This document shows positions 1-64,000 of a stretch of DNA of 64,000 nt, one piece after another. Both the position numbers and the translations under genes were made by a program. The stretch is from Candidatus Bathyarchaeota archaeon (lineage in GTDB: Archaea > Thermoproteota > Bathyarchaeia > Bathyarchaeales > Bathycorpusculaceae). A model generated the notes under the pieces. The model was not told the origin of the DNA. It worked only from the letters and a program-made list of their open reading frames with translations, and searched no databases. The DNA lies in the NCBI GenBank assembly GCA_963832745.1, contig CAWHVC010000005.1, positions 1-64,000 on the forward strand. The letters run 5' to 3'. Each line of letters opens with the position of its first letter. Within the stretch, counting starts at the first letter, position 1.

Positions 1-375
1 TCGTTCATATTACGATTCTTGGAATAGGTTTCTTATAGCTTAAGATACAACTTTCTTTTGAAGAAAGGAGAACTTCAGGAGAGTTATAATTGTTATGGTT
101 GATGAAATTTTTGATTTAGTTTTAGAAAGTTTAGAGGGCGACTATATTCTTCAAGCCCAAGTTCTTGCAGGCATGAAACCGGCTGGCTGGTAAGCACAGA
201 GCTTTCTTGCCTTTCAAGACTGTTTTGATACAGTAATTAGGAAACCTTCGGGTAGCTTATTGCAAATGTTCTTTTTACTTTTACTTTAACGTTAGTCTCT
301 AATGCTTGCAAAGGTCGTTTGAGCGTAGATTATTTAAATTTAAAAAGGTAGTTTGGCTTTCTGGAGAGCATTAGC

Positions 376-660
376 ATGGGAAAAACTGTTCCTACTTATC
401 GAATGGCTATTGAATCAGAAATTTCTAACTGGAAAGGCTTCCGAGACGCGTTAGCAAGTGAAGAAGAAAAGCAGGCTTTTGACCAAGTTATGGACTTGTG
501 CCGGGTTCAGGCTATGGCTGGAAGCAGCGCATGTAACCCCATCTTGTTTGAGCCCATGGTAATGAGTGTGCTTTTAGGTCAACAGAAAATGATTAGAACA
601 CTTCAAAGAAAAATCGATGCCCTATTAATAGCTACATTGCCAATAGAAAAAGCTGAGTAA
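376..660 (+). CDS. Small alpha-helical conserved archaeal protein (resembles PolB2-associated arCOG07300-type proteins)
   Basis: 94 aa, N-terminus MGKTVPTYR, GGAG SD upstream; family assignment from recalled similarity only. Confidence 0.6.
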   Translation: MGKTVPTYRMAIESEISNWKGFRDALASEEEKQAFDQVMDLCRVQAMAGSSACNPILFEPMVMSVLLGQQKMIRTLQRKIDALLIATLPIEKAE

Positions 661-712
661 ACCAAGTGATTCTATCTATTATGATAACCATAAACAAAAA
701 GAGGTTTATAAT

Positions 713-1306
713 TTGGTAATTGAATCGCTTTCTTTATTGTGGCATGGGCCCTTTAGCTTTATTGGAGACCAAGAGAAAAATGTCTTCACTTGCGAGGTAG
801 GCAAAAAGAAAGGCATTTACTTGTTTACAATTCCCTTTGAAGACTCTTACAGGGTTTACTATGTTGGTGAAACTGGCAAGGACTTTGCGACACGTTTGCT
901 TCAACATGTTCAAAGTTATCTTAATGGGTTTTATAGGGTGTTTGACCCAGATGAATTTGTTAAGGGTAACAAAATTCTAATTTGGGGTGGAATGTGGAAA
1001 GTTGACCGTAAAGAGCAAAAAAATATTTGCGATTTCTTAAAGCGTCAGTCAGAGCTTAACCCAAAAATCATCCACTTTATTGAACAATTTAGGGTGTTTT
1101 TAGCCCCAATAGAATGTGATAAAAGAACAAGGGAAAGAATAGAGTCAAAAATTGCCATAACTCTAAATGAGCAAGAGGGAATAGCCAGCAGTTTTCAGGA
1201 CCAAGATATAAGATACAGACCCAGCAGAAAAGATGAACTACCTTTGAGGGTTTCTATGGCTTTTTCTAAACCGATAATGGGGTTATGCAGAGAAATTTTG
1301 GTTTAG
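713..1306 (+). CDS. GIY-YIG nuclease family protein
   Basis: KGIYLF...YYVGET...RLLQH motif. Confidence 0.75.
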   Translation: MVIESLSLLWHGPFSFIGDQEKNVFTCEVGKKKGIYLFTIPFEDSYRVYYVGETGKDFATRLLQHVQSYLNGFYRVFDPDEFVKGNKILIWGGMWKVDRKEQKNICDFLKRQSELNPKIIHFIEQFRVFLAPIECDKRTRERIESKIAITLNEQEGIASSFQDQDIRYRPSRKDELPLRVSMAFSKPIMGLCREILV

Positions 1307-1485
1307 TTTATTTTTTCTGCCCAGTCTTTGCATGGCAGATTAGATTGTTCAATAATTTTTGAAGAAGGGTTTGCAGCTAGATTGCCCATATTCCTCATGT
1401 GAGGAGTTCCAGGCTAACTGGCTTCCCTGCGCCTCTTACCTAGGCTTCTTATAATGTAGTAATTTTTATTTTTGGAGGGGCGGCT

Positions 1486-1629
1486 TCACTGTTTTTGTTG
1501 AATCCACGTGTTTATCGCTTCTTGGACCGCTCGGGATAAGTCACCTTTTTTGCCTCCGAATTTTTGGACGGTTTTTAGTCTGAACTGTTTTTCTAGTTCG
1601 TCTGGGATGTCAATGTTTATGCGGCCCAA
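1486..1629 (-). CDS. Ribbon-helix-helix (CopG-like) protein, 47 aa, not in ORF track
   Basis: Manual translation from TTG: MGRINIDIPDELEKQFRLKTVQKFGGKKGDLSRAVQEAINTWIQQKQ. Confidence 0.75.
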   Translation of the reverse strand: MGRINIDIPDELEKQFRLKTVQKFGGKKGDLSRAVQEAINTWIQQKQ

Positions 1630-1747
1630 TTTTACTTACCTATTTTTGCTAGTTATGGATTTCCGAAATAAGCGAGCAGCCAGTTTTTGTACCTTGTATC
1701 TGTTTTTGTCATGTTTTTTCACTTTGTTTCCGCTTATTCACATTAGT

Positions 1748-1795
1748 ACATATGTGCATAAACACTTATAAACATATGGGTTTAAGTGCATAAAC
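1748..1795. promoter_or_regulatory. Putative operator/TATA region upstream of the RHH gene
   Basis: GTGCATAAAC at 1754-1763 and 1786-1795, ACATATG at 1748 and 1772, flanking CTTATAAA. Confidence 0.4.
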
Positions 1796-1965
1796 TCTGT
1801 CAATGTTAGTGATAAAGCGGCCTCAATTTTTTGAGGGTTTTTCTGTTTTCACAGTATCGCAGTTTGTTCTTATGGCAGCCACTACGCCTGCACTCAAATT
1901 GATGAATCCAAAGAAGCAAATCCAGTTGATTCAAATTAAATCCAAAAACAAATAATCAAGAGATT

Positions 1966-2250
1966 TCAAATTAACGCTTGATTTTGTTCTTCGATCATGG
2001 GCAAGATATTTTTTAATTCGTCAAAATACTTAAGAACAGATATGCCACGTTGAGTTATAGAATAAACCGTTTTATTTTTGCCTGAAATGCTTTCTTATAC
2101 GGTTACTTGTTGCATTAAATAATTCATATTTTCTTTTAGAATAGTGCAGTTAACGTTGGTTTTGTACATTAAATGTGTTATTTTAAGAGATCCCGAAGAA
2201 GAGAGAACAGCAAGTATCGTAACATACGTTTCTAATTTAGAACGCTTCAA
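1966..2250 (-). pseudogene. ArnR1-like winged-helix regulator with in-frame stop
   Basis: MKRSKLETYVTILAVL...KITHLMYKTNVNC...QQVTV*ESISGKNKTVYSITQRGISVLKYF; TAA at 2097-2095. Confidence 0.75.
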
Positions 2251-2328
2251 ACTAAAACCCTAATTATATCATAATTTAATTATTGTAAGTTAATATTTTG
2301 TGCACAGATTTTAGAAAGACAATTTTAG

Positions 2329-3168
2329 TTAACACATTGCAAGTGCTTGAAAGATTCCATAAAGGCGCATTGAATATCTTAATGAGTCTATGGCATCAGC
2401 TACTTGCATCCAAATCTTAAAAAAATCGGAAAAACTCATATCATTACGCGAATAAAGGACTTTTCCTTGCTTGTCATAGTTGATGAATTTTATTTTGTCC
2501 ATAGCGGGGTCATATTGATTCTGAGAGTGCGCAATTGCGTTTCTGATAGATTTTTTTTCTGGCCAATTTTCCAAAAACAATGGCATCTCCACATGCGCTT
2601 TCTCAAGGTTATTCCAAATATCCCAAATCGTCTGCTTTTCATTAGATTCAGGAATAGGAAAATTCATCTTTTCCATTAGGAAGTAGAATATTTTTACTGC
2701 AGAGGAAAAAATGCCTTCGATTGATTGCTCATAAATCGTACATGCATCCCTGAACATTTCTTTGTTTTCTTCAAATGTACGGTTTTCTTTAAGTAAAAGT
2801 AGAGAAAGCGATTTACATAGTGAATTAACGTATTCATCTCGTGCATTCATTTTGTTTAATAGTTTAATTAAATAGTCAGGTGGAGGTTTCTGCGTTTTAT
2901 CAATCTCAATTAAGCCTCTAAAGACAATAAGTTGGGTTTGAGTAAAACATTTTTTCCGATATTCGTTGCCAATAGGATAAGTATTTTCAAACTCAAAACT
3001 AAATGTTTCACCAATTTTAATGACCTCAACCATAATATTGCTTATACTGGAAACCTCCTTTTGTTCCACTTGCCCTACTAATTTGATAATCTGGGATGCA
3101 GTTTTGCAATATCCTTGTTGTTCAAAGAATTTTGCTTCATCCAGAACATTACTGATGTTTTGATTCAT
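2329..3168 (-). CDS. Hypothetical protein with C-terminal HEPN-like RxxxxH motif
   Basis: 279 aa, helical, IRNAIAH; 17 bp downstream of hsdR with GGAG SD. Confidence 0.6.
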   Translation of the reverse strand: MNQNISNVLDEAKFFEQQGYCKTASQIIKLVGQVEQKEVSSISNIMVEVIKIGETFSFEFENTYPIGNEYRKKCFTQTQLIVFRGLIEIDKTQKPPPDYLIKLLNKMNARDEYVNSLCKSLSLLLLKENRTFEENKEMFRDACTIYEQSIEGIFSSAVKIFYFLMEKMNFPIPESNEKQTIWDIWNNLEKAHVEMPLFLENWPEKKSIRNAIAHSQNQYDPAMDKIKFINYDKQGKVLYSRNDMSFSDFFKIWMQVADAIDSLRYSMRLYGIFQALAMC

Positions 3169-3185
3169 TCTTGTTTTTCTCCTAT

Positions 3186-6100
3186 TTAGTTAGATTGTTC
3201 TGCCCAGTATTTGGCGACTTCCTTAGCCTGCTCCAGTACGGTGTCAGTTGCTTTCTGCTGCAAATCAGGCGGATACTTGTAGCGTTTTAGTAAGCGCCGA
3301 ATTTCTATGCGCAAGTTAGCCTGCACGCTTTCCCGCATAGTCCAATCAACCTTGACGTTTCGGTGTATGGTGTCAACGAGTTCTTTTGCCATAGCCATCA
3401 AGGTTTTATCGCCTAAAACGTCTTTTGCGCTCTTATTATCCGCTAACGCATCATAGAAGGCTTTCTCATCCTCTGACAGGTTAAGCTGTACACCCTCTAG
3501 TTGTGCCTTTTGCATTTTCTTGGCATAATCAACCAGCCACTGCACAACTTCAGAAGCTTCAATGCTCTTGTTTGTGTAGGCTTTGATTGCTTTGTCGAGC
3601 AGTTCTTGGAAGCTTCGGGCTTGAATGATGTTTTTGCGGAACCTAATTCTTAATTTCATCCTGCAACAGTTTCTTTAGGGCTTCAAATGCCAGGTTCTTC
3701 TGCGGCATCTCTTTTACATACGCAAGAAAGTCATCCGATAGAACTGAAATGTTTGGTTTATCAAGACCAGCAGCAGCAAAAATGTCAATAACTCTGTCAG
3801 AGATGACTGCTTTTGAAAGAATCTGTCTTATGGCAAAGTCAACATCATCTGGGTGAGTTGATGGTTTATCGCCAGTGTTTTTGACTATTGCTGCTCGTAC
3901 TGCTTGGAAGAAGCCAACATCGTTTCGGATTTTTAGTGCTTTCTGATTTGGCAGAGAAAGTGCAAAGGCTTTTAGCAGAAGTCCTGATTGTTCAAGGTAG
4001 CGTTCTTTTCCTTTGTCCTGTTTTAAGACGTGTTCTTGGGCGTCAATCATTATAGAGAGTTTGTTTGCTTTTTCATTAAAGAAGGGTTTGTAATCAAAGC
4101 CGTGGAAGAATGCTTGGACAACTTCATATTTTTCAAGCATTTTAGCTACGGCAACTGTCTTGGTCTATTCCTGTTTCTTTTTGGTCTTCTTTTGTATAGC
4201 GTGATAGTGCTTGTTTTAGTTCATGCCCGATGCCGATGTAGTCAACAATTAAGCCGCCTTCTTTACCTTTGAAGACACGGTTAACTCGGGCTATTGCTTG
4301 CATTAGGGTGTGTCCTTTCATGGGTTTGTCAAGGTACATTGTGTTTAGGTTTGGTGCGTCAAAGCCTGTTAGCCACATGTCTCGAACGATGGCGATTTTT
4401 AGGGGGTCTGAGGGGTCTTTCATGCGTTCGCCAAGGTCGTGGCGGCGTTGTTTGTTTCGTATGTGTTCTTGCCAGTCTGGACCGTCTGTTGCTGAACCGG
4501 TGATTATTACTTTTATTGTGCCTTTGTCATCGTCTGGGCTGTACCAGTCTGGGCGTAGTTTTACGAGTTCGTTGTGGAGGTCGATGCATATTCTGCGGCT
4601 CATGCAGACAATCATGGCTTTACCGCCAATGAGTCCGCTTCTGGTTTCCCAGTGCTCAACAATGTCTTGTGGCAACTCTGTGGATGCGGTTGGGGCTGCC
4701 AACTACTTTTTCAAGCCGGCTCCATTTACTTTTTAGGTATTCTTTGTTGTCTATTTCTTCGCCTTCTGTTATTTCCTCAAACTCGCTGTCGATTTTGGGT
4801 ATTTCTTCGGGTTTTAGTTCCAGTTTGGCTAGGCGGCTTTCATAGAGAATTTTTACGGTTGTGCCGTCTTCTACTGATTGCCTAATATCATAGACATGGA
4901 TAGGTTTGCCGAAAACTGCTGGTGTGCTTCGGTCAGTTGTTTCAATGGGTGTTCCTGTGAAGGCGATAAAGGTGGCGTTTGGTAGGGCGTCTCTTATGTA
5001 TTTTGCGTAGCCGTATTTTGAGTGTCTAAATCTTTCTGGACTTTTAATCCAAAACCGTATTGGCTTCGGTGGGCTTCATCAGCGACTATTATAATGTTTT
5101 TGCGTTCAGAAAGAAGCGGGTATTGTATGCCCTCTTCGGGGAAGAATTTTTGGATTGTTGTAAATATGATGCCGCCTGAGGCGACTTTGAGCAGTTCTTG
5201 GAGTTCTTCTCGGTTGTTTGCTTGTTGCGGCTTTTGTCTTAGAAGCTCTTGGCATCTGCCAAACGTGCCGAATAGTTGGTCGTCTAAGTCGTTTCTGTCT
5301 GTGAGCAGAATTACTGTTGGGTTTTCCAGTTGGGGTTCAAGAACCATTTTTCCCGTATAGAAAACCATCGTTAGGCTTTTGCCTGAACCTTGCGTATGCC
5401 AAATAATTCCTGCCCGCTTATCGTTTTTGTGGCTTTGATGGTTGAAGCTATAGCTTGGTTTGTTGCGTCGTACTGTTGGTAGGCGGCGATTTTTTTGGTT
5501 AGTTTTAGGCGTCCGTCTTTTTTGTCCTTATCTGCCTCGTAAACAACAAAGTGCCTGATTAAGTCCAAGAGTGTTTTCTTGTTTAGCATACCCTTAATTA
5601 GAACATCAATTTCGGGGACGTTGCTTGGGGCTTTTTCGTTGTTGATGGTTTTCCAAGGCGTGAATCTTTCCTTGTTTAGGCTAAGGGTTCCCGCTCTTGC
5701 TTGCAACCCATCACTTATCACCAAAATTTCGTTGTAGCGGAAAACACTTGGAATCTGCTTACGATAAGTCTCAACTGGGTAAACGCAGAGTCAATCGTTG
5801 CATTTTCATCTGCGGCATTTTTTAATTCAAAGAGAACCAGTGGCAAGCCATTAACAAATAAAATGATGTCAGGACGCCGATTATTGCGCTCCTCAACAAT
5901 AGTGAATTGGTGGATAGCAAAAAACTCGTTATTCTCTACGTTTTGAAGTCAAAGAGCCAAACCACATCATCCTTGATGCCTCCGTCTGCTCTCTTGTACT
6001 GAACATTGATGCCGTTGGTGACCAAGCGGTGAAAAGCCCTATTGTTCTCAATTACCTCTTGACTCTCAGTCCGCAGAACCTTTCGAACAGCCTCATCAAT

Positions 6101-6296
6101 AGCACCATCAGGAACAGTCTTGTTTATCCGTTTAAGGGCATCGCATAATCTGCCGACAAGTACAACCTCATTATACTCACGCTCCTTAGCTAAACCTTCA
6201 GAAATATCAGGACCAAAAACAACACCATAACCCAAATCCCTAAACAAATCAAGACATCTATCTTCAAGCTTCAGACTCAGTCATCACTTTAGACAT
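3186..6296 (-). pseudogene. hsdR: Type I restriction endonuclease subunit R (multiple frameshifts; real or sequencing error)
   Basis: Consecutive fragments with RRPDII..ELK (read off-track), [40 protein letters not shown] and C-terminal YKYPPD. Confidence 0.9.
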
Positions 6297-7582
6297 CAAT
6301 ACATCTCCACTTTTTCTTTATTAATAGGCACTCTGATTTTTCCAGACATAAGTTTGGGCAACAATAAATCTCTAAGTTCTTTTAATGTTCGAGAGTTTGA
6401 TGAATTATTAATTATTCTTAGGTTGATGGGAACCATTAAGCTCTCAAATTTCTGTAATAAATCAAGCCAAGGAAGAAGTACCTTGATTTGTTTCATGGTG
6501 CTTCCTGAAACTTCACCAAATGTTGACCCACTTGAAATGCTTTGAATATAGGGTGTTATTCTTTTCAGATATTGATACAAGTATTCGGATTTCATATTCT
6601 TCCTTGGAACAAGCGACTTAAAACCTTGATTTGTCGCTATGTCATTAAGAGATATTGCCATGTAGCCAATAGGGGCTCTTGAAGTGAATAGGATTGTTCC
6701 TTTTGGCATGATTTTTGCGCTGCTATTTTTTAAACCATCAGATGTTAAATCATTAGCGCCTTTTGCAATGAATTTTCCCTCAAAACCTGACAAGTCCTTT
6801 GGTGTTAGCCAAGGAAACCCATCAGTTGTGAAATATGATGAAACTTTAGTTGAGGGTGTGCCTCCACCAATTACTTCGGCAACATCTTCAATGCATACAA
6901 CCTTCCAACCTTGGGGAATTTCTTTTTGCAGGTCTTCGTTGTATTCCATTTTTCCGCCTGTTGATTTGTAGTTTTTGCCTTCTTGGTTGGGAAACTCAAA
7001 ATCAACAAACCAACGCTTAAACAAAGCCGCCCCAACAGCCTCAAGCGTACAATTCATTTTTTGATTAATAGTTATCTTGTCGTCTATTGCACCAAGGAAG
7101 TCAGCGATATTCCTTTGTACTTCAATGATTGGTAAACTTCCTAAAGGGAGGGCTCTTATGTCTTCCATGTTTAGATGTTGAACTACTGAACCTGCCGCGA
7201 GGCTTGCCATTTTGAAGCGCACTTCTTTTGAACATAATAAGTATAGCACGTACCTTGAATGCGCCTGTTTAGGATTTACTCTAATTAAAACAGTTCTTTG
7301 ACCTAAACAGACTTTTTGTCCCTTTGGTACATAACCTGCTTCACCGATTGGGGCTTCTCTGGCAAGAATAATATCGCCTGATTTGGGCTCTAATCTTTTA
7401 GTCCACTCTTTGTATGTACTTTCTGAGATTTTTTTGGCTTGATTTAGTTTTAATTTACCATTTTCTATATCTGTTGTTCGGACAAGGGGAATACCTTCTA
7501 TTCGCGAAGGTGCTGTCTTATGTTCACAGTCAACTATTGCCTCACAAATATCTGAAAGCAAAACTTCAGAGCGATTCATCAA
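6296..7582 (-). CDS. hsdS: Type I RM specificity subunit S
   Basis: Two TRDs, conserved [40 protein letters not shown]. Confidence 0.95.
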
Positions 7583-9153
7583 ATCTCCAACCGCTTTATG
7601 TTTTGTTTAATGATGGTATCTAATTTCGCGGATTCAGCGAACTGTGCGTCAAGTTCCGCAAAAAGTCTTTTCATTTTTTCTTCAAATTCTTCTGCATCTT
7701 CTTCTTCTTCCTCTGCTCCAACATATCGCCCGGGTGTTAGTATGTGATCCTTGTTTTCTTATTTCCTCAAGTTTTACGGCTTTGCAGAATCCAGCAATAT
7801 CTTGATACTCCACTTTTGGTCCATCTACGGGTTCGCCTCTCCATGCATGGTATGTATCGGCGATTTTTTTGATGTCTTCGGCTGTTAGTTCTCGGTGTCG
7901 TCTATCAATTATTAGCCCAAGCTTTCTTGCGTCAATGAATAGGGTTTCTCCTCTGCGGTCTCTGTATTTGTTGTTTTGTTTGTCTCTGGCTATGAACCAT
8001 AGGCAGGCTGGTATCATTGTGTTGTAGAATAGTTGGATGGGTAGGGCTACCATGCAGTCAACTAGGTCTGCTTCGATTATGTTTTTGCGGATTTCTCCTT
8101 CGTTTGATGGTGTTGCTACTCATGGAGCCGTTAGCAAGCACAAAACCTGCGATGCCATGAGGTGCCAAATGGTGAATGAAGTGTTGCACCCATGCAAAGT
8201 TAGCGTTGCCAACAGGTGGGACACCATATTTCCAGCGGATGTCTTCCCGCAACATTTCGCCTTTCCAGTCAGAATCATTAAACGGTGGATTAGCCAAGAG
8301 GTAGTCGGCTCTTAGATCTTTGTGGACATCGTTTAGGAAGCTGCCTTCGTTGTTCCATTTGACTTCCTTGATTCTATGCCTCTTATTGCAAGGTTCATTT
8401 TGCATAGTCGCCAAGTTGTTTGGTTAGATTCTTGCCCGAAAATGAATATGTCATCGATTCTGCCTTGGTGTGCTTCTATGAATTTTTCGCTTTGTATGAA
8501 CATGCCGCCGCTGCCACAGCAGGGGTCAAACACTCTGCCCTTGAAAGGCTCAATCATTGCAACAAGCAACTGAACAATGCTTCTTGGCGTATAGAATTGC
8601 CCGCCTTTTTTGCCTTCTGCATCGGCAAATTGACCAAGGAAATACTCGTAGACTCTGCCAAGGACATCTTTGCTTTTACTCTCTTTATCGCCCAAAGCTA
8701 TGGTGCTAATTAAATCGATTAATTCGCCCAGACGTTGCTTATCAAGGGCTTCTCGGCCATAATTCTTTGGCAAAACACCTTTCAAGCGAAGGGTTTTCAC
8801 GCTCGATTGCATCCATGGCATTGTCTACAGTGACGCCGATTGTCGGTTGCTTAGCGTTTTTTTGCAGCAAATCCCAGCGGGCTTCTTTAGGTACCCAAAA
8901 AATGTTCTTGGCATGGTAGTAGTCTTTTTCTTCTGGGTCGCCTTCTGGGTCATGCTTTAAGTCTTCATACAACTCGACAAAAGCATCAGAGATATACTTT
9001 AGAAAAATTAAGCCTAAGACAACGTGTTTGTATTCGGCGGCGTCCATGTTGTTTCGCAGTTTGTCGGCGGCTTTCCAAAGTTTATCCTCAAAACCCACGA
9101 TTAGCCCCATTACCGTTTGCTGGTTTACCGTTTAGTGTCTGCTGCCTAGCCAA
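7579..9153 (-). pseudogene. hsdM: Type I RM methyltransferase subunit M (frameshifted)
   Basis: [30 protein letters not shown] motifs over four or more frames. Confidence 0.9.
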
Positions 9154-9260
9154 CTTTACCCTCTCTTATAAGTTGCAATAATTACGCTTGTACCGCAAAT
9201 AAGTCTTTACTAATTCAAAAATACCCAAAACGAACAGGGCTTAAAGACAAAATAGTCATC

Positions 9261-9879
9261 TCAAACAGTTTTAAGATATAGAATGTTATAGCTAAGTTCA
9301 TTACCCTCAGGAATTTTGGCGCTATTCCATACTATGCAAGTATACTCTTGCCATTTAAAGCGGTCCCCAAGATCAACGGGGTCTCTTGTTATCAGCGCTG
9401 CATTAAAATCGCCATCTATTTTTATTTTCGCTGCTTCAATTAATTCAGTGGCAGCCTTAGGAATAACAACGCCCTCTACAGTAATTTTTCTATCAAATAT
9501 TTTTTCACACCAACCCGTGATTGGGTCCCTTTTCCCAAGCCTTAACTTCTCAACTTCTAAAGTAATCATTTTACCGCCTGCAGCAAGCATTCTCTCCTGC
9601 ACTTTTTCCCAATAGGTTGGCGTCTTATTGTACTCATAAAGAGCATATTCTGAATCGTTAATTTTCTTGATCAAATTATTGCTTTTCTAGAACCCTGAAA
9701 TTTCTATAAAAAGTACTTAGATTTATCTTTGCCAGGTTGCACATTTCTTCAGCAGTTAAGGGTTGCTTTGATTTTAGAGCAGCAATTATTCTTACCTCCG
9801 CCCCCAAATCTTTCTTATCTGAACTCTTCCAACCAGTGCTTTTTGCATCCCCGCAATTTTTCTTTTGAACCATTTGCAT
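9261..9879 (-). CDS. Probable single wHTH-domain protein split by a frameshift near 9680; C-terminal domain unknown
   Basis: PLTAEEMCNLAKINLSTFYRNFRVLE continues as (S)NNLIKKINDSEYAL if one A of GAAAAGC is removed. Confidence 0.55.
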
Positions 9880-9952
9880 CCTCGCAAGAATTGTCTGAAA
9901 TTACTTTTGCATCAATATACGGAAGTATTATTAAAAATTTGGTGACACCTGT

Positions 9953-10885
9953 TTGGACAAGAATGACAATGACATTTTGGAGCGTTGGGAAGGTTTACTT
10001 TCCCCTGCTGAATTAAATGCGTTAAGATGGATAACGTTGGACCCTACAAGACCTTTTTGCTCTAAAGATTTAACGGAATTACCCCAAATCCATTCAAAAG
10101 GAACAGCTCGCAACATAATATGGAAACTCAAAAAACATGGGCTAATAGAGCTTTTCTGTAAATCAAGATACTCTTTTCATAAACTAAAATCGGTTGAGCA
10201 TTCAAAAATCAAAAAACCAATGACAATATCCCGTATGGGGGTTAACGGGCTTAGACGTGTCCAAATTGATTTTACTTCTCTATTAAATTCGCTATCTTTC
10301 GAAGAACTTTGCAAGATTCATGATGTGCGTTTAGTTTTTACTGTAAATGGGTTGTACGAAATTTTATCAAAGGCGGGTTACTGTAAAAAAGACCTTTTTT
10401 CTAAGGACATTTTTTTTGGTTGTTTTGTTTGGTCTAAGTATCGTTCACTTCAAGTGGTTTTACATGTTAGTGGTACTGTTTCATTTATTTTAGATTCTAG
10501 TAATTGCCCGATAGAGGCATCAGAAGAAGGATTTGTAAGTTTAGCAGCATTTCTTGGCGGTATACGCGATAAACTATTTACTGCTGTTAAGTCAACAAAA
10601 AATGATTTTACTGAAGACAAAATTCCATTTGTCGATTTTTGGAAGGTGACTATGTGGCATTACGGCAGAGATTCTGCTCAAGAATTTAGCGGTGAAGCTT
10701 TCAACATAACTTTTAAAATGTGGTGTGGAGAGCTTGCAAGAATTTATGTTCATGAACAAAAAGAATCACGAAAAGTAAGGGTAGAAGTAATTGAAACCCC
10801 CAAAAAACCTCTTCAGCAAGTAATCGCTGACAAACTAAACCTTTGTTGTGGGAGATGCCAAGGATGCTTAAAGCAATCGTCATAA
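9953..10885 (+). CDS. wHTH-containing protein, putative replication initiator/relaxase of the element
   Basis: N-terminal wHTH (KGTARNIIWKLKKHGLIE); C-terminal VTMWHYGRD and RIYVH...RVEV motifs; position upstream of integrase. Confidence 0.5.
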   Translation: MDKNDNDILERWEGLLSPAELNALRWITLDPTRPFCSKDLTELPQIHSKGTARNIIWKLKKHGLIELFCKSRYSFHKLKSVEHSKIKKPMTISRMGVNGLRRVQIDFTSLLNSLSFEELCKIHDVRLVFTVNGLYEILSKAGYCKKDLFSKDIFFGCFVWSKYRSLQVVLHVSGTVSFILDSSNCPIEASEEGFVSLAAFLGGIRDKLFTAVKSTKNDFTEDKIPFVDFWKVTMWHYGRDSAQEFSGEAFNITFKMWCGELARIYVHEQKESRKVRVEVIETPKKPLQQVIADKLNLCCGRCQGCLKQSS

Positions 10886-11073
10886 CTCCTAACGAGCGCA
10901 CGGTTGATTTGGGTTGTTTGTTGGCTATTGCTCGTTCTGAGGCTTGCAGGCGTGAGCATGTTAAGGTGAATCCGGTGGTTAGGGCTTTGGTGTTTGTTGC
11001 TGAGTTGGGAGTTTATGTTGCAGTTTATGAGGGAACTGAAAACAGCAGTCTTCCTTTCAAAGATTTGAGGTAG
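10864..11073 (+). CDS. Small hypothetical protein coupled to integrase
   Basis: Overlaps the upstream gene's stop region and the integrase GTG start. Confidence 0.45.
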   Translation: MLKAIVITPNERTVDLGCLLAIARSEACRREHVKVNPVVRALVFVAELGVYVAVYEGTENSSLPFKDLR

Positions 11074-12344
11074 TGCTGTTGGGGGAGGGAAAGGTTAGCT
11101 TCCAAGATTCAAGCGTATTCGATAAAGCCGGTTGTCAAAACAGTGGGAAGTTGGATTTGCAGCAATCCGCCGGCGCTAACCCCTTATGCCCCCGATGTGG
11201 TTCAAACAGAATCTATCGCGATGGATTACGCTACTTACCCAGCGGCATTGAGCCTTCAACGTTGGCTTTGCAGAGACTGCGGATACCGCTTCTCAGAAAA
11301 AGAGGCTGAATTGGATATAAATACACCAAAAGCCTTAACGATTAAGCGTCGAATATGCGCAAAAAATAAGGGAGCGAAAAATTTGACCAACACAACAGAA
11401 ATCAAAACTGTTGTGGAAGACAAAGCCAACCTTACGATTGTAAACATTGACCCTACAGTGAAAGGTAAACTCTTAGCTTATGAGTTCTGGATGCAAAAGC
11501 AAAACCTTAGCCCAGAAACAATACGACTAAATCGAACTTGCCTACGAATGCTAATCCAACACGGCGCAAACCTACTTGACCCCGAAAGTACCAAAGAAGC
11601 ATTAAACCGATACAAAGTTTCACAAAGCCGAAAACGCAACGCCATAAACGCATACAACCAATTCCTAAAACTAAACGGCATATACTGGGAAAAACCAAAA
11701 TGCAATGTAACCCGAAAATTTCCTTTCATACCCTTAGAAAAAGAACTTGACGACTTAATTGCTGCATCAGGCAAAAAGAACGCCGCATTTCTGCAACTCT
11801 TAAAAGATACAGCAATGAGAAGCGGAGAAGCAAAACGCATAAAATGGATAGACATAGACTTCGAAAAAAACATTATAACACTTAATGATCCAGAGAAAAA
11901 CAGCAACCCAAGAATGTGGAAAGTCAACGCCAAACTAATGGGCATGCTAAACATGTTGCCACGCAAAAGCCAAAAGGTATTCGGAGATGGACCAATAAAC
12001 TCTCAGAAGACCACCTTTACAAAAACACGTAAAGCACTCGCGCTTAAACTTGCAAACCCACGCCTGCTAAAAATCAGTTTTCACACATTCAGACACTGGA
12101 AAGCAACACAACTATATCACGAAACAAAAGACCCCTATTACGTAAAAGACTTCTTAGGTCACAAGGAGTTAAGAAACACAGAAATCTACATAAATATCGA
12201 ACGTACAATCTTTGAGTCTGCAAGCGACGGATTTCACTGTAAAGGTCACTGAAAACACTAGAAGAAATCAAAAGCCTATTAGAAGTAGGGTTCGAATACG
12301 TTTGCAAAAAGGACAACTTAATATTCCTGAGGAAAAGAAAATAA
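11073..12344 (+). CDS. Tyrosine recombinase/integrase with N-terminal Zn ribbon (frameshifts near 11250 and 12230-12260)
   Basis: CPRCGS...CRDCG; TAMRSGE (R), HTFRH, LGH, IY catalytic motifs; C-terminus LLEVGFEYV...FLRKRK* in a shifted frame. Confidence 0.9.
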
Positions 12345-12400
12345 GATAAAACCAAGCTATATCAGTGATGCGCCAAAAGTGGTCGAAATCACCGAAAAGT

Positions 12401-12474
12401 GGCCGGGGTGAGGTAGCTTGGTAGCCTAGAGGCCTGTGGAGCCTTTCGCCAGGGTTCAAATCCCTGCCCCGGCC
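12401..12474 (+). tRNA. tRNA-His(GUG), encoded G-1, no encoded CCA, no intron
   Basis: GCCGGGG/CCCCGGC acceptor stem, GAGGC-CTGTGGA-GCCTT anticodon arm, CAGGG-TTCAAAT-CCCTG T arm, G-1:C73. Confidence 0.95.
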
Positions 12475-12531
12475 CTCTCATGTTAGAAAAACTTAATTTT
12501 TCGATGAAACATCGTTTCTAATGGTGATTTT

Positions 12532-13533
12532 TTGCGTATTGCTTTTTTTGAGGTTCAAGAGTGGGAACGCATCTATTTGGAATCCGGGTTAAAGGGGCAC
12601 GAAATTCGCTTATTCATGGATGCTTTAGACGAAAAGAACGCCTTAGAGGTTGCTGATTTTGATGTTGTGTCAGTTTTTATTTACTCCAAAGTTGACAGGG
12701 CGGTTTTAGATAAGTTGGTTAAGTTGCGTTTGGTTGCTACTCGTTCAACTGGTTTTGACCACATTGACGTTAAAGAATGTGTTAAAAGGGGGATAACAGT
12801 CTGTAATGTACCTTTTTACGGTGAAATCACGGTAGCTGAGCATACATTTGCGTTGATTCTTTCGCTTTCCCGTTTGATTCATGACTCGTATGAACGCACC
12901 CGAAGGGGAGATTTTTCTTGCGAAGGCGTTGAAGGCTTTGATTTAAACGGTAAAACCTTGGGCATTCTAGGAACGGGCCGTATCGGAGTTAAAGTGATAG
13001 AGATTGCTAAAGGTTTCAGTATGAATATTTTGGCTTTTGACAGATCGCCCAAACTGGATTTAGCCTCTAATTTAGGCTTCAAGTATGTTCCAGCGGAAGA
13101 ATTGCTTGCAAAAGCCGATGTTGTTACGTTGCATTTGCCATTGAATAAGGATACTTTTCATTTTATAAACAAAGAGTCAATCGGTAAAATGAAGAAAGGC
13201 GTAATCATCATTAATACTGCACGAGGCGGACTTATTGACACTCACGCGCTTGTAGAAGCCTTGATTGATGGTCGAGTAAGGGGAGCAGGGCTAGACGTTT
13301 TAGAGGAAGAAACCCTTGTCCGTGAAGAAGCCCAGTTGCTGCTGGATAACATGCCAAGGGAGCAGCTTGCAACAATGCTGCGGGCACACATTCTTTTACG
13401 GTTGAACAACGTAATCATTACGCCGCATTGCGCGTTTAGCAGTCATGAATCCTTACAGAGGCTTGCCAATGTTACACTTGAAAACATTTGCGCATTCATA
13501 GGTGGGAAAACACAGAACGTAGTCAAAACGTAA
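12532..13533 (+). CDS. D-isomer-specific 2-hydroxyacid dehydrogenase (D-lactate dehydrogenase-like)
   Basis: RSTGFDHID, GILGTGRIG, NTARG, TPHCAF. Confidence 0.9.
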   Translation: MRIAFFEVQEWERIYLESGLKGHEIRLFMDALDEKNALEVADFDVVSVFIYSKVDRAVLDKLVKLRLVATRSTGFDHIDVKECVKRGITVCNVPFYGEITVAEHTFALILSLSRLIHDSYERTRRGDFSCEGVEGFDLNGKTLGILGTGRIGVKVIEIAKGFSMNILAFDRSPKLDLASNLGFKYVPAEELLAKADVVTLHLPLNKDTFHFINKESIGKMKKGVIIINTARGGLIDTHALVEALIDGRVRGAGLDVLEEETLVREEAQLLLDNMPREQLATMLRAHILLRLNNVIITPHCAFSSHESLQRLANVTLENICAFIGGKTQNVVKT

Positions 13534-13660
13534 TGGTTCAAAAAGTAGAATTTCCAAATTTTAGCATTGATTATCTTTTTTAGAAAAATCCTTGGAAAAA
13601 CAAGCACCGATAATTTAAACAAAGCACAACCTTTAACAAACAAATAACGTCATATTTCCC

Positions 13661-13870
13661 TTGTCTCGCCATAGATGAGCACCCATAACGACGGACTTAA
13701 CAGAGGAACGCAAGAACTATAAAGCTTGCACCTATGACCGCTTGAGTTCTACCCAATTATGGGACAGGTGAGGCAACGGGCGATAATAAATTCCCGCGCC
13801 GAGAGAGCTTAGCCAAGCTTAAAGCGACGCTCAGCTGTGAGGTTAAGTGTTAGGTTACGTTGGGAGACAA
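13661..13870 (+). ncRNA. Candidate structured non-coding RNA of unknown family
   Basis: Terminal TTGTCTC/GAGACAA pairing, nested helices, G-U pairs favouring + strand, upstream TTTAAA and downstream T-tract. Confidence 0.55.
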
Positions 13871-13960
13871 AAGCCCGCAAATAGTTTTTCTCATTTATGA
13901 TGTATTATGTCTCAATAAACTTTATAAAACTGTTTTGGAACCTTTCACACGTGAAAATCA

Positions 13961-15940
13961 ATGAATTATAGAACACAAGCAATCATCCTTACAATTTTAG
14001 TATTCATATGTTTAACATTACCAATATCAGGATTAGCCGAACCCATAACAGTCACATCCACAGGACCAGCACACATAGAGTTTTATAGCAAAACTCAAGG
14101 GCAATGCTATGTCGAAGTAGGAACAACTCCAAGCGAGACGCCAGACGAGTTCTATTTCGGTCAAGGCAACCTTTCAATAACAGGATATGCAGATGCAAAA
14201 ACAGACTATGACGGCGCAATTGCAAACAAAACTGTTTACGCCAATGGTAACATTCAACTTAAATTTAGTGACCAAACATTGAATCTTAACATACAATCAA
14301 GCAATGAAACCGTAGCTTACTTCTTAAGCGATAATTATGGATCCAAATACAATGACAATTACGCCATAGGATGCGACTTCAGCAAAGAAACAACTCCTAA
14401 AGAAATACATCTCGTATTAACTGGAAACACGACAGACAGATTTGGAACAAAGGCATTTTCGGGAACGTTAGTTTTCTACGTGGATGAAGAAACAACCTTT
14501 GAAGATTCTAACCAAGCAATGACTGCAATAATATATAATGGTGATAACACGGTTCTTGCAAGCATCATTTGGGTACAGGAAGATACAGCTGTACCGTGGG
14601 GATTCACTTTAAACGAGGCAGAAATGTTCCAGCATTCAGTAGATTTCTACGCTATCTCGCCTAGCCTAAAAATAGTTACAAACGCTGCAGGCAACTGCGT
14701 TTATTCACAGTTTCCTTCAGAATTTGATGACTACTCCGAAATGCCCCAACTGCAACACGGCAACGGAAGCCTCATCTTCAATGCGATGACTCTAAACGAG
14801 GCAAACGTTGAACAGTTTTCTGAAGAATATTACGGTTTTGATAGCGGAGTTTACGGTATTGGCTCGATTAATTTGAGCATGCAAAACAACCAATCAATAA
14901 ATGTTAACATTTACACAAACGGTTCAGGCGCAGGCGGAATGTTCCTCAGGGAAGGAAACCAGAGCATATTCCTAATTGGAAACGTTTACCAGAGCAGCGG
15001 AACTTTGGCTTTTAATGGCACACAACAAAACGCTACAGGAACATACAACATAAAAGGCACATTTGAAATTTACTCAATCGAAGTTCAACAAGAAAATTCT
15101 ACATCAACAATGTATGTAGTTGAAACCATTCTTATGAACGAAAATGAATATCCTATCGCCATTTCTATATGGTCACAAGGCGACTACCCTGAATTTTCAG
15201 AAGAAAACAACATCGATTTACTTGCAGCTGACAGCTTTGAACGCTCAGTAGATTATTGTCCAAGCGCATGCACCACCATAACTTCAGACAACAACACCAC
15301 AATCATTGCTGATCATACTACAGCAACGGGAGCAAAAATCAGCCTCAACGGCACAATCATACCAACCGGCACAATATTCAACATTACAACCGTAAACTAT
15401 GGCTCAACACAACCCATCAGCGTAACTAACCCACCAACCCAAGGGGCAACTTATTTTGAAACACGAATTATGCAGGCAAACGGTTCTGCCCTAAATGGTG
15501 TTACAGCAAAGATTAGTTTAACAGACTTAAGCTTTAACACTTCAAGCGCAATCTCATACTGGAACGGCACCACATGGGTAAAAGCAGTGAACCAACAGTT
15601 TACAGCGCCTAACACAATCAGCGGCGAAATTTTGGCGTCAGAATTAACTGACACTACAGTCATGGTTGATTATTCAGCCCCAACATCAACACCAACGCCA
15701 ACACCTACCCCTACAACAACGCCTTCTCCTTCACCATCTACTTCGCCTTCGCCAAGCAGTTCACCATCACCCACCACAACCCCAACAGCGACAGCAAGCC
15801 CATCAACATCTCCGGAAAACGTTATTCCAGAGTTCGGCGTGTTTGCGGTTTTGGGTTTAATGGCTTTGTTAACATTCTTTGCAGCTATTGTGCGCCTACG
15901 TGGCGGAAAAAGGACCGTTAACTTCGCACCCCAAATCTAA
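13961..15940 (+). CDS. Cell-surface glycoprotein with Pro/Thr/Ser linker and PEF-CTERM sorting signal
   Basis: Signal peptide, many NxS/T sequons, PTPTP/SPSP linker, VIPEF+TM+basic tail. Confidence 0.85.
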   Translation: MNYRTQAIILTILVFICLTLPISGLAEPITVTSTGPAHIEFYSKTQGQCYVEVGTTPSETPDEFYFGQGNLSITGYADAKTDYDGAIANKTVYANGNIQLKFSDQTLNLNIQSSNETVAYFLSDNYGSKYNDNYAIGCDFSKETTPKEIHLVLTGNTTDRFGTKAFSGTLVFYVDEETTFEDSNQAMTAIIYNGDNTVLASIIWVQEDTAVPWGFTLNEAEMFQHSVDFYAISPSLKIVTNAAGNCVYSQFPSEFDDYSEMPQLQHGNGSLIFNAMTLNEANVEQFSEEYYGFDSGVYGIGSINLSMQNNQSINVNIYTNGSGAGGMFLREGNQSIFLIGNVYQSSGTLAFNGTQQNATGTYNIKGTFEIYSIEVQQENSTSTMYVVETILMNENEYPIAISIWSQGDYPEFSEENNIDLLAADSFERSVDYCPSACTTITSDNNTTIIADHTTATGAKISLNGTIIPTGTIFNITTVNYGSTQPISVTNPPTQGATYFETRIMQANGSALNGVTAKISLTDLSFNTSSAISYWNGTTWVKAVNQQFTAPNTISGEILASELTDTTVMVDYSAPTSTPTPTPTPTTTPSPSPSTSPSPSSSPSPTTTPTATASPSTSPENVIPEFGVFAVLGLMALLTFFAAIVRLRGGKRTVNFAPQI

Positions 15941-15975
15941 CCTTTTTCTTTTTTCTTGGTTTTTTCTTTTCTTGT
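15941..15975 (+). terminator. Oligo-T archaeal terminator
   Basis: CCTTTTTCTTTTTTCTTGGTTTTTTCTTTT directly after stop. Confidence 0.55.
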
Positions 15976-16043
15976 TTACCTATTTATTTTTAAGCAGATT
16001 AAACAACATATGAAGAGAACAAAAACATAGCCGTGAACACTGC

Positions 16044-17132
16044 ATGGATATTGAAAGAAAAATCGAGCTTATCTGCAGACCGCCAACAGAAGAAGTCGTA
16101 ACAACCGAGGATTTAAGGCATCTACTTGAAATCGAAGAACATCCAGTCGCCTACAACGGTTGGGAACCCTCAGGTCTTGCCCACTTGGGAACAGGAGTAA
16201 TTTGTGCTTACAAAATGAAAGACTTCGCTGAAGCCGGCGTACACTTCAAAGCATTTTTGGCAACGTGGCATGCATGGTTAAACAACAAACTTGGCGGCGA
16301 CTTAACGCTAATCCGCAAGGCTGCTGACCTGTTTAGGCATTCATGGATTGCCCTTGGCGTTCCAGCAGACAAAGTGGAATTCATCTACAGCGACGAATTG
16401 TACAAGGATATTGATTACTGGGCAAAAACCGTCAAAATCTCAAAAGAACTCACCATCGCCCGAACCACCCGAACGCTGGAAATTGCGGGAAGAAAAGAAG
16501 GTGAAGCCCACTACGTTTCAGACTACCTTTATACGCCCATGCAAGTGGCAGACATTTTTGAAATGAAAGTGAAAATATGTCAACTTGGTATGGACCAACG
16601 CAAAGCCAACATGGTAGGACGTGAAATCGGCGAAAAAATTGGTTACTGGAAACCCGTCTGTGTTCACCATCATTTGTTGCAGGGGTTGGCTAAACCGGCG
16701 ATTTGGCCTATTCCAGAAGGGCAAGAAAGAGAAGCCATAGCCAGCGCAAAAATGTCTAAAAGCAAGCCAGATACCTGCATATTCATTTACGACCAGCCAG
16801 CGGAAATTAAGCAGAAAATGAGCAAAGCCTTCTGCCCCGAACGCACCGTCAAACACAACCCAGTCCTTGATGTTTGCAAATACATAATTTTCCGGGAAAA
16901 ATCAGGCGTCACTATTGAACGTCCAGCAAAATTCGGTGGAAACGCTGAATTCCAAAGCTACCAAGAACTCGAAACAGCATTCGCTGAAGGCAAACTGCAC
17001 CCGATGGACCTGAAAAATGGCGTCGCTACAGAACTCGGTAACATTCTTGAACCAGTACGGCGGTACTTTGAGAACAACCATGAAGCTAAAGATTGCCTTG
17101 AAACGGTTAGGGCAGCTAAGATTACAAGGTAA
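16044..17132 (+). CDS. tyrS: Tyrosyl-tRNA synthetase
   Basis: YNGWEPSG..HLG, MQVADI, GMDQRK, KMSKS, LHPMDLK. Confidence 0.95.
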   Translation: MDIERKIELICRPPTEEVVTTEDLRHLLEIEEHPVAYNGWEPSGLAHLGTGVICAYKMKDFAEAGVHFKAFLATWHAWLNNKLGGDLTLIRKAADLFRHSWIALGVPADKVEFIYSDELYKDIDYWAKTVKISKELTIARTTRTLEIAGRKEGEAHYVSDYLYTPMQVADIFEMKVKICQLGMDQRKANMVGREIGEKIGYWKPVCVHHHLLQGLAKPAIWPIPEGQEREAIASAKMSKSKPDTCIFIYDQPAEIKQKMSKAFCPERTVKHNPVLDVCKYIIFREKSGVTIERPAKFGGNAEFQSYQELETAFAEGKLHPMDLKNGVATELGNILEPVRRYFENNHEAKDCLETVRAAKITR

Positions 17133-17134
17133 CG

Positions 17135-17548
17135 ATGTCAACCAAACTCAAAGACAAACTGGAAAAGATTGAGCAAATCATAGCCAAGCTGATAGAAGAA
17201 TCAAGCAAAAGCTTCCCAGTTGTGGTTGAAGGCAAAAAAGACGCCGACAACCTCCGCCTTCTTGGCGTTGAAGGCAAAATTATAACAGTGAAAACTGGTG
17301 GCAAAAGCTATCTTGACGTGATATCTGAAATTGAAGCATCAGGCGCACGCAGGGTGATTCTTTTGTTGGATTTTGACCGTCGTGGAAAAGAGGGAACTAA
17401 ACGGCTCATTTTAGAGTTGGAACGGCTGCATATTGTGGCGGATGCACGGGTTTGGCGGCAACTTGCTGGTTTAATCAGCAGGGATGTTCAATGCATTGAG
17501 AGTTTACCTGCTTATCTAAAAACGCTCAAAACCAAAACGGGCGTTTAA
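17135..17548 (+). CDS. Small TOPRIM-domain protein
   Basis: VVVEGKKD and LLLDFDRRG. Confidence 0.85.
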   Translation: MSTKLKDKLEKIEQIIAKLIEESSKSFPVVVEGKKDADNLRLLGVEGKIITVKTGGKSYLDVISEIEASGARRVILLLDFDRRGKEGTKRLILELERLHIVADARVWRQLAGLISRDVQCIESLPAYLKTLKTKTGV

Positions 17549-17581
17549 CCTTGTTTTTCAGCATGTTAATGGCTTGTTTTT

Positions 17582-17654
17582 GCGTCATTAGCACCTACCC
17601 CCCTTTAGGTTTCTGCACACTATTTTCTAATAGGATCCAAACTGGTTGGCGAAC
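17582..17654 (+). repeat. Dispersed repeat copy A
   Basis: GCGTCATTAGCACCTACCCCCCTTTAGGTTTCTGCACACTATTTTCTAATAGGATCCAAACTGGTTGGCGAAC; similar to copies at 26.4, 41.0 and 51.3 kb. Confidence 0.8.
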
Positions 17655-17729
17655 AGCGCTAACCTGAATTTTAAGCATCTGAAAATTTATAAGCTCAACA
17701 AGTTAACGTCAGTATGAGGAGAGATTGCT

Positions 17730-18308
17730 TTGAGAAAAATCTTTAAAATCATAATAGCTATCGTCGCAGTTTTAGTTATAATTTTCGCTGTTTTTGCAGC
17801 CATGTTCGTACTGGACTTGTCTGCTTACAACGCGACGGGTTCACAAACATTGACACCGACTTACGATTCTGTAGGAAAAGCACTGGTTATTTATGACCCC
17901 GGCTACTCCGGCAGCACAACCAACGTTGCAAACAAAGTTGCCACTGACTTACAAGCTCAAAACTACACCGTCACTTTAGCAGGCATAAAAAGCGCTGATG
18001 CCCAAAACACAGCAGGCTACGACGTAATTGTAATAGGCGGACCAATCTACGCTGGCGTACCCACCGCTTCAGTAAAAGATGCACTAAACAACCTTCAACC
18101 CGACACTGGTGTCAGGGTAGGCGTTTACGGTAGCGGTCAAGGAGCAACAACCCCTGAAGACATAGCCCAAATCAAAAGCGGAGTTCCAGCGCTTGGAAGC
18201 GATGGAGCATTGTCAAATGCGGTTGTTGTAAAAATTGGTCAAGACGAAGACCTTGGCGCTCGAACAGCAGACTTTGTAGACCAATTAACCACCAAAATAC
18301 GCGGTTAA
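17730..18308 (+). CDS. Membrane-anchored flavodoxin-like protein
   Basis: N-terminal TM; YDPGYSGST, YDVIVIGGPIYAG. Confidence 0.75.
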   Translation: MRKIFKIIIAIVAVLVIIFAVFAAMFVLDLSAYNATGSQTLTPTYDSVGKALVIYDPGYSGSTTNVANKVATDLQAQNYTVTLAGIKSADAQNTAGYDVIVIGGPIYAGVPTASVKDALNNLQPDTGVRVGVYGSGQGATTPEDIAQIKSGVPALGSDGALSNAVVVKIGQDEDLGARTADFVDQLTTKIRG

Positions 18309-18367
18309 AATTTTTTCCTTTTTTTGTTTTTAGAAAATAATTAATAGAAAGAGCCAAAAAATTTGGC

Positions 18368-21168
18368 TTAAGAGGTTATTTGCTTTTTGATTGTGTCTTC
18401 AGCTGCTTTTATGGCGTCTTGCAGTTTGTCTGGCAAGGTTCCGCCGCCTTGTGCAAAGTTTGATCTTCCACCGCCACCTCCGCCAATGATTGGCGAGACT
18501 TGTTTGATGACTTGTCCTGCGTTGATACCTTTTGCAACGGCTGTGTCACCTGCCATAACCATGATGCGGGCTGTTTTGCCGTCTGAACCATAAAAGATGA
18601 CAGCTACTGCTTGGTTTTGCTTGATGATTTCGCTTCCAGTGGTTACCATGCGGTTTACGTCGATGACTTCGCCGAAATCACGTTTAACAATGGATACGCC
18701 GTTGACTTCTTCGGCTGCTTGGGCAGTTTGGGCTGTTTGACTTTCTTTTTCTGCGAGTTCTTTGATTAAGCGGCGTTTGTCTTGCTGGGTTTCCTTGAAT
18801 TCTTTCATGATTTTCTCGGCGGTTTTATCCAGCTTCTCGACTGGCGCATTAAGCGTGGCTGCAACGTTCCAGAGCAGGTTTTCCTGTTTCTGAACCTCCT
18901 TTAACGCTTGCAAGCCGACTGCGTATCCTAACCGTTCGACGCCGTCTTGGACGCGTTCGGTGTAGACGATTTTTATTATGCCGACTTCGATTGTGCTTTT
19001 GAGGTGGGTTCCTGCACAGGCTTCAACGTCCCAATCGCCGGTTTTGACGACGCGGATGTCTTTGCCGGGTACTGCTCCTCCTTGGTAAAGACGGAAACCA
19101 TAGCGTGCTTCTGCTTCGTTGCGGGGGTACCATGTGATGTCGATTTTAATGTTTGCCATGATTGCCTGGTTTGCCAAAGTTTCGATTTGGTGGATTTCTT
19201 CAGGTGTTAAGCGTCTGTAATGGGAAATGTCGAGGCGTGAGGTTTCAAGACCTTTCTGCGTGCCTGACTGCCAAACGTGATTCCCCAAAACTCGGCGTGC
19301 AGCACCGTTAACAAGATGGGTTACGGTGTGGGCTTTCATGAGGCTATAACGTTTTTCCCAGTTCAAGGTGGCTTTGACTGTTGCGCCTTCCTTGAAGGGT
19401 GCGGCAGCATTAATTTTGTGAACGATGACTTTGCCAATTTTTTGCGTGTCTACTACTGCAACCATGACGCCGTTAAAGTTTAGCCAACCTTCATCGGCTG
19501 GTTGACCTCCACCTTCAGGATAGAAACATGTTCTGTCTAAGACAACGTATTTTTCGTTAACAACTTTTTGGACTTTTGCTTCAAACTCTTTCATGTAAGC
19601 GTCAGCGTAATAGAGTGGTTCGGTTGGCGGCAGTTTTTCGGCTTCTTCTTTTAAGATTTTTTCTGCTTGTGCTTGTTCCTCTTCAGTTGCTTTGTGAGCG
19701 TTCATGTGACGGTTAGCGATTAGGGAGTAAAAGTTTTCTGGTACGTCTACTTGTACGCCTTCTTTTTCGGCTGCCTGCTTGACGATTTCAGGCGGAAGTC
19801 CGTGCGAATCGTAAAGTTCAGTGAGGGTCATTTCGGGCAGTTTACCGGTGCCTTTTGATTTTAGGTCGTCAGCAATGCGTTTAACCATGCCTTCTCCACG
19901 TTTAAGGGTATCTTGGAATTTTTCTTCCTCATTCTTGAGCATTTCAATGATTTCGGTTTGCATTGCTTTGATTTGTGGGAAGTCTTTTGACCAATAGTTA
20001 GCTTGCAACTCAATGATGTCGTAGAGGTTTTCGGGTTTCATGTTTAAGTTGAGCATAAGCCGGTAGGTGCGGCGGAAAAGCAGTCTTGCCAAGTAACCTT
20101 CCTGAATGTTAGAGGGCACGACGCCTTCGCTAAGCATGAAACTAAGGGTTTTTGTGTGGTCGGTTATTGCCCACGCGTTCTCGATTGGAATAAGACGTTT
20201 CTCCAAAGTTTCAAGGTCAAAGCCAGTTAATTGTGAAACGCGTTTGCGCAGAACCATGCGGTTTGCAGTTTTATCCACGTTAACAAGACCAGAGTATTTG
20301 GCGACTTGTGAAAGGAAGTCGTTGTCAACGTCGGTTATGCCTGCCATGTCGTAAATTTTGTTCAGCATGCCGCCGTAGATTGCTTGGAAGCAGCTGGGAA
20401 CGCCTTGGCTAATCCATGCAAAACGGTCAATACCGTAGCCGGTATCAACAGTTCGGATGGGTAATTCGACGAATTCGTCACCAACTACCTTGTACTGCAT
20501 GAATACGAGCGTGCCAACTTCGAGTCCACGCACTATACATTCAACGTCTGGGCCTGCGTTGCCTCCGCCAATCCAGACTCCTTCTTTGTAGACTACTTCG
20601 TCGCTTTTTATGCCCAACACTTCAGTTACGAAGCGGTGGTGATAACGGACGGTGTCGTCTTTCCAGTAAACTTCCTTGTCAGGCAGGTTAAAAGCGTGGG
20701 CGCCACCCATTTCGAAGATTGTTAAGTGCCTGCCAAATGTTGGTCCCGTGTTTGGAATGTCGGTTAATCTTATACTTGGTTGTGAAATAACCAGCGGGTT
20801 TGCTGGGGGCGGGCTGATGCCTTCGGTGACGTATGGTTGGAAGTCGATTATGCTTGCGTGTGTTAAGTAAATGTCGCTTCTCCAACGGGCAACTACGGGA
20901 TAAGGTTTGATGCGTGTGTGACCGTTTTGTTCGAAAAAGTTTAGGAATGCTTCACGCATTTCTGGCAAAGTGAATTTTTTTGTTGTTGCTGGTTCTCCAA
21001 TGAATGTGTAGTATCCGCATTCGTCAGAGCTTGATTCCCCGCAGGTTTCCATGTTGGGGTTTTGTGTCCAGAAGTATTCGCCGCATTTTGGACAGCGTTT
21101 GCGTATGAACCCTTCCTGTTTAAAGAAGGGCAACTCGTATGCTTCTGCTGGAAAGCTTTTCTCAACCA
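18368..21168 (-). CDS. alaS: Alanyl-tRNA synthetase (archaeal type)
   Basis: N-terminal CPKC Zn ribbon, DTGYGIDR, FYPEGGGQ, HTVTH/CAGTH editing domain, GGGGG C-Ala domain; start at ATG 21168 assumed. Confidence 0.97.
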
Positions 21169-21295
21169 TAAAACTGCCTCTTTGCACCGTAAGTTAAAGT
21201 TATTTAGAAAAGGGTTTATGGTCTTCACAGATTTAAAGGATTTCAATAAGACAAATAGGTATAGAGTTAAAAAAGGAAAAAAACTACCGGTCGCC

Positions 21296-21517
21296 TTATG
21301 TTAATGGCGGTGTTGCTTCATTGAAAGGTTTAATCTGGAAATCAGTACTTGTTAAGTTTTGATGAGGCTTTCTAAAATCAAACAAAATATTATTTTGCTG
21401 GTGTAAAGCTTGATTACTGACGATATAGAAAACGTTTAAAACTGCTGAGAAAGCAAGAAAAATCACAAGCACAATAATCGCTATGTTTTTTGTCACGTTT
21501 TTATCCAATCTCTCCAC
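21296..21517 (-). CDS. Small single-TM hypothetical protein
   Basis: GGA SD, hydrophobic segment. Confidence 0.45.
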   Translation of the reverse strand: MERLDKNVTKNIAIIVLVIFLAFSAVLNVFYIVSNQALHQQNNILFDFRKPHQNLTSTDFQIKPFNEATPPLT

Positions 21518-21621
21518 TCCTCAAGCCTTACAAGCTTCAATTAAGCAATAAAAGGCACAGCAAGTTATTATATCTAAACTTTAGTACAAGCAACCCAAAA
21601 CCTAAACAGCCAAGCCTCTGC

Positions 21622-22977
21622 CTAAAATGAATGCCAATCTTCGACAAGCAAAACAGGTTCGCCATGCTTTTCTTGTCCAATACGCCGCAATGGTTTAGTT
21701 AAATGCCTCTGCGACCGCGTTGAAGTCACATACAGCCCCAACTTAAGCTCACGTGACAAGGTAACTTGCTGCTTTTTAAGGCGAACAAATTTTTCGCCGC
21801 ACTGCTCGCAACGCAACCCCTGATTTTTGCCCATAGATTTTAAGCGTTTACTGCAGTTTGGGCAAAATGGGTTTTGCTGCACTACCTTTTCGGTTAGGGT
21901 TAGAACTGTTATTTTTTCAAGGTTTAATGTGATTGGCTTGTCTTTTGTTGCTTTATGCACTGCCCCCACAACCTCTATGCAGTCACCGACCATGAGTTCC
22001 CGAGCGGTTTTACGCAGATCACCAGTGGGTTCGTAAGCTGCACAATCAACCTCTCCAGAAGCGTCTTTTATGCTAAAAATAACGTGCCGCACAGGCACAA
22101 CCCGTGGAGTCCGGGAAACAACGCCCCGTACGATTACGGAACTGTAAGGTTCCAGCTTGTCAATTGAATCAACCCGGGTCAAATGTGCGTCAGTACCTTG
22201 GTTTGAACGGAAAATCATCCAACCCTCCACCGGCTCCAACGATTTAACAAGTCCATAAGCCTGCTTAACTACGTCGGCTGATTCGCCCCTGATGCCAAAC
22301 AAGATAGGGTCGGGTCCACGTGGAGTAATGATAACGCGTTGTTTCTCATAGTCGACGTTGTTGAAAACCTTAGGCTCTAAAGCCTTGTCCATGTTAAAGA
22401 TTGATTCTGGGTTGACACGGCGTTTTGTGCCCATATTCTCGGGGGTGCGGTAAGCGATGAGTTCGTAAGTGTAATCGCCAGTTAGGGTTTCGCCGATTGC
22501 GGCTAAAGAGCCGATTATACCTCTGCAGGTGTTGTAGCCTAACGCTTCAGCGCCTACGTGTTGAATTAGCTTGACCGCTTCTTTTAAGGTGACTATTTGG
22601 GTTTCTGCCCGTTTGGAAAACGCTGTCAACTCGTCTGGAATGTTTTGGCTTTTAAAAAATACAAGTCCAGGGTCGGTTCCTTTATTGTTAACCTGCGCCT
22701 GCTGTTCCCAAAGGTCCAAAGCCAACTGCTTAATCTCGTCTTCTAGGCTTGTTGGGTATTGAAAGCGTAGGCATAAGGCCCCGTTCCCACGGGTTTTCCA
22801 GGGCACGTTTGGGTTAAGCCGAATTAGGCTTGGGTAATCGGTAAATTGCACATGCATTTGGAGCAGTTTTTCGGCAAGAACCGCGGCAAGGTAAGTTGTG
22901 CAGCCGCCTTTGGTTGAGTCGGTATCGTCAATGCCAATATGCATCAGGGAAAGGTCAGTCAAGCACCCAAACTCCAC
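21622..22977 (-). CDS. tiaS: tRNA(Ile2) 2-agmatinylcytidine synthetase
   Basis: IGIDDTDS..GGCTT, RLNPNVPWKTRGNG, NQGTD, YEPTG, Zn ribbon, RHLTKP. Confidence 0.95.
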   Translation of the reverse strand: MEFGCLTDLSLMHIGIDDTDSTKGGCTTYLAAVLAEKLLQMHVQFTDYPSLIRLNPNVPWKTRGNGALCLRFQYPTSLEDEIKQLALDLWEQQAQVNNKGTDPGLVFFKSQNIPDELTAFSKRAETQIVTLKEAVKLIQHVGAEALGYNTCRGIIGSLAAIGETLTGDYTYELIAYRTPENMGTKRRVNPESIFNMDKALEPKVFNNVDYEKQRVIITPRGPDPILFGIRGESADVVKQAYGLVKSLEPVEGWMIFRSNQGTDAHLTRVDSIDKLEPYSSVIVRGVVSRTPRVVPVRHVIFSIKDASGEVDCAAYEPTGDLRKTARELMVGDCIEVVGAVHKATKDKPITLNLEKITVLTLTEKVVQQNPFCPNCSKRLKSMGKNQGLRCEQCGEKFVRLKKQQVTLSRELKLGLYVTSTRSQRHLTKPLRRIGQEKHGEPVLLVEDWHSF

Positions 22978-23064
22978 ACAAGTGTACGTTTAAGGTATGG
23001 AATGTAGGCTTATTAATAAAAAAGGTTGTTTAGCCAAACCTAAAAAAATGGGGCAAAGTGGGGG

Positions 23065-23361
23065 TTAAGCGTATAGTGGGTCTTCAAAAATCATGTTTGG
23101 CTCAATCTTTGGCATGTTCTCTTCAATAATCATTGTTAATTTAGAGTTGACTTTGCCGATTTTGTCAATATGAGTTGTAATTATTGTTTTTAGGGCTTCC
23201 ATGTCGGGGGCTTGCACGTTAGCAATTATGTCGTAAACACCCCACAGTGAATGGGCTTCTTGGACGCCGCTGATTTTTTTTAAAGAATTTAGTACATGTT
23301 TTTCGGCGCCTATCTCTGTTGTTAAAAGAATGTATGCTGTTGGCATCTTTTTTTTCTCCAA
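23065..23361 (-). CDS. Lrp/AsnC ligand-binding-domain-only protein
   Basis: AYILL..EIG, WGVYDII RAM domain, no HTH. Confidence 0.85.
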   Translation of the reverse strand: MEKKKMPTAYILLTTEIGAEKHVLNSLKKISGVQEAHSLWGVYDIIANVQAPDMEALKTIITTHIDKIGKVNSKLTMIIEENMPKIEPNMIFEDPLYA

Positions 23362-23387
23362 TACTTTTTGTTTTTTTGGTGGCGGCT

Positions 23388-23555
23388 TTAGAGGTCTGGA
23401 TGCTCTCTCGTGTTCAAGGGGAACGTTAAAAAGTTGGATGGGGTTCCATACCTCTGCCGCTCGCCTGCTGCTGCTAAAAACGTAGTACCTTCAACGGCGC
23501 TGCTACTATCCACCAATACTAGCATCTTTCTGGGAAAACCTGTTTTATTCTCCAT
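23388..23555 (-). CDS. 55-aa upstream ORF, not in ORF track
   Basis: GGTGA SD 6 nt before ATG; MENKTGFPRKMLVLVDSSS...REHPDL*. Confidence 0.4.
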   Translation of the reverse strand: MENKTGFPRKMLVLVDSSSAVEGTTFLAAAGERQRYGTPSNFLTFPLNTREHPDL

Positions 23556-23815
23556 GCTTTTTCACCGTTGATGTACACGCTTATTCGGTGGTAAAAAATT
23601 TAAAATTATGTGATTGCATCGATACAGTCACAAGTTAGCATTTAAATATTAATCGCTAAAACAGCAACCTAAGCGTTTATGGTGTTTCCGCACAAGGACA
23701 TTTATAAGTAGATTCTGCAAGAAAGAGTTTGGCAACGTGCAGAGTTAACTTTGTATTTGTAGAGAATTTAATTGCAAAAACGTTTTCTTCAAAAAATGAG
23801 AAATGTTTTTGGTTT

Positions 23816-24058
23816 TTAGTGGTCTTCAACTACTATCATTGTTAGTGTTGACCGCACTTTGTCAAGTCTTCGTATGCGCCAGGTCACGATTTCTTTAAGT
23901 TTATCCATCGTGTTTGCTTTTACTCGGGCTACAATGTCGTAGACGCCGTAAACTGCTGATGCTTCTTCTACGCCCTCAACTTGCTTTAGGTCCTTTAAAA
24001 CGTCGGATTCAGAACCAATTTCAGTGTTAATCAATACAAAGGCTGTGGGCATACTCAT
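23816..24058 (-). CDS. Lrp/AsnC ligand-binding-domain-only protein
   Basis: AFVLINTEIG, VYGVYDIV, VRSTLTMIV. Confidence 0.9.
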   Translation of the reverse strand: MSMPTAFVLINTEIGSESDVLKDLKQVEGVEEASAVYGVYDIVARVKANTMDKLKEIVTWRIRRLDKVRSTLTMIVVEDH

Positions 24059-24150
24059 TTCCCTTCAGAGTCTCCTACTAAAATAATGTAAAAGTTCACA
24101 TTAAAGCTTTTTCGTAGAACCCACTTAGCGAATGCACAAAAAAGGGTTCC

Positions 24151-25200
24151 TTAAGGCTGATTTGGCAGTAGACCAGTGTCTTTCTGCCGTGCCAATTTTA
24201 CGCCTGTCCACTGGAAAGCGCCGTAAGACACTATTAGCCTAAACCAAAGTGTTACAGCCCGCGTTAACAGGGTTACAGAAACGCTAAGCGCTGGGGGCAA
24301 GCCAAGGGCTGTAAAACTGGCACTCATGAAAACGTCAGTAAAAAGGCCAACTCCGACCGCCTGCAATGCGCCCGAAAGCGTATAAACAATAAGCACCGTG
24401 TCCACTGGAACGGGATAGCCTAAAGCAGTAAACACTAAAAACATCACGCCAATATCAAAAAGCCAACTCAAAACAGAGTATATTGAAGGCATAACAAGAG
24501 ATTTAGGTTTAGTCTTTAGCTGTTGTATGCCACTGTGGAAATTGCCAAGTACTTCAGCGGCTTGTTGCTGTAACCCTTCGGGGTTCCAGCTTTTACGTAA
24601 AAAATGGCCTACGCGGATGCCAAAACGTAGAAGCGAATCGGTGGCTTTGGGTTTGCTGCTTAGATAGTAAATGATAAACAGGGAAAGGGCTGAAAGCACC
24701 AAAAACGAGACAATTAAAGCCGCCGCCGAAAAGTCCAAGGCAGAGCTAAAAAGGACCAGTATCAAGCCCACGCTAAATGTGACCACTGTGATGGTCATGA
24801 CCATGATTTTTTGGCCTATAACTGATGCACCGATTTTTCCTGCATCTTCGCTGGAGGATTTGCTGAACAAGTAGGTTTTGGCTAAATCGCCTGACAAGCC
24901 TAACTGAGGGATAGTGGCGTCAAAAAAGAGGCCTACCCAAGTGAAAAGGTACGCGTTTTTTATGGTCATTTTCACGGTTAACGAGTTTAGCAGGCTATGC
25001 CAGACCATTGAAGAGAAAAAGATGCCGATTACGTAAGCAACAAACGCTGTGCCGTAAATGGCAAGGTTTGTCTGTGATATGGTTTTGATGAAGCTTTGAG
25101 GGTCAACAAAGAGGATGAAGTAAACTATGAATGCGACCAAGCCGAAGATTAAAAGCAGAAAAATCTTGTTAACTTGAAATGGCTTTTTTTGTGGATTCAT
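24151..25200 (-). CDS. Lysylphosphatidylglycerol-synthase-TM (UPF0104/flippase-like) membrane protein
   Basis: Multi-TM, W..LL, GLFFDATIP..SGD, LLTRAVTLW. Confidence 0.8.
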   Translation of the reverse strand: MNPQKKPFQVNKIFLLLIFGLVAFIVYFILFVDPQSFIKTISQTNLAIYGTAFVAYVIGIFFSSMVWHSLLNSLTVKMTIKNAYLFTWVGLFFDATIPQLGLSGDLAKTYLFSKSSSEDAGKIGASVIGQKIMVMTITVVTFSVGLILVLFSSALDFSAAALIVSFLVLSALSLFIIYYLSSKPKATDSLLRFGIRVGHFLRKSWNPEGLQQQAAEVLGNFHSGIQQLKTKPKSLVMPSIYSVLSWLFDIGVMFLVFTALGYPVPVDTVLIVYTLSGALQAVGVGLFTDVFMSASFTALGLPPALSVSVTLLTRAVTLWFRLIVSYGAFQWTGVKLARQKDTGLLPNQP

Positions 25201-25260
25201 TAAGTGCCCTGCAAACCATAACCAAAAATGGTGGGGTGTGCTTTTAAGCTTTCATACTTA

Positions 25261-25935
25261 TTATGGATTAGGGATAGTTGCGTTGTTCCTGTAGCCTCTG
25301 CTTTCCCAGAAACCCAAATAGCTGCTGTCGTTTGAAACTTCGATGGTTGTTATCCACTTTATCCATTTGTAGCCGTATTGGCTTTCAGCGACAAGTTGGA
25401 ATGGGAACCCGCGTTCAGGCGGCAGGGTTAAGTCGTTCATTTTGTAGGCCATTAAGATGTTATGGTCTTTAATGTAAGAGGCTGGTAGTGCGGTGGAGTA
25501 ACCGTCGTTAGCGTAGAAAATAATTGTTGTCGCGTTGGGGTCAGCACCCGCTTTGGCAAGCAGGTCCTGTACAAGGAAGCCTTCCCAAAGGATTTTTGCT
25601 GACCAGCCTTCAACGCAGTCTAAGGTTACAACTTTTTTGTAAGCTTGAAAATCGGCGAGCACTTCGTCATAGGTTAAGCTGAGAGTGTTGTTTACAAGTC
25701 CAGTTACGTTTAGACGGTATGTTTGGTTGTCAATGTATTGTGTGCCTGCGATGGCGTTGTTTCTTACGTTGCTAATGGAGGAGAGGTCTTCGCCTTGATA
25801 TTCCCGGATTTCGGCTGGGTAAAGGTTTTGAGGTTCATTAGTCTGCAGAATAAGCGCTACAAGACCCATAAGTACCAAACCAACCAGGGCTACCGAAATG
25901 ACGTAAATTAAAAGCTTTTTATAATTATATGACAT
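25261..25935 (-). CDS. Molybdopterin-dependent oxidoreductase (sulfite oxidase/MsrP-like), membrane anchored
   Basis: LDCVEGWS, ERGFPFQLV, YGYKWIKWI, GFWESRGY. Confidence 0.88.
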   Translation of the reverse strand: MSYNYKKLLIYVISVALVGLVLMGLVALILQTNEPQNLYPAEIREYQGEDLSSISNVRNNAIAGTQYIDNQTYRLNVTGLVNNTLSLTYDEVLADFQAYKKVVTLDCVEGWSAKILWEGFLVQDLLAKAGADPNATTIIFYANDGYSTALPASYIKDHNILMAYKMNDLTLPPERGFPFQLVAESQYGYKWIKWITTIEVSNDSSYLGFWESRGYRNNATIPNP

Positions 25936-26375
25936 GCGTCAATCCATTTGAAATAACCAAAAAAGCAAATATTATACTTATCTATCAAGGCAACAAAAAA
26001 CAATTGACAAACCAAAAGGATAGAGACACTATTTTGCGTTTAAAAGATTCAAATACACAAATTCGTTTAAAACGTTACTGCTTTTAGGTCGGCGCTGGTT
26101 TTCCAAATTATTGCCTTTTGAAAATTTAACAGATAATTTGCTCATACATTCTTCACTTTTCATACTACGACCATTCACGAAATATAACAGAATGTGACTA
26201 CAAAAAACAACAACAATTATTCTAATGAGTTTAAAAATTTACCATAATATAGCGTGCTCATATGCACCCCTTTTTTGGTTGGTTTTGACGATAGATTGCT
26301 TGAGGTTTCTGGATGGGCTATGTGAATGCCCGTTTGCGTTGCAGTCTTTTACGGTCTTTGCTTTAAAAAGTAAAT

Positions 26376-26513
26376 CAACCTATTAGGATCCAAATAGCAG
26401 TTCTATGCAAAAACCTATAGGAGTTTTAAACCCTAAAAGCCTTGCGTTTAAAACGTCAAAACCCCCAGAAATAACAAGCGTTCAAACCAACATTTCCCTA
26501 TAGAGGGTAGGTC
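26376..26513 (-). repeat. Dispersed repeat copy B (long form with ~70-bp internal segment)
   Basis: Reverse strand GACCTACCCTCTATAGGG...CTCCTATAGGTTTTTGCATAGAACTGCTATTTGGATCCTAATAGGTTG. Confidence 0.8.
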
Positions 26514-26681
26514 AAAACAGAGCCTAACCATAAAGCCCTAAAAAGCCTAAGAGGCAAAAGTCGCTATTGGCTGAAAAACACGTCAGCCAACATGTTGAAA
26601 AGCAGTAGTTAACCGCTTTTTAGCCTTGTTGTTGTCGAAAACCATTATCTACTGCATAATGGAATTGTCTTTGGGATTTGT

Positions 26682-27593
26682 ATGATAACAATTATTGGTG
26701 CAGGAAAAGTAGGTGCCGCAGCGGCGTTTGCCATTTTGCGTAGCAATATTAGCGATGTTACTTTGATTGATGTTTTTGAGGATTTAGCGCGGGGTGAAGC
26801 TATGGATTTGATGCAGGCAGCTCCGGAGATAAAGTTTGAAGGCAAAATCGTTGGTTCAGGTAATTTTGAGGACATGAAAGGCAGTGAACTTGTCATTGTC
26901 ACGGCTGGGCAAGGCAGAAAACCCGGCATGACACGCACAGACCTTTTGAACAACAACGCTAAAATCATCGCCGACATCACAAAACAAGTCGCCAAACACG
27001 CACCCGACGCTAAACTCATGATGGTAACAAACCCTGTAGACGCATTAACCTACGTCGCATACAAAACCACAGGTTTTGACCGAAGCCACGTTTTCGGCAT
27101 GGGCAACATCTTGGATGCCATGAGATTCCGCACATACCTCGCGCAGCAATGCGGCGTTTCAAGAGAAGACACACGCGCCTTAGTCATTGGTGAACACGGC
27201 GAAACAATGGTGCCACTGGTCGAGTATTCAGCCATTTCAGGCATCCCCATCACAAATCTCATGACCGAAGAACAAATATCCACAGCAGTTTGCCAAACAG
27301 TAACTTCTGGACAAGAAGTTATCGCGTTAAAAGGAGCAACCACTTTCGCCCCTTCAACAGTCATTGCATTAATGGCAGACGCAGTCCTTACAGGCAGAAA
27401 CAGGGTTTTAAGCGCAACAACACCACTTGAAGGCGAATATGGCCTTTCAGACTTATCCATCGGTGTACCAGTAATTCTTGGCAAAAACGGCATCGAAAAA
27501 ATCCTTGAACTAGACCTGTCAGCTGAATCTAAAGAACGCCTAGATTTATCTGCTCGAAACGTAAAAGCTGCGTTGTCAAATTTGCAGTTTTAG
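26682..27593 (+). CDS. mdh: Malate dehydrogenase (LDH-like)
   Basis: IIGAGKVG, RKPGMTR (Arg specificity), VTNPVD, GEHG. Confidence 0.92.
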   Translation: MITIIGAGKVGAAAAFAILRSNISDVTLIDVFEDLARGEAMDLMQAAPEIKFEGKIVGSGNFEDMKGSELVIVTAGQGRKPGMTRTDLLNNNAKIIADITKQVAKHAPDAKLMMVTNPVDALTYVAYKTTGFDRSHVFGMGNILDAMRFRTYLAQQCGVSREDTRALVIGEHGETMVPLVEYSAISGIPITNLMTEEQISTAVCQTVTSGQEVIALKGATTFAPSTVIALMADAVLTGRNRVLSATTPLEGEYGLSDLSIGVPVILGKNGIEKILELDLSAESKERLDLSARNVKAALSNLQF

Positions 27594-27772
27594 ACTTTAC
27601 GTCTGGAACAGTAAAAGTTCCCGTTTATTTTTACAAACGCGGGGCATTTTCCACCGTCACAATGGTTTAACCATTGACAGGGTGAACGGACCTCGTAGAC
27701 TCTGCGTAATGATTCACGTGGCAAAGAAATATTATGGTTATGTGGACTAATCTCGTCTAAAATAGTTCCCAT
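27590..27772 (-). CDS. Small Cys-rich hypothetical protein
   Basis: GAGGTG SD; C-x5-C-x4-C-x11-C pattern. Confidence 0.45.
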   Translation of the reverse strand: MGTILDEISPHNHNISLPRESLRRVYEVRSPCQWLNHCDGGKCPAFVKINGNFYCSRRKV

Positions 27773-27874
27773 ACAAAAAACACCTCAAAAACTCTCGCTG
27801 AATTTAAAACAACTTTACCAAAACAAGTTAATTAAAATGTGTTACAGACCCTAAACAACAACAAAGGCATATAA

Positions 27875-28894
<1,020 letters not shown>

Positions 28895-28899
28895 AGCAT

Positions 28900-31113
28900 T
28901 TAAGTCGAGTTAAACCGGTCAAAAGTTCCCAACATACTCATTGAACCGCACGTGGGACATTTATGCAGTGTTCCAAACCAGCTTTTCTTGCAGTTACGGC
29001 AATAAGTAACCACACGGTTGTAAGTGAAAAACTCCAGCGGTTGATGAGACTCAACAAGACGCCGAGTTAAATCTAAAAGAACTTCAGGCGCCACATCAAA
29101 AGCATCCAACTCAACAACACTTAACGAGCCACCCGCAGCTAGCCCAGACAGTTTCTGAGCAAACTCTAACGCTTCAGTTCGTACAGTCAACGGGTCAACT
29201 TTAAGTTTTAACCGTTTAGAAGTAGAGTAAAACGGTTTATCACGGGTTCCAGAAAACTTAACTTTCGCAATCCCGTACTTTTCAATGTCAAGCTGAGCCA
29301 ACCGTTCAGAGGCTTCAGTACGGCACAGGAATACGGGGTAAAGACGTTTACCGTGTCTTCGACCAATTTTGTGCCTGAAAATAGAAATATTCTGAATTAT
29401 TTCATCCACAAACGCTTGACTATCCGGATCGTTTATGCTTTTTGCAGTGAATGCTTCAACAGCTTCCACAAGACCCGCAAAATTGATAATTCTTGAACAG
29501 TTCTCAAGCCTAAAGTAAGCGTCACCATATACACTTTTAAGTAAAAACGGCAAAGAATTTTTCCCAAACTGCTTAATAGTACTGTACTTTATACCCAACG
29601 CTCGCGCAGCTAACTCATAACGTTCCTTAAGCAGGTCAAAAAACTTGTTTTTGTCACCTTCAGATTCCAAAGTGATACGGGGCAGGTTTATGGTTACGTA
29701 TCCTAAGCAGCCCGTGCGTAACGTGTCAGTTTCCCAGTCACCAGTTAAGTCGGATGCAAGCTTGGACCCTGAAGATGAAAAAACCGCAGGCACATTTTCT
29801 TTTTCCGTGGGGTTGGCAAAGTAAAGCATTCCTTGCTGAGAAGCTAAGATGTGGGCGTTTAGGAGCAAATCTTTTGTGTTTTCGTCGTTTAAAACTTCGG
29901 GACTAATTTTTATTACGAATTGTGGATTCATTAACGGTTTATCCAGGGTAATTTCGCTGTAAACTTGAAGAATTAAACCAGCAAGACGGCGAGTTTCTTC
30001 TGCGTAATCGCAGTATTTGCTGTTGGGTTGCCCGTTTGGTCCCACGGCAAGTTTTTCTCCAAGCATTTTAGGAACCAAAAACTCTAGCCCAAAAGTAACC
30101 GGCACATGCTGATTTATATTTAAAATAAACAAACGCAATGTTTCCTTAATTGTGGCGTCGTCAACTCCAACCGCATAAGGAGCCAAAAATACGTTGAAAT
30201 AGCTAAAGATTTGCTGATTACTTGTTTCACGGTCAGAATGCAAAAGCACGTTAAAGGCTACAGTCAAGGCTGATTCTAAACTCTGCGGTGGTTCAAGTGA
30301 AACCTGAGAAATATCATCTAGTTTAAGACCATTTAAGAAAAAGAAGCGCATGTCATGAACTACTTCGCCTGGTTTAAGGATCCATGTGCCTAAATCTTCA
30401 ATATGCATTATACCTGAAAGATGTGCGTCAGCAATATCTCTGGGAAAAATGTTCAACAACGTATATTCGCCAAGAACGTTTTGTCCAGCTTTGGAAATTA
30501 AGTCTTGAGCGTCTAAACTACGGTCTTTAGCTTCAATTAAAGCGGTTACTTCATGAATAGGCATACCTACACGTGTCAGTTTATGGCGGTAATCTTCAAA
30601 ACCTTTCTCAACCAATATGCCGTTTACCACTTCACGAATCAACGAAGCCGTAAGATACTTGGTTTTTGATTTAAGAAGACGTTTTTCCGCTTCTTTGGCG
30701 GCTTTCTGGGCAAGCTCGGGAGGCACTTTTGCCTCTTTAATTAATGAATTAGCTATTTTGTTGGTGTCAAATTCTTCCAAAGTAAAATGGGAAGTGCGAA
30801 CAAGCATCCCCTTTGGAGTGAAAGCCTTTTTTTCTACACGGTCAGCGATATCAAGAACCATCTTGCCAAGGTCAGTGAGAAAATATTTTTTTGCTTCAAC
30901 ATCTGCTTCCACCAAATCGGCTTTGAGCAGGAATTTGAGGTGATATGCAAAGCGGCCAGCATCTCGACTGGGATTCATTTTAAGACTGTTCATCAACTCT
31001 GTGTAGGAGAGTGCGCCTTTGTCGAAGAGCAGATTTAGGATTTGTAGCCTGAGGGGTGAAGAAACTGCTTTTAGAACTTTGACGCCTCGTGCGCGGTGTG
31101 GAAGAGTAACCAT
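28900..31113 (-). CDS. ArsR-like wHTH + ATP-cone + class III ribonucleotide reductase-like fusion, catalytic residues missing
   Basis: wHTH aa ~10-90, ATP cone ~100-175, AHLSG..HI.DL, VTINLPR, C-terminal CxxC/CPxC; no RxxGY radical loop. Confidence 0.85.
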   Translation of the reverse strand: MVTLPHRARGVKVLKAVSSPLRLQILNLLFDKGALSYTELMNSLKMNPSRDAGRFAYHLKFLLKADLVEADVEAKKYFLTDLGKMVLDIADRVEKKAFTPKGMLVRTSHFTLEEFDTNKIANSLIKEAKVPPELAQKAAKEAEKRLLKSKTKYLTASLIREVVNGILVEKGFEDYRHKLTRVGMPIHEVTALIEAKDRSLDAQDLISKAGQNVLGEYTLLNIFPRDIADAHLSGIMHIEDLGTWILKPGEVVHDMRFFFLNGLKLDDISQVSLEPPQSLESALTVAFNVLLHSDRETSNQQIFSYFNVFLAPYAVGVDDATIKETLRLFILNINQHVPVTFGLEFLVPKMLGEKLAVGPNGQPNSKYCDYAEETRRLAGLILQVYSEITLDKPLMNPQFVIKISPEVLNDENTKDLLLNAHILASQQGMLYFANPTEKENVPAVFSSSGSKLASDLTGDWETDTLRTGCLGYVTINLPRITLESEGDKNKFFDLLKERYELAARALGIKYSTIKQFGKNSLPFLLKSVYGDAYFRLENCSRIINFAGLVEAVEAFTAKSINDPDSQAFVDEIIQNISIFRHKIGRRHGKRLYPVFLCRTEASERLAQLDIEKYGIAKVKFSGTRDKPFYSTSKRLKLKVDPLTVRTEALEFAQKLSGLAAGGSLSVVELDAFDVAPEVLLDLTRRLVESHQPLEFFTYNRVVTYCRNCKKSWFGTLHKCPTCGSMSMLGTFDRFNST

Positions 31114-31577
31114 GCCGTTTTTTCCCTCAGCCTTGTTATTGATGCTTTACCCTATAAGTGTAGTGCGGAGTTTAAACTTAGTTAAGGTCATATTTATATA
31201 AACTCTAAATCCTGGAAAGAAGCTAAAATGTCAGTTACTTTTTACGGTTAAAAAAGGACTAGTAGAACATATAATCAAATAATCACAAGATTAAACCGGT
31301 GTAAAGAACCATTAAGGGGAAGTCAATTTATGGTTGCTACTGGGTATCTGTCAGTTTCAGACTTTGCGGTTGTCTGAGGTTAACTGGCGATACTATTTGT
31401 TGAGAAAAAAAGTTAATTTTTATTTTTTTTAGGTTGATTGGACGTTTTTTCTTTTTGAATTGTATATTTGTTGTTCGGGTAGGCAACTTTAAGTTTTTTT
31501 AAAAAAGTTTATTAATTCTTAAGACTTGATTCTCGAGTAAGCAAGTAAGGGGGATAAAAAAAATCAAAATACCAAAA

Positions 31578-32087
31578 ATGTCTGCAACAATAATCGCAGT
31601 AATTGTGGTAGGCATAATGCTCACAACCGTAACAACAGCACTTTTAACAAGCAGCCAAAAAATAATACCGACAGACGGAACGGTAACACCGACTCCGACA
31701 CCAACACCAACCAGCACACCAATAACACCGCCACCACCAACACCCACACCACCCGAAGAAACTGTAGAAATAAACGTCTACTCTGACGACGCATGCACGC
31801 ATGAATACAGCAGTATCACATGGGACGCAGTAGCGCCTGGAGGGAGCACAACTAAAACAGTTTACATAAAGAACGAAGGCACAGAAACCGTTACACTACA
31901 CTTGGCAACATCGAACCTGTTACCCGCTGAAGCAGACGGAAAAATAGATGTAACATGGAACAGAGAGGAACAAACCTTGACTTCCGGCGAAAGCATCAGT
32001 GCTGTATTGACACTTAGTGTTGACGCATCGTTAAGCGGAGTTACAAGCTTCAGCATTGACGTAACAATTGAAGGATCAGTAACGTAA
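31578..32087 (+). CDS. Secreted/membrane-anchored protein with Pro-Thr linker and beta-rich (Ig-like) domain
   Basis: N-terminal hydrophobic helix, PTPTP linker, VYIKNEG..V.L.L. Confidence 0.7.
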   Translation: MSATIIAVIVVGIMLTTVTTALLTSSQKIIPTDGTVTPTPTPTPTSTPITPPPPTPTPPEETVEINVYSDDACTHEYSSITWDAVAPGGSTTKTVYIKNEGTETVTLHLATSNLLPAEADGKIDVTWNREEQTLTSGESISAVLTLSVDASLSGVTSFSIDVTIEGSVT

Positions 32088-32112
32088 AAACAAACATATC
32101 CTTTCTTATTTT

Positions 32113-32322
32113 TTAAAAAACCTGCGCTACATGCATAACAACAGTTACAGCAAAAGCTAACCCACAACCTATAGCTATCCAACGCAGAAGATTCTTATCA
32201 ATACTGAATTTCTCATCATATTCAGGCGAATAAGCTAACAGTTCAGAAGTAGCCAAGAGAATAATAGACATAGCAGCAAGCCACAAACTTAAGTCATACA
32301 AAGACAAAGGAAAAACCATCAA
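32113..32322 (-). CDS. Small 2-TM membrane protein
   Basis: Hydrophobic, translationally coupled to the upstream gene. Confidence 0.7.
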   Translation of the reverse strand: MMVFPLSLYDLSLWLAAMSIILLATSELLAYSPEYDEKFSIDKNLLRWIAIGCGLAFAVTVVMHVAQVF

Positions 32323-33128
32323 ACACTGCCTCTAACAAAATTAAAAACAACTTCAACACCAGCGCCATTAGGCCAAAACGTTTGCTCGCTAATAATCACC
32401 GTTTTACCAGAAGATTTCGCTAATGCACAAGCAACCGCACTAATCACAGGGCAACCAAGCAAACTAACACTTTTCGGCATATCCTCAAGCCTATACAGGC
32501 TCGCATATAAGACGCCAACCATGCTAAGACGCACAGTTGATTCGTCTATAACCTGTAAATCCATTTCTTTGGCTAAACTAAAAAACTCTGTCATGCTTCG
32601 AGGTAAAATATTGCATAATTCTGCGGGAGGAATTGTTGAGAAGTCTATGTTTAGTTGGTTTTCAATTTGATGCAGTACACCGCTGCCGGGGGATGTTATG
32701 AAAACGCCTCTGTCACGTTCAGATATGAATTTGCCGGAAGCTAACTCTTCAAGTGCGGGGAGTCCATTGAAGTTTTCGTCTGCAATGAAAACTATTGAGT
32801 CTTTAAGGTTCTTGTAGTATTCGGGCAAGTAAGCGTTTTGTGGATATGAAGGAATGTAGTAACCATGCCCATTGAATTTTAAATCGTTAATCATTCGGTC
32901 TAAAGTGGAGTAAACCGTGTTTGCTGTACTATCAAGAAGGTTGCTGTCCACGTATTTGCCAGGTTGAGCTAAAGAAAAAATGGCGCCCCACAAGACAAAG
33001 CCCAATCCAATGAAAGCAACTACCTGCCAAGTGTACAACACTGAAAACGCAAGCATCAACACGCCAACTACAAAAAAGCCTACAGCGAGTCCAGTAGAGG
33101 AACGTTTATTTTTAGAAACTTTTTTCAA
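32319..33128 (-). CDS. Membrane protein, 2 N-terminal TMs, possible V4R-like C-terminus
   Basis: GCPVISAVACALAK motif; operon context. Confidence 0.65.
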   Translation of the reverse strand: MKKVSKNKRSSTGLAVGFFVVGVLMLAFSVLYTWQVVAFIGLGFVLWGAIFSLAQPGKYVDSNLLDSTANTVYSTLDRMINDLKFNGHGYYIPSYPQNAYLPEYYKNLKDSIVFIADENFNGLPALEELASGKFISERDRGVFITSPGSGVLHQIENQLNIDFSTIPPAELCNILPRSMTEFFSLAKEMDLQVIDESTVRLSMVGVLYASLYRLEDMPKSVSLLGCPVISAVACALAKSSGKTVIISEQTFWPNGAGVEVVFNFVRGSV

Positions 33129-33187
33129 GAAAAAAACAACTCCAGTTTTTATAATAATTGAAAAATGTTGAAGAAGCTTTGGCTTCT

Positions 33188-34873
33188 TTAGTTCGATGGT
33201 TCGAGTTTTCCGGCGTAAATTTCTTTATTTTGGGGGCGTTCTTTGCAGATTTTGCGCATTATCAAAAATGGAATTTCCAAGAATTTTGAAAGTATACCTA
33301 ACCCTGAAGTCATTAATTTTAAGTTGTCAATGTCAACACGGTTTATTGCACCAATAAGGGGGGCACTAACAAGGTAAACTGTAAGAAAAATTAAGGCACC
33401 AACAACTAATAATATCCAGTAAGGTGCAGTGAAAACAGCCAAAAAAGCGTATGTTACAATAGAAGCGGTCAATGAAGCTGTAAAGATTTTGCCTGAACTT
33501 TTAAAGTCTGCTTTGGCATGATAGTTTTTCCATAACCAGATTAAACCCCAAACCATTCCTGGAATAGTTGAAACCATTACTGCAATTATGCCGCCGATTA
33601 CTACAAGAAATTCTCCACCATAATTTCCAAGGTAGGTAATTATGAAGAAAGAGAAGGGCAAGCTTATTACAAGGGAAAGTATGCTTTGCTTCATTATCTG
33701 TTTCGTTTTACCTATTCCAGTCTGGAAAGTTGCTAAGCTGACGTTGCCGAAAAGCACAAACAAGTTAACAATAGAAGAAGCAGCAAGATACAGTGGTGCA
33801 TAAGGAAATTTTGGTTCAGCACCAATAACAAATAGTGATTGCAATATGCCATCTTGGGGGAAAAGAGTGTTAACGAGTGGCGTTGCGAGAGTTATGAGCA
33901 GCATTGTTGTGGGCACAAGAAAAATTGCCGTGTACTTAACAGATGAAGCAAAGACGGTTTTTACAAGCTCAGGTTCATTTTCAGGTTTTAATTTAGCGAA
34001 AGCAGGAAATAACGCGGTTGAAATTGGGAAGCTAATGAACGTAACAATGACAGAGAAGTATGTGGCTGCGTAATAGTTTCCCATTATACTGTTGCTTGCA
34101 TACAGCGCCATGAAAAAGGCGAAAATCTGAGGCAATACACCAACCACAATGTTTGACAGCGTTAAGGGTATACCGTATTTTAGCATAGGAGTTAAGGTGT
34201 GTTTGACATTGCATTTCTCAACTTTTGACTTGTGAAGAGGTCTAAACAATACAAAGTAAACAAGCAAAATACCGGCTAAACCGCCCACAGCAACAGAAAC
34301 AATCGTACCAACGACAGCACCAAAAACGCTGAATCCTAAGAAAACCAGCAGGGGACCAAGCGCGGTTTTAATTATAGCTTGAAGGACTTGTGCGAAGCTG
34401 TTAAGCTTCATTTTTTCGAAGCCTACAAAGATGGACGAGGAAGCGGAAACTATTGCGCTTGCAAAAATAGAAATTGACATTAAAGCGATTAAAGGCGAGG
34501 CTTCCGGACGATTAAGAATTATCGCCAAAGGTTGAGCTATCGCAAAACAAGCCAATGAAAGCAGCAAGCCGCTTATGATTTCAAAAATTAATCCTGAAAG
34601 AACAACATCATGTATTTCGTCGTTTTTGTTGCTTGCTCTTAAGCTGGCGATTTGCTGGGTCATCGCTGAGTTAACGCCTAAGTCCCTGAAGAAGGCGATT
34701 GTGGTTGATGGAATCAAAACTATACCGTACAAGCCAAGTTCTGAATCACTCAATAGTCCAGCCAGAATCAGGGTGCCTAAAGCCATTATTACGGTGGAGG
34801 CTACGAGCCCAATTAAGAGGAAAAAGCTTCCAGTTGTTGATGATTTACCCATCTGTAAAGCTTTATCTTCCAT
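33188..34873 (-). CDS. Oligosaccharide flippase (Wzx/MATE-like)
   Basis: ~14 TMs, DLGVNSA, ALFPAF. Confidence 0.88.
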   Translation of the reverse strand: MEDKALQMGKSSTTGSFFLLIGLVASTVIMALGTLILAGLLSDSELGLYGIVLIPSTTIAFFRDLGVNSAMTQQIASLRASNKNDEIHDVVLSGLIFEIISGLLLSLACFAIAQPLAIILNRPEASPLIALMSISIFASAIVSASSSIFVGFEKMKLNSFAQVLQAIIKTALGPLLVFLGFSVFGAVVGTIVSVAVGGLAGILLVYFVLFRPLHKSKVEKCNVKHTLTPMLKYGIPLTLSNIVVGVLPQIFAFFMALYASNSIMGNYYAATYFSVIVTFISFPISTALFPAFAKLKPENEPELVKTVFASSVKYTAIFLVPTTMLLITLATPLVNTLFPQDGILQSLFVIGAEPKFPYAPLYLAASSIVNLFVLFGNVSLATFQTGIGKTKQIMKQSILSLVISLPFSFFIITYLGNYGGEFLVVIGGIIAVMVSTIPGMVWGLIWLWKNYHAKADFKSSGKIFTASLTASIVTYAFLAVFTAPYWILLVVGALIFLTVYLVSAPLIGAINRVDIDNLKLMTSGLGILSKFLEIPFLIMRKICKERPQNKEIYAGKLEPSN

Positions 34874-34896
34874 TCCGACCCAGCGACCTTAACTGC

Positions 34897-35883
34897 CTAC
34901 TTTAGATTGATGGTGTTTTTATAGGCTTTGGAAATCGCTTCTAAATCACGCAAACCATCCAATCCAGTAGAAACGGGAACTTTGTCATCTACAATGCAGT
35001 CAACGAAATGTTGTAGCTCGGTAAGGTGGGGCACAAAAAAGTTGGATATGCCTTTTGTTAGCATTTGGTACGCTGTATCGATTTGGCTGGGCGGCATGTG
35101 GGTCGCTGAAACGTTTTTGACGCTGCCAAGCAAGTCAACTCGTAACAGGTACTCTTGAGAAAACCAGCCCACGTTAATCAGGGAAGTGGTGCCTGAACTA
35201 AATTTTGCAAGGCACATTGCAGAGTCTTCAAAACTCATGTTAAACCTGTATCCGAAATGCGATTTTATGTCCACGATTTCCCCGAAGAACCAACGCATCA
35301 AATTAATTACGTGACAACCCAAATCGATTAGGACGCCGCCGCCTGTGCTTTGAGTGTTAAACCACCATTCAGGAACAGGAACAGGCGAATACCCTTCAGC
35401 ACGGTGAAAAAAGGGGCCTGAACTGATGTAGGTGGCGTGTGCGTTTTCGACGTCGCCGATTAAACCGTTATCATAATCAGCCTTTAACGCCTCGAAGGTT
35501 TTGTTGAAACGTAAGGGGTAACCCATCATGAGTTTAACATTGTTTTTTTGGGCTAAACCAATTATTTCTTCAGCCTCGGCTATGTTAGTTGCGATAGGTT
35601 TTTCAAGAAAAACAGCTTTTCCTGCTTCAGCGGCTTCCTGCGTACATTTTAGGTGTAAATGTGTCGGCAAAGAAATCAGGACAGCCTCCACTTCAGGGTC
35701 TTTAAGCAAGTCAATATAGTTGTCATAGGTTTTTTTGACGCCGTAACTTTTGGCCTGCTCTAAAGCTTTAGGCGACACATCAGCCGCAGCTACAACTTCA
35801 GCGTTGGTCAACTTTAAACTGTGTCGTAAATGAACCATGCCAATGTAGCCTAATCCGATTATGCCAAGTTTAACATTCTTCAA
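34897..35883 (-). CDS. Gfo/Idh/MocA oxidoreductase
   Basis: GIIGLGYIG, EKP, GGGVLIDLGCH. Confidence 0.92.
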   Translation of the reverse strand: MKNVKLGIIGLGYIGMVHLRHSLKLTNAEVVAAADVSPKALEQAKSYGVKKTYDNYIDLLKDPEVEAVLISLPTHLHLKCTQEAAEAGKAVFLEKPIATNIAEAEEIIGLAQKNNVKLMMGYPLRFNKTFEALKADYDNGLIGDVENAHATYISSGPFFHRAEGYSPVPVPEWWFNTQSTGGGVLIDLGCHVINLMRWFFGEIVDIKSHFGYRFNMSFEDSAMCLAKFSSGTTSLINVGWFSQEYLLRVDLLGSVKNVSATHMPPSQIDTAYQMLTKGISNFFVPHLTELQHFVDCIVDDKVPVSTGLDGLRDLEAISKAYKNTINLK

Positions 35884-35902
35884 AAAGTCATGTCTCCTAT
35901 TC

Positions 35903-36862
35903 TTACTCTAAACCAAGCCGCCGTCCAAGCCCAACCTGTAACACCATCTTGTAAGCTCGCCCCATCACTTTACGCCGAACCGTCTTCTTTGGATACAAAG
36001 CCTTAAACTGCTCTAAAGGGGCACCACGTTCGATAAACCACTTGTTGCCAACGCCTTCCGTTTCAGCTAAACGCAAATAAGGAATGCCTTGAGGATTTAA
36101 CCAGGCGATTTGGGCAGCGGCAACATCAATAGCTACAGGGTCAGTACTTGCCATCATTAACCCTATACGACGCGGCTGAATCCCCGATGCAATGTTACTG
36201 TCTATGATGACGAGGTCAAACGGCATTGCTTTGTTTAAAGCCACAATCACGTTTCCAAGATCATTATGAAGCTTATACTTTTTAGGGTAAGGGTTACAGC
36301 CGTAAAGGTTTTTGAGAGCACAAGTTATTTTGATTGGGTCAACAGTATACTTGATTTTGGGCAAGTTAATTCTTAAGTCGGCTTCTTTGAGGATTTTTGG
36401 AACCATAAACTTGTAGGGTTTGCCATTGCATGACACTTCAGCCTCATCGCTTGGTTCTTCCGACAGGTTGATTAACTTGACATTTTTTTCTAAAGCAAGC
36501 TTTTCAAAACCCAGCATGCGAAAAGCATACTTGCAACGCATAGCTGACGCGTCCGACTCCACAACCGAAATGTCAACATCCGCAGAGACTTGTTCACGCA
36601 GAAAATCTATCAATTCGCCTACGAATCGGGGGTCGGATGTTTGTCCAGTGGTGCTGTCCCAGTAGTAGCACAGGTTGGGTTTTATAACGATTTTTTTGGT
36701 TGACTTGTCAAACTTATAGTCTATAAGGTTCAGGGCTTCACCTATTGCCTGTTTTAGAGAGCTTTGATTGGTGTTTTGGATTTTAGTTAAACCAACTATA
36801 CTCATAAAATCAGTTCCTTTAAAATCGACGTAAACTGAGTTACTTGTAGGTTCTAACCTCAA
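35903..36862 (-). CDS. DUF362-domain protein
   Basis: IKPNLCYYW, INLPKIK, ALKNLYG, DPVAID; true start may be the ATG at 36805. Confidence 0.85.
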   Translation of the reverse strand: MRLEPTSNSVYVDFKGTDFMSIVGLTKIQNTNQSSLKQAIGEALNLIDYKFDKSTKKIVIKPNLCYYWDSTTGQTSDPRFVGELIDFLREQVSADVDISVVESDASAMRCKYAFRMLGFEKLALEKNVKLINLSEEPSDEAEVSCNGKPYKFMVPKILKEADLRINLPKIKYTVDPIKITCALKNLYGCNPYPKKYKLHNDLGNVIVALNKAMPFDLVIIDSNIASGIQPRRIGLMMASTDPVAIDVAAAQIAWLNPQGIPYLRLAETEGVGNKWFIERGAPLEQFKALYPKKTVRRKVMGRAYKMVLQVGLGRRLGLE

Positions 36863-37823
36863 AAAGCGAGCTAACCTTCATGTATAAACGCAAAAGGTTC
36901 CCGCCGACAAACCCTTTCGCGTCACCCAAAACATACGCTAAATACAAAATGGCTTCTTTGTCGGCAAAATTTGATTTTAAAGCCTTCAAATAGTAATGTC
37001 TAGCCAAATCATCAATACCTAAAGAAGAGTAAGCATTTCCAATTTTCATGTACAAGTTGCCTTTCAGGTTTCTTGACAGGTTACTGCCGTATTTTTGCAG
37101 AAAATACTCTCTCAACGCTATACGATCTTTAAGCCAATTTGGCTCGTCTTTAACTATGCTGTTATCGCCATGTATGCGGTATTTTGCTAGAGGCTCAGAA
37201 ATGAAGTAGAAGTCGTGTTCAAACGCTAAATCAACCATGAAACGGTAATCACTTAAGTATTTGAGGTCTACTGCAAAATGATTTTTCAAGTGCTCCTTTC
37301 TAAACATGAGGCTTTGTCCAAAAATATAGTTGTCGTCAAGTATTTCGCGGAAGATATTGCCGGTCTTTCGTTTTTTGCTTGCAACATGCAATTCGGTGAA
37401 AGTTTTTCCTGTTGATTTTCCGTTGCTATCGATAATTTCTCCTTCCGACCAAACAAGCAAGTCAGGGTGGTTTTGAAGGATTTTTAGTTGCCTTTCAAGT
37501 TTATTGTTTACCCAAAGGTCATCTGAACCGATGAATGTGATGTATTGCCCGCTGGCATTGTTTAGACACTGGTTTGCTGTTGGCGCGATACCCATGTTTT
37601 TTTTGTGAAAAAAAGTTTTTACTCGAGAATCCTTTTGCTGGTAGCTTTTGATTATTTGCGGCGTGGCATCACTTGAGGCGTCGTCTACAATTATCAATTC
37701 AAGATCAGGCATAGTTTGACTAAGCACGCTTTCAATGGCTTCTGCAATGTAGCGTTCATGATTGTAGGCACCCATTACTACGCTGACTAGAACCATTAAA
37801 CGTACCTTCAAATCCACCTTCAC
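36840..37823 (-). CDS. Glycosyltransferase family 2
   Basis: VSVVMGAYN, IIVDDASSD, GSDD. Confidence 0.9.
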   Translation of the reverse strand: MKVDLKVRLMVLVSVVMGAYNHERYIAEAIESVLSQTMPDLELIIVDDASSDATPQIIKSYQQKDSRVKTFFHKKNMGIAPTANQCLNNASGQYITFIGSDDLWVNNKLERQLKILQNHPDLLVWSEGEIIDSNGKSTGKTFTELHVASKKRKTGNIFREILDDNYIFGQSLMFRKEHLKNHFAVDLKYLSDYRFMVDLAFEHDFYFISEPLAKYRIHGDNSIVKDEPNWLKDRIALREYFLQKYGSNLSRNLKGNLYMKIGNAYSSLGIDDLARHYYLKALKSNFADKEAILYLAYVLGDAKGFVGGNLLRLYMKVSSLFEVRTYK

Positions 37824-38788
37824 AAACAGATTTCATATTGGTCATACATTACCGAGTTTGCACCAAAAGTTTCCTTTCTCGCAATCAAACCCTCATTGAG
37901 CACTTGCCCAGAGTTTTCGGTTGAAATCCCAAAATCATAATACATTTTGTCCTTGTAGTAAGTGTTAATCAAGTAGGCCTCGATGATGTCTTGCGCGCCA
38001 AGATTCATGCCTTCCTTTGAGTTAGCAGCATACTGCACGTGGGCAACATTTTTGCTTTCATAAATAAGCAAACCCGAAAGCATCCTTTCCCCATTGAAGG
38101 ACCCAAAAAGTTTGATGTTACCGGGGAACCTGCTGGCTAAAAGCTTCATTTCCTCGGTTGTATGCACCGGTTTTACGTTATGGCGCTCACCTAAGGTTTC
38201 TTTAAGCAACTGCATGAAAGAACCCAAATCATTCGTCTGCTTAACCACAAGTCCACTCTTGAGTGCTTTGCTGATGTTGTATTTTCTGCCGTCGCTGAAC
38301 GCGTGACTGCAAGGTAAATAGATACATGATGAAGCGTTTCGGGCGACGAGTTTGGCGTTGTAACGGAAAAGGGCGTAAAGGTCCTCGCTTGCTGGAACAG
38401 AATGATAAATGTACGGGATAGCTTTGTAAAAAATTGATTTAATCCCCAAACTGCGGCAGTAACCGGTTAAGGCTTCAAAAATTTTCAGCATCGCCAGGGT
38501 TTTTGTGCTGTGACCGACGATTACGCCGCCGAAGGTTAAGCCGCCATGACTCTGCAAAGCGTTATCTTTAATGTTTGCTGGAAAAAGTCCTGCAAGTTGG
38601 TTTTTTCGGTAAAACATTAATGAGTGGTCTTTGAAGCGGTCGGAATGGTATTCCATGTAGTTGCGGTGAAAAAGGAAAACGCCGTTTCTGGATGCGTCAA
38701 CGTAATTATCCCATTCTTGCTGATGCCCGGTCGTGTAGGGAACAATCTTGACGGGTTCAGCAGTGTTTAACGCCATTTTCCCCACCAA
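37820..38788 (-). CDS. GNAT/FemAB-like acyltransferase
   Basis: YMEYHSDRF, SHGGLTFGG, YDFGISTE. Confidence 0.85.
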   Translation of the reverse strand: MVGKMALNTAEPVKIVPYTTGHQQEWDNYVDASRNGVFLFHRNYMEYHSDRFKDHSLMFYRKNQLAGLFPANIKDNALQSHGGLTFGGVIVGHSTKTLAMLKIFEALTGYCRSLGIKSIFYKAIPYIYHSVPASEDLYALFRYNAKLVARNASSCIYLPCSHAFSDGRKYNISKALKSGLVVKQTNDLGSFMQLLKETLGERHNVKPVHTTEEMKLLASRFPGNIKLFGSFNGERMLSGLLIYESKNVAHVQYAANSKEGMNLGAQDIIEAYLINTYYKDKMYYDFGISTENSGQVLNEGLIARKETFGANSVMYDQYEICL

Positions 38789-38794
38789 AACAGG

Positions 38795-39478
38795 CTATAC
38801 CATTCTGTTGATGAAAGATTCAACACCTCTATCCGACAATGGTTTAGCAGGGTTGCCGGCGTAAATTTTTCCTGACTCCGTGTCAGCGATAACTACTGCG
38901 CCAGCGCCAATTACAGTGTCTTTTGCGATGCTTACATGGTCAATTATACAGCTGTTTACTCCCAAAAAACAGTTCTCACCAACGTTGCAAAAACCTGAAA
39001 CGGCGACTTGAGAAGCAACAAAACAGTTTGCTCCAACAACCGAATGATGAGCAATGGAACTGCCAGTCCAAATGGTGACGTTATCGCAGATTTTTGTTGC
39101 TCTTTGGATAGCAACATTTTCAAATATGAAACAGTTTTCGCCGATTTGGACGCCTTTTCCGAGGAAGGCTTTCGGGCTAATGTAAGAGCAAGTCTTGAAC
39201 CTTTTCAATTTGGCAGTTTCAAGCAGTCGAGCTCTGACACGGTTTAGTCCCGTGAAGGATACCGCTACAAAAACCCGAAAGTCATCTGGGTCAAAAGCCT
39301 TCTCCAATTCCTCAAAAGGTACAACAGGTAAGCCAAAAAGCGTCTTGTTTTTCATGAATTGTTTTTCGGCACTAAAAGCTACTACTTCAAAACTGGTGTC
39401 TTGGGTGAAGTATTCGTAAGCTATTTCGCCTGTTTCGCCGTCGCCGATAATTACCAGTTTCTGTTTATTTGACGACAT
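38795..39478 (-). CDS. Hexapeptide-repeat sugar acetyltransferase (NeuD/PglD-like)
   Basis: LVIIGDG, left-handed beta-helix repeats, YAGNPAK; start reassigned to ATG 39478. Confidence 0.88.
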   Translation of the reverse strand: MSSNKQKLVIIGDGETGEIAYEYFTQDTSFEVVAFSAEKQFMKNKTLFGLPVVPFEELEKAFDPDDFRVFVAVSFTGLNRVRARLLETAKLKRFKTCSYISPKAFLGKGVQIGENCFIFENVAIQRATKICDNVTIWTGSSIAHHSVVGANCFVASQVAVSGFCNVGENCFLGVNSCIIDHVSIAKDTVIGAGAVVIADTESGKIYAGNPAKPLSDRGVESFINRMV

Positions 39479-39905
39479 TGCTAACGAGACCCTTCTTGAA
39501 AACCTCATAATCCCTAATGTAATCAGATTCGTCATAGACTGCAGAGACAAGCGATAAAGCAACAGAGTTGGAAGAAAAATTTTCCAGTTCCCGCCAAACC
39601 CCCGGTGGAATATATAAACCATAATGGGGCCTGTTCAAAAAGAAAGAACGTTTTGTTAAACCATCATCCAGCATGACGTCAAAGCTACCGCTTAACGCAA
39701 TGATAATCTGTTGCAGCGCTTTATGGGCATGTCCACCGCGTGTGGCGCCGCTTGGCACATCATAAAGGTAGTAGACGCGTTTTATTTGGAAAGGGATTTG
39801 GTTGTTTTCTTCGATAAAAGATAAGTTGCCGCGAAAATCGGCAATTTTTGGAAAATAAATTAGTTTACAATCATCTAAAACCAAAAATTCACCACCAAAA
39901 AGCAA
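39465..39905 (-). CDS. Sugar 3,4-ketoisomerase (FdtA/QdtA cupin)
   Basis: RGNLSFIE, KRVYYLY, RGGHAH, YDESDYIRDY. Confidence 0.92.
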   Translation of the reverse strand: MLFGGEFLVLDDCKLIYFPKIADFRGNLSFIEENNQIPFQIKRVYYLYDVPSGATRGGHAHKALQQIIIALSGSFDVMLDDGLTKRSFFLNRPHYGLYIPPGVWRELENFSSNSVALSLVSAVYDESDYIRDYEVFKKGLVSNVVK

Positions 39906-39917
39906 AAATTTTCTAAA

Positions 39918-40988
39918 TTAGGTTTCAAGGAGCGTTGATTCGTATTTTTGTGTTTCAAACGCGAATCTGCTAATACTTAACTTGGATGGAACCAAATACA
40001 GGGGCAAAGGAAGCTGTATCCTGACAAACCGTTCCTGCAGTTGCCTTGGCGCAATTTTCTTTTTTGCCCAATGACTCAATCGGTTAAGCCATAGGTACCG
40101 AAAATTTTTCAAACCCCAACCTAAAGCGGAAACATTAGCAAAAATAACTGGCAAGTTACGTTTTTTAAGGAAAAAAAGCGAGTTAACCATAATCGAAAAA
40201 AGGTTAACAAACAAACCTCTAGCAAGGTCACCTATGGGGTAGTAAACGTCGAACATTAGGCAGATTTTGGCTTTAAGCAGGTTGTAGGTTGTGCGTTTGA
40301 GGTTCCAAACGTTTGTTGCACCTTGAATGTGACGAATTTTGCTGCCAGAAACAGTGACAACTCGTTTGTTTGCAAGCCAAACTTTAAAAGACAATAAGGT
40401 ATCGTCGTAAAAAAAAGGGATTTCTGGGTCAAACAAGCCAATCTCGTCAATTAGGCTTCGACGTGTAATCATTGATGCCCCTGACGCGACGGAAACCTCA
40501 AAAACCGGATGCATCTTTAAACCGCTGGTCTTGTTTTCAGCCAACCCATGCTTCTGCACCAAATAGTTACTGTACAGCCAACCAGCGGTTTGGATTTTTT
40601 GGCCGTCAATCATTAAAATTGTGCTTTGCGCCAACCCTATTGAGTCGTCGGTTTGCATGGCGTTTACGAGTTGTGTTAGCCATTGGGAGTCAACGATGGT
40701 ATCATTGTTAAGGAAGACTATGTAGTCGCCTTTTGCGTGCGTGAAGCCAAGGTTATTTCCACCACTAAAGCCCAAGTTTATGTTGCTTTGAATTAAACGT
40801 AACCGTGGTTCACCGTCGAAGGTTTCCAGGGCATTCTTTACGCTCAAATCCGTCGACGCGTTATCAACAAGGAGAACTTCGAAGTTGGGGTAACTGTTCT
40901 TTAGAACCGACGCTATGCAGTTGTCAAGGTAGCTTTGACCGTTGTAGTTTAGAATTATGACGGAAACAAGTGGTGTGGGTTCGACCGT
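39918..40988 (-). CDS. Glycosyltransferase family 2 (extended N-terminus, apparent ACG start)
   Basis: Frame open upstream of the ORF-track start with VSVIILNYNG...VDNASTD; GGTGA SD 7 nt before ACG. Confidence 0.85.
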   Translation of the reverse strand, partial: TVEPTPLVSVIILNYNGQSYLDNCIASVLKNSYPNFEVLLVDNASTDLSVKNALETFDGEPRLRLIQSNINLGFSGGNNLGFTHAKGDYIVFLNNDTIVDSQWLTQLVNAMQTDDSIGLAQSTILMIDGQKIQTAGWLYSNYLVQKHGLAENKTSGLKMHPVFEVSVASGASMITRRSLIDEIGLFDPEIPFFYDDTLLSFKVWLANKRVVTVSGSKIRHIQGATNVWNLKRTTYNLLKAKICLMFDVYYPIGDLARGLFVNLFSIMVNSLFFLKKRNLPVIFANVSALGWGLKNFRYLWLNRLSHWAKKKIAPRQLQERFVRIQLPLPLYLVPSKLSISRFAFETQKYESTLLET

Positions 40989-40993
40989 TTTTG

Positions 40994-41063
40994 GTTCACC
41001 AACCTATTTGCTGCCTATTTGAATCCTATTAGAAATAGTATGCAGAAACCTATAGGGGTAGGT
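40994..41063 (-). repeat. Dispersed repeat copy C
   Basis: Reverse strand ACCTACCCCTATAGGTTTCTGCATACTATTTCTAATAGGATTCAAATAGGCAGCAAATAGGTTGGTGAAC. Confidence 0.8.
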
Positions 41064-41161
41064 AAAAACCAAGAAAGACAGAGCTAATAGCACAAAAACA
41101 AGCCAGTAACATATTAAAAATTAAAATGACAAAAACACGGTTTGTTCTCAAAAGCGCTGTT

Positions 41162-42214
41162 TTACTTGCTTACATTGCCTTTAGAGGCTTTTTGGAATCT
41201 TTTCAGGTCAACTATCGGCGAATAAGGCACGTTAACGGCTTTGCAGATTACCCATTTTGCCCCGATAATGTTTCCAAGAAATATTCCTTCAACCTTTCGC
41301 AGATAATATTTCGAGTTTTCTTTCATATGCTTAAGACTGTGAGCAACGCGGACCAAGTCGGAGACCAGTTTGCTTATCAACGAAAATTCGGGTTCAGACC
41401 CATACAAGCGGTAAAAGAGCATTTCAGCCTCCACAGCCCACAACAAATCAGTGCGTGGATTCAAGAAATCGCGGCTGGAAGTTCGCCCATGCACTATATG
41501 GTAGACTTTAACTTTGGGACTGTAAACCATGCCATAACCTTGTTTCCAGATTTGCCAGCCCAGAACCATTTCCCAAGCGCAACCTAAAATCCACTCCGAC
41601 GGTAAACCTAAGCCTCGAAGCACGTTACCGTTTATCGCCATTGAAGGACCTCGGAGCAGAGCTTTAGCTGAGCCATGTTTACGTGAGTAAGCATTATTTC
41701 CCCGTTCATAAACGACCCCGGAATTGGCGATTGAATTTTTGAAGTCTTCAAGCCCACGCAATGGTCGTCCCCACAATGCGAACTCGTAATGAGAAAGAAC
41801 ACATGGAATCTCAGCTTCCTTAAGAATGTGTAGTTTGCCGCCGTTTATTATTACAGGAAACTGGTCACCTGTTACTCCTACAACATTTGAGTCTTGTTGA
41901 AATGATTTTACCGTTTCCATAAGCCAATCTTCAGCTGGAATGGCATCATCATCAAGAAAAGCTACAATATCGCCGGTTGATTTTTTGGCGCCTAGAAAGT
42001 ATGCGTCAACTATGTGTCCAGTTTGCTGGGTTAAAACTGTTATTTTTAGGCTGCTTGAGGCTTGTTTTAAGAGTTCTTCGGTGCCGTCGCCTGAGGGTTT
42101 GACAACCATTATTACGTCAAAATCTTTGAATGACTGGCTTTTCAGCGCTGAAAGCATCATTGGTAAGACGTGAGCTCTTTTGTATGTGGGAATAACAACC
42201 GATACTTTGGTCAT
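41162..42214 (-). CDS. Glycosyltransferase family 2
   Basis: VSVVIPTYKR, AFLDDDA. Confidence 0.9.
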   Translation of the reverse strand: MTKVSVVIPTYKRAHVLPMMLSALKSQSFKDFDVIMVVKPSGDGTEELLKQASSSLKITVLTQQTGHIVDAYFLGAKKSTGDIVAFLDDDAIPAEDWLMETVKSFQQDSNVVGVTGDQFPVIINGGKLHILKEAEIPCVLSHYEFALWGRPLRGLEDFKNSIANSGVVYERGNNAYSRKHGSAKALLRGPSMAINGNVLRGLGLPSEWILGCAWEMVLGWQIWKQGYGMVYSPKVKVYHIVHGRTSSRDFLNPRTDLLWAVEAEMLFYRLYGSEPEFSLISKLVSDLVRVAHSLKHMKENSKYYLRKVEGIFLGNIIGAKWVICKAVNVPYSPIVDLKRFQKASKGNVSK

Positions 42215-42236
42215 GACAATTAATCCTTAAGCGCCG

Positions 42237-43034
42237 TTAAGGGTGACGCGCAATGAAAACGTGCAAGCCGCCCATTGTATTCAAAATGTACTGTTCAAAT
42301 TTTGCAACTGAATTAAGCAGGTGCTCTTCAAAAACAGTTTTTAGACGCCAAAACAAAAACGGTCCCAGCCACAGGTTGTTCTCGGTGATTGTTAGTAGTG
42401 AACCGATGTCATAGCTGTTTATGATTTGGAACCCGTTGTTTTTAAGTTCTTGAGCAACTTTTTTCTCGTCAAAATAAAACTGGCCATCAGGAGCATGAAT
42501 AAAGTATTTGGTTACAACGTTTTGGCGCCAAAAAGCCACAGCCAACAAACCGCCAGGATTAAGCACACGATAATATTCGTTAAAGATTAAGCTGACATCA
42601 CTAAAAGGCACATGGTCAATTGTGCTTAAGTCTAAAACTAAATCAAACCTGCCAGAAGCAAAAGGAAGACTGTGACAGGTCGCCTGCGCCATATTGGAAG
42701 TTTTTAGACGACGCTTTGCTAGGCGGCAAATTGTTTTTGAAAAATCGAAGCCAACAACATCTTCCGTTGTAAAGCTGCCAAGAATGTCTCGTGAGGTTTC
42801 AACGCCTTCATTCCACAAGTCAACCTTCAAAATTCTTGGATTTTGTGGTGGTTCGATTTGCCCAAGCGCACGGTTTACAAGAAGTTGATAAAAGGTTTTG
42901 ATGTACTGGTTTGTCCAGTCTTGAATGTTTCTACGTTCAACTGTGTAGGCTGTTATGCTGTTGTCCCAATAGTTCATGCTGCCTAGACAAGCTGCTAAGC
43001 TGTCGCTGAGGGCTGGTTTTAGTCGCTGAGGCAT
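42237..43034 (-). CDS. Class I SAM-dependent methyltransferase-like protein
   Basis: LPFASGRFDLV, RVLNPGG; motif I atypical (LKVDLWNEG). Confidence 0.75.
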   Translation of the reverse strand: MPQRLKPALSDSLAACLGSMNYWDNSITAYTVERRNIQDWTNQYIKTFYQLLVNRALGQIEPPQNPRILKVDLWNEGVETSRDILGSFTTEDVVGFDFSKTICRLAKRRLKTSNMAQATCHSLPFASGRFDLVLDLSTIDHVPFSDVSLIFNEYYRVLNPGGLLAVAFWRQNVVTKYFIHAPDGQFYFDEKKVAQELKNNGFQIINSYDIGSLLTITENNLWLGPFLFWRLKTVFEEHLLNSVAKFEQYILNTMGGLHVFIARHP

Positions 43035-43050
43035 AAAAGGGCTTACCTTT

Positions 43051-45183
43051 TTAAGTGGGAGTTTGCCGGATTTCGCTGCCGCCGTTTGAGTAGATAACGT
43101 TTGTTTGATTAAGTATAGTGTTTAAGGTGCCGTTCCACGCTTGGGGTTCATAGTTGATGCTTATGTAGCTTAAGTAAATGTATTCTTCAGAATGTAGCAC
43201 AGTGTCGTTTCTAAGTTCTGTTACGTACCCACGGTACACTAGGCCATATGCCGTCAATGACGTAAATAGCCCGTTGTCTGCCGTTATGTTGTTCTGGTAA
43301 GGCACATTTGAATGAAGCCACACTGCACCTTGCACGCTAAAGTCATCAATGTAACCGAAGTCGCCGTACAATCGCAATGGATTCATGCGGTAACCACTTA
43401 ACGGAATTGACCAACTGTCAGTTTTAGCGGCTTCATACACAAAATTGGTTTGGAACAAGAAATAAGGCACCAAAATAACAACAACTAGTAAAGCCACCAT
43501 TAAGGGACGTTCTTTTTTGGTTAAGAACTTTACAAACATCCAAATGCCGACAATGCAGAAAGGCGCAAGCAGCATCAAAAGAATGTGGTAAAACCGAGTC
43601 ATGTTAAGCGTGTTTGCCAAGCCGGGAACTATGGTTAACGCCGCCAATATTGCCATGGCGACCAAAGCGAAGACTGCATAGTCACGGTCGAAACTAAACT
43701 TGGTTTTGCGTGTGATTAAACCCACAATTCCGATGAGGATGAAGAGTTCGGTTAGGTAGGCAAAGCCGCGGCTTACAGTGTTAAGCAGTGAAGGAGATTC
43801 AGCTAAACCTAACCCAGTTAGAACCGCTGAGCCTCGAGATAACGGGTTAAAAAAGTCGCCTAACTGGCTATACACGTAATTAGTGAAGGTTACGAAACTG
43901 TCGAAAACGATTGAACCTGAAGTGAAAATGTACCAGCCAAACATGGCGACAAAAAAGAACACAATCATGCCAAGCTGCAGGTTAACGCTGGGGCGCCTAA
44001 AAAGCCACATGGATGCTGCCCAAGCAGTAAAAATCAGTACCAAAAAAATTTCAGAAAGCGCGTAATGCGAAAAAATGAGACCAAAGCCAAAAATCATGAA
44101 AGCAAAATATTTTGTTTGCATTTTTATTTGTTTGTTAAGCAGCACCATGAAGAGCAGGACAAAAAAGAGTTCGGCGATTAATTGTCGGCTTAACGCCATC
44201 ATTTCTGTATAAAAGGTAGATTGTGCCATAAACAGGAAAGCGGCAAGGAAAGCGTATTTTTTGCCGATGTATGGCTTCCAAAGCATGTATAAAGCGACGG
44301 GCAGAAAAGCAAAGATTATGGGGTAAATGATTTTGTAAACCCATGTTGGGTCTAAGCCTAGCATGTTTGAGTAAACTGTCGGTAGAACGGTTACGCTGAG
44401 CATTGCGTTCATTCTGCCCAATGGTTGATCGCCGACTGCAAACGGAAGCACAGGGGACCAGTAAGAGTTCATTTGGGCATTTCTGAAAACAAACAGTTCA
44501 ACCGGCGAATCGCCGCCGTATGGCACAATGTAGCCAGATATAAGAGAGAAATGAAACAGCAAAGCCAAAGCAATCATGAAGATGGCTACAGGATAAACTT
44601 TGCCAAGGCCCGGCCGGTTAAGGAATGCAAGGGCAACAAAAAGCAAGCTTACAATGGATATCATAAGCATTAGGATGCTACTGTTACCGTTTAAATTCAC
44701 AAAGTAAGCGCCGATTATGCTTAGAATTGGCAGAAAAACTAGAATTAGCGCCCAAGGCGAAAAAGAGTTCTTTTCGGCAGAGTTTTGCGGCGGAATTGTT
44801 GGTTGTTGCTGGAATTGTGCGATTGCGGCTCCAATAAGAATCAAACTGTTCAAGAATAATGAGATAGGTAAAGTTGAAAGCGGCATGTTTAATCCAAAAC
44901 TTGCTCCGAAACTGTTGATTATTAAGCCCGCAATCATCAAAAATGCAAGACTGAAACCTAAAGCAAAAAGAGCGGACTCAACAACGTTTAGCCTATCAAG
45001 TTTTAACAGTTTAAGAGCAACAAAACCGGGAATGAAAGTTAAGTAAGCAATTCCAACGATTATGCGGATGAGCGGCAAATCAGCGAATAAGGCAAAATAC
45101 ATTACGAACTGCAGCACAAACACGACTGCAAAAAAATGCTGCGAAAACTTGCGTTGATAAAGCTCCAAAACGTCGGTCTCCAA
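43051..45183 (-). CDS. DUF2206 multi-pass membrane protein (GT-C/polymerase-like)
   Basis: TFIPG, NAMLSVTVLP, RQLIAELF, SHY, RFYHI, IYSNG. Confidence 0.85.
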   Translation of the reverse strand: METDVLELYQRKFSQHFFAVVFVLQFVMYFALFADLPLIRIIVGIAYLTFIPGFVALKLLKLDRLNVVESALFALGFSLAFLMIAGLIINSFGASFGLNMPLSTLPISLFLNSLILIGAAIAQFQQQPTIPPQNSAEKNSFSPWALILVFLPILSIIGAYFVNLNGNSSILMLMISIVSLLFVALAFLNRPGLGKVYPVAIFMIALALLFHFSLISGYIVPYGGDSPVELFVFRNAQMNSYWSPVLPFAVGDQPLGRMNAMLSVTVLPTVYSNMLGLDPTWVYKIIYPIIFAFLPVALYMLWKPYIGKKYAFLAAFLFMAQSTFYTEMMALSRQLIAELFFVLLFMVLLNKQIKMQTKYFAFMIFGFGLIFSHYALSEIFLVLIFTAWAASMWLFRRPSVNLQLGMIVFFFVAMFGWYIFTSGSIVFDSFVTFTNYVYSQLGDFFNPLSRGSAVLTGLGLAESPSLLNTVSRGFAYLTELFILIGIVGLITRKTKFSFDRDYAVFALVAMAILAALTIVPGLANTLNMTRFYHILLMLLAPFCIVGIWMFVKFLTKKERPLMVALLVVVILVPYFLFQTNFVYEAAKTDSWSIPLSGYRMNPLRLYGDFGYIDDFSVQGAVWLHSNVPYQNNITADNGLFTSLTAYGLVYRGYVTELRNDTVLHSEEYIYLSYISINYEPQAWNGTLNTILNQTNVIYSNGGSEIRQTPT

Positions 45184-45189
45184 CTGCTT

Positions 45190-46377
45190 TTAAATTATTG
45201 AACGGTAAACCTGCGCCATTTTTGGTGCAACCGCGCGGATGTCGTATCCTTGTACTGTTTGGGCTCCGTTAAAAGCCAGTCTTTCTCTTAACTGCTTGTC
45301 ACGTAACAGACTGATAATTGCTAAAGAAAGGGCTTCTACGTTCTGAGGCTTCACTAAAAGACCATTTTCACCATGAGTTATGGTTTCAGTCATTATGCCA
45401 AAATCGGGTGCTATAACCGCTAAACCAGCTGACCATGCTTCCAGAGTTGCAATGTAACCGAAATTTGTGGCGATAAAGATGTTGCTGCTCCACAAAAACT
45501 TGGGCACATCCGTCTGTTTGCCCATCAACAGCACGGTACCGTCAAGATTTAACTCGTGCACAAGCTGTTTTAACTTTTCAAAAATGCTTCCGTAACCGAT
45601 AACGTGCAGTTTAGCATTTGGAAACTCTTTATGCACACTCTCAAAAGCACGAATCGGCAAATCGGGGTTAGTTACAGGTTCAAGCCTGCCAACATAAATA
45701 ACAATTTCACCGTCTGCGCTGTCGGAACCAATGGGGTTCTTAAAGCGAGGGGTATCGACAAAATTTGTTATGTGGTGACTTTTGCTTTCTAAACCCATCT
45801 CCTGTAGGGTGCCGAGGACTTCTTTGGAATACGTAGTTATTGCAGCGGCGTCGTTGAAGAGAATGTCTTTGACTGGTGTTGATTTTAAGGGCATTCCACC
45901 ATGCAGTGGGTTACCAACAAAACTACCGTGCAGAGTGAGAACCAGCGGCTTATGGAAGTGTTGACTAAGGTAAATGCCTAATTTAATGTATTCCAGGTCA
46001 GCCCAGATGCCGTGAATATGAAAAATGTCTGCTGTCTGCGCTGTTTTCCATCGTATGGCTTCATTGCAGAGGCTTGCAAGTTTTAATTCGTTAAGATATT
46101 TTGGTTGACGTTTAACAGCGTACATGAAAAAACCGTTAACTAAATCTATAGGACGTGGTCCAAGCCGGTAAACTTTGATGTAGCCAGCGTCTTCAACTTT
46201 TTTGATGTTTTTAGTTATAAACAGAATTTGGGTTCGACCCGTAATCAGAGAAAAATCGATTTGTTGACTCTTTGATAAGTAGTTGGATAAACCCATAATG
46301 TAGCGTTCTAAGCCGCCAATTTCTATAGGCCAAAAACGTTCCCAAACGTGACAAACATGCAAACATAAAAACCTCAA
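45190..46377 (-). CDS. Glycosyltransferase family 4
   Basis: GGLERY, YVGRL, LEAWSAG. Confidence 0.9.
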   Translation of the reverse strand: MRFLCLHVCHVWERFWPIEIGGLERYIMGLSNYLSKSQQIDFSLITGRTQILFITKNIKKVEDAGYIKVYRLGPRPIDLVNGFFMYAVKRQPKYLNELKLASLCNEAIRWKTAQTADIFHIHGIWADLEYIKLGIYLSQHFHKPLVLTLHGSFVGNPLHGGMPLKSTPVKDILFNDAAAITTYSKEVLGTLQEMGLESKSHHITNFVDTPRFKNPIGSDSADGEIVIYVGRLEPVTNPDLPIRAFESVHKEFPNAKLHVIGYGSIFEKLKQLVHELNLDGTVLLMGKQTDVPKFLWSSNIFIATNFGYIATLEAWSAGLAVIAPDFGIMTETITHGENGLLVKPQNVEALSLAIISLLRDKQLRERLAFNGAQTVQGYDIRAVAPKMAQVYRSII

Positions 46378-47480
46378 CTATCTGCGTATCTTGAAAAAAG
46401 CTCCATAAATCTGTGCGAAAAATTATTTATTGAAAACTGTTCAGCTATCAGCTTAGGCTCTACGGTTTTGTCTTCTGACCAATCAGCAATTGCCAAATTA
46501 ATTTTATCTGCAGCCTGCTCAATGGTTTCATAACGGTTTTGGGCTGGAACAAACTCTACCATGCCGCCTGAGTTATGACTAACGGGGATGCAGCCTGACG
46601 CCATGGCTTCAACAATGGAAATCCCAAAATGTTCCCCAACCATCGTATGCAAATAAACTTTGGCGGTTGCCAACATTTTGAGTTTCTGTTCTGCTGGAAG
46701 GTCAGGATAAAACTTTACGCGCTCGGTTAAATCAAGCTTTTTAACTTGAGACTGCAGACGATCAAGAGTGGCTCTGTCATAAAGCCGCCCAATTACGGCA
46801 AACTTAGTTTTGTTGCTTGTTTTTTCAGCAATTTTCGGGATATTTTCAAGTTTTTTGTTTTGCTCGAACCGCGAAGTTGTCACGACGAGGTCCTGTTTTT
46901 CTTTGGCTGGAATGTTTTTGATGCTTGAAGTGAAAGGTGGGTAAAGCACTGGAACACGTTTTCCTGAAAACTCTTCAATTTCTTTGGCAGTATAGTGGCT
47001 GTTTGCTAAAACAAGTTTGTCGTCATAGCGGGCAAGGTTTTTTTCCAGCAATACTTGAGGCAAGGCGCCGACTTCAGTATGGTGCGGACTTAACAAGTAA
47101 GGGAACCGTGTTCGGTAAGCGTAATGGTTCAGGGTTGGAAAATGGATGTAACACACGTTTGTCCATGGAAAAACGCTGTTTGAGTAGGGGTCAATGAAAG
47201 TGGCGATTTTTGATTTGGCGATGTATGAGCGAAAGATTGTTTGGTAGAAACCCATGATTCCTTTGATGTTTAAGTTAGTTGGCTGCGTGACCGCCGCAAT
47301 TTTAGGTTGCAAAGTTTCGCCGAAAAAGCCGCTAATGGCTTTTGGGTTTACTGGTTTTGTGGTAAACAATGTCACTTCAAAGCCTTTCTCAGCGAGCGTG
47401 TTGGCGATGGCTACGGCAACGAATTCTCCGCCGCCGTAATTGTGCAAGGTTGGGCAGAATATGCCGACAGTTTTTGCCAT
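46374..47480 (-). CDS. Glycosyltransferase family 4 (ALG11-like)
   Basis: GGGE, NSHYT, EHFGISIVEAMASG. Confidence 0.9.
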   Translation of the reverse strand: MAKTVGIFCPTLHNYGGGEFVAVAIANTLAEKGFEVTLFTTKPVNPKAISGFFGETLQPKIAAVTQPTNLNIKGIMGFYQTIFRSYIAKSKIATFIDPYSNSVFPWTNVCYIHFPTLNHYAYRTRFPYLLSPHHTEVGALPQVLLEKNLARYDDKLVLANSHYTAKEIEEFSGKRVPVLYPPFTSSIKNIPAKEKQDLVVTTSRFEQNKKLENIPKIAEKTSNKTKFAVIGRLYDRATLDRLQSQVKKLDLTERVKFYPDLPAEQKLKMLATAKVYLHTMVGEHFGISIVEAMASGCIPVSHNSGGMVEFVPAQNRYETIEQAADKINLAIADWSEDKTVEPKLIAEQFSINNFSHRFMELFSRYADS

Positions 47481-47490
47481 GACTAAGCCC

Positions 47491-48246
47491 TTACGCGGCT
47501 GTTTTTTGGGCTATAAGGCCAATGTTTGCCCCGAAAAAGCGCCATGACTTCTTGTTTTCCAGCGAGTTAGAAACCAATGTGACTACTTTGCTGAGGTGGA
47601 AGAAACTGGTTATTTTTGGGTGCAAATGCACGTAGTCAGTTCCTTTAATATCGATGATGGTTAAGCGTTCAGAGTTTACGAGCCTTTTAACTTTAGGATA
47701 ATGAAAAATGTACTCTTTCTCTACGCTTAAGAATCGTTGTACATATTTTGGTTGCCCCATAACTTTGAAAAACACAACCTCAAAAAATAGGCTGCTAAGC
47801 AGGTTAGGCACGGTTATGCAAATGTATCCCGATTGGTCAATTATTCTTGCAAACTCGTGAAACGCTTTCTCATGCCCCTCAATGTGCTCCAGCACTTCAG
47901 AAGAAACAATCATGTCTTGGCTACGATCAACAAACGGCAGAAACCTTGCGTCACTAACCACAAATTCGACATTATTTTGGACCCCGTATTGTTTGGTTAA
48001 GGTTTTAGCTTCCAAGATGGCGCTTTTTGAAATGTCCAGTCCAATGGCTTCGCCTCCGTTTCTGGCAACATGCATGCAGAAAACGCCAATGCCGCAACCG
48101 ACTTCCAGCACCCGTTTGTCCTTAAAGCTGGTTACAGGTTTTATCATTTTCAGAAGAAGCTGGTACCAGGGGTCGGTTAGGTTTATTTTGTGGTCAAACC
48201 ATGTCAAAAATTTTTCGTCTGCTTGACTAATTGTTTTTTGAACCAT
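47491..48246 (-). CDS. Class I SAM-dependent methyltransferase
   Basis: VLEVGCGIG, EVLEH, ITVPN. Confidence 0.9.
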   Translation of the reverse strand: MVQKTISQADEKFLTWFDHKINLTDPWYQLLLKMIKPVTSFKDKRVLEVGCGIGVFCMHVARNGGEAIGLDISKSAILEAKTLTKQYGVQNNVEFVVSDARFLPFVDRSQDMIVSSEVLEHIEGHEKAFHEFARIIDQSGYICITVPNLLSSLFFEVVFFKVMGQPKYVQRFLSVEKEYIFHYPKVKRLVNSERLTIIDIKGTDYVHLHPKITSFFHLSKVVTLVSNSLENKKSWRFFGANIGLIAQKTAA

Positions 48247-48262
48247 AAAAAATCAGAACCAT

Positions 48263-49123
48263 TTAATGTAGTGCGCCTTTAAGGTAGCCGAGGCACCAAG
48301 CGCTGAGTTTGAAAACAAACTGGAAGGGTAACAAGAAATTTTTTTTCTCATACGTTAATCGGTAGGCGATGAAGGCACGTTTTAGTCCCGCAGCAAACCC
48401 AGCTACGGGCGTCATTTCGTAAAGTGTTACAAGGTTTGGGTTAGCCCTGCAGGCTTCATGCAAACCGTAGCCCCAGTTGAAGTATTTATTCCACAGTTTT
48501 CGCCAGCTGGTTCGGGGATACTCGTAAAAGATGGCGAGGCTGCGTTCAAGTTCCCAGCCTGCGGCACCGATTTTGGATGATGCATCATGGTCTTCGCCGG
48601 CAAAACGGAGCCGATGGTCAAAGCAGCCTACGCCCTTAAGAGCTTGGGTTCGGTAGATACTGCCGCCTGTTCCGCATTCGTAACGGTAATTTTCGCTAAC
48701 AAAAGACATGTTTTCGAGGGAAGCAACAAGGTTCGCGTCTTGAATTATGCCGTAAATGCCTTTGGCGATGCCGACTTTGCGGTTTTGCTCCATAAAACGG
48801 TACTGTTCCTCAATGAAACTGTCGGAGAGCACCATGTCGCAGTCTACCCAAACAATGTATTTTCCTTCAGCGTTCCGTGCAACTGTGTTTCTTGCTTCTG
48901 CGATGCCTTGCCAACGGTGACGCAAAATCCGCACATTCATATCCATTCCAAGCGCCAAACCGCGGACGACATTAAGCGTTCCATCCACACTGCCATCATC
49001 AACGATTATGACTTCAATTTGGTTGTGGGGAAAGCCTTGTGCCATTACACTTTTTAGGGCTCGCCCGATGGTGTGGGCACCGTTTTTTACGCAGATGCCA
49101 ACGGTTACAGCGTAACTCACCAA
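48263..49123 (-). CDS. Glycosyltransferase family 2
   Basis: VDDGSVD, WVDCD, GED. Confidence 0.9.
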   Translation of the reverse strand: MVSYAVTVGICVKNGAHTIGRALKSVMAQGFPHNQIEVIIVDDGSVDGTLNVVRGLALGMDMNVRILRHRWQGIAEARNTVARNAEGKYIVWVDCDMVLSDSFIEEQYRFMEQNRKVGIAKGIYGIIQDANLVASLENMSFVSENYRYECGTGGSIYRTQALKGVGCFDHRLRFAGEDHDASSKIGAAGWELERSLAIFYEYPRTSWRKLWNKYFNWGYGLHEACRANPNLVTLYEMTPVAGFAAGLKRAFIAYRLTYEKKNFLLPFQFVFKLSAWCLGYLKGALH

Positions 49124-49136
49124 ATCGCTCTCCGTT

Positions 49137-50039
49137 TTAGGTTTGTCTGCGGCTTTTCAGAAACCCCAAAAACCATGCAACTCGTTTGAATACGTAATGA
49201 AAAGGCAGCAGCACAGCAGTTTTCTGTCGAGTTAACCGGTAAGCTTCAGGCACACGTCTAAGTTCAGCCAACACCGCCACCGGCGGCAACATTTTACCGA
49301 TGTTAACCATATCACGATTCTTGTTAAGCAGCGACCGAAAACCGTAGCCGTGCCAAAAATATTCATCCCAAAGTGACCGCCAAGAATCCCTGCGGCGTTC
49401 AACAAAAACGGCGTCTGTAACGTACAGTTTCCAGCCGCTGTTATGCACACGGTATTCGGCGTCCATGTCTTCTCCTACGCCTCGAAAGTTGATGTCAAAA
49501 CCGCCCGCTTGACGGATGGCTTTTACTCGGTAGATGCAGCCGGATGTGCCGAGGTATTTGAGGTTGGTTTCTCCTTCAAAGCGGTAGTTGATTAGGAACT
49601 CCATGTTTTCTAGGGAGGCAACTAGTTTAGCGTTTTTGTCCATGCCGTATTGCGCTTTTCCGATGCCAACGTGAGGGTTTGAATCCATGAAGTTAACTTG
49701 TTTGCGGACAAAATCTGAGGGTAGTTCCATATCGCCATCTACCCAGATTACGTATGCTCCAGCGGCGTTTTCGACTACTGTCTGGCGTGCCTGGCCTAAG
49801 CCGTGGTTTTCTGAGAAGAAACGGGTTTGCAGCGCCGTAGTTGTTAGGCAAGTCTTTATTGTTTCTACTGTTTGGTCTCTGCTTGAGCCGTCTACAACCA
49901 GAAGCTCCATTTGGCCGGCGGGGTAATCTTGGGAAAGGATGCTGTTTACGGCGGCTTTTACTGTTGCTTCAGAATTTTTTACGCACAACCCTACAGTGAC
50001 TCTAACGCCAAAAGCTTCTTCAGCCATTTTGTGATGCAC
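49137..50039 (-). CDS. Glycosyltransferase family 2 (paralog of neighbour)
   Basis: VTVGLCVKN, WVDGD, GED; clearly similar to 48263..49123. Confidence 0.9.
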   Translation of the reverse strand: MHHKMAEEAFGVRVTVGLCVKNSEATVKAAVNSILSQDYPAGQMELLVVDGSSRDQTVETIKTCLTTTALQTRFFSENHGLGQARQTVVENAAGAYVIWVDGDMELPSDFVRKQVNFMDSNPHVGIGKAQYGMDKNAKLVASLENMEFLINYRFEGETNLKYLGTSGCIYRVKAIRQAGGFDINFRGVGEDMDAEYRVHNSGWKLYVTDAVFVERRRDSWRSLWDEYFWHGYGFRSLLNKNRDMVNIGKMLPPVAVLAELRRVPEAYRLTRQKTAVLLPFHYVFKRVAWFLGFLKSRRQT

Positions 50040-50041
50040 GC

Positions 50042-51205
50042 CTAAATTAAACCGTAAAAAGACAGGTTTGCCTCGTTAAGCCACATGCGGTCTTCAGGTT
50101 TTGCCCAAACGCTGAATTTTTTGCCAAACAAGACGGCAAAGATGGAGACAAAAAGTAGAAGGTTGTTTTCTACGAGTTGATAAGTGTAGAATCTAACTTG
50201 CGGAATAAGTAGAAGCCCAAACGTAACAAGCAGTAATGGGTACAATGCAATTAGGTATCCGGTTAAACCGAGAAAAACAAGAAACGCAACAGGCGAGAAA
50301 AGGTAAAGCATAGTGTTGGGGACAACAGTTGCTCTGGCGCTTTTGGCTTTCCCATCAACAAGCAAACTCAGATACCGCGAGAAAACATGCACAAGCTGAA
50401 TTGTTCTTCGCAGTTTAATGCTAATTTTGCCCCGAAACGTTGCTGGAAAACTGCTGTAAAACTTGGCATCCACAACAAGCATTGCCCTGAAATCGTGCTC
50501 AATAACGCTTAGCACTGTGCCGCAGTCGTCTGAACCAGTTTGGTATGGGTCAAAACGTTCAAGTGCTTCACGTCTAAAAGCGCTAAAGCCGCCCTCAAAA
50601 AACAGTGTTGACCCAGCTTTAGATTCACCCAACCTTAGCATGTTGGCTGATTTGAGGTAGCCTTGTTCCATGCGGGTTATCCATGTTTGGTCTTTGTTGA
50701 AGAGGATTTTTGGTCCTCCGATTGCGCCGACTGTAGGGTCTGCAAGGTATGGGAGTGCTTTTGTTAAGATGTCTTTTGGCCAGAAACAGTCCGCGTCAGA
50801 AATGACTATGATGTCGCCGGTGCATTGTGAAAGTGCAGTGTTTAAGGCATGTGATTTGCCTTTTCTTTGCTGCTCCGAAATGAACGTTACTTTTAACTGG
50901 GGATTTTGTTTTGTGAATCCTTCAACGATTTGAGGTGTGCCGTCACTGGAGTTACTGTCTACGACAATTATTTCCATCAGTTCTTGAGGGTATAAGAGAC
51001 GGCTTGTGTTTGCCAGTTTGTACTTGATTATTTCTGCTTCGTTATAGGTTGGGATGATGATGGACACTTTAGGGGAGTAGTTGTCGTCGATTTTGGTTGG
51101 CCAAGCAGCTTTAGATTTTTGTTTCATATACAGGTAAATGAAGGCAGGGGGAGCAAAAGCTAAGACCCCGAAAAGTAGCCAAAATATCAAAAGAAGAAAT
51201 GGCAT
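50042..51205 (-). CDS. Membrane GT2 glycosyltransferase
   Basis: N- and C-terminal TMs, IIPTYNE, GKSHALN, SDAD. Confidence 0.9.
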   Translation of the reverse strand: MPFLLLIFWLLFGVLAFAPPAFIYLYMKQKSKAAWPTKIDDNYSPKVSIIIPTYNEAEIIKYKLANTSRLLYPQELMEIIVVDSNSSDGTPQIVEGFTKQNPQLKVTFISEQQRKGKSHALNTALSQCTGDIIVISDADCFWPKDILTKALPYLADPTVGAIGGPKILFNKDQTWITRMEQGYLKSANMLRLGESKAGSTLFFEGGFSAFRREALERFDPYQTGSDDCGTVLSVIEHDFRAMLVVDAKFYSSFPATFRGKISIKLRRTIQLVHVFSRYLSLLVDGKAKSARATVVPNTMLYLFSPVAFLVFLGLTGYLIALYPLLLVTFGLLLIPQVRFYTYQLVENNLLLFVSIFAVLFGKKFSVWAKPEDRMWLNEANLSFYGLI

Positions 51206-51250
51206 AGATTCGCCTTAGACTGTTTTTTAACGTACTTTTGAGGCAATTCA

Positions 51251-51327
51251 GCGTCAATAGACCTACCCCCTATAGGTTTTTGCATAGAACTGCTATTAGG
51301 ACCCTAATAGGCGCCTAATAGGTTGGC
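51251..51327 (+). repeat. Dispersed repeat copy D
   Basis: GCGTCAATAGACCTACCCCCTATAGGTTTTTGCATAGAACTGCTATTAGGACCCTAATAGGCGCCTAATAGGTTGGC. Confidence 0.8.
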
Positions 51328-52268
51328 TACTTTTCCAGAAACGGAGGCAAAACATCTCCTGAAACTGTCGTGTACGCTTTAACCAGACTTAACTGCAGAC
51401 CCCAAGACAGCGAATGCATACGGTGGCTGTAATGCGGAAATTCTCGTTTAACTTGCGCAAGCGTTATGCCGTCTTCAAATACGCCGATTCTTGAAACGTC
51501 ACCAAGTTGTTCTTTTGCGGCCAAATGCAGATACGGCACCCTCATCGGGTTAAAACCCATGACCTTCGCTGCGACATAATCAGTTGATAAAACATTATCG
51601 CCAGTCATAATTACTCCAAGCTTTTTGGGGCAGGAGCCACGGACGATTAAGCCGTCAACCACTGTGAGATGCGACTTCACAATTTTGTTTGCGGCAACTA
51701 TTACGTTGGTTATGTTTTTGTGGTAGGAGTATTTTCTTGGTTTTGCGATGGCGCCAAACATGTTTTTCATTCCAACGGTTGCCCCAACGAAATTGTGGGT
51801 TTTCAGTTTGGGTACGTTAATGATTAAGTCAGCGTTCAAAAAGTCCTCGTTAAAGGGCAACGTCAAATGCTGGTTGCCAACAGTGACAGTACGTTCAACA
51901 ACATCGCCTTCGCTTAGGTTCTTTAAGGGCACGCTGTGTTTTTCGCAAAGGTCTCTGTAGCCAAGGATTCCGAACGCAAACTTGGTTTTCATTGCTGAAG
52001 CGTCAGCCTCCGCCACGGTAATTGAGACGCCGTCAATTTTCTTTTTCAGGTAATCGATTACTGCACCCACGATTCTGCCATCGGTTGTTTCTCCTGTAGA
52101 AGCGTTCCAGTAATAGCACAGGTTTGGTTTAATGTAAACCGTTTTGATTTTGCTGAAATCATAGTCTAACTTATCAATCGACCGTGCAACCGCCGAATCT
52201 ATAGCCTCACCTAGAAAAGGCTGCTTAACAGAAGTTACTGTTACTTTCGCCATTTTTTTGTACTCCAT
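51327..52268 (-). CDS. DUF362-domain protein (paralog of 35903..36862)
   Basis: IKPNLCYYW, EADASAM, NVPKLKTH, MKNMFG. Confidence 0.88.
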   Translation of the reverse strand: MEYKKMAKVTVTSVKQPFLGEAIDSAVARSIDKLDYDFSKIKTVYIKPNLCYYWNASTGETTDGRIVGAVIDYLKKKIDGVSITVAEADASAMKTKFAFGILGYRDLCEKHSVPLKNLSEGDVVERTVTVGNQHLTLPFNEDFLNADLIINVPKLKTHNFVGATVGMKNMFGAIAKPRKYSYHKNITNVIVAANKIVKSHLTVVDGLIVRGSCPKKLGVIMTGDNVLSTDYVAAKVMGFNPMRVPYLHLAAKEQLGDVSRIGVFEDGITLAQVKREFPHYSHRMHSLSWGLQLSLVKAYTTVSGDVLPPFLEK

Positions 52269-53283
52269 TTTGTTTGTATGCGGATTCTATTATTCGCACC
52301 ACATCCAACTGTTGAGGTAAAGAAACCGGAAACTCTGAACCATTCTTAAGTGAATCAAAAAAGAGTCTCATTATCGTGTAAAATGATTCATAATAGTAGG
52401 TATAAGACAAATAGTTTGGTTTTTGGAAAGTGATTCTGCGTGCAATGTTTTTTACGCCTTCTTTAAAGGCGTTCATTTTTGCATCCGCTGGAATGTAACG
52501 GTCTGTTGAGTCAAAACCGACTGTGCCATGCAGGTTCAGCCGGAAGTTGAAGTCAGGAAAAATCGATTTTGAAAACCAACCAACATTCACTATACAATCT
52601 AAATCGCAATCTTTCGAATGTAACACAACAGTGCCGGCGTCCTCAACAGGCAAATTCATTTTGTGACCTAACTGGGAAAAGGAAACGGTAAAATCGCCGA
52701 GCATCCAAGTCAACAAATCTACAAGGTGGTAACCTAAATCCAGAAGCGCTCCGCCGCCAGCTAAATCCTTGTTTAGCCACCATTCAGGAACAGGAACAGG
52801 AACTGCTCCATGCGAAATAGGCCCGTTAAGCACCAGCTCTGATGTGGCAATAACTGTGTCACCAAGTTGACCGCTGTCGAGTTTTGCTTTAAGTTTTTGA
52901 ACACAAGGAAAATAACGGTAATTAACACCCACCATTAGACGCGTGCCGTTATGTTGGGCTTTATTCATTATCGCTTCTGCTTCCGCAAAACCTCGGGAAA
53001 ACGGTTTATCCAAAAAAACGTCAAGCCCTCGTTCTGAAGCATAAAAAACGCCGTCTTTTTTAAGGAAATTTGGCAAAGAAACAATTACTGCGTCAAGCTC
53101 TTCAGAATCTATCAGTTTTGTATAGTCATCATAGGTTCTTACGTGAAAACGTTCCGCGTAGGCACGGCTTTTTTTATCTTTGTCTGCGGCAGCAACCACT
53201 TTTACGCCGTCAACACGCATAGCGTTTAGCATGTGCAGTTGACCCATGTGGCCTAAACCGACCATTCCAATTTTTACAGTCAA
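52225..53283 (-). CDS. Gfo/Idh/MocA oxidoreductase (paralog of 34897..35883)
   Basis: GMVGLGHMG, DKP, PVPEWW, GGGALLDLGYH. Confidence 0.9.
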   Translation of the reverse strand: MTVKIGMVGLGHMGQLHMLNAMRVDGVKVVAAADKDKKSRAYAERFHVRTYDDYTKLIDSEELDAVIVSLPNFLKKDGVFYASERGLDVFLDKPFSRGFAEAEAIMNKAQHNGTRLMVGVNYRYFPCVQKLKAKLDSGQLGDTVIATSELVLNGPISHGAVPVPVPEWWLNKDLAGGGALLDLGYHLVDLLTWMLGDFTVSFSQLGHKMNLPVEDAGTVVLHSKDCDLDCIVNVGWFSKSIFPDFNFRLNLHGTVGFDSTDRYIPADAKMNAFKEGVKNIARRITFQKPNYLSYTYYYESFYTIMRLFFDSLKNGSEFPVSLPQQLDVVRIIESAYKQNGVQKNGESNSNFC

Positions 53284-53346
53284 AAAAACACCCTAAAAAA
53301 TACTAAACCTTAGAATCAGAAAAATAGAAACAAAAACATAAAAAAT

Positions 53347-54039
53347 TTAGAACACAAAACCCTCGGTAAATATGCGTTTCATTATACCCCAGCCGTCACG
53401 CATGCGAAGCTTTTTTTCGCCTAGTCTACTGCGGTATTCAATAGGAATCTCAACAATCTTGTAGCCTCTACGCCCCATAATCGCGTTTAGTTCCGCTTCA
53501 ACATCAAAACCGTTACTTTTCAGTTTCAAACCTTCCAAAGCGTCACTTCGAACAACCCGCAAACCTGATAATGGATCAGCAAGTTTAACACCGTTCATGA
53601 CTTGTTGGGCAAAAGCGAGCAACCTGTTTCCGAAGTAAAACGGGTTCTTAAATGACTGATTAACGCCGCCTACGTTTTTGAAACGGTTTCCTATAACCAT
53701 ACCTACTTTAGGGTCCTGCTCTAAAATTTCAATCATTTTAGGAACGTACTCAGCAGGGTAAGTATAGTCGGCGTCAGTGAAAACAATAAACTCTGATTGT
53801 GAACCGTACATGCGTAAGCCTTGGGACATGGCGTTTCCTTTGCCCTTGCCTTCCTGCAAAAGCACGTCTGCACCCATGTTTTTGGCTATCTCTATTGTTT
53901 TATCAACACTGTTACCATCAACAACAATAAACTTTGAATCATGAAGTACGCTTTGCATTTCCAGCAATGTTGGACCTATGCCTTCCTCTTCGTTGAGAGT
54001 TGCGATAACGACTGAAACAAAAGAGCGAAAATTGTCCAT
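53347..54039 (-). CDS. DPM1-like GT2 (polyprenol-phosphate glycosyltransferase)
   Basis: VDGNSVD, GKGKG, DADYTY, GFDVEAE, RLGEKK. Confidence 0.9.
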   Translation of the reverse strand: MDNFRSFVSVVIATLNEEEGIGPTLLEMQSVLHDSKFIVVDGNSVDKTIEIAKNMGADVLLQEGKGKGNAMSQGLRMYGSQSEFIVFTDADYTYPAEYVPKMIEILEQDPKVGMVIGNRFKNVGGVNQSFKNPFYFGNRLLAFAQQVMNGVKLADPLSGLRVVRSDALEGLKLKSNGFDVEAELNAIMGRRGYKIVEIPIEYRSRLGEKKLRMRDGWGIMKRIFTEGFVF

Positions 54040-54247
54040 AAAAGGTATCTCCTAAAAACTTCTCGGGTTCTCTTAAAAACAATGCAAAGAAACGTTCATT
54101 TAAAGATGTAAGGAGTATATGCCCCGAAAAACAGGTCCATTTTCTAGAACAATAAGTTAATGTTACATTCAAAGCAGGCATGCAAAATGCACCTTTAGCA
54201 ATCGACCAAAAAACTTGTTTTAAGCGTTAAAATTGAAAAGAGACGTT

Positions 54248-54883
54248 TTAAAAGCTGAAAGTCACTGTGAAAACATGCGTGATTTCGTCAATCAATGCAT
54301 GCAACAATTGCCAACTGCGAAATTGATACAGCTTGTGAAAAACAAAACTTAAAGCTAATTTTTGTTTACTGTTTCCGGTTGGCTTGACAAAAAGACGGTT
54401 ATCTTGCTTAACCACTATCCAACTGTGCACTTCTTCCCCGTACAGAAACTCGTTAAACCATGTCGGGCACTGAATAAAACCATGCTTTGCCACACGTTTT
54501 AGTTCTAAATAAAACATGCCCGGATAAGCAATGTGCTCAAGAAGGTAATAGCTTGTGACAAAATCAAACGCGCCGTTTTTGAAAGGCAAAAAGTAGCAGC
54601 TGCATAAAACAAACGGTTTTCCAGCGGTTTCTAAACGTTTCATGCTTCTGTCCTTTACAGGCAAAGCGTTAAGGTCGCACACTACGTCTGCTTTTGGAAA
54701 AGGTTTTGCCCCGCATGCAACGTCAAGACAAAAAGGTAGATGCCCAATGGTGGAGTTAGCGACTTGAAAGTAGCTGCGTTTGCCAAATTTGAAGCGATCA
54801 AGCTCAGATTTTCGGATTGGAAACCGTTTAAGTGTCGTGTCCACAGGTACAGAAGTTCGATGGTCTTGGATAGTTTGATTCAT
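54248..54883 (-). CDS. SAM-dependent methyltransferase
   Basis: LDVACG, LPFKNGAFD, LLEH. Confidence 0.8.
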   Translation of the reverse strand: MNQTIQDHRTSVPVDTTLKRFPIRKSELDRFKFGKRSYFQVANSTIGHLPFCLDVACGAKPFPKADVVCDLNALPVKDRSMKRLETAGKPFVLCSCYFLPFKNGAFDFVTSYYLLEHIAYPGMFYLELKRVAKHGFIQCPTWFNEFLYGEEVHSWIVVKQDNRLFVKPTGNSKQKLALSFVFHKLYQFRSWQLLHALIDEITHVFTVTFSF

Positions 54884-54894
54884 AAGTGTACAGG

Positions 54895-56046
54895 CTACAA
54901 TTCGTTTAAGGATGAAACAAACGATTCCGTGATGTAATCAAGGTTTTCTTGTGTTAAATTGACGTGCATTGGAAGGCAAAGAATTTTTTGAAGAACACGT
55001 TCTGCAACTGGAAATTCTCCTTTGTAGGAATAGTTTTCTAGATAGTAGGGTTGCAGGTGACAAGGTGGAGAGTAAACGCTGCCGGTTTCTATTCCTTTTT
55101 CTTTGAGTTTAAGAGCTAACTGGTCTCGGTCAATTTCGTCGGCCAGTTTAACAGGGTACTTGTAGTAACTGTGCCTAATGTTAGGCGGAACATGAAAAAG
55201 CGAGACACCGCTAATTTTGTCTAAAGCTTTCTCGTAATATCGAGCAATCAAGTTTCGACGTGCAACAAATTCTTCAAGGTTAGACAATTGGCTTTTCCCG
55301 ACAATAGCAGCAATTTCACTTAACCGCCAATTATGACCAAGCATAACAACTTCTTTTTGCGAAGTTTGTCCACAATTGCGCATGCAACGCGCCGCCTCAG
55401 CCAACCCATTGTTGTTTGAAATTATCATGCCGCCTTCACAGCTTGTCATAATCTTAGTCGGGTACAAAGAGAAACAACCCACGTCCCCCATGGTGCCAGA
55501 CATTTTGCCGTCAATCATGGCCCCATGCGCATGAGAAGCATCCTCCAAAAGAACCAATCCGTTCTCCTCACAAAACTGTTTAAGCTCACCGATTTGTGGA
55601 CAGACAAGCCCAGCAATATGCACAGCTACTACAGCGGCTGTTTTAGAGGTAAGTTTACGTTTCACATCTTCGGGGTCGATGCAAAGAGTGTCTTCACGCA
55701 TGTCAGCAAGGACAGGTTTTCCTCCAGCAAAAATTACTGCGTTAGGTGTGGAAATGAATGTGTTTGTTGGCACTATGACTTCTTTGTCTTTTACTCCAAA
55801 ATGCCTAAGCGCAATTTCAAGCGATGCTGTTCCAGAATTAACGCCTACCGCATATTTTACGTGGTTGTATTCTGCAAAGGCACGCTCAAAACTCTCCAAG
55901 CGGGGTCCACCGGTTAAAACGCTGCTTCGTAAAGTGGTTTCGATATCCCTTAGAATTGCTTGCAAACTGTCCTCTGGGAAAAAAGGTTGAGAAGACAAAA
56001 GATGATTCATCATTTCACATTTTTCTGTTCGTAAAGTTTTTTCCAT
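54895..56046 (-). CDS. DegT/DnrJ/EryC1/StrS sugar aminotransferase
   Basis: NSGTASL, EDASHAHG, SLYPTKIMTSCEGG; true start probably near 56012. Confidence 0.93.
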   Translation of the reverse strand: MEKTLRTEKCEMMNHLLSSQPFFPEDSLQAILRDIETTLRSSVLTGGPRLESFERAFAEYNHVKYAVGVNSGTASLEIALRHFGVKDKEVIVPTNTFISTPNAVIFAGGKPVLADMREDTLCIDPEDVKRKLTSKTAAVVAVHIAGLVCPQIGELKQFCEENGLVLLEDASHAHGAMIDGKMSGTMGDVGCFSLYPTKIMTSCEGGMIISNNNGLAEAARCMRNCGQTSQKEVVMLGHNWRLSEIAAIVGKSQLSNLEEFVARRNLIARYYEKALDKISGVSLFHVPPNIRHSYYKYPVKLADEIDRDQLALKLKEKGIETGSVYSPPCHLQPYYLENYSYKGEFPVAERVLQKILCLPMHVNLTQENLDYITESFVSSLNEL

Positions 56047-56780
56047 TCATTAACACCTGAACAAAAAAGAAAATCAACAACTGAAAGGTTAGACGCAAAT
56101 TGTCCGTGTAACTGTGGATAATAGGGGTGCTGAAAATTTTGAAAACAAAGTTTTATGCCTTCATCCTCGAAACGTTGAGGGTTAATGTAGCATTTTCCAC
56201 CTGTTCCAGCAAGTTGTGTGTCACCGCCGACTGCTTTGCATTGAGCAATGATTAACTCGCTTTTTCGCCCAGACACGCCTAAAGTGGAGCCCATAACAAG
56301 AGGCGTATTGATGTCTAAGAAACGCATTATTCCACGGATAAGATGCATGTTTAAATCAATTAATTTAACCCATTTCCGGGCGTAAGCATCTTCAAAAAAA
56401 ACGCCGTAGTCACGCCAATATGGAGCTTTACAATAACTGTGTTTAAGTGTTAACCAGTGTCTTAACGCCCACCCTGGTTCACCTTCATTAGAGATTTCAA
56501 TGTCTTTTATTTTTAGAGGTAAATTAGCATGCTTGATTGGAACACTTAACAACCTTACCCCGTCAACCGTTTTAACCTTGTTTCGACTGATGAAACCTTG
56601 GCGTTCAAACTGAACGTCATCTTCAATTATAAATAAGTCACTTGTCTGCATTTTATCGAAAAAGCCTAGCCAAGGCAAATAATTTGGCTGATGCCCTGAA
56701 ACAATCAAGGTTGAGTCACAAACGATCAAACTCATATCAGGTACTCTTTTCTGTTTTTTCGACGTAACGTACAACTTCAA
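56010..56780 (-). CDS. WbqC-like protein
   Basis: HQPNYLPWLGFF, DDVQF, YPQL...NLSVVD. Confidence 0.92.
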   Translation of the reverse strand: MKLYVTSKKQKRVPDMSLIVCDSTLIVSGHQPNYLPWLGFFDKMQTSDLFIIEDDVQFERQGFISRNKVKTVDGVRLLSVPIKHANLPLKIKDIEISNEGEPGWALRHWLTLKHSYCKAPYWRDYGVFFEDAYARKWVKLIDLNMHLIRGIMRFLDINTPLVMGSTLGVSGRKSELIIAQCKAVGGDTQLAGTGGKCYINPQRFEDEGIKLCFQNFQHPYYPQLHGQFASNLSVVDFLFCSGVNEWKKLYEQKNVK

Positions 56781-57393
56781 AAGCTTCAGCAGCAGGCAAA
56801 CTAACTTGGCTGCCTCTAAACGACGCCAAATTCACCATTGATTCATATGTAATGTAACGTTTTGTTTTCTGAGAAAAATGGCACTTCAACGCCATCCATT
56901 TATCGTTAACACAGTTTGTAATGTCAACAAAGTAGGTAGGAGAAAACGCTTGTGTAACCCTTGGAGTCTCATAAGCCAGCAGCCTCGGCGCGTTACGGAA
57001 AGCTGAAACCGAAAGCCAACCGACCTGCCGATGATCCTGATGAATATCATTAACTGTATGTGTTAGCACTGTGTCAGGCTTGTTTGCAACAAAAAAAGCT
57101 TCTAAGAAATCAATTGCCTGTCGTGAACAGGGAATTTCGCTGTCAGGAAAATCGCCGAAATAAACCTCTTTTACGCCCAGCAATGAAAGGGCTTCAATGC
57201 TTTCTTTAGGCCTGACTTCAGGATTGCCACTTTGTTCTCCTTTTGAAAGAAAAACCGCGATTACTCGTTTGCCAAGTTTTGAGGCTGCGCTTATTGTTCC
57301 GCCGCATCCCAACTCGATGTCGTCTGGGTGAGCACCAATTGCTAAAATAACTTCTGACTTTAAAACCAACTTAAAAATGCCTCCGAAAAACAA
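56737..57393 (-). CDS. PIG-L family deacetylase
   Basis: AHPDDIELG, DIHQDH, HFSQ, AEAF. Confidence 0.92.
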   Translation of the reverse strand: MFFGGIFKLVLKSEVILAIGAHPDDIELGCGGTISAASKLGKRVIAVFLSKGEQSGNPEVRPKESIEALSLLGVKEVYFGDFPDSEIPCSRQAIDFLEAFFVANKPDTVLTHTVNDIHQDHRQVGWLSVSAFRNAPRLLAYETPRVTQAFSPTYFVDITNCVNDKWMALKCHFSQKTKRYITYESMVNLASFRGSQVSLPAAEAFEVVRYVEKTEKST

Positions 57394-57408
57394 AACGAGA
57401 GTGTCTGG

Positions 57409-57999
57409 TCAGCGTAGGTTTACCCATAAACCGACGTAACGTTGATTATACTGAAAACTGCCTGAAGCGTCATTGTAAAGGTACAACTCAAAAAATATGT
57501 TACCTAAATACGCGTTTTCTTTGGAATCCCACGCTATAGGCAAATTATCCATATCAACTGAAGTCCCGTTAACATCAAGGCTGTTTAAAGTGGCTTCACG
57601 TGAATCTATATGATAATTAAAAGCTAAGTCAACCCGCAACTCTAAAGATTGCTCGTCTTCAACATTAAAAACGAAATCGGTCAGCGGCGGCAAACTGCTT
57701 GCTGTGTGGTTGAAACTGTCAGGGCCCGACTGGTTTTGAGTACGGAATTTTACTTCCAGCTTGTAACGTGCTTGAGAGCCTAAATGGTTGCCAATTGTGA
57801 AATACAGCGGGTAAACATCGCCTGAAGTCAAATTGTATGGGTAAGTGGCATTATGGTAGGGACCAAGCACTGAGAGTTCAGTTAACGGTTCAGTTTTCGG
57901 AGCTGAAACGTACTGTTCAATCAGGGGTGATGCAATAACTAAAGCTAAAATGGCTACAACAACCAAAATCAATGCACGGTATTTCTGAAAAAAACTCAT
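57409..57999 (-). CDS. DUF1616-like membrane-anchored protein
   Basis: TM then EPLTELSVLGP, IGNHLG, LWVN. Confidence 0.75.
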   Translation of the reverse strand: MSFFQKYRALILVVVAILALVIASPLIEQYVSAPKTEPLTELSVLGPYHNATYPYNLTSGDVYPLYFTIGNHLGSQARYKLEVKFRTQNQSGPDSFNHTASSLPPLTDFVFNVEDEQSLELRVDLAFNYHIDSREATLNSLDVNGTSVDMDNLPIAWDSKENAYLGNIFFELYLYNDASGSFQYNQRYVGLWVNLR

Positions 58000-58099
58000 T
58001 TAGGCTGCCTCCTTATTTTTTGTTCCACAACCGTTGCACAAGAAACAGTATTCAGGAATAGGGCTTGGTTTAACTTTAACATGTTTTTACCTCAAAAAG

Positions 58100-58435
58100 T
58101 TAGGGCGTGGCTGTTAGGTCTTCTTTGTAAAGACATAAGTCTTCGAGCACACGTTTTTTATTGGAAAAATCGTTAAGACGTTTTTCTATGCTTTTGTTTG
58201 TTCGAGCGTATTCTTTGTAAGCGGAAAGGTAGTCTTGACCTTTAGAAGTTATTAGATAACTTTGGTTTTCACCTTGGAACTGTAAAAGCGAAGCAACTGT
58301 AACCTCGTTTAGGTACCGTTGAAGCACCTTGTAACTAAGGTTTGCCTGATACATTATCTGAGTTTTTTTAGCTTCACGACTGGCAGCCTGCAGAATATCC
58401 GCAATAATGTCTAGTCTATCTCGATAATTGCCCAA
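58100..58435 (-). CDS. ArnR1-like winged-helix regulator heading the glycan locus
   Basis: RDRLDIIADIL, KKTQIMYQANLSY, ITSKG. Confidence 0.88.
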   Translation of the reverse strand: MGNYRDRLDIIADILQAASREAKKTQIMYQANLSYKVLQRYLNEVTVASLLQFQGENQSYLITSKGQDYLSAYKEYARTNKSIEKRLNDFSNKKRVLEDLCLYKEDLTATP

Positions 58436-58480
58436 AAACAGTCCCTCACAAAAACAAAAACTAAACTAAAAACAGCAAGG

Positions 58481-58864
58481 TCAGGTTACATGCAGCCAGC
58501 CTCTTCCGCCCTTTTTCGGTTGCTGACGAACCCTTTTTTCGTCCGCTACATAATCATTTTTTCTATTGGGAGAGGGCTTGTTTGCAATGTTTGTTTTGAC
58601 AAACTTGTTCCAGCCGCCCACGAAACGGTCAGGGGGAACATAGCGTTCGGCATCTGTGACTTCGTGTTGTTCTAGGATTTCTTTAAAATTTAGCGCTTTG
58701 TAGGCTCTTGTCGCGTGGATGATTGTGCCTTTATCTACAAATAGTTGAGAGTAATCAGTGACGGCTATTCCTTCAGCTCGCACTTTGTCGTCGCGTCTTT
58801 CTCGCCAAAGTTTTTTCCATTCAATCTTTAATTCTTCAACCAACTCTTTTTGACTTATAGCCAT
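58481..58864 (-). CDS. Hypothetical protein
   Basis: 127-aa ORF co-oriented with the locus, plausible SD. Confidence 0.7.
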   Translation of the reverse strand: MAISQKELVEELKIEWKKLWRERRDDKVRAEGIAVTDYSQLFVDKGTIIHATRAYKALNFKEILEQHEVTDAERYVPPDRFVGGWNKFVKTNIANKPSPNRKNDYVADEKRVRQQPKKGGRGWLHVT

Positions 58865-59219
58865 GTCTAGAAAATCCCTTCCTGATAGAAGTGGATAAGA
58901 AATAAAGGTTATTTTATTTGACTAAAACAAGCGTGAGGCTAATCCTCATTCAAATATGGAACTTTAGAGCGATATTTAAACCGTAAGTACGATTAAATGA
59001 TGTTTTATCTAGAATAAGAGTGGGTTTTCTGAAAAAAATACGTTGAAGTTAAGGTAGAATAAGAGATAATGCATAGAACTCAGAAGGATTTATGGCTAAC
59101 TACTGCTGAAGTCGACAGAAACCTGTTGAATGCTTAGAGAATTATTTACTGTTTCAATGGTTTAAAGTTTAGGTTAAAAATTGAACGCCAAATATAAAGG
59201 TGGAAAAAGGTAAAGGAGC

Positions 59220-59600
59220 TTATTTTAAGGATTCTTTTAATGCTGCAAAATACGTTAGAACCTGCTCAAACTCAGCTTTCGACATAGACAGAATCGTTTG
59301 AACAGCTTCCCGCTGCTTTGGCGACTGCGAAACCGTGGTTGTAGCCAACGCGTAATCAAGGTTTGTGAAGAGTTGTTCCCAAGGAATATTGACCTTTAAA
59401 CCTTTTAATTTGTACAAAGTTAAAGTGTATGCGCTGGCGCGGCTTAAACTGTCTTTAAACCCTCGGATAGCAGAGGCAACTTCTAACGCGTCGTAATCCT
59501 TCGCTGAAAGGCTAATTTTGATTTGACGGTAAGTTTGCTCTAAATTGATAATCTCTGCTGATAGGTCTTGCTTGATTTTTGCTTCAGTTCCTTCCGACAT
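59220..59600 (-). CDS. Hypothetical helical protein
   Basis: 126-aa ORF, amphipathic helices. Confidence 0.65.
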   Translation of the reverse strand: MSEGTEAKIKQDLSAEIINLEQTYRQIKISLSAKDYDALEVASAIRGFKDSLSRASAYTLTLYKLKGLKVNIPWEQLFTNLDYALATTTVSQSPKQREAVQTILSMSKAEFEQVLTYFAALKESLK

Positions 59601-59780
59601 ACTATTCGCCCAGTTGATAGCAGCAAAGGTAATAGATAAGACTTTATCTTGGTACTTCTGCGTTTATAGAAGTGCATTTATGTCCCGTTGAGGGTCATTC
59701 GTCAAACTTTTTACCCCAACACCCTTCCAGTGATCTGGTATCCTAGGCAATAGCACACTTTTTACCCGCTTAATTCACCA

Positions 59781-60941
59781 CTATGTCGACGGAAATCTTC
59801 GTCGCAAATAACCTTTTAGAAATTCATGATCATTTGCTAATTCCGTGCTTTTTACAATTTGGCCCTCAAGCCTATCCAATGCTATACCAAACGTCTGTTC
59901 TACACCATACCCCTCGCCTGAACTGAAAAATGCGCCACTCTTTGTTCTAAATTGCAATCGACAGTGAATTAACTGATCGCCCTTGAAGTTTGTGCCATGC
60001 GTCTTCATGTAAACAAATAACGTGCCAGCCTCTAGTGTTCCGCCATATCTATGGGTGAAAGATTCGAAGTCGTCCATAATGGCACCTCTTTGGATTTCAT
60101 CAATTTTCACATCTTTAACTGAAAATTGCACAGTAAGCCTTTGTGCAGGCTGTTCCATTTGAGCGAGAGGTTCAAGAAAGTCACGTTTAGTTATAATACC
60201 GACAGGTCTTCCTTTGCTGACGATTACCAAAGAGGAAATGTTGAATTTGTGCATTTGTTCTTCAGCATCGCGCAATTTGGTTTCAGGCAAAACAGTGATT
60301 ACAGGCTTAACCATTAGGCCCTTCGCGGGAATGCTTAAAACTGGAACTTTCTCACCTACTCTTTCGCCAAACCTTTGCACATGTCTAGGCTGAAAGATAT
60401 GCTCGATAATATCTGAAATGCTCACTATTCCCACGAGTTTTCCTTCTTTGACTATGGGCACGTGAGAGATACCCTCACTTCTCAACAGGTTCAGCACTGC
60501 CCCTAGTGATTCATCTTCTTCTATGATGAACGGATCCTTGGTCATTACTTCTTTGACATGAGTGTTACCCCATTGCTCCATTACAACGCCATGGATAACA
60601 TTCTCATCTGTTACAAAACCTATGAGTTTCTGTTCATTGTAAACTGGAAGTTGCCTGATTTCGCTCTCGATCATTAGCTTAGCTACTTTGCTGAGGGAAT
60701 CCTGCATTGTAACAGCAGGCGCTGGCCGCGTCAAAGTTTTTACTTTGGTTCCAGACGTATCAAAACTGGTCCGATTGATCGATTTTTTTGAAATAATCCC
60801 TTTGTAACTGCCTTTACTGTCGAATACTGCTAAAACAGGCGGCATTCCTTCTTTGAAATGTGATAAACAAGAAGCGAGCGTATCATCCTCATGTACTTCT
60901 GTGAAACCCTTTGAAAATACATCTTCCACAATTTTAACCAT
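59781..60941 (-). CDS. Four-CBS-domain protein with C-terminal HPF/RaiA-like domain
   Basis: Four CBS repeats (GIIS, GFVT, GIVS, GIIT); C-terminal beta-alpha-beta-beta-beta-alpha ending ALDRLEGQI. Confidence 0.8.
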   Translation of the reverse strand: MVKIVEDVFSKGFTEVHEDDTLASCLSHFKEGMPPVLAVFDSKGSYKGIISKKSINRTSFDTSGTKVKTLTRPAPAVTMQDSLSKVAKLMIESEIRQLPVYNEQKLIGFVTDENVIHGVVMEQWGNTHVKEVMTKDPFIIEEDESLGAVLNLLRSEGISHVPIVKEGKLVGIVSISDIIEHIFQPRHVQRFGERVGEKVPVLSIPAKGLMVKPVITVLPETKLRDAEEQMHKFNISSLVIVSKGRPVGIITKRDFLEPLAQMEQPAQRLTVQFSVKDVKIDEIQRGAIMDDFESFTHRYGGTLEAGTLFVYMKTHGTNFKGDQLIHCRLQFRTKSGAFFSSGEGYGVEQTFGIALDRLEGQIVKSTELANDHEFLKGYLRRRFPST

Positions 60942-60973
60942 AAAAACACTTCATTACTCTTATTAATTCAATT

Positions 60974-61315
60974 TTAGGGATTGAATTCCCCATTAACATC
61001 CTCTCCGGCGATGTCCTCGTTATAGTTTTCGTCCTCATGAGCTTCTTCTTCAGATTCTTCTTCTTGCTCCTCTTCGCTGGCTCTTTCTCTGGCCCCTGCA
61101 GCCCTTGCTTTATCTTCAGCTTCACCTTTTGAAGGAAAAGCATCATCTAACCATAGTTTAAACTGTTTTTTACCTTCCGAATTGGAAAAAGCCCACTCAC
61201 ATAATTCACTGAAAACGCTATTCAAGTCAACCTGGTGATCGTTAGCTAACTGTTTTAGGTACTGTTCCCATTTAGCAGGAACAGATATCGCTAATCTGCT
61301 CATTTTTTTACTCAT
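60974..61315 (-). CDS. RHH-like protein with acidic C-terminal tail
   Basis: RLAISVPAKWEQYLKQLA...LNSVFSEL; EEEQEEESEEE tail; start reassigned to the ATG overlapping the upstream gene end. Confidence 0.65.
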   Translation of the reverse strand: MSKKMSRLAISVPAKWEQYLKQLANDHQVDLNSVFSELCEWAFSNSEGKKQFKLWLDDAFPSKGEAEDKARAAGARERASEEEQEEESEEEAHEDENYNEDIAGEDVNGEFNP

Positions 61316-61490
61316 GCCCTTTCGTTTCATGGTGCATTGTATCTCTGTGTCGCTCCATCTCTGAATTGGTCTTGAAAGTTTTGCCACAGACAGGACAAGG
61401 AATATTGTTTGGCTCTACGCCGCCGACTGGTATTTCTTGAGATGACGGCGCACCCAACGTGTGGGGCTGATGAGAATCTTTGTCGCTCAT
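61308..61490 (-). CDS. Small C2H2 zinc-finger protein
   Basis: CPVCGKTFKTNSEMERHRDTMH; AGGTG SD. Confidence 0.75.
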   Translation of the reverse strand: MSDKDSHQPHTLGAPSSQEIPVGGVEPNNIPCPVCGKTFKTNSEMERHRDTMHHETKGHE

Positions 61491-61666
61491 AACTTAACAC
61501 CTAAACAAGCCATAACTAGGTTCAGTCTTCTTAAGCATATGTGGGTGTAGCTAGACACCCACAAGTCACTTTTTGTTTCAAAGCTATTTACCAAAAAGAC
61601 ATGTAAGTAAAAAATATGCGTTAATTTTAGAAGAGAGAGTAACAACTTAGTAGTAAGGAAGCAAAC

Positions 61667-62614
61667 ATGTCAAGAAAACAGTCATGCGACAGTACATCTT
61701 ACACTGGCGGTTTCAAAATCACGGTAACCCCAGACGGAACTTTTGTTGCCATAAAAGGAAACAATATCCTAAAAGCAGCAAGCGCAGAAGAAATTAACAA
61801 TTTAATAATAATATTTAATGAGACAAACCCGCCGAAAGAAAATGATTCTACTGAATGCGGCGGCGGTCCCTTATTGAATGGGTACTTCTTTGAAATCCAT
61901 AGCAACCTGCCCCGTGAAGGCCCCGGCGACAACAAGTCAACAAGACGAGCGTACCGAATGCTCACAGATTTGCCAGAGAAACCGCGACTCTTGGACATCG
62001 GTTGTGGTCCCGGAATGCAAACAATCGAGTTGGCAAAAATCTCTAACGCAGAAATCACGGCTATGGATAATAATCAATCGTTTTTGGAAGAGCTTGCAAA
62101 AAACTCGAAGGCTGAAGGCGTAGCAGAGAAAATTAAGATTATTCAGGGTGACATGTTCTGTTTGGGTTTTGAAGAGAGCAGTTTTGACGCCTTATGGTGT
62201 GAAGGAGCCATTTTTATTATCGGTTTTGAGAAGGGGCTACACGAATGGCGCAAGTTCCTGTCTGAAAAAGGCTACCTCGCAGTTACGGAAATGTGTTTGA
62301 TAGACCCTAATCCACCCAAGGAGGTTAAGGATTACTTAACAAAAGTGTATCCGCCGATAAAAACGGTTAAAGAAAACTTGGAAATTATTAAGTCGGCTGG
62401 TTACAGTGTGGTGGGTTATTTTGTTTTGCCTGAGTCCAGCTGGTGGGAAAACTATTACTTGCCGATTCTGTCCAAACTGCCGGGGCTTAAAGCCAAGTAT
62501 CGAGCTAACAGAGAGGCTTTTGCGGTTATCGATGCTGAAGAGTTGGAGATTGAAATGTTCCGTAAATACTCCAAGCATTATGGTTACGTATTTTTTGTGA
62601 TGCAGAAAGCATAA
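61667..62614 (+). CDS. Class I SAM-dependent methyltransferase with N-terminal extension
   Basis: LPREGPG, LDIGCGPG, WCEGAIF, YGYVFFV. Confidence 0.88.
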   Translation: MSRKQSCDSTSYTGGFKITVTPDGTFVAIKGNNILKAASAEEINNLIIIFNETNPPKENDSTECGGGPLLNGYFFEIHSNLPREGPGDNKSTRRAYRMLTDLPEKPRLLDIGCGPGMQTIELAKISNAEITAMDNNQSFLEELAKNSKAEGVAEKIKIIQGDMFCLGFEESSFDALWCEGAIFIIGFEKGLHEWRKFLSEKGYLAVTEMCLIDPNPPKEVKDYLTKVYPPIKTVKENLEIIKSAGYSVVGYFVLPESSWWENYYLPILSKLPGLKAKYRANREAFAVIDAEELEIEMFRKYSKHYGYVFFVMQKA

Positions 62615-62808
62615 GACAACTTTTCTTTTTTTATCTGTATTTATGTTGGATAAGACTTCAGAATCTGAATTTTTTCGTAAGTCTTATTAGAGAACAAACC
62701 TAGTTGCCGCTTGTTGATAAAACATGCCAGCCCCCATTAACAACACAAAAACAACAATCAACCCACAAAACAAACTAACAGCCCCAGCCAGCTTGGAGGT
62801 GGACTAAC

Positions 62809-63584
62809 ATGGCAGGCACATCCGTAGCCGTCAGCGAAGCAACAAGACTGGGAGAAATAAAATTCCCCGAATTCACCTCCAAATTAATCACAGACGTTTT
62901 TGACGCCCTAATCGCTGCAAACATAAGACAAACAGAAGCCTACGTTGAACTCTTAAAAGCAGTCTCCAAATCCCTCTCAGAATACATCAACGACACCAAA
63001 GATGACATCAGCGGCGACATGGTACTGCAGTTGCTTGCAAAAGTGCTTCCAGACCCAACAAGCGAGGCAGAACCAAAGTAAGAATCGGCGCAACCTTCTC
63101 CCAAACGGACGCTGAAACATTAAACAAAGCACTCGTTGTACCCAGGCGTACAAGAAACACCAGGCATCGCCGCAACAGCAATCAACAACCAAACTGCATT
63201 AGACCAAATAATTTCAGCAGTGGCAACACGCATTGCAGCAGACAAGTATAGTTTGCTTAAAGAAATGGTAAAAATGGGTGTTTTACGGTTAGTCGTTGAA
63301 CAGGGAGTAATTGAAACCAAGTTAACTTTCACTACTTACGGTTCAACTTTCTACGAGTCAACTAAAAACAACTACAACTCCAGCTCATTTCAGTTAAAGC
63401 TAAAGCTAGAACCGGCGGATTAGCCAGCCTTTGGGTAAAAGCTTCAGCATCAACAAGCTTCACTTCAATGCATATCTCTACAGCTAAAGAAACAAACCGC
63501 GACATTTCAGGCAGCCAAGTCCAAATCTACGGTCACGTTCAAATCAACTTCAAAACAGACTACCAATCGTTAAGCACCTCCTAA
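62809..63584 (+). CDS. Hypothetical protein (frameshifted): helical N-terminus + Ser/Thr-rich beta C-terminus
   Basis: GGAGGTG SD; fragments join to ...KMGVLRLVVEQGVIETKLTF...NRDISGSQVQIYGHVQINFKTDYQSLSTS*. Confidence 0.7.
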
Positions 63585-63600
63585 AAGGTCGACAAGAAAC

Positions 63601-64000
63601 ATGGCAACCAGCATCGCAAAAGCAACAGAATTAGGCTTTGCTGAGTTCGCCTCCACCCTTATTTCTGAAACCCTTAACGCAGTTGTCACATCAATACTAA
63701 CACAGGAAAAACAAGCCGTCCGAACTAGAAAAGCAAACATTGCTTTCACCTGAAGAATACGCGAAAGAGAACTTGACTGATGAAATAATTAGGGCAGAAA
63801 TAATGCGTCTTTTCCCTTCCAGCACAGGCAAAGAGGACAAAAGCTCCGTGGACATTGGCGAACTATATACAGTTAAGCAAAGAAACTGGCGAGTCACCCG
63901 CAATAAACGAGAAAAGTTGGTTACAAAATAATAAAAACAGACGTGACATCCCACAACCCAAAACAGACTATACATTAACCAAACAGGCTACACAACAGTT
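63601..64000 (+). CDS. Paralog of the preceding gene (frameshifted, runs off window)
   Basis: MATSIAKATELGFAEFASTLISETLNAVVTSILTQ aligns with ...EIKFPEFTSKLITDVFDALIAANIRQ. Confidence 0.65.

Follow-up and report, generated by a model that had tools for sequence, protein, structure and literature searches.

In the 64,000-nt stretch of DNA from a genome of the class Bathyarchaeia that was analysed here (the window), an island with a G+C content of 0.46-0.52, against 0.27-0.30 in the flanking DNA, was found in the 427-nt gap between an open reading frame at 12532..13533 and the next at 13961..15940. This bore out an initial annotation, made from the sequence alone, which had pointed to a GC-rich island between open reading frames, and every complementary word named there that we checked was in its place. 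A covariance model matched the genome at G000:C5:13654-13885, on the + strand only, and the count of this RNA gene in the genome was one. We found that the following features mark the locus:

13628..13639, + strand: promoter-like BRE/TATA element AACCTTTAACAA; this word or AACATTTAACCA lies equally far upstream in genus relatives
13657..13884, + strand: small RNA gene, based on the covariance-model match and RNA-library contigs; ends approximate
13885..13889, + strand: T5 tract read from the sequence, a likely archaeal terminator

The promoter-like element at 13628-39 predicts a transcript start near 13657-60, if it acts as the putative promoter. It is this element, and not the TTTAAA at 13614 of the initial annotation, that is conserved across the genus; the T-tract noted there at about 13885 was present at 13885-89. 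When RNA libraries were searched, contigs of 172-198 nt that were 90-97% like 13676-13871 were recovered from four libraries of four studies. These contigs covered the RNA alone, stopping at 13676 and 13871, and their discreteness agreed with the earlier proposal of an independent non-coding RNA, as far as contigs that cannot prove transcription, ends or strand can do so. Only four RNA runs were used for coverage, and uncovered parts of the window are no evidence of silence; the small word shares in the DNA and RNA runs had no bearing on habitat. Collectively, these data indicate that window positions ~13657-13884 (+) are a real single-copy small RNA gene with approximate ends.

The standard Rfam scan of the window gave no family match to the RNA, a tRNA being the sole hit at gathering score; a permissive scan (E<=10) returned a noise match at E=3 and no match to HgcG or any other H/ACA family, in keeping with the earlier remark that the RNA lacks the signatures of several known classes. 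It had also been held to be neither RNase P nor SRP RNA, and both were located elsewhere in the same genome, at C1:258727-259030 (185 bits) and C2:188072-188387 (156 bits), respectively. Homologs, in turn, were found in related genomes. Strong matches occurred in 22 of the 24 genomes of the genus, and the RNA was present in 134 of 151 sampled genomes of the class Bathyarchaeia (86/95 of those of high quality), with one main copy per genome throughout the class. Weaker matches extended to other Thermoproteota, in 65 of the 151 genomes of a phylum sample, and model matches were absent from several sampled families of the phylum, such as those labelled f42 and f47 (0/13 each).

Single-sequence folding of the RNA was not significant (+ strand MFE -65.1 kcal/mol, z=-1.51, 19 of 200 shuffles as good; - strand z=-0.31). 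The covariation test suggested by the initial annotation gave a clear result: in an alignment of 81 sequences, covariation supported 50 base pairs, compensatory changes being seen in 35, and none of 500 shuffles equalled the observed covariation values. Paired cells reached 89.5%, vs 82.4% in shuffles and about 40% when the partners were slid, and doubly changed cells numbered 340 vs 97 in shuffles. These results revealed a covariation-supported structure far beyond chance. That the locus is a MITE, a mobile repeat, or that its G+C-rich fold arose by chance would agree with the non-significant folding of the single sequence, but the strong covariation, the single copy and the one main copy per genome of the class leave this explanation with practically no chance. 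Multicopy occurrence had been named as the mark of a MITE; the RNA has a single copy in its own genome and is therefore not one.

The fold consists of two hairpins on the box H/ACA plan: in each, an internal loop separates the lower stem from the upper one, a K-turn-type GA motif is present, and ACA comes after the lower stem. The parts of the first (5') hairpin are as follows:

13661..13670, + strand: 5' strand of P-A, pairing with 13767-13776 and closing the 5' hairpin beyond the ACA
13682..13688, + strand: 5' strand of P-B, the lower stem, pairing with 13757-13763
13689..13696, + strand: putative 5' guide, CGAC + GGAC; GACGGAC (13690-96) invariant in 81/81
13693..13700, + strand: 5' strand of P-G, the upper stem, pairing with 13742-13749; 92% of cells paired
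13703..13737, + strand: putative K-turn and apical hairpin, from invariant bases and a covarying C-helix
13750..13756, + strand: putative 3' guide, UACCCAA; ACCCA invariant
13764..13766, + strand: ACA box 1, invariant in 81/81, directly 3' of P-B

We found that all seven modelled pairs of P-A had changed on both sides, the 10-bp register in the window being read from its sequence, and that six of the seven pairs of P-B had done so, for example AU 58 / GC 17 / UA 3. The upper pairs of P-G covary (CG 42 / UG 25 / UA 14), and GGAC/GUUY varies on one side only. Within the putative K-turn, GA 13703-04 and GA 13736-37 flank the pairs GG 13705-06/CC 13731-32 and the bulge UAU 13733-35, and the apical stem is formed by 13710-14/13725-29. 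Across the 81 sequences A13704 and U13735-G13736-A13737 are invariant and G13703 is nearly so, while the two C-helix pairs covary (GC 48 / AU 26, and GC 48 / AU 9 / CG 5), a sequence pattern that appears to fit a K-turn.

The second (3') hairpin is built from the following parts:

13777..13781, + strand: 5' strand of P-C, pairing with 13873-13877 and closing the 3' hairpin beyond the ACA
13792..13800, + strand: 5' strand of P-D, the lower stem; 13792-98 pairs with 13858-65
13801..13806, + strand: putative 5' guide, GAGAGA; AGAGA invariant
13807..13848, + strand: P-E upper stem (13807-13/13842-48), GA-type loop and apical hairpin
13849..13854, + strand: putative 3' guide, GUUAGG; G13849, U13851 and G13854 invariant
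13867..13869, + strand: ACA box 2, in at least 90% of the 81 sequences; ANA in a few relatives

Changes on both sides were seen in six of the eight modelled pairs of P-C (e.g. CG 69 / UA 9 and CG 66 / UA 10), in four of seven pairs of P-D and likewise in four of seven of P-E. Judging by relatives that have no UUA, a pairing of CC 13799-800 with GG 13853-54, spanning the UUA bulge at 13855-57, seems possible. The GA-type internal loop comprises AAG 13815-17 and UGA 13838-40, in which U13838 and G13839 are invariant and A13840 nearly so among the 81 sequences; the motif reads AA...UGA or AA...UGC in the genus itself, which departs from a standard K-turn, and GA...UGA elsewhere. ACA box 2 starts one base past the lower stem.

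This fold retained a part of the pairings that had been proposed from the sequence: GCAAG/CTTGC and CCCATAA/TTATGGG survived, and most of the others were not kept in evolution. The outer stem 13661-67/13864-70 is unsupported, because in relatives its 5' word varies, becoming CCCAC-type, with 13767-76 as its partner, and GAGACA does not change. ACTTAAC/GTTAAGT gave way to two local helices, 13693-700/13742-49 and 13807-13/13842-48, and GGC-CGGG/CCCG-GCC to the pairings 13777-81/13873-77 and 13792-98/13858-65. The pseudoknots that had been suggested found no comparative support in the 81-sequence alignment.

Both hairpins follow the plan of lower stem, pocket, upper stem and apical loop, with helices supported by covariation in the 81 sequences, and both ACA boxes are followed by a further helix (P-A and P-C, respectively) that lies outside the classical plan. 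When 20 model-matching loci from other Thermoproteota were compared with Rfam, five also matched HgcG, mostly at its motif 3, at sub-threshold levels (19-31 bits, E 3e-6 to 0.011, gathering score 77). The apparent family link to HgcG/Pab40 is thus transitive, through relatives. Because of this anatomy, the weak but repeated Rfam similarity through relatives and the complementarities to rRNA described below, the RNA was placed among the H/ACA RNAs, and we consider it probable that it serves Bathyarchaeia as a box H/ACA guide with two hairpins, through which two key sites of 23S rRNA are pseudouridylated. Of the initial reading, an archaeal non-coding RNA, that much stands; neither a ribozyme or riboswitch nor any other new kind of RNA accords with the anatomy, the HgcG/Pab40 similarity and the rRNA complementarity. 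Of the proteins of such a particle, Nop10 (79.2 bits), Gar1 (31.5 bits) and a TruB_N domain in a Cbf5-like frame of 360 aa (78.2 bits) are encoded in the same genome, all scoring over their cut-offs.

We searched the rRNAs for targets of the two hairpins, and the targets were interpreted after the fact. For the 3' hairpin, helix 69 was the sole site in LSU and SSU rRNA that passed the H/ACA geometry, with 6+4 bp. The 5' guide is complementary to CUCUCUC in the 3' strand of helix 69, and the 3' guide can pair with LSU UCUGAC, or by its GUUA with UAAC, within the same helix. The helix 69 site was also among the candidates in five of five other genomes, as the top or tied top in four, and the variant guide UAAGA matches the variant rRNA UCUUA. 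U13850 is replaced by A in 14 of the 81 sequences, which would mismatch helix 69; for this clade a search of five genomes gave no assembled match to helix 69, the single hit not being rRNA. The 3' guide lies 18 nt before the ACA in the window, 17 nt in most of the class and 15 nt if UUA is looped out, and 14-16 nt before ACA/ANA in relatives outside the class; the n+15 rule, as given in the published descriptions, puts the target position 14-16 nt from the ACA (PMC11077068, PMC7075261).

The 5' hairpin had no canonical rRNA target site under H/ACA geometry. Its 3' guide can pair with LSU UGGGU, adjoining the UUU of the peptidyl-transferase centre, its 5' guide can do so with LSU GACCGUC apart from a single A.A mismatch, and together ACCCA and GACGGAC match one place only in the rRNA, UGGGU-UUA-GACCGUC. 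U13750 lies 14 nt before ACA 1. The proposed pairing leaves three bases unpaired, contains the A.A mismatch and requires GGAC/GUUC to open. Neither rRNA match is rare by itself, a similar one arising in 176 of 2000 shuffled rRNAs for the 3' hairpin and in 206 of 2000 for the 5' hairpin, and scans for H/ACA sites with wider pocket limits did not rise above the shuffled nulls. Contiguous antisense matches to rRNA of at least 9 bp numbered 79, against a shuffle mean of 69, and we therefore saw no contiguous-antisense signal.

The scheme that follows is our inference as regards the binding of proteins, the precise uridines addressed and their modification. As in the established H/ACA model, Cbf5-Nop10-Gar1 would sit on the lower stem and ACA, and L7Ae on the K-turn; the pocket strands would pair with 23S rRNA around a uridine, which Cbf5 would isomerise to pseudouridine. 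In the canonical register the 3' hairpin would address the U in CUGAC[U]CUCUC of helix 69; alternatively, it could serve the U's of the helix 69 loop, with UCUGA left unpaired. The 5' hairpin would act on the UUU of the peptidyl-transferase centre, at the position that corresponds to Psi2605 of Haloferax volcanii, with the second or third U of GGGUUUAGACC as the predicted site.

The invariance of the loop bases over the class and beyond could also suit an H/ACA-like particle without modifying activity, which would bind L7Ae and Cbf5 and, with its invariant loops paired to pre-rRNA without catalysis, work as a chaperone of rRNA folding or processing or as a scaffold; eukaryotic snR30/U17 is a chaperone of this type. 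The non-canonical pairing of the 5' hairpin and the extra closing helices would be in line with it, and sR666 of S. islandicus offers a precedent, being described as a Cbf5-bound K-turn hairpin with no guide function assigned (PMC11077068). Against this are the canonical guide geometry of the 3' hairpin on helix 69, the resemblance of relatives to motif 3 of Pab40, which is reported as active in vitro on helix 69, and the coincidence of both predicted sites with pseudouridine sites described in other archaea. We therefore hold such a non-modifying particle to be unlikely.

We then considered the genes around the RNA. Across the class the RNA gene is linked to the start of tyrS, in a cluster of the order pheT - RNA - tyrS - small Toprim gene. 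tyrS lies downstream of the RNA on the same strand in 15 of the 30 first loci, and it adjoins the RNA in 19 of 20 distant genomes, in four of the 20 with divergent orientation. In the window and in other members of the genus the RNA is unlinked from tyrS, yet still conserved. The upstream position on the same strand in most lineages might suggest a cis-acting leader, a riboswitch or a T-box-like element for the downstream gene. The divergent orientation (4/20) and the unlinking from tyrS led us to reject a T-box or leader; the T5 tract after the RNA in the window and other genus members, the conserved promoter-like element of its own, a second promoter-like word between the RNA and tyrS and RNA-library contigs that end at the RNA speak against it too, and very little likelihood is left for any reading of this kind.

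The tight tyrS linkage might instead reflect a K-turn RNA of another function, for example with tyrosyl-tRNA synthetase or tRNA-Tyr, whose likeness to H/ACA RNAs would be superficial, and the third K-turn/K-loop hairpin that most lineages carry at the 5' end could be taken in its favour. In other lineages the 5' GCGAUGA and 3' CGCGA were considered as C/D boxes, a reading that was rejected, GCGAUGA...GAGC forming a K-loop hairpin of its own with a stem that covaries as read by eye rather than counted. ARAGORN called no tRNA-Tyr in the genome and gave Arg(tct) at C1:87858-88011, which we read as tRNA-Tyr with two introns because of C1-G72, A73 and the CUGUAGA loop. With this tRNA neither hairpin pairs canonically around U35, and U35 was rejected as a target; CCGAGAG does match the anticodon-stem region over 7 bases, but this was dropped because the bases involved vary within the RNA family. 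Even without the linkage to tyrS, as in the window, the RNA is conserved, and this reading would make a coincidence of the ACA boxes, their spacing, the similarity to HgcG and the double rRNA complementarity alike. We consider another function of this sort improbable, and the two-hairpin H/ACA guide remains our preferred interpretation.

Several oddities were seen in this RNA, namely the helices P-A and P-C beyond the ACAs, the UUA bulge in the lower stem of the 3' hairpin and the four upper-stem pairs that the proposed guide pairing would open in the 5' hairpin. It could be, as a tentative proposal to which we give a modest share of our belief, that the RNA is a 'clamped' H/ACA variant that works partly outside classical rules, perhaps with a second role. 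The helix after each ACA would lock its hairpin; the 5' hairpin would unfold part of its upper stem so that 7-9 bases could pair with the peptidyl-transferase centre around an unpaired UUA; and the 3' hairpin could serve more than one uridine by way of the repeated UAAC-UC-UGAC-UC of helix 69. The linkage to tyrS could then reflect a role with tRNA-Tyr or co-expression with the translation apparatus.

As a two-hairpin guide, the RNA predicts pseudouridines in Bathyarchaeia, a group that is abundant and mostly uncultured, at helix 69 and in the peptidyl-transferase centre, both of them functional centres of the large subunit. Our literature search found no paper describing modification guide RNAs of Bathyarchaeia, and the covariance model could annotate a gene missing from Rfam in hundreds of genomes. 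For the general reader, this is an ordinary housekeeping RNA. Its odd features, namely the helices after the ACAs, the bulge in a lower stem and a 5' guide that is not typical, may interest those who study target choice by H/ACA particles, and the occurrence of a two-hairpin guide with these targets in haloarchaea and in Thermoproteota, which our results suggest, would fit an old origin of the sites.

Among known RNAs, sR-h45 of Haloferax volcanii is described as directing Psi2605 with its 5' stem-loop and helix 69 with its 3' stem-loop (PMC7075261). By that description the two RNAs share two H/ACA hairpins with K-turn GA pairs, an ANA/ACA after each and a similar size, and also the order of targets, with the UUU of the peptidyl-transferase centre 5' and helix 69 3' (PMC7075261). 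In sR-h45, however, a linker of 56 bases is reported, whereas the bathyarchaeal hairpins stand next to each other, with an extra helix closing each of them. Here the canonical register would lead to a U in the stem of helix 69 and that of sR-h45 to the loop U's 1940/1942, and the pairing of the 5' hairpin is atypical, unlike that reported for SL1 of sR-h45. The likeness rests on the published description and not on sequence, sR-h45 having no Rfam entry in the scans that were run.

HgcG (RF00064), also known as Pab40, Pf7 and Afu4, is a three-motif H/ACA sRNA of Thermococcales and Archaeoglobus. Its motif 3 shares with our 3' hairpin the plan of a lower stem, a 5' guide and a 7-bp upper stem closed by G.U, a K-turn containing GAUGA, a 3' guide word, (U)GUUA, that is identical in both and precedes ACA, and the aim at helix 69. 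In Pab40, motif 3 is described as targeting a conserved helix 69 pseudouridine (PMC2377435), and activity in vitro on this site is reported. The RNA in the window is not a member of RF00064, as it had no match at E<=10 and the likeness is limited to one hairpin. The 5' guides differ, GAGAGA here and GGGUUA in HgcG, a difference that by our reading would shift the target six bases along UAAC-UC-UGAC-UC of helix 69. Pab40 has three motifs against the two found here, and a further K-loop hairpin stands at the 5' end in most relatives of our RNA. Guides of rRNA pseudouridylation that take the form of K-turn hairpins, with pairings of 8-11 bp that are often imperfect, have been described in the same phylum in GTDB terms, and one such guide must unwind a stem for target binding (PMC11077068). 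Foreign guides are reported to be accepted by Pyrococcus proteins (PMC11077068). As described there, these guides are single hairpins, many without the lower stem and ACA, whereas the RNA in the window keeps both boxes and adds closing helices.

The RNA under study, at about 13657-13884 on the + strand of the window, sits in a 427-nt intergenic gap and is flanked by gene signals, as follows:

12532..13533, + strand: 2-hydroxyacid-dehydrogenase-like ORF, left border of the gap
13628-39: BRE/TATA-like word AACCTTTAACAA, upstream of the RNA at a fixed distance, conserved across the genus
13885-89: T5 tract after the RNA, read from the sequence
13961..15940, + strand: 659-aa ORF, right border of the gap

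The initial annotation had described an unassigned structured RNA of about 210 nt (13661..13870) in a G+C-rich island of AT-rich intergenic DNA, followed by a T-tract at ~13885. The T-tract is present, and the island was borne out by a G+C of 0.46-0.52 in the RNA against 0.27-0.30 in the flanks. No known Rfam family was found for the RNA: a scan of the window at gathering score gave no match at the RNA, the sole match being a tRNA at 12407-12468, and a permissive scan of 13540-13960 returned one noise match (E=3). The tRNA match (36.1 bits) belongs to a gene at 12402-12475 that ARAGORN called tRNA-His(gtg). Single-sequence folding energy was not significant (z=-1.51 on the + strand, z=-0.31 on the - strand), and the case for the RNA therefore rests on comparison instead of energy.

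A 50-pair structure was derived by eye from covarying words together with RNAalifold, and was tested on an alignment of 81 sequences of at most 92% identity. The fold consists of two adjoining domains, 5′ then 3′:

13661-70/13767-76, + strand: stem P-A, 5′ domain
13682-88/13757-63, + strand: stem P-B, 5′ domain
Between P-B and P-G, + strand: internal loop CGAC / UACCCAA, 5′ domain
13693-700/13742-49, + strand: stem P-G, 5′ domain
GA 13703-04, GG/CC, bulge UAU, GA 13736-37, + strand: K-turn pattern, 5′ domain
Beyond the K-turn pattern, + strand: apical hairpin, 5′ domain
13764-66, + strand: ACA box 1, directly after P-B, invariant in the 81 sequences
13777-81/13873-77, + strand: stem P-C, 3′ domain
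13792-98/13858-65, + strand: stem P-D, 3′ domain
Between P-D and P-E, + strand: internal loop CCGAGAGA / GUUAGGUUA, 3′ domain
13807-13/13842-48, + strand: stem P-E, 3′ domain
Beyond P-E, + strand: GA-type loop, then apical hairpin, 3′ domain
13867-69, + strand: ACA box 2, one base after P-D, nearly invariant in the 81 sequences

Standard pairs filled 89.5% of cells, against 82.4% in shuffled alignments and about 40% with slid partners, a control that somewhat flatters the structure because the structure came from the same sequences; counts of compensatory changes are free of that bias. Changes on both sides were found in 35 of the 50 pairs, doubly changed cells numbered 340 against 97 in the shuffles, and none of 500 shuffles matched the observed covariation values, so that the covariation sought for the proposed RNA was indeed found. 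Among the stems first listed, GCAAG/CTTGC and CCCATAA/TTATGGG belong to the covarying fold and all others lie outside it; relatives keep neither the outer stem nor the long-range pairing ACTTAAC/GTTAAGT.

Four metatranscriptome runs from four studies contained contigs with full lengths of 172-198 nt, 90-97% like 13676-13871 and ending there, with a word depth of up to 42.8. Such discrete contigs would be expected from an abundant small RNA in close relatives. The contigs are confined to the RNA in all four studies, but do not prove transcription, strand or ends, and RNA libraries can contain DNA.

Homologs were found in relatives, the stretch being present once in its own 3.02-Mb genome. BLAST matched 22 of the 24 genomes of the genus at 73-94% identity (completeness is 88% and 65% for the two unmatched genomes, and one genome carries the stretch twice), and the 3′ half was matched in 7 genomes from other families of the order. 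When the pattern of invariant columns was scanned over one GTDB genome per species, at least 117 stretches were found; among the 80 matches listed, contig titles were nearly all Bathyarchaeia, Bathyarchaeota or MCG, with a few plain 'archaeon', Nitrososphaerota or Thermoproteota and two Acidiferrales or Acidoferrum. These two bacterial titles (loci L044 and L088) stand on contigs carrying the archaeal RNA, which are probably archaeal contigs binned with bacteria. Locus L138, with a title outside those 80, was a chance match. With R1, a covariance model, the RNA was detected in 134 of the 151 genomes sampled from the class (86/95 of those of high quality) and in 65 of 151 genomes sampled across the phylum. 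Outside the class the matches include the sampled families f44 (14/15), f45 (8/8) and f38 (8/19), with none in f42 or f47 (0/13 each). In distant orders the 3′ hairpin alone is well kept, with a short 5′ hairpin before it and a total of 130-160 nt. Hairpins like the 5′ and 3′ domains also occur in distant lineages as separate neighbouring matches (among L173, L174, L164, L172, L215 and L217-L219), in some cases on opposite strands or arrayed in tandem as units of 120-150 nt. By eye, most Bathyarchaeia, though not the window's genus, have a third K-turn or K-loop hairpin at the very 5′ end of the RNA, of the form NNGC-GAU-GA-(loop or inner hairpin)-N-GA-GCNN (loci L024-L030 and L036-L151), with compensatory changes in its closing stem and a start about 25 nt past a TATA-like word.

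A tyrosyl-tRNA-synthetase-like gene (362 aa, KMSKS motif), which we take to be tyrS from its likeness to archaeal TyrRS, directly follows the RNA in the same orientation at 15 of the first 30 loci; at one further locus it lies upstream on the other strand. In distant orders tyrS adjoins the RNA in 19 of 20 genomes (same strand in 15, divergent in 4), with a pheT-like gene upstream in 10/20 and a small Toprim-like ORF past tyrS in 13/20. The order pheT-like gene, RNA, tyrS-like gene, small Toprim-like ORF is also kept as a cluster in Bathyarchaeia (L184-L203, L024-L029). The divergent cases and the window, where the RNA is not linked to tyrS, speak against a cis-acting leader. In the own genome ARAGORN called no tRNA-Tyr, and called a 154-nt gene, C1:87858-88011, tRNA-Arg(tct). 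From its C1-G72, A73 and CUGUAGA loop we read this gene as a putative tRNA-Tyr(GUA) with two introns, one in the anticodon stem. The second intron (C1:87919 region) contains UCUACCCAUGGUGGG, resembling UCUACCCAAUUAUGGGACAGGUGAG of the RNA (13746-13763), possibly by chance.

According to PMC11077068 and PMC7075261, the archaeal box H/ACA plan is a lower stem followed by ACA, a pocket, an upper stem and a K-turn, and the hairpins of the RNA resemble this layout. When 20 R1-matching loci from other Thermoproteota were scanned against Rfam, five matched HgcG (RF00064, Pab40 H/ACA sRNA) below threshold (19-31 bits, where the gathering score is 77; E 3e-6 to 0.011), three of them covering exactly its third motif. 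These alignments follow the canonical order: a lower stem of 9-10 bp, the 5′ guide, an upper stem of 7 bp closed by G.U, GA...GAUGA, (U)GUUA as 3′ guide, the lower stem again and finally ACA. The Bathyarchaeia 3′ hairpin differs in an additional GG-UUA past GUUA, which may extend the lower stem by two pairs (CC 13799-800 with GG 13853-54) and leave a bulge of 3 nt. In vitro, motif 3 of Pab40 acts on 23S U2016, one of two conserved helix 69 pseudouridines (Muller et al. 2008, PMC2377435). Furthermore, the own genome has Pfam matches over cut-offs to Nop10 (79.2 bits), Gar1 (31.5 bits) and TruB_N (78.2 bits, 360-aa frame). Several features fit the plan poorly: P-A and P-C put paired RNA directly past each ACA, the 3′ guide of the window's 3′ hairpin is 18 nt from ACA, the second GA motif is AA/UGA or AA/UGC in the window's genus, and most Bathyarchaeia outside that genus bear the third K-turn hairpin described above. 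Together with the rRNA complementarities below, these data indicated that the RNA is probably a box H/ACA guide sRNA of Bathyarchaeia with two hairpins, whose predicted pseudouridylation sites are in helix 69 and the peptidyl-transferase centre. The kind of guide is already known, and this member is without an Rfam family; in literature search results, no paper joined Bathyarchaeia with H/ACA guides. The original observation was partly confirmed, and its interpretation was supported in part, as an ncRNA and not as a ribozyme, a riboswitch or a new class.

The own LSU gene (C5:643790-646560) is cut by a contig end, so that roughly its first 250-300 bases are absent from the target scans, and it is unlinked to the SSU gene (C5:524515-526004), about 118 kb away. 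For the 3′ hairpin, pocket limits were fixed by the fold and minima of 3 and 4 pairs, with a sum of 9 or more, were required. A single site in own LSU and SSU passed, UAACUCUGAC[UC]UCUCAAGG, where GUUAGG (13849-54) pairs with UCUGAC and GAGA (13803-06) with UCUC. In an alignment that we made with E. coli and yeast sequences, the target U would correspond to E. coli 1921, on the 3′ strand of helix 69, and to Psi2264 of yeast 25S rRNA. This site was among few candidates in all five other genomes (four families), top or tied top in four, and in one genome a variant guide, AUAAGA, matches variant rRNA UCUUAA. Taken singly, helix 69 matches were not above shuffled controls; the 5+4 core match arises in 176 of 2000 shuffled rRNAs. 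A further misfit is that 14 of the 81 aligned sequences have A instead of U13850, a change that would break the match to helix 69. In the LSU of the own and five other genomes helix 69 has an internal repeat, UAAC-UC-UGAC-UC, so the guide word GUUA has two possible registers, offset by six bases. In the possible second register UAAC would be bound by GUUA and CUCUCUC by GAGAGAG, and UCUGA, around two loop U's, would stay unpaired, similar to the unpaired UNUN with which sR-h45 SL2 works (PMC7075261). Docking in two registers may explain why HgcG motif 3 shares its 3′ guide with this RNA family yet differs in its 5′ guide.

For the 5′ hairpin, no canonical target site was found in own LSU and SSU. 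However, UGGGU-UUA-GACCGUC complements both invariant words, ACCCA (13751-55) and GACGGAC (13690-96), and no other place in LSU and SSU does so (a similar match arises in 206 of 2000 shuffles); it is the UUU beside the peptidyl-transferase centre. U13750, 14 nt from ACA, faces the first unpaired target U, so that under the n+15 rule the expected target is the second unpaired U, third in the run of U's. In H. volcanii the first U of this run is m3U2603 and Psi2605 also lies in it (PMC7075261); the target U is at the position of Psi2605. The pairing has one A.A mismatch, and four lower P-G pairs (GGAC/GUUC) must open; these vary on one side only, and covariation thus neither proves nor excludes them. 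The target assignment is persuasive, by an after-the-fact argument that we weighted accordingly, because both predicted sites are known archaeal pseudouridine regions and follow the 5′-to-3′ order of sR-h45 (PMC7075261).

Follow-up and report, generated by a model that had tools for sequence, protein, structure and literature searches.

The locus examined here raises the question of what cellular role is played by a gene that joins a DNA-binding domain to the body of an anaerobic ribonucleotide reductase (RNR). The gene lies at positions 28900..31113, on the minus strand, of the window (the whole stretch of 64,000 nucleotides that was analysed). It encodes a protein of 737 aa composed of a winged helix-turn-helix (wHTH), an ATP-cone-like domain, the barrel of a class III RNR (NrdD) without its catalytic residues, and a Zn ribbon. 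A first-pass annotation made from the sequence alone had proposed that this is an RNR repurposed as a nucleotide-pool sensor that regulates transcription, analogous to NrdR. NrdR is mainly bacterial, and to our knowledge the control of RNR expression in archaea is largely unknown. The analysis reported here places the protein in a large archaeal family of non-catalytic NrdD paralogues with an ArsR-type wHTH, and suggests that this family probably acts as an archaeal, NrdR-like transcription regulator of RNR genes.

Results

Domain architecture and the dead NrdD body

The four parts that had been read from the sequence (an ArsR-like wHTH, an ATP cone, an NrdD-like barrel and a Zn ribbon) were all recovered by Pfam, sequence alignment, an AF2 model and Foldseek. 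The AF2 model has a pLDDT of 88.1 and a pTM of 0.80, and the top 30 or more Foldseek matches to it were class III RNRs and no other kind of protein, with E values of 1e-26 to 1e-19 against 9d3x, 8p2s, 4coj and 1hk8. The model, these matches and the four cysteines of the ribbon together identify the ten-stranded alpha/beta barrel followed by a C-terminal Zn ribbon that is typical of NrdD. The barrel covers approximately residues 199-700 (29014..30519, minus strand; Pfam, profile alignment and Foldseek), and the Pfam NRDD match runs from residue 205 to 726 and over profile positions 12-531 of 562 at 206 bits. The best of the NCBIfam NrdD models, the equivalog TIGR02487, scored 213.5 bits against a cut-off of 326.35, and the protein fell far under the cut-offs of the remaining NrdD models.

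The catalytic positions were aligned with the genome's own live NrdD, with eight other live NrdDs and, by profile, with the solved NrdDs 8p23, 9d3x, 4coi and 1h78. The finger loop, which reads (M/Q)CCR or MGCR in live forms, is reduced to SSSGSKL (residues 446-452; 29758..29778, minus strand). The MAFFT and HMM registers of this loop differ by up to two residues, and in none of them does a Cys occupy the thiyl-radical position. Where live NrdD has its bottom-face (reducing) Cys, the alignments place E250 of the segment KPGEVVHD (30364..30366, minus strand), opposite T. maritima C125 (profile-alignment numbering) and the 'P(Y/F)C' of the nine live NrdDs. The C-terminal tail GSMSMLGTFDRFNST (28903..28947, minus strand) ends in DRFNST where the aligned live enzymes have SR(I/V)(T/V)GY. 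R733 has survived, Ser736 occupies the place of the radical Gly, only one more residue follows, and the remaining glycyl-radical domain is missing. Members of the close family nonetheless conserve TFDRF at 90% or more. The finger-loop Cys, the second Cys and the glycyl-radical loop had each been reported as lost in the first reading of the sequence, and each of those statements held in these comparisons. The same loss of Cys and Gly is conserved among the wHTH-NrdD homologues, being found in all 24 dead forms compared, whereas all nine live NrdDs are intact.

The substrate motifs have been affected as well. According to PMC4493059 and PMC11226230, HxHD is the triphosphate-binding motif of NrdD, and the NxN flap and HxHD contact the substrate triphosphate and base. 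In the window protein, profile alignment finds the HxHD remnant as H237-I-E239-D240 (30394..30405, minus strand), with the second His replaced by Glu. The second His is lost in 23 of the 24 dead forms, and the NxN flap is absent from all 24 and present in all nine live NrdDs. The residues that replace the lost ones vary in the family (E, S and others at position 250; N, C, E, D and others at position 239). The Zn ribbon has been retained as CxxC-N10-CxxC (C705, C708, C719 and C722; 28948..29001, minus strand), with C705, C719 and C722 invariant and C708 at least 90% conserved. N288, the counterpart of T. maritima Gln161, shows no variation within the close family or in the genome's own NrdD, but this position differs across the wider sets of dead and live forms.

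Judged from these alignments, the losses show the window protein to be a catalytically dead NrdD. It resembles NrdD in its fold, its Zn ribbon, the NLPR strand motif, AxxHxxG, RLAxxD and the GG motif. However, it is without the thiyl Cys, the bottom Cys, the radical Gly-Tyr, the NxN flap and the second His of HxHD, and it carries an N-terminal wHTH that NrdD does not have.

The wHTH and the ATP cone

The wHTH is of the ArsR/SmtB type and occupies residues 13-97 (30823..31077, minus strand; Pfam and AF2 model). At residues 13-87, Pfam reported HTH_5 at 28.5 bits (cut-off 22) and DUF7347 at 30.1 bits (cut-off 27.6), while an NCBIfam ArsR subfamily model stayed under its threshold at 32.7 against 55. 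In the AF2 model the domain consists of helices at residues 5-16, 20-32, 37-43 and 52-64, strands at 68-71 and 76-79, and a helix at 81-97, an order that we take to be the ArsR/SmtB topology. The recognition helix is RDAGRFAYHLK (residues 50-60), and its motif [RK]DAG[RK]F[AV]YHL[KR] is kept in 24 of 24 family members. An invariant recognition helix and the lowest dN/dS of the protein (see below) are what a wHTH making sequence-specific DNA contact would be expected to show.

Following the wHTH is a divergent ATP cone of a 'VRTS' type (residues 104-176; 30586..30804, minus strand; Pfam and alignment). It passed the Pfam ATP-cone model (PF03477) only marginally, at residues 104-175 with 29.9 bits against a cut-off of 25.8; the cone of the live NrdD at locus L048, which is of the type found in this genome, scored 82.7 bits. 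In the PcNrdD cone, Lys7 and Arg8 of the N-terminal beta-hairpin bind phosphates, as described in PMC11226230. The canonical Lys-Arg pair is absent from the window cone, in which T107-S108 align to K6-R7 of the genome's own NrdD ('LKRD') and R106 falls one position before the canonical site. The VRTS cone also occurs in live NrdDs of the lineage, and V105, R106, F115, I120, I159, V163 and L167 are common to dead and live forms. The window protein descends from the NrdD type of its own lineage and has this cone in common with it.

Conservation and distribution

A match at E<=1e-80 was counted by hand in 107 of 151 Bathyarchaeia genomes, and related forms were also found in Nitrososphaerales, including Nitrososphaera sp. 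AFS. The architecture may extend to Asgard and DPANN archaea, where an atlas gave leads. The best homologue clusters, at least 120 of them, are 69-88% identical to the window protein, 736-770 aa long and alike in their ending. Within the family dN/dS is about 0.1 (0.10-0.14), and by part it is 0.018 for the wHTH, 0.039 for the Zn ribbon and R733 tail, 0.043 for the cone and 0.12 for the core. These values were computed position by position, leaving out the rows of one locus (L047) in which indels had put the alignment out of register (12-16% apparent identity) and rows with saturated dS (-1). The retained pairs are ungapped, so dN is overestimated if anything. Purifying selection of this strength means that the window protein is still functional. 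A one-off decay of nrdD was considered and was ruled out by the intact frame, the 69-88% identity across at least 120 clusters and the dN/dS of about 0.1.

A description of this family, or of DUF7347, was not found in the literature searched, which took in sources other than subscription journals and supplements. Searching within PMC9669993, PMC9531940, PMC3019208 and PMC4390871 brought up no relevant passage, and no description of an RNR in the role of an enzyme-derived transcription factor was found in the papers that could be searched.

Genomic context

In relatives of the window protein, the regulator gene is frequently found just ahead of a working RNR gene. Among the 91 carrier genomes outside the window's own family (f1), 25 have a live nrdD immediately after the regulator gene and on its strand, as determined by comparing coordinates by hand, with eight loci confirmed by Pfam and motif checks. 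Family f11 lacks a live NrdD, and in seven of its genomes a B12-dependent class II RNR is downstream, directly in four and one gene away in three. This brings RNR adjacency to 32 of 91 carriers outside f1, a count made with many short contigs and with some annotated loci that were picked since a second match had already been seen nearby. Additionally, a class II RNR is downstream of the regulator in eight of the ten Nitrososphaerales/Thaumarchaeota loci examined. Its position just ahead of a working RNR gene in relatives suggests that the regulator probably controls production of that RNR.

The window family has a different arrangement, with the regulator gene far from any RNR gene. Its neighbour is a convergent pyrB (aspartate carbamoyltransferase catalytic chain; 27974..28894, plus strand), which ends 5 bp before the regulator stop codon (28900-28902, minus strand). 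This spacing had been put forward as evidence that the truncated C-terminus is no frameshift artefact; the distance is correct, and the ending is conserved among relatives. A convergent pyrB also follows the live RNR gene at loci L048, L050, L052 and L056 and at L090, L092, L096 and L114. The window pyrB is a relic of an ancestral order, regulator -> RNR <- pyrB, and it now stands tail to tail with the regulator at 5 bp because the window lineage lost the adjacent RNR gene.

The source genome does have a separate active RNR, as had been anticipated. It is encoded by an nrdR-nrdD-nrdG operon on contig C2, where the live NrdD scores 1057.8 against a cut-off of 548 and NrdR scores 159.1 with TIGR00244 (cut-off 124.65). 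A profile search found no NrdG activase in the window, in agreement with the first reading, and the sole NrdG2 match above cut-off in the genome adjoins the live nrdD on contig C2. The operon carries canonical NrdR boxes, 16-bp and palindromic, at the nrdR promoter. TIGR00244 gave no match to the window protein. Across the 151 genomes NrdR was above cut-off in 20, comprising 16 of 16 in f1 and 4 of 27 in f18, and in no other family. None of five genomes with the adjacent regulator-RNR arrangement carries NrdR (0/5), which suggests that the regulator would fill NrdR's place there.

Promoter elements

A repeated box, TAYA-N6-8(T-rich)-TAYA, was found just upstream of BRE/TATA in 8 of 14 RNR promoters, among them promoters of both RNR classes. 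The other 62 upstream regions from the same loci contain no such box (p = 1.6e-7, a value that overstates the significance because the box was defined on the same promoters and the genomes are related), and the box as defined is missing from the remaining 6 of the 14 RNR promoters. The exact 10-mer ATTTTATACA occurs four times in 338 kb, and three of these occurrences are at nrdD promoters. A strict scan for the two-repeat box in the whole source genome gave 23 matches, three of them near a TATA-like word and none at a relevant promoter. The RNR promoters of Nitrososphaerales have a different conserved element, AGTCAA-N9-TAC, in place of the CTAYA repeats of Bathyarchaeia.

Upstream of the window gene itself, alignment of ten upstream regions from the same family revealed a core-promoter-like element, CTAA-N2-TTTAAAC, approximately 55-70 nt before the ATG (31165..31185, minus strand), which is likely to be the BRE/TATA. 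A Shine-Dalgarno-like GAGGG is located 10 nt before the ATG (31124..31128, minus strand), and a GAGGG-like sequence is found in five of the ten regions. In the ten-sequence f1 alignment, the divergent intergenic region 31114-31577 contained the conserved core promoter only and no clear operator, and a repeat search in 31100-31590 returned only short AT-rich inverted repeats. The palindrome AGTTTAAACT, possibly a chance occurrence, shares part of its sequence with the TATA-like word.

Discussion

The data presented here bear differently on the two parts of the original proposal. The role as a regulator is strongly favoured by synteny with RNR genes of two classes, by the promoter box and by the lack of NrdR in the five adjacent-type relatives searched. 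The label of NrdR analogue suits the window copy less well than the relatives, since the source genome has a canonical NrdR with its boxes. The family does resemble NrdR in its linkage to RNR genes, in combining an ATP-cone-type module with a DNA-binding module and in having candidate operators by RNR core promoters. However, NrdR is a protein of about 150 aa that binds DNA via a Zn ribbon, whereas the window protein has 737 aa, an ArsR-type wHTH and a whole dead RNR barrel. The candidate box of the regulator is a direct repeat with about 10-12 bp between repeats while the NrdR box is a 16-bp palindrome, and the two regulators coexist in the window family. With ArsR/SmtB metalloregulators the HTH_5 match, the order of helices and strands and the (Y)HL(K/R) of the recognition helix are shared, but those proteins hold their metal site inside the wHTH domain, and in the window protein the effector module would be a dead enzyme of 640 aa.

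As to how such a regulator would operate, a tentative model, which we hold with something short of confidence, is that a dead class III RNR that kept its allosteric sites (the cone and perhaps also the specificity site, which lies at the dimer interface) reads the dNTP/ATP pool, and that its wHTH, on direct-repeat boxes, governs how strongly the RNR class used by the cell is transcribed. The protein would form dimers via its NrdD body, in the manner of live NrdD, and its two wHTH domains would bind the repeat boxes beside the BRE/TATA of RNR promoters. Binding of nucleotide at the retained cone, at the former allosteric site or at both would then alter DNA affinity or oligomeric state. In the window lineage the neighbouring RNR gene was lost and deoxynucleotide synthesis was taken over by the NrdR-controlled nrdR-nrdD-nrdG operon, and the regulator also lost the degenerate glycyl-radical tail that is still present in relatives.

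Four other explanations were weighed against this model. The protein could be a DNA-binding regulator that does not sense nucleotides, responding instead to redox state or metal via the Zn ribbon, serving as a dimerisation scaffold or contacting the live RNR. The loss of the NxN flap and HxHD substrate-site motifs is consistent with this, as are the atypical cone (29.9 bits, T107-S108 in place of Lys-Arg), the strong conservation of the Zn ribbon and R733 tail (dN/dS 0.039) and the variation of the Gln161-aligned specificity position in dead and live forms. However, the core residues of the cone are the best conserved after the wHTH and are common to the live NrdDs of the lineage, and linkage specifically to RNR genes fits the sensing of pathway products; this explanation is considered unlikely. 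A non-transcriptional partner of RNR, either a regulatory or scaffold subunit or one half of a heterodimer with live NrdD, whose wHTH would serve for protein contacts or nucleoid tethering, is less probable again. It would suit a paralogue of a dimeric enzyme that is encoded beside the live enzyme in 25 genomes and whose unusual cone recurs in the live NrdDs encoded next to the dead forms. Yet the gene also adjoins class II RNR, a different sequence family, in genomes without a live NrdD at E<=1e-100, and in the window family it is distant from any RNR gene. An invariant recognition helix in all 24 proteins, together with the lowest dN/dS in the wHTH, also speaks for sequence-specific contact with DNA.

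There is very little to suggest that the protein remains an enzyme with a new, non-radical nucleotide chemistry in the old barrel. Several polar barrel residues are common to it and live NrdD (H231, D254, R256, N476, E550 and D609) and E250 hardly varies among members of the close family, but all motifs known for catalysis and for substrate-phosphate contact have gone, the residues that replace them are variable, dN/dS is higher in the core than in the other three parts, and a fused wHTH would be unusual for a metabolic enzyme. The possibility to which we give almost no credence is a decaying nrdD pseudogene with the loss confined to the window copy. Broken relatives do exist (an in-frame TAA splits the gene in G032, and in G095 it is split into two frames), but the window frame of 737 aa is intact and the family is detected in 107 of the 151 genomes at E<=1e-80.

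A transcription regulator derived from RNR would join the regulators of enzymatic origin, such as NagC/Mlc of the ROK family (a wHTH with a sugar-kinase fold), PyrR, BirA and PutA. The common design is a DNA- or RNA-binding module combined with an enzyme fold that reports on the metabolites of a pathway; the difference is that in the window family the enzyme fold is that of a radical enzyme with allosteric sites of its own. If the proposed role is correct, the allosteric machinery of a radical enzyme has been reused as the sensor of a transcription factor, and the family would be a main RNR regulator in two groups of archaea that are both abundant, the Bathyarchaeia and a lineage that includes the ammonia-oxidising Nitrososphaerales. 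Through the deeply conserved gene order regulator -> RNR <- pyrB, deoxynucleotide supply would in that case be coupled to pyrimidine synthesis in Bathyarchaeia and Nitrososphaeria.

Public pipelines label members of this family either 'anaerobic ribonucleoside-triphosphate reductase' or 'ArsR family transcriptional regulator'. Under the first of these names genomes, including those of aerobes, would be wrongly credited with a class III RNR.

An inactive NrdD with a DNA-binding domain

The ORF at 28900..31113 (-) encodes a protein of 737 aa with an ArsR-type wHTH at residues 13-87 (Pfam HTH_5 and DUF7347 score 28.5 and 30.1 bits, each above cut-off), an ATP-cone at residues 104-175 (29.9 bits against a Pfam cut-off of 25.8) and the Pfam NRDD domain at residues 205-726, where only profile positions 12-531 of 562 are covered. 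All NCBIfam NrdD equivalogs score far under their cut-offs (best 213.5 against 326). This domain annotation is already in the databases, so the architecture is open to any reader. An AlphaFold2 model made from an alignment of 65 sequences (mean pLDDT 88.1, pTM 0.80) gave only class III RNRs as top Foldseek matches (9d3x, 8p2s, 4coj and 1hk8; E 1e-26 to 1e-19), with pyruvate formate-lyases following as far weaker matches. Its N-terminal domain runs from four helices through a two-stranded wing to a fifth helix, which is the ArsR/SmtB topology.

The protein was compared with the live NrdD (active class III catalytic subunit) of its own genome, with eight live NrdDs of relatives, and through a family profile with solved NrdDs. 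The first-pass annotation had claimed that residues needed for catalysis are gone, pointing to a finger loop (SSSGSKL) without Cys, a KPGEVVHD segment without the second Cys, and a DRFNST end in place of the glycyl-radical loop; all three observations were borne out. In alignments to live NrdDs, E250 occupies the position of the bottom-face Cys (C125 of T. maritima). SSSGSKL corresponds to the live finger-loop (M/Q)CCR or MGCR in registers that vary by at most 2 residues, and no register supplies a Cys. DRFNST corresponds to the live SR(I/V)(T/V)GY, with Ser736 at the radical Gly position and the stop one residue beyond. The losses also exceed that list. The NxN flap and the HxHD triphosphate motif are among the substrate-binding elements of NrdD described in PMC11226230 and PMC4493059; the flap is present in 9/9 live NrdDs and absent from 24/24 dead forms, and the second His of HxHD is missing in 23/24 dead forms (the window motif is H-I-E-D). 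The Zn ribbon, the NLPR strand motif, AxxHxxG, RLAxxD, the GG motif and R733 are retained.

Conservation of the dead form

A different explanation would be that this is a lone decayed copy among active RNRs. A word-indexed search with the window protein found 1899 proteins at E<=1e-5. Its best 120 clusters have 69-88% identity and a length of 736-770 aa, and they go by the name 'ArsR family transcriptional regulator' or by 'anaerobic ribonucleoside-triphosphate reductase'; where a taxon is named they come only from Bathyarchaeia/Bathyarchaeota or Nitrososphaerota MAGs. Searched exhaustively, the 50%-identity representatives yielded 1719 matches at E<=1e-3, of which 315 reached E<=1e-30. When motifs were tabulated for 103 sequences (101 full-length representatives of 560-820 aa, the query and its own live NrdD), the bottom Cys was missing from every wHTH-bearing representative and the finger-loop Cys from nearly all of them, and seven clear live NrdDs had the full motif set and no wHTH. 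Loss of the Cys and Gly residues, aligned against characterised NrdDs and wHTH-NrdD homologs, is conserved across the family. A long C-terminal tail, resembling a glycyl-radical domain with the Gly replaced, persists in more distant wHTH members but is wholly lost in the window's family (f1 among the sampled Bathyarchaeia).

The dN/dS ratio (ungapped Nei-Gojobori) is 0.097 between the window and its relative L039 and 0.135 between L039 and L040, and among the parts of the protein the wHTH has 0.018, the Zn ribbon and tail 0.039, the cone 0.043 and the core 0.119, all rough values given that dS is near saturation. Purifying selection is strongest at the wHTH and cone. Some match to the window protein occurs in 144 of 151 genomes sampled from the class, and by manual count 107 of the 151 have one at E<=1e-80, most of these starting within query residues 1-13 and so including the wHTH; weak matches alone were seen in 37 genomes, chiefly of families f18 and f15. 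By cluster names, more distant subfamilies occur in Nitrososphaerales/Thaumarchaeota and Aigarchaeota, and Atlas clusters with the same architecture, which are leads only, have Promethearchaeota, Thermoproteota or Nanobdellota as commonest phylum. With dN/dS of about 0.1 and the same losses throughout, the dead NrdD is a conserved family rather than a decayed copy.

Broken genes were seen in two relatives and could reflect real decay or assembly errors: an in-frame TAA cuts the G032 gene (C4:69465-71683) into residues 2-484 and 469-737, and the G095 gene (C3:909605-911789) lies in two overlapping frames. There is also a second dead NrdD-like type without the wHTH (P0189, P0208, P0241, P0242 and P0256-P0259), in which a canonical-looking cone (VVK.SG) precedes a VRTS cone, the catalytic Cys residues are missing, and the C-terminal end often lacks a Zn ribbon or Gly domain. 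Inteins may be present in several long NrdD-like representatives (1100-1700 aa) from the exhaustive search.

The window cone is atypical, with T107-S108 at the Lys-Arg position of canonical cones and of its own live NrdD, and R106 one position earlier. Because live NrdDs of the same lineage have this 'VRTS' cone as well, the dead form descends from its own lineage's NrdD.

Gene context

The key result of this analysis is the gene context. In all ten f1 loci compared (the window and L039-L047) the dead-NrdD gene is tail-to-tail with pyrB, and its upstream side is variable. Among 11 annotated Bathyarchaeia loci outside f1, a live nrdD directly follows on the same strand in eight (L048, L049, where a glutaredoxin gene lies between, L050, L052, L053, L055, L056 and L057), a fraction that is biased since several loci were chosen for a second match already seen nearby. 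Each of these live NrdDs covers PF13597 positions 1-562 at 470-643 bits and has the full catalytic motif set, and its gene is often followed by a small thioredoxin-like gene and then convergent pyrB, with pyrI beyond. In a less biased count, for which match coordinates were compared by hand over the class sample, 25 of the 91 non-f1 carrier genomes had a live nrdD directly downstream, with contig and strand shared, as against none of the 16 f1 genomes.

No live NrdD was found at E<=1e-100 in the genomes of f11 (0/14), f20 (0/6), f24 (0/3) or f29 (0/11), families in which the dead form occurs and which have class II-type RNRs in its place. In four f11 genomes (G011, G005, G017 and G023) the dead gene directly precedes the B12-dependent class II RNR gene (NF006417, 1198 against 961), and in G029, G053 and G074 one opposite-strand gene lies between. 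A DUF169 gene occupies this place on the opposite strand in two genomes of one genus (L068:2816-3628 (-); L069:4207-5046 (-)). A search with a distant family member returned 34 loci from Nitrososphaerales/Thaumarchaeota MAGs, of which 10 were annotated; in eight (L087, L090, L092, L095, L096, L098, L100 and L114) a class II RNR gene comes after the dead-NrdD gene, with convergent pyrB confirmed in the four where that ORF was scanned, and of the remaining two one has no RNR gene and one is cut by a contig end. In L087 the class II RNR gene in this position (7279-10740, +) encodes a 1154-aa protein whose intein contains a LAGLIDADG endonuclease domain.

Since the arrangement is seen with both RNR classes in Bathyarchaeia and Nitrososphaerales-type loci, the ancestral order is therefore the presumed regulator, then an RNR gene of either class, facing pyrB. 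The window locus is this order minus its RNR gene, whose deletion left 5 bp between the dead-NrdD and pyrB stops.

RNR genes and NrdR in f1

The window's genome (3.02 Mb, 5 contigs, 99% complete) has a single live nrdD, on contig C2 (PF13597 640 bits; NF006126 1057.8 against 548), between nrdR upstream (TIGR00244, 159.1 against 124.65) and nrdG downstream (TIGR02495, 188.5 against 131.15), so a separate active RNR is present. No class I/II RNR large subunit was found in this genome, and a search of the window gave no NrdG-like match, in agreement with the first-pass annotation. NrdR reached its cut-off in 20 of 151 class genomes, namely 16/16 of f1, the window's own included, and 4/27 of f18; it was not found in five tested genomes whose dead NrdD adjoins a live RNR gene.

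This bacterial-type NrdR is encoded in an nrdR-nrdD-nrdG operon in all 16 f1 genomes (in the window's genome nrdR is at 3582-4040 (-) of L001 on C2, with its upstream region to about 4200; the same operon is in L072-L086). Canonical paired NrdR boxes (aCgCTA-N4-TAGTGT, a gap of 15-16 nt, CACTA) come right after the TATA-like word in the 14 aligned promoters. These promoters also conserve TTGTrTATTTT some 70 nt before the TATA (L001 about 4150-4165; same place in L072-L086), an element similar to one half of the box at RNR promoters in other Bathyarchaeia. The lineage that gained the NrdR-controlled operon is thus the same one that lost the adjacent RNR gene and the dead form's tail; despite this operon, the dead form is kept under purifying selection in f1.

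A candidate operator

In RNR promoters of both classes, two direct repeats (C)TAYA(N), whose starts are 10-12 bp apart and whose spacer is T-rich, lie upstream of BRE/TATA-like words (L053 CTACAGCATTTTATACAG; L056 CTATAGTATTTTATACAG; L066 CTACATTTTTTTATACA; L068 GTACATTTTTCTATAG). Searched on the gene strand, the pattern TAYA-N6-8 (>=4 T)-TAYA was found in 8 of 14 RNR promoters (nrdD 3/8, class II 5/6) and in none of the 62 further upstream regions taken from the same loci. The Fisher p of 1.6e-7 is indicative only, as these very promoters, from related genomes, served to define the motif. Over both strands of 338 kb there are 4 copies of the exact 10-mer ATTTTATACA, three of them at nrdD promoters of different loci (L048, L053 and L056). 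The recognition helix follows [RK]DAG[RK]F[AV]YHL[KR] in 24/24 dead-NrdD members, which fits a conserved operator. The dead NrdD is the putative binder of the RNR-promoter box. No convincing box was found in the window's own genome.

The dead NrdD would dimerise as NrdD does, its two wHTH domains would bind the repeats beside the core promoter, and nucleotides on the cone and/or the former specificity site may modulate it. A position upstream of the BRE, where the box lies, is typical of archaeal activators. A literature search of main texts, with few subscription journals among them, found no paper on this family, and its functional reading and synteny appear to be undescribed.

Nitrososphaerales RNR promoters have a different conserved element, AGTCAA-N9-TAC. 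The 17-nt element AGTCAAnTTAATTTTAC precedes the class II RNR gene in L087, L090, L092 and L095 and is distinct from the Bathyarchaeia box, and a second GTCAA-like copy lies nearer the gene in promoters of this type.

Other genes near the locus

L039, the closest of the relatives examined, has a DpnII-type restriction-modification cluster (D12 methylase, DpnII endonuclease and a second N6/N4 methylase; 1022-3413, -) immediately upstream of its malate dehydrogenase-pyrB stretch; this cluster is missing at the equivalent place in the window. The divergent neighbour of the dead-NrdD gene (window 31578-32087, +) has no Pfam family at E<=1e-5, and none was found for the next ORF (32319-33128, -); the neighbour's 169-aa product has a hydrophobic segment at its N-terminus and a linker of Thr-Pro repeats (TPTPTPTPTSTP...). 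Two small window ORFs, at 23068-23361 (-; 98 aa) and 23819-24058 (-; 80 aa), encode the Lrp/AsnC ligand-binding (RAM) domain alone, without an HTH.
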